From: Macrostomum lignano
Taxonomy: Eukaryota
Assembly: GCA_002269645.1 (NCBI GenBank)
Contig: NIVC01000830.1
Coordinates: forward strand, 1-64,000
DNA: 64,000 nucleotides
Direction of reading: 5' to 3'
In this document: positions 1 to 64,000 of the stretch, in pieces
Layout of the letters: each line of letters begins with the position of its first letter
Numbering within the stretch: position 1 is the first letter of the stretch
Notes under the pieces: generated by a model
Told to the model about the DNA's origin: nothing
Databases searched by the model: none
What the model saw: the letters and a program-made list of their open reading frames with translations, nothing else
Program-made: the position numbers and the translations under genes

Positions 1-195
1 TCGGCGGCCATCCACCGGACTTCGTTCGGCCATAAATTATTTAACTCGCAGGGGCATCGCGCACGCAAATTATGTGCTGCTCGTTCTTTCTTTCTTCTTT
101 CTTCTTGTTTCCTCTACTCGAGACAGCCAGATAATCCCATATGGGGACAATTTGTTCGGCGCTGGTCCTTGGCACTTTTCTTTAGCCCACACGGG

Positions 196-676
196 ACTGT
201 CTCTGTGGGGCCTGTGTGTTGTCTGTGTGCTGCCTGTATGCTGCCTGTATGCTGCCTGTATGCTGCCTGTATGCTGCCTGTGTGCTGCCTGTGTGCTGTC
301 TGTGTGCTGTCTGTGTGCTTTCTGTGTGCTGCCTGTGTGTTGTCTGTGTGCTGCCTGTATGCTGCCTGTATGCTGCCTGTATGCTGCCTGTATGCTGCCT
401 GTGTGCTGTCTGTGTGCTGTCTGTGTGCTGCCTGTGTGCTCTGTGTGTTGTCTGTGTGCTGCCCGTGTTGTGTGCTGTCTGTGTGCTGCCTGTGTGCTGC
501 CTGTGTGTTGTCTGTGTGCTGCCCGTGTGCTGTCTGTGTGCTGGCCGTGTGCTGTCTGTGTGCTGCCCGTGTGTGTGCTGCCTGTGTGCTGTCTGTGTGC
601 TGTCTGTGTTCTGTCTGTGTTCTGTCTCTGTGGTGTCTCGGGACTGTCGCTGTGTCTGTGTGCTGTCTCTGTGTGA
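196..676. repeat. Degenerate ~11-bp tandem repeat (TGTGTGCTGCC / TGTATGCTGCC)
   Basis: Repeats visible directly. The three Cys/Val/Leu-rich ORFs here are repeat translations. Confidence 0.9.
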
Positions 677-1231
677 CAGAATTGGATTGCAGAATTTCTC
701 TAAAAAATTCTAAATTTTTATTATTTATGCTTTATAAATAAAATTTTTAGTCAATTTTATTTATAAAGCATATCAGGCTCCAATCGGCCAACTATGCAAG
801 TTGACTTCATCGACTCAGTTGAAATCAGATTTGAGACTCGGACTTGAAGTTTCTGTTGGAAAATCATTCAATTATACTAACAAAGCTAATTTTTGCATTG
901 GGAAAATAGCTGATGATCATTGGAAAGAAAATTTTCGTCATACTACTAGCAAGTAGAATGTATGCTTACAGTACTTTTTTTACTAGCGCTGAAACCATAT
1001 ACTATATACTAAAATGGTCTGTTAATTAAAATCAGTTCAATAAGTTCAATTCAATCATCGTGCAAAAGCTGTTAAACCTTATTTGTTTGCCTGTCAATCA
1101 CTCCGGCTAATGGCGGATGCGAAATTTAATTATTTTATATATATTAAAAGCTCTGCTTTATTTTTGTGGCAGGAACAGGAAACAGGAGCTTCTTCTGCGT
1201 TGCAGACACAAACTCAGTTGATTCACTGACT

Positions 1232-1895
1232 GATAAAGCGCACAGTCCATGATTAAGCCCACAGTCCATGATTAAGCGCACCGTCCATGATTAAGCGCAC
1301 AGTCCATGATTAAGCGCACAGTCCACGATTAAGCGCACAGTCCACGATTAAGCGCACGGTCCATGATTAAGCACACAGTCCATGATTAAGCGCACCGTTC
1401 ATGATTAAGCACACAGTCCGTGATTAAGCGCACAGTCCATGATTAAGCGCACCGTCCATGATTAAGCACACAGTCCGTGATTAAGCGCACAGTCCATGAT
1501 TAAGCGCACCGTCCATGATAAAAGCACATAGTCCATGATTAAGCACTCAGTCTGTGATTATGCACACAGTCCATGATTAAGCGCACAGTCGATGATTAAG
1601 CGCGCCGTCTATGATTAAGCGCGCAGTCCATGATTAAGCGCACAGTCCACGATTAAGCGCGCACTCCATGATTAAGCGCGCAGTCCATGATTAAGCGTAC
1701 AGTCTATGATTAAGCGCGCAGTCCATGATTAAGCGCACAGTCCATGATTAAGCGCACAGTCCGTGATAAAGCGCATAGTCCGTGATTAATCGCACATCCA
1801 TGATTAAGCGCACCGTCCATGATAAAAGCACATAGTCCATGATTAAGCGCGCAGTCCATGATTAAGCGCACAGTCTATGATTAAGCGCACAGTCC
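1232..1895. repeat. 19-bp minisatellite (CACAGTCCATGATTAAGCG)
   Basis: More than 30 slightly diverged units. One further unit occurs at ~3054-3075. Confidence 0.95.
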
Positions 1896-1899
1896 TTGA

Positions 1900-2300
1900 C
1901 AAGGTTCATCTGAAAGACGCCAGCGCACAATTTCCTGTAAATCTTGCAGCAGCTCAGACAGCCTTCGCATTTGGCGACTCCCTGCGCTGAAACGGAAATT
2001 CGAGCGGACAGGGCCTCACTGCTGACAATTTCAGCTTCCCATAGCGACCGAGCTTTCTTCAATTTCTAATTTTGGCAGCGGACAGATTTTCAAACCTGTT
2101 GACACAGCCGGTCTGCCTCTGTTGGCTTCTTCGGGTCGGGCCGCAGGTTGGGGAGAATTGGGATAAATCTGTCTGTCCCGCTGGGGACTTCGCTTTGCAG
2201 TTGTTTGACTTCGCTAAGGTCAAGCTGATTGAGTCTGTGACCTGAAATAACCGGTTCAAAATCTGCTTACAATAGAAATTAGGGTAGATCAATCCCACTT
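1900..2300 (-). mobile_element. Degenerate Gypsy-like gag N-terminal fragment
   Basis: Minus strand reads NRFENLSAAKIRN*KKAR, resembling the RFENxLAA..I.D.KKxxLL start of Gypsy gag proteins. Frame is broken. Confidence 0.4.
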
Positions 2301-2524
2301 GCATCGAAATCCGCGGGCAAAATAAGGGGATAACAACACATTTTAATTAGATTCATTCGAATTCAACGAAATTCATTTACATGTACAATTTAGATAAGAT
2401 ATGATTTACTAGCAAACTAACTGGAGTTCATTACACACTTTGAGAACCAAGGAGTACTGTATTAGTTCGCGTTATACGTATCTACTATGCTATAATCGAT
2501 TCCTACAAACATCATAGGACACGC

Positions 2525-2945
2525 CTCTCAGTCTGTTGGTCATTCATGCTTCAGAATGTCTGTCATTCATGCCTCAGAATGTCGGTCATTCATGCCTCAG
2601 AGTGTGGGTCATTCATGCCTCAGGATGTCGGTCATTCATGCTTCAGAATGTCGGTCATTCATGCCTCAGAATTTCGGTCATTCATGCCTCCGAATGTCGG
2701 TCATTCATGCTTCAGAATGTCGGTCATTCATGCCTCAGAATTTCGGCCATTCATGCCTCCGAATGTCGGTCATTCATGCCTCAGAATATCGGTCATTCAT
2801 GTGTCAGAATGTCGGTCATTCATGCCTCAGGATGTCGGTCATTCATTCCTCGGAATTTCGGTCATTAATGCCTCAAAATGTGGGTCATTCATGCCTCAGG
2901 ATGTCGGTCATTCATGCCTCAGGATGTGGATCATTCATGCTTCGA
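2525..2945. repeat. 23-bp minisatellite (TCGGTCATTCATGCCTCAGAATG)
   Basis: About 18 diverged units seen directly. Confidence 0.95.
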
Positions 2946-3079
2946 ATTGTATATCACTTTGAAAACCCTCAGATTTTTGGTCATTTTGGACACTGCAGAA
3001 AAAGTCAATGCCGCGATATAGCGCTAGGCTAGACACGAAATTCCCAAATAGCTATGATTAAGCGCACAGTCCATGGTGA

Positions 3080-4335
3080 TTAAAAACACAGGTCCCGGCA
3101 TTAACCCTGCACTGAGCAGGGCTAACTTATGCAGAGTTGCCTTTGACGGATTGGATCACCCACGGTTCCAGTTCGAACGGGGTGCGCAGTTTAGACTTGT
3201 TCTGCCGCCGAAGAACTCGTTCCCTTGGCCGGATGCTGTGCTGTAGAACTCGATTAGTCTTGTCGAAGCCGGCCTTCATGTTGTCGTTGTAGCGATTGTG
3301 CCAGTTCTTGATGTCGCCGGTAGACCAGCTGGCCCGACGTGATGGTCTGACCGATGGAATGACGTCGTTGACTCTGCGACCCTATCAGAAGTTCAGCCGG
3401 TGCTTTACCTGTAGCTCTGTGCGACATCACCCGGAATGCGAGGAGCCCCTCATCCAGCGCCTCTTTCTAGCAGCGACCGTCAGCCAGCGCGCCTCTGACA
3501 ACTTTTTTCACTGAGCGATTGACGCGTTCGGTGGCTCCGTTGGCTTCGGGATGCAGCGTGTAGGTGAGGCGATGCCTGACGCCGTACGAGGTCAGGAAGT
3601 CGCGAAACTCATGCGAGCAGAAAGGCGGCTTGGGTTTTGCCAGTGATCGGCTCTAGCGGGACACCGTGGCGGGCGAAGGGCTGTCTTATGTGAGGAATAA
3701 CCGCTGCTGCCGATGTCGAGCTGACGTACAGTAGTTGATTTCAGGGTGCTTACGAGTAGAAAGCAGATCCGTCATAACGACACGTGACAGACCCGTGGAT
3801 GGGCCCATAGAAATCCATTCCTAGTTGGAGCCAGGCTCCGTCCGGGATCTCTGTAGGCCTCAGCGGCGTGGAATATGGCCTGACATGGCAGACAAGCTCG
3901 AACCCCTGGCCACCACACCTTGGTCTGCAGCCGCTGTAGTTCGACGCTGAGATGTCCAGTGTGTGCCAATGCTGAGACCTGCCACCGCAGCGATGAAGGC
4001 ACAGCGATCGCTTTCTGACAGCTGGCGTGCTGCTGTGCTGGTTCCAATGCCGCGTCTTGATGCCGGTGATGGCAGCCTGGATATCCATGTCGCTTCTAGT
4101 GGCTCTTTTCAAGTCTTCTAGAGATAGGCCGCGTCCAGATGTAGGCGGCGTCCAGAGCTTCACCCATAGCGCGAGACAGATCTGTTGGCATCGGCTGTCG
4201 GCTCAGAAGATCTGACGGGTTTGATGCGCCGGGCCGGCATTCGAGTTTGATCTGAAGATGGCGCTCAATTCTCGGCGCCAACCGTGAACCCGGCTTAAAA
4301 AGCGGGATCAGAGGCTTGTGATCTGTGATGATGGT
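3080..4335 (-). mobile_element. Ty3/Gypsy pol relic (RNase H end + integrase), frameshifted
   Basis: IITDHKPLIPLF...PRIER...CRPGASNPSDLLSR (RNase H end); AHTGHL...KVWWPG...CLPCQ (HHCC); PLRPTEIPDGAWLQLGMDFYGP (integrase core); EANGATERVN; KLRTPFELEPW tail. Several frameshifts. Confidence 0.9.
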
Positions 4336-4339
4336 AAAA

Positions 4340-5110
4340 TTCGAAAATTATCAGTCATTTTGGACACTTTCTGGTCATTTTGGACACCCTCTGGTTTATC
4401 AGTCACTTTAGACGCCCTCAGGTTGTCGGTCATTTCAGAAACCGTCAGGTTGTCGGTCATTTCAGAAACCCTCTGGTTTATCAGTCATTTCAGAAACCCT
4501 CAGGTTGTCGGTCATTTCAGAAACCCTCAGGTTGTCGGTCATTTCAGAAACCCTCAGGTTGTCGGTCATTTCAGAAACCCTCAGGTTGTCGGTCATTTCA
4601 GAAACCCTCAGGTTGTCGGTCATTTCAGAAACCCTCAGGTTGTCGGTCATTTCAGAAACCCTCAGGTTGTCGGTCATTTCAGAAACCCTCAGGTTGTCGG
4701 TCATTTCAGAAACCGTCAGGTTGTCGGTCATTTCAGAAACCCTCAGGTTGTCGGTCATTTCAGAAACCCTCAGGTTGTCGGTCATTTCAGAAACCCTCAG
4801 GTTGTCGGTCATTTCAGAAACCCTCAGGTTGTCGGTCATTTCAGAAACCGTCAGGTTGTCGGTCATTTCAGAAACCCTCAGGTTGTCGGTCATTTCAGAA
4901 ACCGTCAGGTTGTCGGTCATTTCAGAAACCGTCAGGTTGTCGGTCATTTCAGAAACCCTCAGGTTGTCGGTCATTTCAGAAACCGTCAGGTTGTCGGTCA
5001 TTTCAGAAACCGTCAGGTTGTCGGTCATTTCAGAAACCCTCAGGTTGTCGGTCATTTCAGAAACAATCAGGTTGTCGGTCATTTCAGAAACAATCAGGTT
5101 GTCGGTCATT
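4340..5110. repeat. 27-bp minisatellite (CAGGTTGTCGGTCATTTCAGAAACCCT)
   Basis: More than 20 near-identical units. Explains the HFRNPQVVG-type ORFs. Confidence 0.97.
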
Positions 5111-5267
5111 CTTGCCAACCCCATCTGTCTACAGTGCGGCTCACCTCTGACGGAGTGAGGATGGGAAAGGAAGAAAATTTAGGGATGAAAATCCCCATAC
5201 GGCTTTCTATTGGACTCGATGTCGCCTAAGGCAGGCAGGACAGAGAAATACTTTAGCAATAAATCCA

Positions 5268-6353
5268 ATGCAGACAGCTTCCCAGCTTCATCTTCACGCA
5301 ATACCCAGGCTAAGCATCAACATGATTCCAGTTCTCTGCGATGCTACAAACGACACCGACTCGCTGTCGGCTGCCATCCAGTTCCCGGATCCCGGTCCGA
5401 CATCGCGCCAGCTGGCCGTGGCCATCCAGGCTCTCAGCCTGCTCGCTCTGGTGCTCAACTGCGGTCTGGTGGTGCTGCTCGCTCGGACCCCGCGGGCCCG
5501 CACCGGCGCCAAGGGAATTCCGCTGCTGGCCGCGGCAGAGATCGGCATGAACCTGTCCCTGCTGGTGATGCACGCTGAGGTCTGGACGCCAAGCTGCAGC
5601 TCGGCTGTTGACATTCTGGACAAATTCAACTACAGCTTTGAGGCCTGGCATCTGTTGCGCAATTTCTGGCTTTGTGCCATGACTGTCGCCAGGGCCAAGG
5701 CCGTTGCTCGTCCGTTGCAATCCCGCGACTCGATGGCGCCGAAGCGTCAGGCTTGCCTGTTCACCGGCTTCGGGCTAGCCAGCGCCGCCTGGAGCTGCCT
5801 GGACCTGACGCTGGTCAGCTGCGCGCCAAACTCGGTGGCCAAACTGGCTGGACGCGCGCTGGCCCTGCTGAGACACTTCTTGAACACCGTGGCCGCCGGG
5901 ACGGTGATCGCTGGCGCCTCCGCGCTCATCGTGCACCGGGTGCGGCGCACCAACGTGTTTCAGTTTCAGCGCAGGGAGGCCCAGGCCAGCCGCATCGTAG
6001 TGAGCATCGCCGTGGCCTTCGCTCTGCTGGAGCTGCCGTACGCACTGGTGGTGTACGTCGGCATCATCTGGACGATCGCTAACGGCAACAAGGCCGGCTT
6101 TCCCAAGGAGTTCGCCGAGACGCTGCACATTCTGTACAGAATCAACCACCTGCTGATTGTTGCCGACACCTGCCTGAATCTGTTTGTGCTGCTGTGCCTG
6201 AGCGCCAGCTTCCGACAGCAGATGATGCGGCGCATTTTGGCCTGCCGTCAAGCCGGCCAGAGACGGCGGCAACAGCGGAGTCTGCAGCAGCAGCGGCTGC
6301 AGAGGCGTTCACGAAGGGCTGCAGCGACTGCGGAGGGCGGAGCTGTCTGCTAG
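5268..6353 (+). CDS. Intronless divergent rhodopsin-like (class A) GPCR, peptide-receptor-like
   Basis: 361-aa ORF (alternative ATG at 5322) with seven hydrophobic segments. TM3 end RNFW..MTVARAKAV.RPL, TM6 FALLELP, TM7 DTCLNL..LCLSASFRQQM, basic C-tail. Confidence 0.8.
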   Translation: MQTASQLHLHAIPRLSINMIPVLCDATNDTDSLSAAIQFPDPGPTSRQLAVAIQALSLLALVLNCGLVVLLARTPRARTGAKGIPLLAAAEIGMNLSLLVMHAEVWTPSCSSAVDILDKFNYSFEAWHLLRNFWLCAMTVARAKAVARPLQSRDSMAPKRQACLFTGFGLASAAWSCLDLTLVSCAPNSVAKLAGRALALLRHFLNTVAAGTVIAGASALIVHRVRRTNVFQFQRREAQASRIVVSIAVAFALLELPYALVVYVGIIWTIANGNKAGFPKEFAETLHILYRINHLLIVADTCLNLFVLLCLSASFRQQMMRRILACRQAGQRRRQQRSLQQQRLQRRSRRAAATAEGGAVC

Positions 6354-7472
6354 AGGCGAGGACCAGCAGGAGTGGCAACTCACGCGTTGAGATTGACTAA
6401 TTACTGACAGTGACTACTTCTAGAGTGATATCTTTTTAAAAAATTTAAAAGTACAGCCTGTTTGTAAGCTGAAAATTTCCAAGACCCTAGCTTTGTCCGT
6501 CCTCGTGCTGGGCCTACACCGCGTCCGTGAAAATCATCAGACACTGAACGGCATCGTTCGCTGTCTGAACAAAATAATTATGACGCGAATAATTGATTGC
6601 CGGAGAATCAGACTAAAAATGGAAAATTCTTTACGCCTCCGAATAATCACTGAATCTTTCCTACGGGTCTCATCTGGCTAATTGAAATCTAATTTTCGTC
6701 TTGCTTTTAATGGATTTCTGACAAGCACAAAGCCGTCAAGTCTCAAGAGCAATTAAGTATTTATGTGCGAGAACTGTTAGACTCATTTTAATTAATTTTT
6801 TTGGGGGAAAAATCACAGACCTGAGCCGCGTCATTCATTCTGACAGATTCAATTAAATATGGCACGCGCTTCAATTTTTGAGTGACTTTGATGAAATTTT
6901 CTCCCTGCGTGTTTTTAACAATTAAATATTTATTAACAAAGCGGAGCGAATTTACCGAGCTTCATCTGACAGGTGAGAAAAGAAAAAAGGTGAAAGTGAT
7001 TAGTAACTGAATTGCCCGTAAATCAGAATCCAAGCTGATTCTTAAAGAACCACATTAGCTTACCATTGATGTTGAATTGAACTTTTTTGTCCTAATTTAA
7101 AGTCGTTGCAATGTAGCGCTCACTTTTGTATATTCAATTAATGTCATCCCCTGTTCTCAAAATTCAAGCTGTCGCTCTGTTAAGTTAATCTGCTGCACGC
7201 GTCAGCTCTCAGCTTGGGTCTATTTTAGTCCGACACCTCACCTTTCCTGGCTTCCAGCTGGGTTCTTCTGCAGGGCTTTTACATCGAAACTCTCCCTGTT
7301 GCGGCTTACCCGTGTATATGCATTAGCTCGTATGAAGCTCAGTGGTAAAAGCAAACCACGACCCTTGGTTCGTCTCTGTGCGCAAACACATTCATTTGGG
7401 GCTGCAGGTTGTACGTAGTGCGATACACACATATGAGGGTCTCAAGGCACAACCCTAAAATCACATGTATAC

Positions 7473-7800
7473 CTTTTATGGGGCCTTACCCCCACCCCAA
7501 AACACAGACAGACCCCTTGTGTTTCTTACCCTCGGCAAGAGGAGCTAGGCTAATCGATTTTATGGGGCCTTACCCCCACCCCAAAACACAGACAGACCCC
7601 TTGTGTTTCTTACCCTCGGCAAGAGGAGCTAGGCTAATCGATTTTATGGGGCCTTACCCCCACCCCAAAACACAGACAGACCCCTTGTGTTTCTTACCCT
7701 CGGCAAGAGGAGCTAGGCTCATCGATTTTATGGAGTCTTACCCCCACCCCAAAACACAGACAGACCCCTTGTGTTTCTTACCCTCGGCAAGAGGGCAAGG
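7473..7800. repeat. 84-bp tandem repeat, about 4 copies
   Basis: Unit TTTTATGGGGCCTTACCCCCACCCCAAAACACAGACAGACCCC...GCTAATCGA repeated almost identically. Confidence 0.95.
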
Positions 7801-9567
7801 CTCATTAATTTTATGAGTGGATAAAAAATTGACGGTGATTCCAATTAAATAACTTAATTCAGAAGCTCTAGCCAGGTGATTAGGTCTGCAAAATTTATTC
7901 AAAGTCACTAGCTATATTCGGCTTTTATTCCGGAATAGTCCAAGTAGAAGTATCAGCATTAAGTATGCTAATATGCTCTAATATACCGGCTTTAGCGGTC
8001 ACCCCTTTGCAGTTAATAAGCTTTCCTGACGCTATCTGACGTATATATGACTCCGAATGTTAAAGCACTGGGCTCCCTAAAACCTCAGCCTCCTTAAACA
8101 ACAGGACTCTTATGACAGTATTCTCCATCTGAAGCAGAACAGCGTGCTACAAGGTTAGCAAATCTGAGGTGGGAAAAACTAGTGCAATAAATTGACAATG
8201 AAAAGATTTGGAAAAATTTCATTCCTTACTTTGACGTGCAACAAGTGCGACACTAATCATGGGTCTGTCAGGCCTCTATCAGGATTAGCTGTGCAGGCCT
8301 ACGGACAGGATTTGTTTTTCCTGCTAAATCCGACAATATCTGCATGGGCTGGAGAAATCCGTAATACAAAATTGCTTTGCGTGTACCGCCTCACCCTCCG
8401 TCTCTTTAGCTCAGTCCGCTTTGATGCTGCTCTGCATTTCCGCGATTTGATGCTTGAAAGATTCATTCAAGACTTAAAACACAGCGCATTCAAAATTAGA
8501 TTCTTTAATTACACCACATTTCAATAGGTTTCTGGTTCCTCCTCCTGGGAACAGCATCGACTGGTTTCTGTATTCGATAGTATATTCTATAAACGAATAA
8601 CAGGATTATCTTATTTCAAGCCAGACTCAGGTGCCACTCGGTCTCAGCGGTGGAATTCACTGTGGCAACCAGGCTCCTCTGTGAGATTTGGATTAATGAA
8701 TTAATTAGCGCCTAGTGGCATTTGAAATTTAATTAACCTCGTACATGTATGCCTATAGCTGTCCGCTAGAGAATTAATCAGCGATTCGAGCTGCAGTCGC
8801 TGCATAAATGGTTCGGCTTTCAGAGCGCGTCTGCAGATTAGACAATCTTCAACAATGCTTTGCAGATAAGGGACGAAGCTATATTTCTGCTTTTGGTAGC
8901 TTTAGCTCAGTCAGAAGTTAAGAAAAATTTATAAAAAAGAGCTTAGAACATACTGGCATATAGATCATTGAGTTCCAACCAAGTGTATAGATTAAGGCAA
9001 GGCTGCAACGAAGTGTGCGCCAGAAACAAGAAATGGACATTTGCCTCTCAGGCCTCATGGTTAGCCATGCAGGTTTGATACAATATCAGAGAATCGTGGC
9101 ATGCAGACTGCGGCATTTCAGCGCTCTGTCTCTCTCGCTCAATGCTAGGGTCTTGCAAAACCTACGATAAGATAACAAAGCAGAAAATTTGCCACTCCCA
9201 AGTTCGGTTTTAAAGACAACTAGCAACCTCCCTGCCCTTCCAACTTGCTTGCGCGCTTCGCTTCTAAAAGACAACCATTTCCTCGAAGCGCGATTCGAAA
9301 GACCTGGAAAAATAATCACAGGGAAGAGCTGACGAACACCTGGGACCGCCTTGGCGAAAACTGTGAGTGCTAGCGCAGACTCCTGCGGCTCCATCAGTTT
9401 TATTTACTCTTAGGATGTGCACTGAGTAGTCAAGTAACACTTTAGGCTATTTGAGGACAAGGCATACCGCTCTGCTCCCTCACCTTTCCTTCCTCGAGGC
9501 TTTGGTAGTTACATAATCCCACCCTTTCTTTACTACTTGCAGCAGCCTGAAGTCCTGAACAGACGTC

Positions 9568-10812
9568 ATGAATCAGGATTTCTTCAGCAAGGTTGGAGAT
9601 TTCAAGCTGACCGACTCGTCTCTGAGGTCAGACAACGATTTCTCCGACAGGCTCAACTACTATTACACGTCCATCATGATTGTGATCTTTGCCGTAGTCG
9701 TGAGCGCCAGGCAGTATGTTGGCAAGCCGCTGCAGTGCTGGATTCCTGCCGAGTTCAGCGAACAATGGGAGAAATATTCGGAGAGCTACTGCTGGATCAA
9801 GAACACCTACTTTGTGCCCATGAATGAGACCGGCGTGCCGGATCACGCGCACGTGAGACGTCAGTACGAGATCAACTACTACCAGTACGTGCCCTTCATC
9901 CTGGCGCTCATGGCCCTGGCCCTTAATGTGCCCAATATTGTGTGGAAGATTCTCAACACGCGCACCGGGGTCAGCTTGAAGACCATCGTGCACAATGCCT
10001 CTTCGGTGATCAGCGTTGACCCAATTGAGAGGCCTCAGGCCGTGGTCTCGCTGGCCAAGACATTCGAGGAGGCGGTGATCTTCGCTCTGGATGACAAGAA
10101 CCGCAAGAGTCGCACTGAGCGGCTTCGCAGGACCCTGCGCGGCGGCTTCGGGTCCTACCTGATCCTCAGCTACGTGTTCACCAAGATGCTCTTCTTCTGC
10201 GCCTCCTTCGGCCTCCTGCTGGCCGTCTGCTGCATGCTGAGCTCCAGCTACCGCGTCTTCGACTTGGGCGTCTTCAGCGAAATTGTCCAGGGCAAGAGCT
10301 GGCGCAACAGCGGCATCTTTCCGCGCATCACCCACTGCGACTTCGAGATCCGCCGGTTGAATGTCCGGCATCCCTACACTATGCAGTGCGTGCTCACCGT
10401 CAACCTGTTCAACGAAAAGATCTTCGTCTTCCTCTGGTTCTGGTACCTTGTCATCTCGGCAGCTAATATAGTCAGTCTGTTGTACTGGCTGCTGTACTGC
10501 CTGCCCTTTAAACAGTATGACTTCATTGACAGCTACCTGTCCACCAGCGACAAGTACCACGGAGAGCGGGACTCCGCGGCGCTGCAAGAGTTTGTCAACA
10601 GGCACCTGCGCAACGACGGAGTGTTTCTCCTGCGCCTGATCGCCTCGAACTCCGGCCACTTGGTCACCACCGAGCTGGTGCACCGGCTGTGGCGCAACAA
10701 GTTCTTCAAGGAGGAGGACGCTGCCGAGCTGGAGAGGGCCAAGGCCGCCGAGGCTGCTGCATCATCTGCGGCTGACGCGGCCACTTCCGAACCGATCACT
10801 GAGGCCAGATAG
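9568..10812 (+). CDS. Innexin (invertebrate gap-junction protein), intronless
   Basis: 414 aa with DRLNYYYT, QYVGKPLQCW.P, YCW, YYQYVPFIL, FPRITHCDF, QCVL..NLFNEKIFVFLWFW. Four TM segments and paired extracellular cysteines. Confidence 0.97.
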   Translation: MNQDFFSKVGDFKLTDSSLRSDNDFSDRLNYYYTSIMIVIFAVVVSARQYVGKPLQCWIPAEFSEQWEKYSESYCWIKNTYFVPMNETGVPDHAHVRRQYEINYYQYVPFILALMALALNVPNIVWKILNTRTGVSLKTIVHNASSVISVDPIERPQAVVSLAKTFEEAVIFALDDKNRKSRTERLRRTLRGGFGSYLILSYVFTKMLFFCASFGLLLAVCCMLSSSYRVFDLGVFSEIVQGKSWRNSGIFPRITHCDFEIRRLNVRHPYTMQCVLTVNLFNEKIFVFLWFWYLVISAANIVSLLYWLLYCLPFKQYDFIDSYLSTSDKYHGERDSAALQEFVNRHLRNDGVFLLRLIASNSGHLVTTELVHRLWRNKFFKEEDAAELERAKAAEAAASSAADAATSEPITEAR

Positions 10813-11364
10813 GCCGACTGCTCCCAGCGGAGAGTGTTCAAGTAACAGACCAGTAGTTTTCTATACTTTGTAAATTCAATTTAGTGTAAACTTCGCCACA
10901 TGAGAATGTACCCAGCCTAGCTAGCGCTTACAATCTTACGTTGCAATAAAATCACTTTATCAGGTACAAAAACTGATTGATTGAGTTCAGAACTTGCGCT
11001 CTCGTGGTAGCTTGCGCACTTGACGCATCAATTCGCAGAAGTTCCATCGTTCTAAATACAAGCGTGATTGAACATTTTTGAAAACTGTAAACCCGTGCTG
11101 TACGGCTCTATCCCGTTTAGCTAATTACAATTGAGCGCGTTCGTTCTGCTGTGAACTACTAACAGTAGGCTGACAAGAGTGAAGTGAATTAAACACTTTT
11201 ATATCAGAGATATCGAGATGGGATGAGAGAAGAGGGGAGAGAAGACAGAAGGCCAGGAGACGAGACGATGGAGAGAGGGGAGAGAGGAGAGGGCAGAGAA
11301 GAGGAGAGAGGAGAGAGCTGAGAAGAGATACAAACCCAGAGCGGGACGGATTGCTGTTGAGAAG

Positions 11365-11435
11365 TTTCACAGGAGCCGAGGGCCGGATAGAGAGCCTTCT
11401 CGGGCCGCATGTGGCCCGTGAGTTTGCAACCCCTG
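11365..11435 (-). mobile_element. Single hAT/Charlie-like terminus
   Basis: Minus strand CAGGGGTTGCAAACTCACGGGCCACATGCGGCCC matches typical Charlie-type ends. The partner end was not found. Confidence 0.5.
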
Positions 11436-11832
11436 TTTCTACTGACTGACTATTTAAAAAAATTCGCCATGAACTTTTGCTGATAATCACACTATGGAGA
11501 GCAATAAACAGCTGGTCACGTACAAACGTTGGTTTGCTGCATTGAAGCAGAATACCTCTGCCTCAGTGAAGAGGAGAGAGACGAGAGGAGAGCAGGTTAC
11601 AGATGCAGCTGTGCGTACACCGGTGTGGAGTGGGACGATAGTGCGCAGCAATTTGAGCTGGTCGCAGGGAACGCTGGCCCGGGACAACAAAGCGACAGAT
11701 AAGCAACAATAGCAAAAAACTCTGCCAGTACAGTGCAACAGACAAAGCCCACTTGAATAAGCAGCAGACCCGAGAGCCTTCTCACAAGCTGCAGCAGTCT
11801 GTAACCGAAGAAGAAGATTAACTCGGCAAATC

Positions 11833-13216
11833 ATGGCTGACTTCGATATTGGCAGCATTCCACAGGAGCAGGTGGCCCAGCTGAAGAGCGTCTTCACTTT
11901 GTTTGACAGGTCCGGCTGCGGCAGCATCACCGTTGAGGACTTGGGCCACGCGATGCGGTCGCTGGGGCACAACCCCACCGACTCGGAGCTCAAGGCAAGG
12001 CTTATTCTCACTTACTGACTTATGTGATTCGGTTCTGTCACTCTGGCTCTGTCACTCGGTTTTGTCACTCTGGCTCTGTCACTCAGTTCTGTCACTCTGG
12101 CTCTATCACTCGGTTCTGTCACTCTGGCTCTGTCACTCGGTTTTGTCACTCTGGCTCTGTCACTCGGTTTTGTCACCCTGGCTCTGTCACTCGGTTTTGT
12201 CACTCTGGCTCTGTCAATCGGTTTTGTCACTCTTGCTCTGTCTTTCGGTTTTGTCACTCTGGCTCTGTCACTCGGTTTTGTCACTCTGGCTCTGTCACTC
12301 AGTTCTGTCACTCTGATTCTGTTGCTCGGTTCTGTCACTCTGGCTCTGTCACTCTGACTCTGTCACTCGGTTCTGTCACTCTGGCTCTGTCATTCGGGCT
12401 CCGTCACTCTGGCTCTGTCACTCGGTTCAGCTTATGGTAAAAAAATATACCTGCGATTTCTGAGTCGAGAAGACAACAGAGAATTAAAATGTTGTTTACA
12501 GTTAGTTTTCTTGCTACCAACAGGACATCGTTAACGAAGTTGATCAGGATGGCAACGGGTCAATCGAGTTCGAAGAGTTCGTGCAAATGATTATGATTAA
12601 ACTGCAGCGCCGTACGCCTACCGAGGAGACCAGAGGCGCTTTCAAGGTCAGGCACTGTTTACTGTGGTCACAGCTCACTCTGATCACAGCTCACTCTGAT
12701 CACAGCATCACTCTGATCACAGCATCACTCTGATCACAGCATCACTCTGATCACAGCATCACAGCATCTGATCACAGCATCACTCTGATCACAGCATCAC
12801 TCTGATCACAGCATCACTCTGATCACAGCATCACTCTGATCACAGCATCACTCTGATCACAGCATCACTCTGATCACAGCATCACTCTGATCACAGCATC
12901 ACTCTGATCACAGCATCACTCTGATCACAGCATCACAGCATCTGATCACAGCATCACTCTGATCACAGCATCACTCTGATCACAGCATCACAGCATCTGA
13001 TCCCACATACCCGCGCAGGTGTTCGACAAAGACGGCGATGGCTACATCACCCGCGATGAGCTGGCCACCAGCCTAGCCAGCATGCGCATCGAGGCCACCC
13101 CGGAGGAGCTGGACGACATGTTCAAAGAGGCGGACCTCGATTGCGACGGTCGCATCAGCTACGACGATTTCGTGTTTATGATGGCCAGCGGCAAAAGATA
13201 CGAGGCCAGAAATTGA
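11833..13216 (+). CDS. Calmodulin-like EF-hand protein, 3 exons (11833-11994, 12524-12646, 13019-13216), about 160 aa
   Basis: Joined protein aligns by eye with calmodulin: LGHNPTDSELK|DIVNEVDQDGNGSIEFEEF...AFK|VFDKDGDGYITRDEL...DLDCDGRISYDDF. All junctions are phase 0. Intron 1 is GC-AG. Confidence 0.92.
12028..12425. repeat. 27-bp minisatellite in calmodulin-like intron 1 (TCACTCTGGCTCTGTCACTCGGTTTTG)
   Basis: Direct tandem units. Confidence 0.92.
12667..13000. repeat. 17-bp minisatellite in calmodulin-like intron 2 (TCACTCTGATCACAGCA)
   Basis: Direct tandem units. Confidence 0.93.
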
Positions 13217-13709
13217 TGCAGCGTGCTGTATAAAGCCTTTAACTGGATTCTGAAAAACTTTAGATAGCATTTTCTATCATTTCTACTTACAGTAAGCGAA
13301 TCGTACGCGTCAAATATCGGATATTTAAACAAAAATTTCAGCCAAAGTACAATCATTCCCACTTTGCTAAGACTAAACCTTACTGCAACGAAGTTCAATG
13401 TACACGCCAATCTAATCTTGACTCGCTAAATTTTTATTCGAATGTCTTCTGTGTCACCCAGTCAGTAGTAAAACTACTAAGTCACTTGTGGTCAAGCCGT
13501 GTCTGAGTTTACTTAAGCGCTATCGGTGACCAAAAGACATTCTAGTGGGTGTTCCAGCACTGGCTGCAGAATTAAATGAAAATATTTATTGAAAACTCAA
13601 TCTATATAACTAGATGAAAACTTTGCATTTTAAAATGACATGCAGAATTCGGCAAATATAAAAATATTAGAAATTTTAATATTAGTTCTAAAATGACATC
13701 TAGAAAGCA

Positions 13710-14209
<500 letters not shown>

Positions 14210-17200
14210 TCATTCGGGCGACAGAAACTCGGGCCGGATCTCCGCCTGCTTGAGCACAACAACATCAAAGTGAAAGGCTGCCGGGGCCGCCGGGCCGCTG
14301 TCCGAGTCGTCCGCGTCCTGAGCCGCCGCCGACACCGAGGCCAGCCGGCGGGCCGACAGCTGCTCCAGTTCGTCGCGCAGGGTCTCCGGCAGCGCCTCCC
14401 AGCAGCCCGGCACCGCCTTGGCCGGCCCGATGTTGCCCGCCAGAACTCGAGAGAGGCAGCTGAGCAGGAACGGCGACATCGCATCGGCGTCCTTGACAAC
14501 GTTTCGTTGCCAGGCGGCTTCGAAGTCGCAGACGGCGGACGCGTAGGCAGCAAAGCTGGCCAGCAAGTCGCCGAGGTCGGCGGGCTCGTTGACGCCGGCG
14601 GCGGCGGCAGAGGCTTCGACTTCGGTCCGCAGCGACCGCAGCCAGCCAGCGGCATCGTCAGCTGCAGACGTCGGCAGGCAGCGCAGCGTCTTCCGGAGCC
14701 CCTGCAGCCGCGGCAAATTGTCGGTGAACGTGTCGGTCTGGTGGAGGCGCAACGCCGAGCCGGCCTGCTCAATTGTGACGCCCTCCAGCGCGGCTTTTGC
14801 AGCCTCCAACGACGGTGGCGGCTGCGGCTGGACGCCCGCGGCTTCCAGGAAGCAGACATAGGCGGCTGCCAGCAGAGATGACTGCTGCTGCTGCTTCTGA
14901 GTCGGCGTCTGAGTCTGTCTCTGCTGTTTCCGCGTCGTGTTTGCAGTTGAAGATCTGCAAGAAATAGTGCTCACATTTTTGAAGCTTATAGGAAAACGCT
15001 TGAAAACAAAGAGTGAAGATAGGGAAGACAAAGAGTGCAGAGATTAAGAGGACAAAGAGTGCAGATCGATAAAGAGGACAAAGAGTGCAGATCGATGAGG
15101 AGGGCAAAGAGTGCAGAGATGAGGAGGGCAAATAGTGCAGAGATGAAGAGGACAAAGAGTGCAGAGATGAGGAGGACAAAGAGTGCAGAGATGAAGAGGA
15201 CAAAGAGTGCAGAGATGAAGAGGACAAATAGTGCAGAGATGAGGAGGACAAATAGTGCAGAGATGAGGAGGACAAATAGTGCAGAGATGAGGAGGACAAA
15301 GAGTGCAGAGATGAGGCGGACAAAGAGTGCAGAGATGAGGCGGACAAAGAGTGCAGAGATGAAGAGGACAAAGAGTGCAGAGATGAGGAGGACAAAAAGT
15401 GCAGAGATGAAGAGGACAAAGAGTGCAGAAATAAGAAAGACAAAGACTGCAGATGGGGAGGACAAAAGCACGAAATCAAGGTTACAAAGGCCGCCACTGG
15501 AACTGGCTTTTAACGCCGCACCTTGCAGCTCTTGTCGGCCCCGATCTGGACGAAGAACCCAGAGGCGCGCGTCTTCGGCTTTGGGTGCCGCCAGTCCCGC
15601 CAGCTCCAAGCGACAGCGCCAGCAGGTGCTGGGGTCGCAGTCTGCGGCTCAGCTCAGCTGCCAGACGCTCCGCCCTGGATCGAGATTTGTCAATCGAGGC
15701 GGCCGCGGCGATGCCGTCACCGGAGTCCTGGGCGGTTGGCGACGCGTAGGCGGCACGCAGTTCCGCGAGGCGATCAAGGAGGCCCAAAGCGAACGACTCA
15801 ACAAAAGCTGCGCCGCCACCTCCGCTGCCGCCGCCTCCGTCGGCCCAGAAGAAGAGCAGCGTCTCCACCAGGTCGACCCACAGGCGGCACTCGTGCTGGC
15901 TGAACGTGGCGCTCCAGAAGGCGGGCATCGCGACGGCGACCGGCTGGTCTCCGCGGCTGCCAACAGACGCGGACATCGTCTGGACGATGAGGTTCAACGC
16001 GTTGGCACAGAACAGCGGCTTTGCCCTGGCTAGCAGGGCCACCACTGACTGGCGGAGGTCCGCCGGCATCGCCGGCTGTCGCAGAAGGCGGCCGCAGTTG
16101 ACGATGACTCTCAGATACTCCAGATAGGCCGAGGGCGCCGTGTCCATGGCAGTCATGGTCATCAGCGGGCGCTGGCCCTCCAGCATGCTGGCGATCATCG
16201 CGCGAGTGTCGCGGGCGTCCTGCTCAGCTGCGGAGCCTGTGTAGAGAGCCGTTAGTCAGATAGTAATGCACTACTTAAAGTAACATCTAAGAAAACCAAC
16301 TTAAACTCGCAATCTATTTTTAGAATATCGATTTTTAGAATGAGTCATGTGCAAATAAAAGTGACTCAGAACCCTACGTAGAACCAACGTTTATTTGATC
16401 AAGGAACCGGTTCTCGGGAGTTGTATTTGCTTAATTCCATATATGATAATTATCAAACATTCATGGCCTCTTAATCAAACATGTGTGACCGAAGTAAATA
16501 ACCGATTTTAAACCAGTTTTCACCAAAATTTTACTTTAAATATAAGCGAAAATCCAAGTCAAAAATTCAGACTTGGAGCGGTCTCAAAGATGACTCTGAA
16601 GAAGAAGAGAAGGAGACCAATCTCGGAGAGACTACACTTGTCCAATTGGTAAGCGTTTACCAGATTTAGTTCTTTACTATAGCACTAATAAGCTGATTAA
16701 TTGAGTTTAGGAAAGCCACTTATTGTCGACACATTTGAAAAAGGCCTCCTTATTTCCTAGGATATATTACTAGAGGATTTATTGATTTGATTTGAGTTAT
16801 CCATTTCGTTTCGGACGTAACGAAGAAGACGCCCTTCAGGAGGAATAATTACAGAATTTGAAGAATTTAATTGTTCATTAGGGCGCACGTTCTATTCCTA
16901 ATTCCGAGCTCGAGGACCGTCAAGAATTCTGATTCGCTCTGGTTTTGTTCGACCCACAGATAAAGCTAAGGACACCGAGTATATACCAAGGCGCTTGTTC
17001 CCCAGTGTCTAGAAGTGGGAGTTTTCGAGTGACTCATCACCACTCATAAACTCTTCACCTGGCGGCGGCGGCGGAGGCGGAGGCGGCTGCTCCGGCGGCT
17101 GCTCATCCGGCTGCAGCTGAACCGCGGCGGCCAGGTCGTCAAAGTCGAACACCTCGTCCTCAAGCAGCACCAGCTGCTGCTCCTGAAGCAGATCTGGGTC

Positions 17201-17275
17201 TGGCATGGCCTGACCTGTCTGAGCTGCGAGCGCCACCCCCGCCACAATCAGATGCCAGAGATGCGAAGCTTTCAA
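14210..17275 (-). CDS. Uncharacterised predicted secreted protein, 3 exons (17275-17059, 16236-15522, 14954-14210), about 558 aa
   Basis: Signal-peptide-like [23 protein letters not shown]. Donor CAG|GTGAAG (phase 1) matches acceptor CTGACTAAC...TACACAG|GC. Donor AAG|GTGCGG (phase 2) matches TTCTTGCAG|A. All three exons are GC-rich and open in one joined frame. Confidence 0.65.
15005..15460. repeat. 24-bp minisatellite (GAGGAGGACAAAGAGTGCAGAGAT), intronic
   Basis: Direct tandem units. Confidence 0.93.
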
Positions 17276-17849
17276 ATCGTTCGAGCCTCGGGGGGCACGC
17301 CGAGGAGGGCTGGCTGTTTATCAAATTTTGCTTTGCTCGTTGGTTTATAAATTCATTTTTCGCTCTCCGAGACTGCTGGTTGTTTCGCCATTCTTTTAAC
17401 TCTGACCCAAGCCAGATAGGCAGGTAGAGAGGACAGAAGAGAGAGATAGGCAGAGATACAGCTAAAAGCAAGACATGAAAGACCGACCCCAGAGCAAAGA
17501 AAGGCAGTTAGTTGTCAAGCTCAGCAGAATGTTCGGACAATCCAGCTGAGTGTGCGGCTGTCTGTCTGTCTGAAATCTCCGTCTGCTCTGCGCCATTGCT
17601 TGATGTGTGTCTAATTAGCTAGATTTTGAGTATTGAGTTTAGAGACTCTTAAAGTTCCCAGTTCCATACCCCGAGAGACGATTGCAAGAGTTGTTTGCTA
17701 AGCCGACAATAGCAGACAAATGATGCATGTATTAGCAGAGCTATTTGTGTTGCTCTGCACTGCCAAGTTGAGCACATACTACTGAAGTGCGTGTATGTAA
17801 CGATTTTTTTTATTTTTGTTTTTTCAAGAAACATGCGCAACACTTGTTT

Positions 17850-18057
17850 ACTATAACAATAATAATTTATTACACCTTCCCTAATAGCCAGATTACCCCA
17901 GCTCATGCTGGCACCCATTTTTACAGCTGGGCGAACTGAAGCAATGCAGAGTTAAGTTTCTTGCTCAAGGACACAAATTGTTCCAGTGGGATCGGGAATC
18001 GAACCCCCGACCTTCAAGTCGTGAGTCCGACGCTCTAACCACTAGGCTACAACTCCC
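17850..18057 (-). mobile_element. tRNA-derived SINE with CORE-like body
   Basis: Minus strand: A box TAGCCTAGTGGTT, B box GGTTCGATTCCC, then TGTGTCCTTGAGCAAGAAACTTAAC...CAGCTGTAAAAATGGG (MIR/CORE-like), and an AT-rich tail. Confidence 0.8.
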
Positions 18058-18372
18058 TCTTATTACTATGCAATACGGGACACATTCAGACATTGGAATG
18101 ACATATGAAGGGTGTCCTGAAAGTTCTGACGCTTTTAAACACAGAGAAAAAGTACCAGGTAGATACAGACATGTGGCATGACATCGGAATTGAAATACAG
18201 GCCGCACTGCGACAAAGGAGTACAGATACAGAAATTCGATGGAGTATTGAAATTGCAACACACCAACAAAGTGAGACATTGAAGCTGCAAACACAATGTG
18301 CAAATGTTAAAATGTTTTTTTACTTCTGGATAGCAACACACTCAAAAAAGGCTTCCGTATTCATAAAATTGC

Positions 18373-18730
18373 GGTACGTCTCTCTAGTGATTGAGTGATC
18401 AAGTGATCGATTGATCAAATGATTGAGTGATCGAGTGATTGAGTGATATTGTGATCGAGTGATTGAGTGATTGAGTGATTGAGTGATTGAGTGATAGTGC
18501 GATCGAGTGATCGATTGATTGAGTGATCGAGTGATTGAGTGATTGAGTGATCGAGTGATCGAGTGATCGAGTGATCGAGTGATTGAGTGATCGAGTGATT
18601 GAGTGATTGAGTGATCGAGTGATCGATTGATTGAGTGATCGAGTGATTGAGTGATTGAGTGATCGAGTGATCGAGTGATCGAGTGATCGAGTGATTGAGT
18701 GATCGAGTGATTGAGTGATTAAGTGATCGC
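18373..18730. repeat. 8-bp microsatellite (GAGTGATC/GAGTGATT)
   Basis: Direct tandem units. Confidence 0.95.
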
Positions 18731-19016
18731 TTGATCACATGCTCAAGGGTCAGCGGAATGGGCCTGACTGCTTGCCTCCTGGCTGGTCGCGGATCCACAC
18801 TTGCCTTATACGAGCGTACGAGCAATATTATTATATCTAATATATGTAATGTGTTTTACTTTTACACACTGTTACAGTGTCACAGTCTATTAATCACAGA
18901 GACAGTCGCCGTGCAAAAGGCTATTGATAGTGCATAAAAAGTACACAAAGCACTAACTAGTTTTAGTACCAGCTGCAATATAGTCAGTTGCAAGCGGGCG
19001 AACCGAACTGCACCGG

Positions 19017-20196
19017 TCAGCCGCACACGCCGAGACGCAGCCGAAACCTCAGTGTAGACCGGACCTCTGGGACCATGTACACCGGGCGCCTGTAAGGATC
19101 GAGTCCTCCAACGGCGCCGCCACTGACCTGATCCACCGGCGCGGCGCAGATCCGTCGCCTAGCCTCCATCAGAGCGTCCTCGACGTCGACCTCAGCCGTC
19201 GGATCGTCGCTACCGAGCCAATTGTCGATGACGTCGCACAGAGTCTGCACGAAGATGCTCCCGGAGACGCTGCACCTGTAGGCAGGTCGGCTCTCGCAGC
19301 AGGCGAACCCGAATAGGTAGTCAGCGCCCTCCGGCGACACTGCCAGCGGAGTTGCCCGCGGCTGCTCAGCCGCTGCTGGACCGTCGAGCTCCGGCGGCAG
19401 AGCGTAAGAGCAGGTGGCCGCCGCGACCACCTTGGAGCCGCGGCAAGCCTGAACGAAGAAGGCCTTCGGTTTGCCCGCCAACTCCGGGCAGCGGACGACG
19501 TCGAATGCGGCGGCGATGTCGTTAAGAGACACGCTGACGCCATCCACTCCGTAGACATTTCCGCCGGAGTCGCCGTGAGCCAGCAAGAAGCAGACGAAAG
19601 CGTCGGCGTTGCGGTGCCGGTGAGCCTTCTTTGCGGCCTTCGCGGCGGCTTCCAGCAATTGCCGGCCGGTGAGGTCGGTTCTCACCTCCACTATGAAGCC
19701 GAGACGCTGTTCGAAGAGCTGCTCGATTCTCTCCGCGTCCTGTTGGGTGCCGTGCCGCGGCTGAAGCTTGACGTAGTTCTCGTTGCTCAGGACCAAGCAG
19801 AGACCGCGCGGCTTCTCCGATATCGAATAGGCGGCCAGCTTCGGCAGCTGCGGTTCTGACGGCGGCAGCAGCGAAGGGTCGGTGAATCGGCGGGACGAGC
19901 TGACACCGGGCGGCTGCTGGAGGACTGCTGCTGGCTGGGATTGAGTCAGATCGATGGCCGGAGCATTCCAGCCAGATGAAGCGCTGGGAATGCTTGACTG
20001 TTGATGCAGATGCCTGGGCAGCTGGCTGGCTGCTGTCTGTTGCTGATGCAGATGCCTGGGCAGCTGGCTCTGGTTGGCAGCAACCAGCAGTTGCTGCGGA
20101 GGAGACTCGGACTCTGAGCGAAATCGGGTCAGCTGCTGCGACTCCTTCGGCTGGTGCGGCAGTTGATCGGGCGCGGTGGAGCACACAACGTCAGGC
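19017..20196 (-). CDS. Caspase (peptidase C14) exon with Q/P/S-rich N-terminal linker
   Basis: RGLCLVLSN, RHGTQQDAE, AFVCFLLAHG, PELAGKPKAFFVQACRG, ADYLFGFA, AYR..SGSIFVQTLC. The ORF has no ATG and begins at an acceptor TTTCCTTCTGTCAG|G (20196). Confidence 0.95.
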
Positions 20197-20340
20197 CTGA
20201 CAGAAGGAAAATCGTTGGGGGGTATTTAAGCATAGTTATCCTTGACTTATGTTAGTATGCATTTCCTAGCAAGCATGTCACGGTGGTCATGGTGAGAATG
20301 TGCTTACACCCTGCAAGCAATTAAATTCCCAACAACATAC

Positions 20341-21038
20341 AGCAACGTTTTTACTCCGCTCGGCAGCCACCGCTCAGTCTCGTCCATGCGGAGCTGCTCC
20401 GCCAATCGTCCATGCCCAACGGCCTCAGCAACGTCGGCTGCGGTCCGCTGGCGCCAGTCCACGGCACCAGGCTCGGCGCCAGCGTCAATGAGGCACCGGG
20501 CTAGAGCTTCATCGCCTGAGCAGGCGGCCCAGTGCAGTGGCCGGCGCTGGTAGCGGCTACAGGCGGCGTTCGGGTCGGCGCCAGCCTCCAGCAGCAGGCG
20601 GGCCAGCTCTGGCCGCTGGTGCTGGCAGCAGTCGGCCAGCGGAGTGGCGCCGTCTTCGTCACGACAGTTGATCAGCCTGGCGCCGACGGTGCTCCGCGAC
20701 AGCAGCTCCCTCACCACGTCGGCGTGTCCCCGCCTGACGGCCCAGTGCAGAGCGGAGGCGCCGGTCCAGCACTGGCAGTCCGAGCTCGCATTGACTCTGC
20801 TCGAGTCACTGACCACAACGCTGCCAGCCTCGCAGACGGTGGCGCCGGCGCTCAGCAGAAGTCGAACGGCCGGCAGGTGACCCCAGGCGGCCGCCGCGGC
20901 AAGCAGCGACGCCAGAAGCTGCTGCCTGCTTGGGTCATTGGCTCCTAGCGGATGCGGCTGCTGCTGCTGTTGAAGTCCAGCCTGCAGCTGCTGGCAGTCG
21001 CCGCACCGAGCTGCCAAACGCAGTGCTGGCAAATTCAT
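20341..21038 (-). CDS. Ankyrin-repeat exon (about 4-5 ANK repeats), probably exon 1 of the caspase gene
   Basis: AAAWGHLPAVRLLLSAGA; GASALHWAVRRGHADVVRELL; GATPLADCC..QRPELARLLLEAGADPN; PLHWAACSGDEALARCLIDAGA. Phase-2 donors GTATGT (20340) and GTAAGC (20307). Confidence 0.9.
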
Positions 21039-21852
21039 AGCAGACTCGTCTGTGTAAGAGTAGCTCAGTTTTAATTTGTGGTAGAATCAGTCCCTTCGTG
21101 CTCTTGTCTAGATGCTTAAGAAAAGCCTTTGGTATGTGCCTGATATCGTCTATTATTGCAATAAAGCTGAACTACTTGCTTGCTTAATCCGCAGTTAGCG
21201 AGTGTAAATAGGGGGAAGGCTTGTCCATGTGTGCGCTGAGTGTCGTAAACAGCAGGCTATATATGGCCAAGTCTTCTGAGTGCTGCAAACCTGTGTGCAC
21301 ATGTAGGCATGTACGCTGCAGTGTACGCCAGTGCGGTTCAGACTGCACTAGCTATGTCAACCCCCTCCATAATAACTACCTTGTATCTTCTGTTCTACCC
21401 TGCAAAACTGAATATACTGGGCAACTCCAGAATTGTTTTTTTACAACATCCGGGTATTAATATCTTAGAATTTCTATACAGCAAGCAGCTGAGTCATTCT
21501 TGTACTATATTTGGTCACGTGACTTCAGTTTAGCTGAAAATTTTTTGCCGCAACGTGCAGAAAAAACAGCTGGAGTGACTCACAGATACTAGAATAACTA
21601 GGATGTGTCACTCACAAAAAACGCGTTTCTCTACTCTTTTTTCAGTAGCAAAATTAGCGTTTTTGCCTTTATAAAAGTAAAATTACAATTTATCTACTTT
21701 TAAGCGAAATTTTAAGCTTTTAAAGCTGCAAAATTTGTCTGTGCCTAATTCTACAAGCAGGCTAATTAAATAAGGCATGTCTGCTGAGTTTTGATCCAAG
21801 GGGGGGGAGTTTTACCGGTTCAAAAATAAACGAATTTAAGACTTAAGACTGA

Positions 21853-22033
21853 CAGTAGCGGATCCAGAAAATTTTGAACGGGGGAGGGGCGCAGACTACT
21901 AAGGTACATATATATTCATATCATGTACAAGTATATGTATATGATAATGTGTATTTTCCATATAAAAATCAAAAAAATTAAGCTTAACGGAGGGGCGCGC
22001 GCCCTGTGCGCCCCACCTCTAAATCCGCTACTG
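21853..22033. mobile_element. MITE with 11-bp perfect TIR (CAGTAGCGGAT...ATCCGCTACTG)
   Basis: TIRs extend imperfectly to about 16 bp, with G-rich/C-rich subterminal tracts and an AT-rich core. Confidence 0.8.
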
Positions 22034-23426
22034 AGACTGTAGAAAACTATAAAAATGTAAAATTCCCAAATTCAGTGCTTGGCATAGAGAGCAAGTGAGA
22101 ATTAGTGCTGTCGCCCAGGCATCTCTCTACTGCTCTCTCATTGGCTGAGCTAGATTGGGCCTGCCCCCCCCCCCCCCCCCTAGGCTGAGTTTCGTCCGTC
22201 TTGCGTTCATTTGTGTACATTGAGTTAACAAATGCTTGTTCATTCTTAACCCCATATGCTCTTGAGGCTGCAAGCCCTGAGGAAGGAAAGGAATTTTAAC
22301 TTCTACATCAAATTTAAATTACATTAGCGCAGACAACTACTTTTTCACAATTTTAATTCCGAGTGACATATCTGTTATTCTAGTATCTGTGGAGTGACTC
22401 ATTTCCAGCGAGCACTCATTCTCTCCTATTCTCAATGACAAACGCAAACGGCCCTGTGTCTCGACTTCTCGACTTCCCAAGAGCAAATTGAAACGTTCGA
22501 GGTTGCTGCATGGTCTGTGATAACAAGTTTTCAATTTTACTCCGACTAAAGTTTAGTAATTAAATATTTTTTCGAATGATTAATTAAGAGGCTCTTTCAT
22601 TAAAACTGCTCTAAAATGTAACGGTTTCTACCAAAATATCTCGTTATAGTACCACGGATGCATGCATCAATTTTTGGAAATAACGAAAGTCGTTGATTTT
22701 GATGTTTAAAAAGTCATCTGGAGTTATTTTAACACGTGGTTTGAACTGCCTGCTTCAATCATAATAAAATATGTATGTAATTTATAAAACTATTTATTTC
22801 TCCCCAGGTTTCATGGGTCAGTTAGGCCGGAAACTAGCTGTATGATGTGTATGAGTGTATCATATTGAGTGGGACAGCTGTGTGTACTCGTAGGGGCGAA
22901 GCAAAATAAAGTTTGAGATGTTTTTCGTTGGATGGCCGCGCATATTTTTGTCAAGGACTTCTAGTCTAGAAGTCCTTGATTTTTGTCTGCCTGCCGAGGT
23001 ATGACGTGAATGAACTAAAACTTTTTTCTTGTCAAATGCGTTTTATGATTTATGATTTACTTCTTATTCAATCTGAGACAAGGAAAGGAATTACCTGAGG
23101 CCAACATATTTTTTCCAGGAATCGGTGGCGTCAGCGCTTTTTCCCTCAGGAGTCAAACAATCGCATTGAATTAAATTTCCTGAAGGGTTGGAATTGTGTC
23201 ATTATTTGCACTTATAAAGAGCAATAAAGCTGCGTATTTATTATTTATTTTTCAGCTTACGTCGGCGCCCAAAATGTTTCAAATTAGAGTAAAATAAAAA
23301 AGCGCTCTATTTTAACCAAATAGCGTATTTATTGATTAAAATGATTGATTGAAAATTCGGGGTTAGGTTCGAGGTAGAAGTACCCGGTTCGGGGTTAATC
23401 CCCGAACCCCGAACCAAGGGAGGGCT

Positions 23427-24401
23427 GATTAAGCGCGCCAGGAATAAGCGCGCACGTGTATTTTTTGCACACGTCGGAATAAGCGCGCCAGGGAACAAGC
23501 GCGCACGGAAAAATGTTGGAATAAGCGCGCTGCGATATATCAAAATACTGTAATAAGCGCGCATCCATATTCCTAGGTACAGGAAAGAGCGCGCAACGTT
23601 TTTTAAAAGTCCTGGAATAAGCGCGCACAGATTTACAACAGAACTAAGATTAAAGTCGAATTTAAACTATGTATTTAAGACGAAGCAAGGTTAAAGTTAA
23701 AATTGCTAAAAGCTAAAAGCTGAGCTAAAAGTTGAAACTGCAGCTGAGAAGTTCGCTAAAATTAAAAATGGAGCTGCTTAATAAAACCATTGGTTGTAGA
23801 GGTGGAGCTGCTGATACGAGACAGGCTGAGAGTCCAGAGCCGGCTGGAGCTGCTGATACGAGACAGGCTGAGAGTCCAGAGCCAGCTGAAGCTGCTGATA
23901 CGAGACAGGCTGAGAGTCCAGAGCCGGCTGGAGCTGCTGATACGAGACAGGCTGAGAGTCCAGAGCCAGCTGGAGCTGCTGATACGAGACAGGCTGAGAG
24001 TCCAGAGCCAGCTGGAGCTGCTGATACGAGACAGGCTGAGAGTCCAGAGCCAGCTGGAGCTGCTGATACGAGACAGGCTGAGAGTCCAGAGCCAGCTGGA
24101 GCTGCTGATACGAGACAGGCTGAGAGTCCAGAGCCGGCTGGAGCTGCTGATACGAGACAGGCTGAGAGTTCAGAGCCGGCTGGTCGGCTTGCCGTTTTGT
24201 TGCCATCATTTGGTCAGCCATTCCGAAAGCGGGTAAAATTTTGGCGCGCTTGTTCCAAGTCATGGCGCTTTGCGCGCTTTTTCCTGTATCGATCAAAAAT
24301 ACTGCGCGCTTATTCCGGTCTGTGGAAAGTAAACTGCGCGCTTATTCCGAACCATGTAAAATATGTGCGAAAATGCGCGCTTGTTCCTGGCGCGCTTAAT
24401 C
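23427..24401. mobile_element. Foldback/MITE-like element with long imperfect TIRs built of TAAGCGCGC motifs
   Basis: Left GATTAAGCGCGCCAGGAATAAGCGCGCA; right end reverse-complement GATTAAGCGCGCCAGGAACAAGCGCGCA. Multiple subterminal AAGCGCGC / GCGCGCTT motifs. Confidence 0.75.
23803..24182. repeat. 42-bp tandem repeat, about 9 copies, inside the foldback element
   Basis: GCTGCTGATACGAGACAGGCTGAGAGTCCAGAGCCAGCTGGA units. Confidence 0.95.
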
Positions 24402-25604
24402 TAGCTACCCCGTCCCGAACACTCCTAGCTAGTATGCATGTAATGAACTATAATATGTATTGAAATGAAATTATCCCTGTAATGATACGATCAATGTTCT
24501 CAGCTACAATGCAAGCTAGCAATTTAATTAATTTTTGCACGCGAACAAAGCACAAAGCGCGTATTTGGCGTCTGAGAGACATAGCAATTCTGTCAGTCAG
24601 CCATCCTGTCCGGCTTTCAGGCCCCATCATCGATAGCAGCTAGCGCTATCACGAGCGTATCTTATATATTCGTTCTTGCGAGTGTGTGGTCTGAGGATCA
24701 ATAATTAGAAGCATCTCAAGACGCTATAATGAAGAAGAGAAGACAGCCGAGTAGAAAGAGTAGGAAAGTGAGACTCCCCCCTAGGGGAAAGCGCCTAAAA
24801 AGTGGATCAGATAACTTAGGACGTTGTCGCTTGGTTGGCCTCCTGGCCCGCCATAATAATGTTTTCATGATCAGTAATTAGAATCGCCGCGAGCAAAACA
24901 GCTCAGGTTAAAAAGAGAGAAATCCTCGAGTCAGTCTAGCGCTGTGAACGGTCCTTCAATCAGTCTAGCAGCCCCCACCCTCCGCCACACCAGAGCGGTT
25001 TAAAGAGGCTTAATTATAAACGGCACTGCTTTTTGTCTCTTTGAAGTGTCGGTTGTATTTTTACTTTGAAGGCAAAAAGTCTTATTATTATTCGCGACTG
25101 AGCGAGCCGCCCCCCCCCCCCCAGGGACTGGATCTGCCGCCCCCATCTTCCATCCGGGATGAAGCGCGTTTGAGCTTCATTTGAGATTGACCTTCTCTCC
25201 TTTCCGCTTCGCTTTCAGTTGAAGCCTATTGGGATGCAAATTTCTATTGTGCCGGTTCCAATTGACCAGTCAGGCTGCTAGCGGGGGCGGTCTGGCCAAA
25301 CTGAATTAAAGAACAACTTGTACTAAAATAATTTGCAAGCCCGCTGATAGGAGAGCATGGGCAGGCTTGAATTGTACAATGTGACACAGATGGCAATGTA
25401 AATAGGAAATTTCTGCTATTTCCCAGGAGAAGGGGAGGGAAGAATGCTCTACATCGCACGCAAGATGCTCGCGCCTCAACGCCTGCTGAGACTCGCATGC
25501 GCTTGGCAAAGCTAATTAGGCTGCCAGAAAAATTTAAATTCACAAGAAAAACGGGCATTTGCTTTTAAAAGAAATTAATCGATTAGGATTAAAAGACAGT
25601 GCTT

Positions 25605-27010
25605 TGAGACAGGGAGATAAGAGAGGTAGACACAGGGAGATAAGAGAGGCAGAGACCGGGAGATAAGAGAGGTAGAGGCAGGGAGATAAGAGAGGTAAAG
25701 ACCGGGAGATAAGAGAGGTAGAGGCAGGGAGATACTGTAGGTAGAGACAGCTGGAGATAAGAGAGGTAAAGACAGGGAGATAAGAGAGGTAGAGACCGGG
25801 AGATAAGAGAGGTAGAGGCAGGGAGATAAGAGAGGTAGAGACAGGGAGATAAGAGAGGTAGAGACAGGGAGATGAATGAGGTAGAGATCGGGAGATAAGA
25901 GAGGTATAGGCAGGGAGATAAGAGAGGTAGAGACAGGGAGATAAGAGAGGTAGAGACCGGGAGATAAGAGAGGTGGAGGCAGGGAGATAAGCGAGATAGA
26001 GACAGGAAGATAAGAGAGGTAGAGCAGGGAGATAAGAGAGGTAGAGACAGGGAGATAAGAGAGGTAGAGACAGGGAGATAAGAGAGGTAGAGACAGGGAG
26101 ATAAGAGAGGTAGAGGCAGGGAGATACTGTAGGTAGAGACAGCTGGAGATAAGAGAGGTAAAGACAGGGAGATAAGAGAGGTAGAGACCGGGAGATAAGA
26201 GAGGTAGAGGCAGGGAGATAAGAGAGGTAGAGACAGGGAGATAAGAGAGGTAGAGACAGGGAGATGAATGAGGTAGAGATCGGGAGATAAGAGAGGTATA
26301 GGCAGGGAGATAAGAGAGGTAGAGACAGGGAGATAAGAGAGGTAGAGACCGGGAGATAAGAGAGGTGGAGGCAGGGAGATAAGCGAGATAGAGACAGGAA
26401 GATAAGAGAGGTAGAGCAGGGAGATAAGAGAGGTAGAGACAGGGAGATAAGAGAGGTAGAGACAGGGAGATAAGAGAGGTAGAGACAGGGAGATAAGAGG
26501 GGTAGAGACAGGGAGATAAGAGAGGTAGAGACAGGGAGATAAGAGAGGTAGAGACAGGGAGATAAGAGAGGTAGAGACCGGGAGATAAGAGAGGTGGAGG
26601 CAGGGAGATAAGCGAGATAGAGACAGGAAGATAAGAGAGGTAGAGCAGGGAGATAAGAGAGGTAGAGACAGGGAGATAAGAGAGGTAGAGACAGGGAGAT
26701 AAGAGAGGTAGAGACAGGGAGATAAGAGGGGTAGAGACAGGGAGATAAGAGAGGTAGAGACAGGGAGATAAGAGAGGTAGAGACAGGGAGATAAGAGAGG
26801 TAGAGACCGGGAGATAAGAGAGGTGGAGGCAGGGAGATAAGCGAGATAGAGACAGGAAGATAAGAGAGGTAGAGACAGGGAGATAAGAGAGGTAGAGACC
26901 GGGAGATAAGAGAGGTGGAGGCAGGGAGATAAGCGAGATAGAGACAGGAAGATAAGAGAGGTAGAGCAGGGAGATAAGAGAGGTAGAGACAGGGAGATAA
27001 GCGATATAGA
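25605..27010. repeat. 23-bp GA-rich minisatellite (GATAAGAGAGGTAGAGACAGGGA) with higher-order blocks
   Basis: About 1.4 kb array with recurring variant units. Confidence 0.96.
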
Positions 27011-27144
27011 GGCTAGAGCTCATACTAACAGACTGGGAGAGGTACGCATAGAGGCGGACAATTTACTGTTCTGAAACTTTGCGCAATCACAGAGCTGGAA
27101 TCAAGTGTTTCAATGTATCAGAATGAGTAAACAAGACTCTACTC

Positions 27145-27381
27145 CAAGGGTCGGCAAACTCTCCGGCAAGCGAAGCCTCTTTATCGGCGAAGCCTTTGAA
27201 ACTTAATAATCGTGTAGTAGTCCGGCTATGGTCTCTTCTCAGCTCTTTCTCTCCCCTCTCTCCCATCTCATATAATCTACCAGTGTATTTTCTCGTCTTT
27301 CTTTTCTCATCCGTAGCCATGGGCATCGGCTGAATTCTTTATCTTGCCCTCCGAGGTGAAAAAAAAGATTTTCGACCCCTG
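27145..27381 (+). mobile_element. hAT/Charlie-like MITE with 8-bp TSD
   Basis: Left CAAGGGTCGGCAAACT; right end reverse-complement CAGGGGTCGAAAATCT. Flanks CTCTACTC / CTCTAATC match at 7 of 8 positions. Confidence 0.75.
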
Positions 27382-28015
27382 CTCTAATCACTCACGATGT
27401 TAAGCCAGGGATATACTAAGGAAGTCATTGAAACCATATAAGCCTAAACGCATTCAGTTAACTAGATTATTCACACACGAATAAGCAGTTATAAGCGCTT
27501 GACTAGCTCGTGAAAAAAATAGATCGATCAAAGCCAGCCAAAGAACGAAAAAAGTACATTTCGATGTGGCTTCAATTTTTCGGCATTCATTTGTTAAACC
27601 AAGTAAACCGGTTTGCTGCGTTTTGTTCGATCCCAACAAGCTGGAGGCCAGCGGGAGAACTTGGCCAAGGCGTCGGCTTCGCCCTAATCAGATATGCGCA
27701 CGATAAAAGCAGAGACCGCATCGGCGTTCGCTCCACTTATTACCGCTCCAAGTGCGGGCCTAGAGAGAGCCGAGCTGGGCTCACACAATTTTTCTTCATT
27801 TGCCGTGCATTACTTCGATTCTACAATGCAGAGACCTCTGGCCAGTTAATTCCGTAGTGCTAAGCTACCCAAATTGATTGGCTGCATGGGCTCCTCCCTG
27901 ATCGCGTATTGGCTAATATAATCAGGGGCTGCTCCAACTGAAATACGACCGAATTTTATTATATCCACTCAAGAAAGTGGAGCTCTGTTTTAGCCTCGAT
28001 AATCGCATCACTGTC

Positions 28016-29059
28016 ATGGAAGCTGCTCGGGAATTCGCGCATAGCAACGCCTCTTCCATCCTGCCAGTCGCGGTGCACCCGCTGGAGCCGCTCACCTACA
28101 TTCCGCTGTCGGCCGTGAACGCCACCTGCTCAATCGTAGCGCTGGTCTTCTTCACCAGAGCCAGCGCCCCGGTGCACCCGGTGCTGCGCCGGCTCCTCGC
28201 CGCCATGTCGGCCTTTGAGGCCCTGTTCCACGGCTCCGTCATCACCTTCTACGCCCGGCACCTGGCTCAGTCTTCGCAGCAGGGCGTCGGGCCCACCGCG
28301 CTCTCCGTGCTGCTGCGGTTCTCCCTTACCATGCGGAACTGGACAATGGGCTTCATCTCGTGGTCTCGCGTCGAGGCCGTCTGCTGTCCGCTGGCCGTCC
28401 GCTCCGACTCGGCATTCAAGCCGACTCACCTGGTTGCCATGGAGACGGCAGCCGGCACGGTGGCGCTCTGTCTCAGCATCCTGATGGTGCTGGCGCAGGA
28501 GTCGGCAGCTCAGCAGGCGCCGATGCGACATGAGCACATTGTGGAGATCGTCTTCTACACCTACCAAGGCATCCTGCCCATCGTCTCAGTGTTCACCGCC
28601 ACCTGCCTGACCGTCTGCGCCCTGCGCAAAGCGGCCACCGCTCGACCGCAGGCCAACTTGGACAACACCGCCATCTTACCGGCATCGGCGCCGACCAAAG
28701 GCGACTCAAATAATCGACGCCGGAGCCAGATGCATCGCCACGAGAAGCAGGCCGTGCGCCTTGTCGTGGCCCTGTCGGTCACCTGCCTCCTGCTGGAAAG
28801 TCCGACAGACGTGTGCGGCTTTGTACGAAGCAAGACTCCGGTGACAGAGCTCGTAGTGAACACCCTGGTTGAGCTGGACTCGCTGTTCAACTTCGGGCTG
28901 CTGGCCTGCACCACCGGCCTCGCTGCTGTCCGGCAGCATCGCAGTAAACGGCGGCGCCAGTCGGCGGCTCCAGCCGAAACGGTCTTCGTTGCCCATGGCA
29001 ACCACAGAAGCGAGAAAAAGCAATCCTGGGCTTACATTGTTCACGAGACAACAGTATAG
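28016..29059 (+). CDS. Second divergent rhodopsin-like GPCR
   Basis: ATG at 28016 in a 360-aa ORF with about seven hydrophobic segments. TM3 end RNWTMGFISWSRVEAVCCPL, TM6 LLLESP, TM7 DSLFNF. An upstream acceptor at ~27993 is possible. Confidence 0.75.
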   Translation: MEAAREFAHSNASSILPVAVHPLEPLTYIPLSAVNATCSIVALVFFTRASAPVHPVLRRLLAAMSAFEALFHGSVITFYARHLAQSSQQGVGPTALSVLLRFSLTMRNWTMGFISWSRVEAVCCPLAVRSDSAFKPTHLVAMETAAGTVALCLSILMVLAQESAAQQAPMRHEHIVEIVFYTYQGILPIVSVFTATCLTVCALRKAATARPQANLDNTAILPASAPTKGDSNNRRRSQMHRHEKQAVRLVVALSVTCLLLESPTDVCGFVRSKTPVTELVVNTLVELDSLFNFGLLACTTGLAAVRQHRSKRRRQSAAPAETVFVAHGNHRSEKKQSWAYIVHETTV

Positions 29060-32000
29060 GGGACAATGACAGTTCCTTGATTAGTAGATCCACTGGACGA
29101 ATGCCAATAATTCGTTAATATCAAATTTAATCATATCGAAAAGAATCGAAAAGCAAATATTGTTTCTAATTTTTATATCGTATCAACTGCACCTACAGAT
29201 GGTTGCACCTACGATTGTGAAACGTGTGCACGCAGTTGTACGTATTCGTCGCGCATTTGATTGAACGAAGTTCTACGAGTATAATCATATTTTCTGCGTT
29301 CTGTTCTGTTCTGACGTTTTTTGAAAAATATGCTTCAAGAAAGCGCCGAGTTTCTTCTAATAAAGCAAGTAAAGTCAGTCGCGCTTATAAATTCAAAGTG
29401 GACTCCCATCGGCAATTGTGGATTAAAGGAAGTCTACAAAGCGCAAGTATTTCGCCAGCAAGAAGCCAAACGAAAGGATTTTACCCCAAGATTTTCTAGA
29501 ACCACTATCTGAAATCTTTTCATTCTCGAATAAATATTTAAATTAGGAAATTTCTAAGCCAGCGGTTCTTTGCTATCATACATGCATAAATATTTGCATG
29601 AGGGCTACAAGCACCCTGGTGCAATGGCTTCGGTAACATCGTCCCGCAACAAGCTCTGACTCCTGAGCACACGAACTTTCCCACCTACATGTACAGTCTT
29701 GGTTACCCTGCTGGAAGCTATACCTGCCGAAATATTTCAGTACGGGTACAAAACTAATTTAAACAGAATTCCAATTTTACTAAGATTATCAAAGATTTAA
29801 GTTACCTCGAATCTTACAAAAACTTAAGCATGAGAATTATTAAGAAACACCTCTGCGATTATAATCTATGATTATGAACATATCTTGCAAGATTCTTCTA
29901 ACTACCGAAGTAGCCATAGATTGCACTTCGGGCTGCATTATGTAATGTACTTAGCGGTAAAAAAATAAAATCGTGCGGCTAGTACCCAGCGCTTTATAAT
30001 AAATGTACCTGGTACGAGTATAACTTTTTAAGCCTTTTGTGCACCGAGTCAACAGACACACTTTAGAAGATTTTTGACGGCAATCTCTGTGTCCAGCGAA
30101 AAAGTATCTTTAACCCCCCCCTCTGGAGACAGAACTATCCCCACTTCCCCACTCTCGTCGCTTCCTGGTGCGATATTATATATTGAAGGCTTTTATAATT
30201 ATCCAATTCTAGGAGAAGCAGGTGCGCTTCTTCTTCAAACTGTGCGCGTCTAAAAAGCGTCACTCTGCCAGATGGCTAAAACATCAGAGAGGTGCCAGGT
30301 GCGCAAGCCACAGCAATTATACCTGGTAGGTGCATAAAGAATAGCATTTATCGCGGTGCTCGTATTGTACTTGTCTTTAAGGAGCATAATTTCGACGCTG
30401 CATACGGTTGCATTTACTTCGCTTTAATTGCGCAGGCAATTTGGCTTCTTGTCCCTATACTGCCGATTCACTATTCATCTGGCAGCAAATACTGCCGCAG
30501 ACCGGTTTTCGCAACATTGCAATATTGTGTCCATCACCCCTTTGAGTAATTCAGTGCGTTGAACGCATCGAGGGGAGAAGCGCTCGCATACTTTGTTCTT
30601 GCCTGTATGTTGGTGGCGGGCGATGGGTGTGGGTGGTGAGTCGCGCCGGCCCCCTCTGTTTGTCTCACGATTCCGACTGAGCAGCCGGTATTGCAACAAG
30701 CTTTACAGTGTGACGATAAGCGTTACAGTGTGACGGAAAGCATTACAGTGTGACGACAAGCACTACCCTAAGGTCTTTGAAACTTCCCAATAGCAATCCG
30801 GCGCGCTCAATGTTTGTGTTCTCTTCAGCTCTCTGAAGGATGGAACAAAAGAAGCAAAAGAACTAGGCATGGCTCTCCTTTGTGGTGCTCCTCGCTAGTA
30901 CAAACGCTACGCTGACGATTACGCTCGCTATTTTCGAAGGCGAAACTCAGGACGAGTTTGTCAACATCGCCAGCTCTACCTGTAAAAATATCAAATTCGC
31001 CGTTGAAGGAAGATGTAAAAATTCCCCTCTCTTGACACTGATGTTGGCATACCACCGTGTTTAGAAATCCTACGGTTTCACAAGCCCTATGCTGAGATTT
31101 GAACTCTGGTAGCAGGCAGTAGAATATATGATCTGGTTGGTTGCTTTCTCCACAGAGCCTTTTCCATTTGCAGGATCTTAAAAGTTCTTTCACATTAAGG
31201 TCCAACATGTGACTAGGTGGCTTAGTTAAGTAGGCTTAATTTGCACTTCTTAGAAAACGGTATTTAAATTTTACGAATAATAAATTTATTTATTATCCCA
31301 TAATTTCGTTTTAAACAGTAAGGGCATTTCTTAGTATAAATAGAAGCAGCCTGCAAGCCAAATAAAATAAAACTCTTTCGATCCTGGTTTCTTCTCACGC
31401 TCAATTGAGTTCTTGGTACCTCTGTAACTATCATATTTGGAGACGAAATTGATAATCAGCCTCAGGGCTAGTGCTTTATACTTCCGTGTTAATCATTTGA
31501 GTAGTAAGTGAGAACATAGGAATAGCCCCAAAGATTGGGAGAATAAACCGTTCAGAACGAGACCTCCAGATTCAGAATCTAAGGAACCCGCCTCAGGGCA
31601 GAATATCTATCAGAGTGTAATCTGTGACCCTCTGATCCATCAATAAGAGCAAACATGGAATAAGATAAGTACAGTGCCATAAAGACCACTCAGGCCAATA
31701 ATACATTATACGCTACTGACTTTACCTGATACGCTACCAGTACATAGTACAGTGTTAAAAAGTACATCAAGATATCACATTAGAAGATAACCCTACGTAA
31801 AAATTGGTGAGAACAGCTGAGATTAGGTCAGCCCTGTAACAACTTGGGGTCAGCTTTTGGGAGAGAAGTTAACCCCTTTCAAATTAGTTTACATGGCTAC
31901 CCAGGAACCCATGGAGCCATTTTATCGTCAACAGATTTCGCTGCAAAAGGCGAAGTAACCCCCTCAGATTGAAATAGTTGTTATATTGTTCTGTTATGAA

Positions 32001-32329
32001 ATAATGTCAATTTCATATATTAGCTGTGATAGCCATACTGTACGAAATGTTGATACGTATCGTTTTTTTCTTGCAATAACACGTTAGTAAGCGCATATTC
32101 ATATCTAGAAAAAAGAGAAACAGCAGCATTCCCGATATTATCAGGTGAACTCAGCTCCGGGCATTTTTATCCGTTATTTTTATCTTACTGTTCCCTCTTT
32201 CGTGATGTGAGCACGTGCTTTATACCTCGTTTATTTGTTTACAACCTCATTTGAAATGTATTCTTACGATAGCACTATAGTTTGACCATATATAGGGACC
32301 AAAGCACGCAGAAAATCTTTATGACAGTC

Positions 32330-33062
32330 ACCTCTGAGCACACTGGGAATCTTGATGACAGACACCTCTGAGCACACTGGGAATGCTTGATGGCAGACAC
32401 TTCTAATCACACTGGGAATCTTGATGGCAGAGACCTCTGAGCACACTGGGAATGCTTGATGACAGACACCTCTGAGCACACTGGGAATCTTGATGGCATA
32501 GACCTCTGAGCACACTGGGAATGCTTGATGGCAGACACTTCTAATCACACTGGGAATCTTGATGGCAGAGACCTCTGAGCACACTGGGAATGCTTGATGA
32601 CAGACACCTCTGAGCACACTGGGAATCTTGATGAAAGAGACCTCTGAGTACACTGGGAATCTTGATGACAGACACCTCTGAGCACACTGGGAATGCTTGA
32701 TGACAGACACCTCTGAGCACACTGGGAATGCTTGATGACAGACACCTCTGAGCACACTGGGAATGCTTGATGGCAGACCTCTGAGCACACTGGGAATCTT
32801 GATGACAGAGACCTCTGAGCACACTGGGAATCTTGATGGCATAGACCTCTGAGCACACTGAGAATCTTGATGGCAGAGACCTCTGAGCACACTGGGAATC
32901 TTGATGACGGAGACCTCTAAGCACACTGGGAATCTTGATGACGGAGACCTCTAAGCACACTGGGAATCTTGATGACGGAAACCTCTAAGCACACTGGGAA
33001 TCTTGATGACAGAGACCTCTAAGCACACTGGGAATCTTGATGGCAGAGACCTCTGAGCACAC
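32330..33062. repeat. 34/35-bp minisatellite (CTCTGAGCACACTGGGAATCTTGATGACAGACAC)
   Basis: About 21 units in two length variants. Confidence 0.95.
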
Positions 33063-33582
33063 TGGCCAGTCGCCAATGCTAATTACCAATCAATGCACGG
33101 GAACAGAAAAGGACAAATAATCTTATTAAATCCTGTCTAAGAGTATATAACCTCCACTAATCCCGATTAAACACAATTTTCTTTCTAGTTGCAACAGCTG
33201 GAAATTATTTTCCAAAGATATCGCTTTTTACAATGAACGATTTATGCAGATCTAGATTAAATAGAATACAATAAAAAGGAGAGATTAATTACTGTATACA
33301 CAACGATGCTCAGAAGCAGAAGAAGTAGCCAGCTTTATATTTATTGATTAGACCAAATTTACAAACACACTCGTACAGTAGAACTGACAGACAAAGTCAA
33401 ATTTCACCAATCACTCCAGCTATAATTGATTTAGATTGGTTTGCCTATTCTTTACCATGTTGCTCCTGTTAATTAAAGTAAAAAGCAAAGTGAAAATCGA
33501 ACATGAAAAAGACAAATAGTCGGCTTTGACGGGTTTGCTCTTTTGATCACATCTGTCGTGTCTGTCTATCTGTCCGTCTGTC

Positions 33583-33715
33583 TTGGCTTTATTGTCTATG
33601 GCCGAGAGCAGTTCTGTGGCAGTGGCTTTGATTGGCTTTATTGTCTATGGCCGAGATCAGTTCTGTGGCAGTGGCTTTGATTGGCTTTATTGTCTATGGC
33701 CGAGAGCAGTTCTGC
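33583..33715. repeat. 49-bp tandem repeat, about 2.7 copies
   Basis: TTGGCTTTATTGTCTATGGCCGAGAGCAGTTCTGTGGCAGTGGCTTTGA. Confidence 0.85.
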
Positions 33716-34049
33716 AGAGTGGGGATTCGGGGATTCTATACTTTATCGGCTTAGCTATCAAAGCAGTAGTAACTGTCACCCCCCCCCCCCAAGAATCTGA
33801 TGGTACGAGTACTATGAATTTTATAAGCAAGTCCGAGCAGATACGCTTGCTTATTAACCATCGGTCCATCAGTTTTGACCAGACCAGACTGTCTGTACTC
33901 GAAGTTTTTATGTAAGCAATGAACTGCAAATAGAATAGAACGAGCGGACAGGGCTCAGATTAGCGCTCCATCTGATTCCTGCTTTATGGCATATTAAACA
34001 CTAAAAAAGTACATTAAGTCTCGCAAGTTAATCACTAGTCGGTCAAATT

Positions 34050-35225
34050 TCAATTCTTCTTTGCAGCAGCAGCAGCGGCAGGCTTCACCCGAACCGAGCC
34101 TTTCAACAAATCGCGAATCGACGAAGCCGGACCCGTTGATCTGGCCGAACTGCCAGACGGCCCGGCCGATGTGGACGACGTTGACGAGGTGGACGGACCA
34201 GCTAGGCGAGGTCGTTTAGCACTGAGCATGAGCTCCCTGGCCAGTCTGGCATCCTCGTCCTCCACCTGCTGCTCCTCGGTAATCCTGCGCGACTCCACAT
34301 CGCGGATGACCGTGTCCACGATATCGGAGCCGGCGTTGCGCTTGTTGAGCTCTTTAACATCTTGCAGAGTTTCCAGCATTTCCATTTCGCGTTTAGATTG
34401 GCTGGTCCGCTTCTCCAGCTGCTTCATGGGGTCCTTGGCGTCTTCGGCCTCCTCCTCTTCCAGACGCTTGCGTTCCAGCATTTCGGCGGTGCGGAGGGCC
34501 TGTGGTAAATACAAGCTGAATTAAAATAACGACAGAGCATAAACTACACTACTTATAGTAGACTACGCAGCATATGACCTTCTTTAATTGGCTAAATGAT
34601 GTTTCCGTGCCTCTGGTCCTTCCTTCAGTGAGCGATGCTTCTCCCACCCCATCTGGTCCTTCAGTGAGCGATGCTTCTCCCACCCCATCTGGTCCTTCAG
34701 TGAGCGATGCTCCCACCCCATCTGGTCCATCAGTGAGCGATGCTCCCACCCCATCTGGTCCATCAGTGAGCGATGCTTCTCCCACCCCATCTGGTCCTTC
34801 AGTGGGCGATAATTCTCGACGTTCCATACCATATTTCGCAGTTTAATAAAGCAATGAGCAATGATAGACAAGAAAGCACAAACCTCAAAATTGCGCTTAG
34901 CCCCGTGCTCAATAGTATAGTCTCCATTCTCCAAGTCAGTCTTCCAAGTAATTTCCGAGCAGCAGCCTGGACACCGGATGTAGAACCTGTAGATCCTCAG
35001 GCCCATGTAGGTCTCGCCCTCGGCTATCTCCATTCTAGAATTGAACTTTCTGGCCTTGTAGATGTACTCGCCGCACGAGGCGCAGCGCATATTGCACGGG
35101 GCCATGGTTCTAATACTGAATGTTTTATTATTGCGACTCTTATTCTTGTCCCGCGGCAGTTTGGGTATCCGGGACGGGTCATAGTCGGGCGGATAGTACT
35201 TATTTAGCACTTTGCGCTCGGTCAT
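34050..35225 (-). CDS. YJU2: Splicing factor YJU2/CCDC94 (Cwf16), 2 exons (35225-34884, 34499-34050), 263 aa
   Basis: [21 protein letters not shown]; [20 protein letters not shown]; [30 protein letters not shown]|A; [20 protein letters not shown]. Phase-0 GT-AG intron. Confidence 0.97.
34612..34805. repeat. 33/36-bp tandem repeat in the YJU2 intron
   Basis: CTGGTCCTTCAGTGAGCGATGCTTCTCCCACCCCAT, about 5 copies. Confidence 0.9.
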
Positions 35226-37643
35226 GGCTTACGAGCTTAGTGGATAGAATAGCAGAAATGAGGGAAGTGCAGTGTAGTGTTAGTCAAAGAAATTGAACTT
35301 TTATTATTTAGTAATTGTTAATGACAGTTTCCTACTGAACATGTTTATTAGTATTTTACCATGCCCATTTTTCACCTTGCTTTTATGAAGATCTGGATGA
35401 GGACCAGGACCAGGATTCTCTAGGATTAGGCTTCAGAAAATAAACCAACAACAATAGCTTTAAATAGCAGGTCTCCTACTAACTTCAGGGCAAAAATGTC
35501 TATAGCACATTTGTCATTGAGAAATGTACCCACCTGGCAAGTACTACCATTTTGGCCTGGAGTCAGGACTTTAGTTTGTCATGTCTAAATGCAAGACATC
35601 TAACTGTTTAATCAATTGATTTTGATCTATTTTTGGATAGCATTTGTATGTACAATAGTGATACATTTACTATATGGCCTCTACTTGGAAAATTAATAGT
35701 ATTTATCAGTCTGCATTTATCATAATCCTTTATTGCAGTAAGAGAAGCCAAGGACAAGCAGTGAATTCATGGTTGATTGTGTGATAGAGCTGTCAAGTTT
35801 AACCCAAAATGGCTTTACAAGCAAGAATGGAAACAAGGCACCAAGGCTTTCTAGGGCTACAGTGGATGCATGGCAGAAACAATTTAATGCTCATGTCACC
35901 TTTTGTGACCTTTTTGCTCTTTTGCAGATTGATTTAGAATTTTGATCTGATGGTTTGTCTGAGCATGTTATTTATTAATATGATAATTAATTTTCCTATT
36001 GATCCTATGCATTGTTTGTACAATGGAATAGTTCAGAAGTGCTTAAAGTCTCTTAAATATGAGAATATGAGGCAAAAATTGTTTATAGCAACAAATCTAG
36101 CAATGATAATAAAATGTGCTTATTGTATTCATATTTTTGAATGGATAAACTTCTTAACTTAAAATTATCACAAAATTTTGAATATTCATACAACACAGCT
36201 TCAGTTTCAGCTATATAAGCCATCACAAAGTAGTAACATCCCACATGAAAGTCTGGACCTCAAGATAGAAAATAATGATAGAAAAGTGAACAGTGCATAT
36301 AAAAATGTTGATTCTATTTCTATTTATTTATTGTATTGATAAATGGAAAGTACAAATTTCAAAAAGAGAATATTTTCATAGGCCTTATTACCCACTCTAT
36401 ATTGGCACTTTCTTTCATGCATTTCAGAAATTTGACAAACTGTACCATATGTTTTGCTAGCATTGAGTACTGAATCAATACCGCCAACTGCTACTAGACA
36501 ACACACATTAGCCTCACTTCTGTTTCATGTGCCTATCAAGTGTAAGTCAATTTGGAAATGGCACCTTTAAAGCATAAGAAATACTGACATGATTGAGATT
36601 CATACCATGAGCTACGTTTTTTAAGCAGGATCTAGAAAAATTGTAAATTACATTTAATGGCCTACCAATATAAAAAGCACAGATAGTTTTTGCAGCTTCT
36701 TTAGTGGCAGAAAAGCATCCTCATGGTATGCCAGCAGCTCCAGTTCTCTGGCAGCTACAGCAGACTTTTGAGTTTAATGCAGCGAGTTAGCAAGCCATGA
36801 CTACTGTGGAGAACCTGTAAAGTAAAAAGTGCAAGAGCTTCAAAAAACTGATGGTCACCACAGGCTTTAATGTATTTTGCATAATTTCAGCCAGAAGTCA
36901 TCAAGATGCTTGGATCACAGATCAACTCAAAAATAGCTCTTTTTGAGGACTTTATAAACATTTTTGCTGCTTATCTTGTTATCTTTTAACTAACTTAAGA
37001 TTTTAGAAATTTGCAATGGCCGTAGTACTACCATAGTATAGCAAAATATTAAAATGCATTCAAAAACAGTTGTGTCTACTTATTTTCAATTTGCTTGCAC
37101 AACCTATACTTTCATTTTAGGTTCCACCAAGTGTCCAACCATCATTGCTACCAATAGAATTTTCAGGCTTCAATGCAAATTGTCTGCCTGTGGTAAACAA
37201 GACATCTTGCCCACTTAGGGAAATTTGCCATTACTATTTGTTTATGTTCCCATTGAGTCACAAAGCAATAAGCTAACTAAAACTGAGGGAGCATGTTCAA
37301 ATTGGCAAGCAGGTGAATTGCAAAATGGATGTCAAGGAACTAGAAAGTTGGATATTTATAGCTTCTTCATTGTCAGTTGCCATCACAACAATATTGGAGC
37401 ATGCACAGACATTTGGATAAGTGGTGAGTGGCTGATCTACACCAACTCATATTTAAAGTTTTTCCTCAGTAGTCAGCCAGTTGCAAGAGATGTTATTCTC
37501 ATATATGACATAGCCTGCAAGATGGGCAATTGCTTGCAGACTGTCCTAGAAGATATGTTATCAGTTCATCAGGTCAGGCCAGCTGTAAATGCATTTCTGG
37601 GTCCAGGTTCTTAGGAAATATAAAGCAAAATCAGTTTCTAATA

Positions 37644-38410
37644 GGGCCATTCCATATAATTATGGTCGTAACATGACAGACTATTTTTACTTATAAAATG
37701 AAATCTAATAATAGAATATACTAAACCAATATTTTGAATGAAAGATTATTTTGTCAAGAATATGTTTATAAAGTTTCATATGGATACCATTATTAGTATA
37801 GATGCTATTAAACCTTGAATGGCACTTATGATCGTAACAACAGTATTTTTGACATAGAAACTAAAAGGTAAAAGTCTTATAACATTTTTCATTTTTGATA
37901 TTTTGCAATAATTTTTTTTTAAATTTGACTAAGAACATCTTTAGAAGTCATACTCTTTTATTAAAATATATTAACTCAAAAAGGCAACAAAGATACAAAA
38001 GAAAAGGCAGCCTTATGGTCGTACAGCCACATTTTTTTCTGTCAATTCAATAACTTTGAAGTACTAATATATAAAAAATATAATAGATTATATGGTTGCT
38101 AATGTTTTTATCTGATGATGCAAATACTATAATTTTATATAGTTTGTTTTAACCTTCTAAAGCTTTCTATTTGTTTTTAAAAGGTACATAAACTTAATGA
38201 TGTCTTTTGCTTAGAAAATGTCTAATTTTTTTACAAAAATAACTTTTTGCTGATTGATAACATACTAATCCAACATTTTATCATTTATTTATTCTTAGAA
38301 TTACATACAAAAAAGATTTGGTAAAAAAAATTGGATGATAAGGCAATGACAAGCAAAAATATTGACTTTTTTCTATTTTCCAAATATGTCCATCTTATAT
38401 GGAATGGGCC
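37644..38410. mobile_element. MITE with 16-bp TIR and AATA target-site duplication
   Basis: AATA|GGGCCATTCCATATAA...TTATATGGAATGGGCC|AATA, with one mismatch between the TIRs. Confidence 0.8.
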
Positions 38411-38957
38411 AATAGATAAAAATTTCTTCAAGTCAGAAGACTGAACTTGTAAAATACTATGGCTACTGTGTAACCACTAATTTCATTGCTAATAAAGTAG
38501 CCTAAGGGTCAGTAGGGTATCATATAAAGTAGCTTTATGTCTATAAAGTATCTTTATGTCTATAAAGATTTTTATGTCAATAGAGTATCTTTATGATAGT
38601 AGAGTAGCTTCATGGCTGTAGAGTATCTTTATCATACATGTGCAACTGCTGGCCGACCTGGCCGATCTGGCCACCGTAAATTGTGGTGGACCAGGGGTAA
38701 GTCGCAAAAATGCCCAGTCTAAGGAATACAGACGTATTTCTAATTAGATAACGAGGCATTTAGCCCTTATAAGACAGTCATAGTAACTCCTGCTGTTTAC
38801 CCAAAATTGCGTTAGGGTTTTTTTACAGGTAAGTCACATTTTTGGTCAAAAAGTAAGTCGCATGGCTGGTGTAAATCAGGGGTGTTGCGCATGTATGATC
38901 TTTATATACCTGAAGAATATCTTCATGTTTATAGAGTATTTTTATGTTTGCAGATTT

Positions 38958-39075
38958 GAATTGGGGGTGGGCAGGATAGGAGGGAATTGGGGGGTGGGCA
39001 GGATAGGAGGGAATTGGGGGTGGGCAGGATAGGAGGGAATTGGGGGGTGGGCAGGATAGGAGGGAATTGGGGAAG
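38958..39075. repeat. 26-bp G-rich tandem repeat (GGGGGTGGGCAGGATAGGAGGGAATT), about 4 copies
   Basis: Direct tandem units. Confidence 0.9.
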
Positions 39076-41720
39076 GGCAAAGATGGGAGATAATTGAGAA
39101 GCATGATATAAAGGAATTAAGAGAGGGAAAAAGTAAAAATATAATGATTGAGAGAATAGACATAGGTAGAGGATAGGCAGACTAGAGTAGATTGGCCTAG
39201 GCTAAATGCAATATAAGTATATAATTCATATGACAATAAATATAAAGTAAATACACAACTGAACTAATATTAATTAATTTATTCATTAGGAAGGTTATTG
39301 GCTTCTTTTTCTTTTTCTATAGCTAGGCCTATACATTTCATAATATTGGCCTACAACAATTATTAGATTGTTAGACAAGAAGCATAAAATATAATAGGGT
39401 CTAAAATAGCTAGCCTATTTTAGACCATATACATTTTATAGACTAATAATTTAGTAGGCCTACTCTTAATAGCTATAGGCATATTACTAAAATAAAATAA
39501 CATAGCTAGCTAGGCCTACCTATCATAGGCCTAAAATTGACAAGGCCTTTTGTGTTTCTTTTCATGGTACAAGTATAGAGTGATATTAAAATAAAGAATA
39601 CAACTAAGAGCTAAAAAATTATACTAAATACCTGGCAATAAAGAAGAAAAACAAAGTAGATTAAAGCACAATGCAGTACAAAATGGCCCACATATTGATA
39701 AGAAGGCCAATATAAGGCCAATAACTGGGTGAGCCAAGGCCACCTAGCTAGCTAGCCATCAAGCTTTTTCTTTTTTAAGCCCAATTAAAATATATATCTG
39801 CCTGCAACAGGACCATTTCATCCTTATTGTCAAGAGGTCCAAGTAGCTAGTTTATTTTACAATCATTAACCTCCTAATTAAATTTCATTCAGTCATGTCA
39901 TATGTGGCTTTTTGTGCAAGCTAGGGCGACACATTTCCAAAGTTTTCGACTCTATAGACACAAACTGCTTTATTAGTCTAGGTCTTGAATTCATACATAC
40001 TAACACAATGCCCTATACTAATTAAATATGTCGAGCCATTATAATATTGGTTGTGCGTAGGCTTTTGAATTGCGCGCCATAACTGCCCAATACAAGTATA
40101 TACAGTCCGCTTTTAATCAGAAGGAAAGCATGTTATGCTGGCAGTCGACATGCCATCTACCCTATCTAATCGTAGAAAACGTTTACCTTTTCTACCGATT
40201 ACATCCATGCTGGTCGGGTGCCGATTCTGGTTTTGGAATTGATAATATGAAAAGACCCGATTTCGACGTATTGTAAAAGATAAAGTATTTAAAAGCGCGC
40301 CAGAATTTTTTACGGTATTTTTGAACGAAAAGTGCCAACCAACAACGAAACGACAAACTTTGAAACTTAAAGTATTTAAATAAGGGAATTATAATATGAA
40401 TATGAATATGAGTATGGATGAGGATTCGATTCTATAATTTAAAAAACTAAAAACAATCCGTTTAAATAAACAAATACTCGCTGCAGTTACCAAACAGAGA
40501 GATTATAATATAGTGTTCATTAAAATATTACGTTTTTAAAAAAAGATGGCAATTTTTACGACTTTCAGAAAACAGAGTTTTCAGATTTCTAGACTTTGCA
40601 TACTTTTGGTTGATATGCTACTTTTTTAGTAGTATAAGTTTGGCTCAGGCAATAAGCCTGTTTGGCCAGTATATCCTGTCTCTACTGTCTGGCTGTAGCT
40701 AATGCTTAGACTTAAATTAGACTTACTTAGACTTACATACTCGTATATATGTCTATATTGTACTTTGCTTATCATAGGAAGCATTAGTTCAAAAGTCGGA
40801 GACAACGCACATTTACTTCAGTCTAATGCACGCGTCTTAGCCCCATATTTCTAGAAATTTGAACGTGGAATCAATATTTTTTAATTCGGCGTTTTGTCGC
40901 AATTGTCTAAACAGCATTATAAAGCCTCAAGAAAAGTTTTTTGCCACTGGACGAATCCGTACCCCGCATAGCAAAATCACGTATCCAATAGAAAGTGGGA
41001 CGTCTCCAATACGTATCTTTTTTTGTTGCAGGAACGTCCTCGATACGTATTCAATTTTTATGACCCTCTAATGGTGAACAGATAATGCTTTTAATTTTAT
41101 TGATTCTTTATTCCACCATTTTTGTAGAAACGAGCTTCTTTAGAGGATCATAAAAATTGGATAAGTATCAAGGACGCCGAGCTGATTTAATCAACATGAT
41201 TTACACCTGATTGGCATGATCCGCATTGACGCGGTCTACGTTGATATGATCCCGCATGAACAAGAATTTCTCAAAAGAATTTCGGTTACTGCTAAAAACA
41301 ATTCATACGAAGTTTTATTTATACCACATAGTTTAGTCATTCGGAATGCAACGCCCTCAGGCTCCTGCCGAAACACTGCAGCTCTGCATTCCCACAATGC
41401 CGCAGTTAAAATCCAACACTTTCATGACCAAGCCCCATCTGAGGTTGGTTTGAGTGGCGTGCAGCTCTGTACCCAGCACTAAAGCCTAATGGCTCATTCT
41501 GTGCAACTCTTCAATATTACTCCATGCAGTGCTGTTGCTGCATTTCGGAAGAGAATGGCAATACTAAACTACTTACCGTGTGTGCTCTGCTCTTCGTCAG
41601 CAAACTTTATTGTTGTAAAATATAAAGCCTACACAGTTTTGGCAGCGAGGTTCATGCAGCCTTCAATGCACAATAAATTTTCTCTATTTTGTTCGGCTAA
41701 AAGCCTTGCCAATAGGGAGA

Positions 41721-41824
<104 letters not shown>

Positions 41825-42059
41825 GTTGTTCGTCTACTGAATTTCGACTCAAATATGAACGAAAACTTTGCGTCTGTTTCTTGCGCTTCCGACCGCGAGA
41901 CACAATCGGCTATTCAAATAAAATCTGCGCCTGAGAACGCGCGTTGCACCCTCAAGACTTGGCGCGTTTCCTCGGCAGCCGGACCGAATCCTTGCTGGTA
42001 ATAATTTCCACCAATTCCTGCTGCTGGCATACGACTGCGGAAGCCAAGTGGGTCGCAGC

Positions 42060-54117
<12,058 letters not shown>

Positions 54118-54121
<4 letters not shown>

Positions 54122-54518
54122 GCAGCTGGAAATGAGACTATGATTATGAGCAACTGGAAATGAGACTATGATTATGAGAAGCTGGAAATGAGACTATGAT
54201 TATGAGCAACTGGAAATGAGCGCATGATTATGAGCAACTGGAAATGAGCGCATGATTATGAGCAACTGGAAATGAGCGCATGATTATGAGCAACTGGAAA
54301 TGAGACTATGATTATGAGCAACTGGAAATGAGACTATGATTATGAGCAACTGGAAATGAGACTATGATTATGAGCAACTGGAAATGAGACTATGATTATG
54401 AGCAGCTGGAAATGAGACTATGATTATGAGCAGCTGGAAATGAGAATATGATTATGAGCAGCTGGAAATGAGCATATGATTATGAGCAGCTGGAAATGAT
54501 CTATGATTATGAGCAGCT
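54118..54518. repeat. 28-bp minisatellite (GAGCAACTGGAAATGAGACTATGATTAT) starting at the stop codon
   Basis: About 14 units. Confidence 0.93.
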
Positions 54519-55017
54519 TAAAAATTCTAAGAAAAAACTAATCCATGCTTCAGAACTAAGTTGGGAACGATTGAGTCTATTTATTTACCTGCTATTTAGG
54601 AACTCAAAGAATCTTTCATTAAATTAAAATTCAATTTAATTTGTCCTACTGTAAACACTTGCAAATCATTTTTAGCAGAAATCTTATAAGTACTTCTAAT
54701 ACTCACTCATTGCTACTTATTTCATTTAGTTGGAAATTTCGCAAACAAAAATATTCTTTTTATACATTAATACTGCTACTTAATAGTACTTTTTTGCCTC
54801 TTGTAAGGCTGACGCCTGACTTCTTTGAAGTCACCTGGGTGCCGAATGGTAACAATTTCAGACCCACATTTATATAACAACCATCCATACTACTAGTACT
54901 GCCAGCTATCCATACTAATTCATTACGGCTGCATGAATTCTATCTTTTTTGTTCCTTATTTTGCCGCGCCTGTACAGTCTACTTCAAGTATGCGCATGTG
55001 CAGAGTTGGAGAGAACC

Positions 55018-56975
55018 GGACAGGACAGGACAGGAAGGATAGGACAGGACAGGACAGGACAGGACAGGAAAGGAATGGACAGGACAGGACAGAACAGGAC
55101 AGGACAGGAAAGGACAGGACAGGAAAGGACAGGAAAGGACAGGACAGGACAGGACAGGACAGGACAGGAAAGGACAGGACAAGACAGGACAGGAAAGGAC
55201 AGGAAAGGACAGGACAGGACAGGACAGGACAGGACAGGAAAGGACAGGACAGGATAGGACAGGACAGGATAGGACAGGACAGGACAGGACAGAACAGGAC
55301 AGGACAGGAAGGATAGGACAGGACAGGACAGGACAGGACAGGAAAGGAAAGGACAGGACAGGACAGGACAGGACAGGACAGGAAAGGACAGGACAGGAAA
55401 GGACAGGAAAGGACAGGACAGGACAGGACAGGACAGGACAGGAAAGGACAGGACAAGACAGGACAGGAAAGGACAGGAAAGGACAGGACAGGACAGGACA
55501 GGACAGGACAGGACAGGACAGGACAGGATAGGACAGGACAGGATAGGACAGGACAGGACAGGACAGAACAGGACAGGACAGGACAGGACAGGAAAGGACA
55601 GGACAGGACAGGACAGGAAAGGACAGGACAGGACAGGACAGGACAGAACAGGACAGGACAAGACAGGACAGGACAGGACAGGACAGGACAGGACAGGACA
55701 GGACAGGACAGGACAGGACAGGATAGGACAGGACAGGACAGGACAGGACAGGACAGGACAGAACAGGACAGGACAGGACAGGACAGGACAGGACAGGACA
55801 GGACAGGACAGGACAGGACAGAACAGGACAGGGAGGATAAGACAGGACAGGAAAGGATAGGACAGGACAGGAAGGACAGGACAGGACAGGACAGGACAGG
55901 ACAGAACAGGACAGGGAGGATAGGACAGGACAAGAAAGGACAGGAGAGGATAGGACAGGACAGGACAGAACAGGACAGGGAGGACAGGATAGGACAGAAC
56001 AGGACAGGATAGGACAGAACAGGACAGGATAGGACAGAACAGGACAGGATAGGACAGAACAGGACAGGATAGGACAGAACAGGACAGGATAGGACAGAAC
56101 AGGACAGGATAGGACAGAACAGGACAGGATAGGACAGAACAGGACAGGATAGGACAGAACAGGACAGGATAGGACAGAACAGGACAGGATAGGACAGAAC
56201 AGGACAGGATAGGACAGAACAGGACAGGATAGGACAGAACAGGACAGGATAGGACAGAACAGGACAGGATAGGACAGAACAGGACAGGATAGGACAGAAC
56301 AGGACAGGATAGGACAGGATATGAAGGACAGAAAAGGAAAGGACAGGGTAGGACAGGACAAGACAAGACAGGACAGGACAGGAAAGGACAGGACAGGACA
56401 GGACAGAACAGGACAGGACAGGACAGGACAGGACAGGACAGGACAGGACAGGACAGGACAGGACAGGACAGGACAGAACAGGACAGGGAGGATAAGACAG
56501 GACAGGAAAGGATAGGACAGGACAGGAAGGACAGGACAGGACAGGACAGGACAGGACAGAACAGGACAGGGAGGATAGGACAGGACAAGAAAGGACAGGA
56601 CAGGATAGGACAGGACAGGACAGAACAGGACAGGGAGGACAGGATAGGACAGAACAGGACAGGATAGGACAGAACAGGACAGGATAGGACAGAACAGGAC
56701 AGGATAGGACAGGATATGAAGGACAGAAAAGGAAAGGACAGGGTAGGACAGGACAAGACAAGACAGGACAGGACAGGACAGGACAGGACAGGACAGGACA
56801 GGACAGGACAGGACAGGACAGGAAGGACAGAAAAGGAAAGGACAGGGTAGGACAGGACAAGACAAGACAGGACAGGACAGGAAAGGACAGGAAAGGACAG
56901 GACAGGACAGGACAGGACAGGACAGGACAGGATGGGACAGAGCAGGAGAGGACAGAGCAGGAGAGGACAGAGCAG
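55018..56975. repeat. (GGACA)n pentanucleotide array with a 20-bp higher-order block
   Basis: About 2 kb. The Cys/Pro/Val/Leu/Ser ORFs on the minus strand are artefacts. Confidence 0.97.
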
Positions 56976-57664
56976 AAGCATTCCAGTCCAGTCGTAGAAA
57001 CCGATTGCATCGTGAGAAATCGAAAATTTCTACTGCAGATTTTTCGACCAAATTTATCGATGGCGAAACTTCATTTAGCGCTTATGCGTTCTCTAGAGCA
57101 TGGTATATGCACTGGCGGTGGGACAAATATGACGTTCCTTACCGGCCTCCAGCTGATTTCGAAGAAAACCGAGAGCAGCGCCCTTCGACTTCAGTTGTCC
57201 ATGAAACGATGCTTTTCGAACATCGCATGCAGATTATTCTTGTCAGTATTTGGTTAATCCAAATCGAAAATGGATTGCGTAACTGGCTGAGGAATTCTAG
57301 GCTGCCGAAACGAATTTCGCAGCTATGCTGAGGTCTGATAGGAAGCCGGCCCAAGTCAGTGTTGTCAGATTTCATCGGATAGCCGGACTAACAGAAATTG
57401 ATGGCAGAGATGGACAAGACAAAGCTCATGAGGTTTTGCCTGCTGGTCACATAGTGAGCCTGAGATATATAGAGGGAACTGCCAGTTATTGCAAAAAGAA
57501 ATTTTCGCATCAATTTGGCACCAACTTGACGAATCTCCGAGCCTTGGTAGACGGTCTCTGTCCCCCAGCCCTTGTAACTCATAACTAAGCATAGTTTTTC
57601 CGATATGTAGAGTAAAAAATTACTTGAACAAAAATTAGACTTTGGTATTGCTTCTCTGATTGGC

Positions 57665-58745
57665 AGAGACGGAGAGGGAGAGTGCATGGGAGGGAGACAG
57701 AGACACACAGGAGGGAGAGTGCATGGGAGGGAGACAGAGACACACAGGAGGGAGAGTGCATGGGAGGGAGACAGAGACACACAGGAGGGAGAGTGCATGG
57801 GAGGGAGACAGAGACACACAGGAGGGAGAGTGCATGGGAGGGAGACAGAGACACACAGGAGGGAGAGTGCATGAGAGGGAGACAGAGACACAGGAGGGAG
57901 AGTGCATGAGAGGGAGACAGAGACACACAGGAGGGAGAGTGCATGAGAGGGAGACAGAGAGACACAGGAGGGAGAGTGCATGAGAGGGAGACAGAGACAC
58001 AAGGGGAGAGTACATGAGAGGGAGACAGACACACAGAGGGAGAGTGCATGAGAGGGAGAGCACATGAGAGGGAGAGTGCATGAGAGGGAGAGCGCATGAG
58101 AGGGAGAGTGCATGAGAGGGAGAGCGCATGAGAGGGAGAGTGCATGAGAGGGAGAGCACATGAGAGGGAGAGTGCATGAGAGGGAGAGCGCATGAGAGGG
58201 AGAGTGCATGAGAGAGAGAGCGCATGAGAGGGAGAGTGCATGAGAGGGAGAGTGCATGAGAGGGAGAGTGCATGAGAGGGAGAGTGCACGAGAGGGAGAG
58301 TGCATGAGAGGGAGAGTGCATGAGAGGGAGAGTGCATGAGAGGGAGAGTGCATGAGAGGGAGAGTGCATGAGAGGGAGAGTGCATGAGAGAGAGAGCGCA
58401 TGAGAGGGAGAGTGCATGAGAGGGAGAGTGCATGAGAGGGAGAGTGCATGAGAGGGAGAGTGCACGAGAGGGAGAGTGCATGAGAGGGAGAGTGCATGAG
58501 AGGGAGAGTGCATGAGAGGGAGAGTGCATGAGAGGGAGAGTGCATGAGAGGGAGAGTGCATGAGAGGGAGAGTGCATGAGAGGGAGAGTGCATGAGAGGG
58601 AGAGTGCATGAGAGGGAGAGTGCATGAGAGGGAGAGTGCATGAGAGGGAGAGTGCATGAGAGGGAGAGTGCATGAGAGGGAGAGTGCATGAGAGGGAGAG
58701 TGCACGAGAGGGAGAGTGCATGAGAGGAAGACAGAGACACAAGAG
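57665..58745. repeat. Compound minisatellite: 37-bp unit grading into a 16-bp unit (GAGAGGGAGAGTGCAT)
   Basis: Direct tandem units. Confidence 0.95.
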
Positions 58746-60069
58746 AGAGTGGTCTTCAGCTAACAGCTTATAGCTGGAGACAGAGCTGTAAATTGGAACA
58801 GTAAGTCAGAGGCCAGTGCAATGCTGTGTGAGGTGACACTAGAGTGCATATCAGGATGCAGTCAACAACTATTGATAGATTGAACGATAATAGCTATTTA
58901 GCATGCGCACGAACTCAATTGAGGCCCCGAACAGGCCCCCGAACACTGCTCATATTTGCCTGCATTCACTGCTTGGCATTATCCAGTCATGCAGTCTCCG
59001 GCAGGCCGAGTCGCTGAAGCAGATCGCTAGCTAAATCAAAGAGCAGTTATGCTAATGGGCGGGCTTTTACGAGCTAGCCTGCAAAGAGTAGCCTACAATA
59101 ATAGAGCTAGGAAACTGATCAGTGCATTAGGCAGCTAGTTTAAGCTGATTAGCTGAACTGGCCGGAGCAATAATGAGTCTAATGGGAGCAGATCCGAGCA
59201 AAACCCGGACACGCAGTTTTAACGCTTCGAAGGAGTTGTGCGAAAAAAATCGATTTTTCCAATTAGTACATTGGGCACTTTGATATTGAGGGATCCCTAT
59301 TCGTATATGGATAGGCATTAATCTTATCTACGAGAGTTGGGTACACAATATCCCCCCATAAGGATGCTGAAGCCTGGCTTTTTTGAGACCGTGCTGTGAG
59401 CCCTCCGTGAGCTGCACTCAAATACTATCGGGCGTCTTAGAGCGTCTTTGAGTCTCATGACTCACTCGCGAGTTGCACTATTTCCTTTCGGCATTTTTTC
59501 ACTTAATGTAAATACTCTAGGACAGCACAGGGATGAGGAAGTCAAGAGAGTGTACGAGTCATTCATGAGTCAAGAGCAAAACCGTATAACAGAGTAAAGA
59601 AGTAGAGGATGTAGATGTTATAATGACGCAGAATTCACAAGGACAGGACTCACGCGGATGTATAAGTCACAGGGTTTGTGAATGTAAAGAGCATGTAGAA
59701 GTAGCGAGTATGGCCCGCAATGACGTTTCAGTATGCCTGTGAAGTATGTGATAGACTTGGACTAATGGCTATGGTCTGCGATGCTTCACGCTTCGCACCC
59801 TATTCAAGTTCAAGGTCAAGGCTTGCGGCGGGAGTTCGGCAACCCTCTATTTGCCTCTGGAGGCCGCATACTCCCCCCCCCAAGTTGCCTACCTTGTAAG
59901 CCGACCAGGGGTACACGTTTCCGCGTGTGTTTAAGATGTAGAAGTCGCGAGGATTTAAGACTTCACGACGGGTGAAAGAACTCACGATGATGTAAAAGCC
60001 AAGAACTACTAGTGTTCCTGGTGGTCCTTGTAGGTAAGAGCTCGCAAGGATGAACAAGGATGCTAAGTT

Positions 60070-60578
60070 ATAGTTTGTGATGCTGTAATGATGAGAAATC
60101 TACAAGGATGCTGGGTTAATGCATGTGATGCTGCAATGATGAGAAGTCTACAAGGATGTTGGGTTAAGGCATGTGATGCTGCAATGATGAGAAGTCTACA
60201 AGGATCGATGTTGGGTTAATGCATGTGATGCTGCAATGATGAGAAGTCTACAAGGATCGATGTTGGGTTAATGCATGTGATGCTGCAATGATGAGAAGTC
60301 TACAAGGATCGATGTTGGGTTAATGCATGTGATGCTGCAATGATGAGAAGTCTACAAGGATCGATGTTGGGTTAATGCATGTGATGCTGCAATGATGAGA
60401 AGTCTACAAGGATCGATGTTGGGTTAATGCATGTGATGCTGCAATGATGAGAAGTCTACAAGGATGTTGGGTTAATGCATGTGATGCTGCAATGATGAGA
60501 AGTCTACAAGGATGTTGGGTTAATGCATGTGATGCTGCAATGATGAGAAGTCTACAAGGATCGATGTTGGGTTAATGT
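60070..60578. repeat. 48/52-bp minisatellite, about 10 copies
   Basis: GATGTTGGGTTAATGCATGTGATGCTGCAATGATGAGAAGTCTACAAGGA(TC). Confidence 0.95.
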
Positions 60579-61525
60579 TATTCTGCACTCGCAAAGCCGT
60601 TTCGGTACAAGAATTCAACTTATTTTCCCAAAACTGGAGCATAAGATTTCTTATTCTCAATTTCTTGGCTTACTTCTTTTCCGGTGGGACTTAGACCAAC
60701 TTCTCCTGTGCTTATTCCCAAATCCCAAGCCTTTGCTTTGATCAGTTCATCCCGCCCAGCACACCGGAGTTCCACTCAGTCTTGCCCTCTCCCTGCCCAC
60801 TCAGTGCATTTGGATCTGAAACAAGAAACTCCCCCCCCCCCCAGTTCCGCAGATTTATGCTAAGCTACACTCTACAGCCGGGCTATAAAAGTGCATTATT
60901 TATCGCGGCGGAATTGGGCAGATACAAAATAAATATAGAGAAATAGGGGAGAGAGAGCGAATAGAGAATGGAGTACAGCAAAAATTGGTGGGTTCCTAAT
61001 TGGAAGGGAAATGTTTTGAAAAATTTAAATCCAAGATTTAACATTATAGGCCCGATATGTATCGAAAGTAAAGTTTACTACGCAACTGGTACGGAAAATG
61101 GCAATAATATTTTTCTTGAAGGGTCCAGCAGTTCTGTATTTTATAATGCGGTCCACAGTGCACTGGTGGACAAACACACAGAGAAAAACGAAACGTCGAA
61201 GCAGAAGAGGAAAAAGAACAAACTGACAGCCTGTTAGGGGGGGGGGGGAGACGGGGCATACCAAAAGTGCTTTGCGCGCGGTGCTAGGGGTAGGGAGCGC
61301 AGTCCCCCCCCTCATTCCTAGCCTCCTCAATGCAGTAGATCCCCTCCTCAAGTTCATTCCCGTCCTTCCCGACCTCAGCTGCAGCGCGGGAGGGTTGCCA
61401 TCGGCCCTTCTTCCCCTTCCCGCCATAGGTGGGGTAGAGGGGGGGGGGTTGTGGCGGCATCCGCCAACGCCATCTGCACCGCTCTCTCGTCGCCCTCCGC
61501 CTCTCAACTGGATTCGGCGGAAAGT

Positions 61526-61527
<2 letters not shown>

Positions 61528-61571
<44 letters not shown>
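61528..61571. repeat. (GA)n microsatellite
   Basis: Pure run. Confidence 0.95.
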
Positions 61572-61575
<4 letters not shown>

Positions 61576-61944
61576 ATGGAGATAATAAAAAGGCGGCAAA
61601 TGCGAGTTTTTTTCCTAACGAGAAAAACGAGCTTAAAATAAGGCCGTTTTAGAAGGAAAGTCAGGCATTGAATTCCCCGTCTGCCTGCTTTGCCGCCGCC
61701 CACACGTGCACAGCCTTCCACTTGTCCGATCGCTGCATGGAGACTGCCGGGGCTGCCTGTTCGGCCGGCCGGATACAGAAGCGACTCAATCCGGTTAGGA
61801 CCGGTTCCTTGGACCTGGTGAGTGTCCTCAGCGTAGCGGGTTTTTGATGCCGCAGAGGCTGTCGGGAGCAAAAGGCACTTTTCTATCACTGAGGTTATCA
61901 GTCAGCTCCATCATTTCCTGTCATACGGATGTTCGCATTACGGG

Positions 61945-62330
61945 TTGCTGACGTCATAGGGAATTCAGTGTTACCGGTTGCTGATGTCATAGGGAATTCA
62001 GTGTTACCGGTTGCTGACGTCATGTCAGTGTTACCGGTTGCTGATGTCACAGGGAATTCTGTGTTACCGGTTGCTGACGTCATGTCATTGTTACCGGTTG
62101 CTGACGTCATGTCAGTGTTACCGGTTGCTGATGTCATGTCAGTGTTACCGGTTGCTGATGTCATGTCAGTGTTACCGGTTGCTGATGTCATGTCCGTGTT
62201 ACCGGTTGCTGATGTCATGTCAGTGTTACCGGTTGCTGATGTCATGTCAGTGTTACAGGTTGCTGATGTCATGTCAGTGTTACCGATTGCTGACGTCATG
62301 TCAGTGTTACCGGTTGCTGACGTCACAGGA
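61945..62330. repeat. 27/33-bp minisatellite (GTGTTACCGGTTGCTGATGTCATGTCA)
   Basis: About 13 units. Confidence 0.93.
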
Positions 62331-63267
62331 TGTGAGCAGCACGGATTTCAGAGGGTAGAAAAGCCTTACGTAAATTCAGAGTTCACTAATTGCCATTCTA
62401 GCAGCTCACCCGGATGCACTGAGGCCAGAACTGAATTCAATCAGCCAGTGAAGCCCACATTCAATTCCCAACCCCAGCTTTGTCCCAGCGGTGCAATCTT
62501 TGAACGAACTGAGTGCACCGGAGGCCCCGAGGCGGCAACCGAGAGGGCGGGATTGCGGAGTACTCGCTATATTAAATGGGTCCCATCGGTGGATTAGAAA
62601 CCGCCCTTTGAAGTCCGCAGTGGCAGCAGCCAAGATGATGGATACAAGGCCTCTACAGTAATTAATACGAAGAAGCGCTGGGCAGGACGGGGGGGGGTAG
62701 CGGGGCTGCCGCAGTCACGCGCGCGCACGTCTCTCGCAGATTCGGGCTGGCAGACAATTTCACGCGCTCTGGATATTTTTAGTAGCGCATTAGCCGCATC
62801 GATCTGCGGATAGCGCCGCTCGGCCAGACTCAAATCTCCATAGCGCCATCCCCAGAGTTGGGCAAGCCTCACCTGAGGCCAAATTTGTCATTGGGAAGCT
62901 GAGAAAGGAATGCGTGCAGAAGTGTCAGTCACGGGAATTGATCTCCCATTCCTTGTACTGCTGCTCAGACTAAAGAGCCTTCCCGACTAAGTACATCACT
63001 GCTGAGAGGATAAATATAGGCCTGCAACTTCTAGAATCCTGCCTTCAAGGTCTCTAATGATTCTCAAAGAGCTGCCGGCGTGGCCCTAAAATTATCCCAG
63101 CTGCAGACCTAGAAAGGACTGAGGAGAGCTCAGGACACGGATAATGACAGGGGAGGCAGGCGGTGAGTGCTTCTGAGCACTTTTCCCTTAGAAAGCGACT
63201 TCGTTAGCCAAGTGTATAGTTTAGCCTGGTGCTATTCTGAGTGCTTCGCGCAAACCCCCGCACGCAG

Positions 63268-64000
63268 GAGAGCTCCAACACGCGGAGAGGCAGCTTCGAC
63301 AGCTGCTCCGGCCTCGGCAGCGGCGGCGAAGGCGACGGCAGCGGCGGCGGCAACGGCGCCGATTCAGCGAGCGAAGACTCGAGCGGCAGCGTGGAACAGC
63401 TGGAGGAGCTGACCACCTGCGCCATCCACCTGGGCCAGCTGTCGCAGCCGCGGCTGCTGCCCTGCTCGCACGTGTTCTGCCTTGCGTGCCTGGCCCGCTG
63501 GGAGAGCCAGCAGCAGCAGAAGAAGCAGCAGCAACAGGTGCCGGCTTCGCACGGCAGCCTGGCCTGTCCGCTCTGTCGCGTGTCCGTTCGCCTGCCGCCG
63601 GACGGAGTTCGAGCCCTGCCCACGGCGGCCGCTCACCAGTCCATCGCCGACTACATCGCCGAGAGGCACTGCCGTCGGCTGCAGCTGTCGTTGGGTGGCG
63701 ACAGTCCGGTCTGCGCCAGGAGCTCCACGCGGAGGCGCAGCCTCGAACGAAAGCAGGAGATCCTCGCCCATCTGGCCAAGGACTTCGTCCGCCGGTCCGA
63801 GCTGGAGCGGGACGCCTTCGACCGCGCCGAACTGCTGGCTGTCCGAGAGAACCTCAACAAGCTGATCAGCCGGCTGGACGCCGAGGACGGGGCGACTAGA
63901 GGGAAGCTGGGCAACCCGGCGCAGCCGAATCGAAGAGGACGCGACGCCAGGCAGCCGCTGCTGCCGCCTCCGCCGCCGCCGCCATCGGACACGGCGCAGC
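63268..64000 (+). CDS. RING-finger (TRIM/RING-HC-like) protein exon, runs off the window end
   Basis: This frame is not in the ORF track: acceptor CACGCAG|GAG then ESSNTRRGSF...LEELTTCAIHLGQLSQPRLLPCSHVFCLACL...LACPLCRVSVRLPPDGVRALP. Open to 64000; the start exon was not identified. Confidence 0.85.

What the first reader, a model, noticed from the sequence alone, without database searches (positions are those of the whole stretch)
19017..21038. Ankyrin-repeat prodomain fused to an intact caspase by an in-frame intron
Seen in sequence: the caspase ORF has no ATG and starts at a clean acceptor (TTTCCTTCTGTCAG|G, 20196) that needs two upstream bases. The ankyrin ORF just upstream offers two strong phase-2 donors (GTATGT at 20340, GTAAGC at 20307). 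Joining gives an open protein of about 625 aa: ANK x4-5, a Q/P/S-rich linker with a duplicated QLPRHLHQQ, then a caspase with His (AHG), Cys (QACRG) and both Asp-pocket arginines (RHGT, AYR). Established: initiator caspases normally use CARD or DED prodomains. Inference: an initiator-type caspase recruited through ankyrin repeats, i.e. a non-canonical activation platform. I cannot confirm novelty without a search.
Basis: partly seen in the sequence, partly recalled or inferred. Interest (0 to 1): 0.8.

Follow-up and report, generated by a model that had tools for sequence, protein, structure and literature searches.

The report
Ankyrin-prodomain caspase gene in a free-living flatworm
This is a real two-exon gene of the free-living flatworm Macrostomum lignano that joins six ankyrin repeats to an intact caspase-8-like protease; this layout is already published for parasitic flatworms, so the only new point is that it also occurs, in several gene families, in a non-parasitic one.

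Summary
On the minus strand, exon 1 (21038-20341) is joined through a 144-nt GTATGT...CAG intron to exon 2 (20196-19017). The 625-aa product is 100% identical to GenBank PAA76300.1 (BOX15_Mlig006436g2, Macrostomum lignano), whose annotation was built from RNA-seq transcripts. It has six ankyrin helix pairs, a roughly 130-aa disordered Q/P/S-rich linker, and a caspase domain with His440, Cys484, Arg380, Gln482 and Arg540 intact. That domain resembles caspase-8-type enzymes most.

"ANK caspases" were described in Schistosoma (2014) and across flatworms by Horkan et al. (2024). Those authors proposed the same initiator idea, but stated that the type is restricted to parasites and listed M. lignano as lacking it.

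I found at least six ANK-caspase gene families in M. lignano. One of them (Mlig019067) groups with the parasite ANK caspases at 88-92% neighbour-joining bootstrap. The window's gene is a divergent, weakly placed paralogue in a lineage-specific group.

Activation through the ankyrin domain is still an inference. I rate this a new member of a known kind, of moderate interest.

The parts
20341..21038 (-). Coding exon 1: ATG at 21038-21036, aa 1-232 plus two bases of codon 233. It holds the whole ankyrin-repeat prodomain.
   Evidence: ORF list and sequence. Exact mapping of PAA76300.1 onto the locus, aa 1-233. An in-frame stop lies 16 codons upstream of the ATG.
20361..21038 (-). Ankyrin-repeat domain, aa 1-226. 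Six helix-turn-helix repeats: helices 3-12/15-26, 36-51/55-63, 96-102/106-115, 133-139/143-151, 167-174/177-185 and 200-206/210-224. A disordered insertion lies at about aa 66-92, between repeats 2 and 3.
   Evidence: Pfam Ank_2 4.9e-27, Ank 3.9e-21, Ank_4 8.9e-15. AlphaFold2 model with mean pLDDT 86 and pTM 0.82. Foldseek best matches are DARPins and gankyrin, with TM-score normalised to target length up to 0.92.
20197..20340 (-). Single intron of 144 nt, GTATGT...TTTCCTTCTGTCAG. Exon 1 ends two bases into a codon. The intron contains an in-frame TAA at 20306-20304 and an unused alternative donor GTAAGC at 20307.
   Evidence: Sequence. The junction ...VKTLL|PDVVC is present in the transcript-derived PAA76300.1 and PAA59326.1 and in the older-assembly models P0122 and P0123. 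The GenBank annotation is built from RNA-seq transcripts.
19017..20196 (-). Coding exon 2: linker plus the complete caspase domain, then the stop TGA at 19019-19017. There is no in-frame ATG before the catalytic residues.
   Evidence: The first in-frame Met of exon 2 is at exon residue 343, after His (207) and Cys (251). The AUG of the spliced leader is out of frame and gives M-A-stop.
19830..20196 (-). Q/P/S-rich, probably disordered linker (about aa 227-355). It carries the duplicated SQLPRHLHQQ at aa 276-285 and 290-299 (nt 19998-20069).
   Evidence: Motif positions. pLDDT below 50 over aa 156-329 in the full-length model. No Pfam match in this stretch.
19383..19829 (-). Large (p20-like) subunit, aa 356-504. 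Arg380 (PRHGT, nt 19757-19755), His440 (AHG, nt 19577-19575), Gln482 and Cys484 (QACRG; Cys at nt 19445-19443). It ends at the candidate autoprocessing site PELD504|G.
   Evidence: Pfam Peptidase_C14. Residue-by-residue alignment to caspase-8 6px9/3h11. pLDDT above 90. Foldseek TM-score normalised to target length 0.84-0.89 to caspases-3/7/8. Asp positions.
19020..19382 (-). Remainder of the intersubunit loop and the small (p10-like) subunit, aa 505-625. Arg540 (AYR, nt 19277-19275), then GSIFVQTLC where the canonical motif is GSWFIQ, then the C-terminal VPEVRSTLRFRL strand.
   Evidence: Alignments. pLDDT 84-96 for aa 520-590 and low for the loop at aa 487-509.

Best explanation
The locus is one transcript-supported, two-exon gene of Macrostomum lignano (BOX15_Mlig006436g2). 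It encodes a 625-aa caspase zymogen with three parts: an N-terminal prodomain of six ankyrin repeats, a disordered Q/P/S-rich tether of about 130 aa, and a caspase-8-like catalytic domain with a complete Cys/His dyad and Asp-binding S1 pocket.

Proposed mechanism:
1. The ANK solenoid binds a partner protein or oligomeric scaffold that has not been identified.
2. This brings two zymogens together, and the catalytic domains dimerise (induced proximity, as for caspase-8/9).
3. The enzyme cuts its own intersubunit loop, most plausibly at PELD504|G.
4. The mature enzyme then cleaves short-prodomain executioner caspases or other Asp-containing substrates.

In a lineage reported to lack FADD and DED caspases, this family would take the apical caspase-8 role.

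Shown here: the gene structure, the domain layout, the intact catalytic residues, the caspase-8-like affinity, and membership of a multigene ANK-caspase family in this free-living species.

Inferred: activity, the cleavage site, the partner, and the initiator role.
For: - Gene model: the joined 625-aa product is identical to PAA76300.1. That annotation derives from genome-guided RNA-seq transcript assembly. Independent older models also read across the junction.
- Exon 2 cannot be translated on its own. It has no in-frame AUG before the active site, and the spliced-leader AUG is out of frame.
- Domains and residues.
- Folds: the caspase model has pLDDT above 90 and TM-score normalised to target length 0.84-0.89 to solved caspases. 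The ANK model has pLDDT 86 and matches DARPins and gankyrin.
- Caspase-8-like affinity: caspase-8 chains top the PDB list. The best single-domain hits are caspase-8-like proteins of fish, bird, frog, gastropods and a coral. Profile scores are 192.8 for DED/caspase-8-like against 127.8 for executioner and 123.0 for CARD.
- A canonical P3-Glu/P1-Asp site, PELD|G, lies in the low-confidence intersubunit loop.
- At least six ANK-caspase families exist in the same genome. The same initiator hypothesis is published for flatworm ANK caspases, and FADD and DED caspases are reported absent in M. lignano.
- There is precedent for an ANK domain binding an active caspase: Caiap with Caspa.
Against: - There are no biochemical or expression data for this gene. 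No paper mentions Mlig006436.
- The Trp of GSWF, which lines the S4 pocket in canonical caspases, is Ile here, so substrate preference may differ.
- The ANK domain shows no specific sequence similarity to the ANK domains of other ANK caspases, so a shared partner cannot be assumed.
- The two genomic copies are nearly identical, with 4 synonymous and 3 non-synonymous differences. That is too few to demonstrate purifying selection.
- The placement of this caspase domain is weak. It groups with other M. lignano ANK or kinase caspases at 55-64% neighbour-joining bootstrap and with the parasite ANK clade at under 6%.
Confidence: 0.55

Rival explanations
1. The ANK domain is not a recruitment module for an activation platform. 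It could be an intramolecular regulator that docks on and masks its own catalytic domain until released. It could be a substrate-selecting exosite. Or it could be a localisation tag that binds membrane or cytoskeleton. On any of these readings the enzyme could sit anywhere in the cascade.
For: Designed ANK proteins bind and inhibit caspases, as cited by Horkan et al.. In Caiap, the ANK domain binds the already active caspase and stabilises it rather than activating it. The disordered tether of about 130 aa is long enough for the ANK domain to fold back onto the protease. ANK domains of the different ANK caspases are not similar to each other, as would be expected if each recognises a different target.
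Against: The full-length AlphaFold model gave no confident ANK-caspase contact, although the ANK part of that model was poor. The catalytic domain is caspase-8-like rather than executioner-like. Long prodomains in characterised caspases are recruitment modules (established knowledge).
Confidence: 0.3
2. The fusion is an annotation or assembly artefact. On this reading there are two separate genes, an ANK protein ending at TAA 20304 and a caspase. They would be co-transcribed as an operon-like precursor, and the site at 20196 would be a spliced-leader trans-splice acceptor.
For: About 7% of M. lignano transcriptional units are polycistronic precursors, and trans-splice acceptors resemble YTNCAG. 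The acceptor here is CTGTCAG. The ANK ORF has its own stop inside the intron. Horkan et al. themselves warn that unusual prodomains may be chimeric predictions.
Against: Exon 2 has no in-frame AUG until residue 343 of the exon, beyond the catalytic His and Cys. The AUG at the end of the 35-nt spliced leader falls out of frame and gives M-A-stop. A strong GTATGT donor sits in the matching phase. Three independent gene models read ...VKTLL|PDVVC. At least five other M. lignano loci and many parasitic flatworms encode the same ANK-linker-caspase order.
Confidence: 0.05
3. The gene is a recent, redundant duplicate drifting towards loss of function. It would be a divergent paralogue with no role of its own, in a genome with large-scale duplication.
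For: It is the most divergent of the M. lignano ANK caspases, at 28-38% identity to its paralogues. It has unusual substitutions (SWR to AYR, GSWF to GSIF). It lacks the introns that its paralogues carry inside the caspase domain. The Mlig_3_7 assembly is highly redundant. Three of the 7 differences between the two copies are non-synonymous.
Against: The reading frame is open for 1,878 nt. All catalytic and S1 residues are intact. The caspase fold is predicted with high confidence. The gene is transcribed, since the annotation was built from transcripts. Other caspase-8-like proteins share the AYR and GS(I/V)(F/Y)(V/I)Q variants, so these are not signs of decay.
Confidence: 0.1

Closest known systems
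ANK caspases of parasitic flatworms (for example Echinococcus granulosus KAH9278879.1 and Schistosoma haematobium CAH8442799.1, deposited as 'caspase-8'; Lee et al. 2014; Horkan et al. 2024)
   Same: Same order of parts: N-terminal ankyrin repeats, a long low-complexity linker, and a C-terminal p20/p10 domain with QACRG. They share A(Y/Q)R and GS(I/V)(Y/F)(I/V)QxLC in place of SWR...GSWFIQ, and a PEV(R/K)xTL C-terminal strand. The same initiator hypothesis has been proposed for them.
   Different: This gene's caspase domain does not group with them: under 6% bootstrap and profile score 109 against 190-193 for other groups. The paralogue Mlig019067 is their M. lignano counterpart (88-92% bootstrap). 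The host here is free-living. The linker is shorter, and there is no long insertion between the two subunits.
M. lignano paralogues: Mlig001045, Mlig000705/009621, the P0285 family, Mlig019067, and the kinase-bearing caspases PAA54824 and Mlig030125
   Same: Same genome, same ANK-linker-caspase layout, and QACR(G/T) active sites. This gene groups weakly (55-64% bootstrap) with Mlig001045, Mlig009621, P0285 and the kinase-prodomain caspase PAA54824.
   Different: Only 28-38% identity in the caspase domain. The ANK domains are not specifically similar. Intron positions are not shared: this gene has a single intron and an intronless caspase domain, whereas the paralogues have 2-7 introns, some inside p20.
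DED caspases (caspase-8/10 and invertebrate DED caspases)
   Same: These are the closest catalytic domains by sequence and by profile. They share the long prodomain and the Asp-containing intersubunit loop. The apical role is presumed to be shared.
   Different: There are no death effector domains. FADD, the adaptor of DED caspases, is reported absent from flatworms.
Caiap (CARD + 16 ANK repeats) with zebrafish Caspa, and designed ankyrin proteins that bind caspases
   Same: Ankyrin repeats used as a caspase-binding or caspase-regulating surface.
   Different: In those cases the ANK module is on a separate protein and acts in trans. Here it is part of the caspase polypeptide. No sequence relationship was tested or is implied.

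Membership tests
Caspases (peptidase family C14A) | Peptidase_C14 profile match above the curated threshold | tested here: met
   PF00656, 143 bits against a cut-off of 21.4, E=1.5e-41, aa 363-582.
Caspases (peptidase family C14A) | Catalytic His in (S/A)HG and Cys in QACxG | tested here: met
   AHG His440 and QACRG Cys484 align with the caspase-8 SHG and QACQG motifs.
Caspases (peptidase family C14A) | Asp-binding S1 pocket (Arg179, Gln283, Arg341 in caspase-1 numbering) | tested here: met
   Arg380 (PRHGT), Gln482 and Arg540 (AYR) align to the corresponding caspase-8 residues.
Caspases (peptidase family C14A) | Caspase alpha/beta fold with large and small subunits | tested here: met
   AlphaFold2 pLDDT above 90 over the core. 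Foldseek TM-score normalised to target length 0.84-0.89 to caspases-3/7/8/6/9 and CED-3. This is a prediction, not a solved structure.
Caspases (peptidase family C14A) | Cleavage after aspartate | not testable with these tools
   Requires a recombinant enzyme assay.
Ankyrin-repeat proteins | Tandem 33-residue helix-turn-helix repeats forming a solenoid | tested here: met
   Five Pfam Ank families above their cut-offs. Six helix pairs in a model with pLDDT 86. Foldseek matches to DARPins and gankyrin.
ANK caspases in the sense of Horkan et al. 2024 | Ankyrin prodomain N-terminal to p20/p10 in one polypeptide | tested here: met
   The junction has transcript support.
ANK caspases in the sense of Horkan et al. 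2024 | Caspase domain falls inside the monophyletic ANK-caspase clade that is sister to DED caspases | tested here: inconclusive
   Neighbour-joining with bootstrap only. This gene groups with M. lignano ANK2/3/6 and the kinase caspase at 55-64%. It joins the parasite clade plus Mlig019067 in under 6% of replicates. The backbone of the tree is unresolved. The profile of the parasite clade scores 109, against 190-193 for other groups. The paralogue Mlig019067 does meet this feature (88-92%).
ANK caspases in the sense of Horkan et al. 2024 | Restricted to parasitic platyhelminths, as stated in the paper | tested here: not met
   The host is the free-living M. lignano. The paper's own table gives 'N/A' for ANK caspase in this species. 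It is the published circumscription that fails, not the layout.
Initiator (apical) caspases | Long N-terminal prodomain that carries a protein-interaction module | tested here: met
   About 355 aa precede the p20 subunit, with six ANK repeats.
Initiator (apical) caspases | Activation by adaptor-driven proximity or dimerisation, and the ability to process executioner procaspases | not testable with these tools
   Only indirect support: caspase-8-like catalytic domain and a PELD|G site in the intersubunit loop.
DED caspases (caspase-8/10) | Tandem death effector domains in the prodomain | tested here: not met
   No DED or CARD match in Pfam at E<=0.01. The upstream region has an in-frame stop and shows no coding potential.

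The most novel reading that the evidence does not exclude
Ankyrin-prodomain caspases did not arise as an adaptation to parasitism. They were already present before the macrostomorph lineage separated from the lineage leading to parasitic flatworms. In M. lignano they radiated into at least six gene families, including kinase-ANK-caspase fusions, which together replace the lost FADD/DED-caspase pathway. On this reading the window's gene is a lineage-specific apical caspase with its own undiscovered ANK-binding activation platform, which would be a death or immune signalling route with no counterpart in the standard model organisms.
Probability: 0.35. Interest if true: 0.55.

Novelty: new member of a known kind. 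Interest (0 to 1): 0.38.

Why it matters
The layout itself is published, so its existence is not news. The useful point is a correction. The only comparative study of these enzymes concludes that ANK caspases are confined to parasitic flatworms and links them to parasitism. It records M. lignano as having none.

This window, together with at least five further M. lignano gene families, shows that the type exists and has expanded in a free-living, early-branching flatworm. One of those families groups with the parasite enzymes at about 90% bootstrap.

M. lignano has transgenesis and RNAi. That makes the open questions experimentally approachable outside a parasite: what the ankyrin prodomain binds, and whether these enzymes replace caspase-8.

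Tried and rejected
- Word-index protein search with the caspase domain alone: it returned nothing, not even the protein itself. I treat this as a retrieval failure, not as evidence.
- Profile search with six ANK-caspase catalytic domains: it scored only 39 proteins and found no parasite ANK caspases. I took their sequences from the supplement of the bioRxiv version of Horkan et al. instead.
- P0002 (596 aa, 44% identity): it first looked like a paralogue. It is a frameshifted model of the same gene from the older assembly and was rejected.
- Raw similarity ranking of caspase domains: it does not resolve relationships, because long inter-subunit insertions split the parasite sequences.
- The second genomic copy (L002): it is nearly identical, with 7 substitutions and an identical intron. 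It gives no useful test of exon-versus-intron conservation or of selection.
- Shared intron positions as evidence for a single origin of the fusion: none are shared among the four paralogues examined.
- Specific similarity between ANK prodomains: none. Even Mlig019067 against the parasite ANK domains scores only 11-16 bits, so this test cannot separate common origin from convergence.
- Full-length AlphaFold run with a mixed ANK and caspase alignment: the ANK half was poorly modelled. I repeated the run on the ANK domain alone.
- Literature searches for the locus tags and for SRR23782937 found nothing.
- Alternative donor GTAAGC at 20307 (636-aa product): rejected because every deposited model uses GTATGT.
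- No maximum-likelihood or Bayesian tree software was available. All trees are neighbour-joining on Kimura distances.
Full report
**What is in the sequence.** The feature lies on the minus strand. An ORF starting at ATG 21038 runs to a TAA at 20306-20304. A second ORF is open from 20196 to a TGA at 19019-19017.
- The acceptor TTTCCTTCTGTCAG|G (AG at 20198-20197) begins exon 2 with the third base of a codon.
- Of the GT dinucleotides between 20420 and 20197, those in the matching phase include GCTGTATGT at 20340 and GGTGTAAGC at 20307.
- Joining at 20341|20196 removes 144 nt and gives an open 625-aa protein. The second donor gives 636 aa.
- An in-frame stop lies 16 codons upstream of the ATG. 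The upstream region is AT-rich, about 40% GC against 64% in the exons.

**Identity of the locus and support for the splice.**
- The 625-aa product is 100% identical over its full length to NCBI PAA76300.1, "hypothetical protein BOX15_Mlig006436g2" of Macrostomum lignano.
- The window is NIVC01000830.1 positions 1-64000 of assembly GCA_002269645.1, and the annotated gene spans exactly 19017-21038.
- A second copy, PAA59326.1 on NIVC01002277.1, differs by 7 substitutions in the CDS (4 synonymous, 3 non-synonymous) and has an identical intron.
- The GenBank annotation of this assembly was made from a genome-guided RNA-seq transcript assembly, with ORFs called by TransDecoder (Wudarski et al. 2017, PMC5730564). 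The junction therefore rests on transcripts, not on ab initio prediction.
- Two partial models from the older assembly also read ...VKTLL|PDVVC.

**The operon alternative.** M. lignano has operon-like precursors that are resolved by spliced-leader trans-splicing, so I tested whether 20196 could be a trans-splice acceptor for a stand-alone caspase mRNA.
- The 35-nt leader ends in ATG (PMC8629364).
- Joined to exon 2, that ATG reads M-A-stop.
- The caspase frame has no Met until residue 343 of the exon, beyond the catalytic His and Cys.
- A caspase-only mRNA would therefore not be translatable, which argues strongly for the cis-spliced fusion.
- Intron retention would give a 244-aa ANK-only protein.

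**Anatomy of the protein.**
- Domains: Pfam finds Peptidase_C14 (E=1.5e-41, aa 363-582) and five ankyrin families (Ank_2 4.9e-27) and nothing else. There is no DED or CARD.
- ANK domain: an AlphaFold2 model of aa 1-232 (pLDDT 86, pTM 0.82) shows six helix pairs with a disordered insertion at about aa 66-92. It matches DARPins and gankyrin.
- Linker: residues of about 227-355 are Q/P/S-rich, contain SQLPRHLHQQ twice, and are modelled with pLDDT below 50.
- Caspase core: it is modelled with pLDDT above 90. It superposes on caspases-3/7/8/6/9 with TM-score normalised to target length 0.84-0.89.
- Catalytic residues: alignment to caspase-8 places Arg380, His440, Gln482, Cys484 and Arg540 on the S1 and catalytic residues.
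- Variant motif: the Trp of canonical GSWF is Ile (GSIF). Several caspase-8-like proteins show the same kind of substitution.
- Possible processing site: the flexible intersubunit loop (aa 487-509) contains PELD504|G, a P3-Glu/P1-Asp site.

**What kind of caspase.**
- Caspase-8 chains head the PDB sequence hits.
- In an exhaustive search of 1.84 billion representative proteins, no protein other than the gene's own cluster and an older frameshifted model of the same gene (P0002, 70%) exceeds about 46% identity.
- The best single-domain matches are caspase-8-like proteins of a fish, a cormorant, a toad, Haliotis, Littorina and a coral. The M. lignano kinase-prodomain caspase PAA54824 ranks third.
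- Profile HMMs built per group score this domain as follows: DED/caspase-8-like 192.8; M. lignano ANK2/3/6/kinase 189.9; executioner 127.8; CARD 123.0; parasite ANK caspases 109.3.
- It is therefore an initiator-type, caspase-8-like domain, but a divergent one.

**What is already known.**
- Horkan et al. (Genome Biol Evol 2024, PMC11463336) describe "ANK caspases" as a platyhelminth clade that is sister to DED caspases and was first noticed in Schistosoma (Lee et al. 2014). They propose that these enzymes are initiators recruited through the ankyrin prodomain, in animals that have lost FADD.
- They state that the clade is restricted to parasitic species.
- Their supplementary table marks ANK caspase as "N/A" for M. 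lignano.
- Their M. lignano sequence list lacks PAA76300. It includes PAA88208 without an ANK tag.
- The full-text library holds no other paper that uses these terms, and none that mentions the locus tags.

**What I found beyond that.** M. lignano encodes at least six ANK-caspase families:
- this gene (Mlig006436/011129);
- Mlig001045;
- Mlig000705/009621;
- Mlig019067, which UniProt names "Caspase-8";
- the P0285 family;
- Mlig030125, which has a protein kinase, a degenerate caspase (QTHRD), ANK repeats and an active caspase.

I took the parasite ANK-caspase sequences from the preprint supplement and built neighbour-joining bootstrap trees.
- Mlig019067 joins the Schistosoma, Echinococcus and Hymenolepis ANK caspases at 88-92%.
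- The window's gene groups with Mlig001045, Mlig009621, P0285 and the kinase caspase at only 55-64%.
- The link between these two groups is unresolved.
- Intron positions are not shared among the paralogues. This gene has a single intron and an intronless caspase domain.
- The ANK domains are not specifically similar even between the apparent orthologues.
- So the data cannot say whether the fusion arose once or several times.
- The layout also occurs in a jellyfish (Sanderia) and, according to the paper, in the annelid Alitta virens.

**Mechanism.** The best-supported reading is a zymogen whose ANK solenoid binds an unidentified partner. Clustering then drives dimerisation of the caspase-8-like domains, autoprocessing follows (candidate site PELD504|G), and the enzyme cleaves downstream caspases.
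- Only the layout, the intact residues and the caspase-8-like affinity are shown. The rest is inference.
- A serious rival is that the ANK domain regulates or targets the protease, by autoinhibition, as an exosite or by localisation, rather than recruiting it to a platform. Caiap and designed ankyrin proteins show that ANK surfaces can bind caspases directly.
- The artefact and decaying-duplicate readings are unlikely, for the reasons given above.

**Verdict.** What remains is a modest but concrete correction: ANK caspases are present and expanded in a free-living flatworm, with this gene as a divergent member. I classify it as a new member of a known kind, of moderate interest.

Noticed in passing
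Outside the window: M. lignano NIVC01000010.1 (L003 1501-5419), protein P0167/PAA94436 (Mlig019067): This 599-aa ANK + caspase protein groups with the Schistosoma, Echinococcus and Hymenolepis ANK caspases at 88-92% neighbour-joining bootstrap. One of its introns splits the active-site motif as Q|ACRG. The published survey had this sequence (as PAA88208) but did not tag it as an ANK caspase.
   Followed up: partly
Outside the window: P0228/PAA89054 (Mlig030125g1, 1072 aa): Four-part layout: protein kinase domain, a caspase-like domain with a degenerate active site (QTHRD, no Cys), ankyrin repeats, and a second caspase domain with QACRG. It differs from the kinase-prodomain caspase (PAA54824) reported in the literature.
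   Followed up: partly
Outside the window: P0143 (Littorina saxatilis XP_070209661.1, 559 aa): A caspase-8-like domain preceded by an AID/APOBEC-like deaminase domain (Pfam APOBEC4 at E=6.4e-8, above its cut-off, and NAD1 at 3.5e-5). This is an unusual prodomain that I did not pursue.
   Followed up: no
Outside the window: P0135 (Sanderia malayensis, jellyfish, 1127 aa) and P0262 (Logan SRR23782937, L006 2106-3755): ANK + caspase layouts outside M. lignano. The jellyfish model has two ANK-caspase units in tandem. P0262 is an Mlig019067-like ANK caspase from a sequencing run whose organism I could not identify.
   Followed up: partly
window 18386-18729: An 8-nt tandem array (AGTGATCG, about 43 copies) lies about 290 nt downstream of the caspase stop codon. 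It creates a spurious 136-aa ORF at 18415-18825 on the minus strand.
   Followed up: no
window 22164-22180: A homopolymer run of 17 G on the minus strand (poly-C on the plus strand) in the AT-rich region about 1.1 kb upstream of the gene.
   Followed up: no
window 25606-27001, 42118-44102, 44722-45481, 48423-49827, 55018-56970, 57672-58731: The window is packed with long tandem arrays: Tandem Repeats Finder lists 38 rows with score of 200 or more, some overlapping. Examples are (AGAC)n of about 2 kb, (GGACA)n of about 2 kb, (CTA)n of 0.76 kb, and 23-24-nt units repeated about 60 times. They cause extreme GC and AT skews and many spurious long ORFs.
   Followed up: no
window 9568-10812 (+), 34587-35225 (-), 5268-6353 (+): Neighbouring coding regions: a complete single-ORF innexin (Pfam E=1.2e-87), an exon encoding the N-terminal part of a Saf4/Yju2 splicing factor (E=8.7e-49), and a weak rhodopsin-type GPCR-like ORF (E=5e-7, just below the Pfam cut-off).
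   Followed up: partly
window 52169-54121 (+): A 650-aa GC-rich ORF containing diverged 162-nt (54-aa) tandem repeats, with no Pfam match.
   Followed up: no
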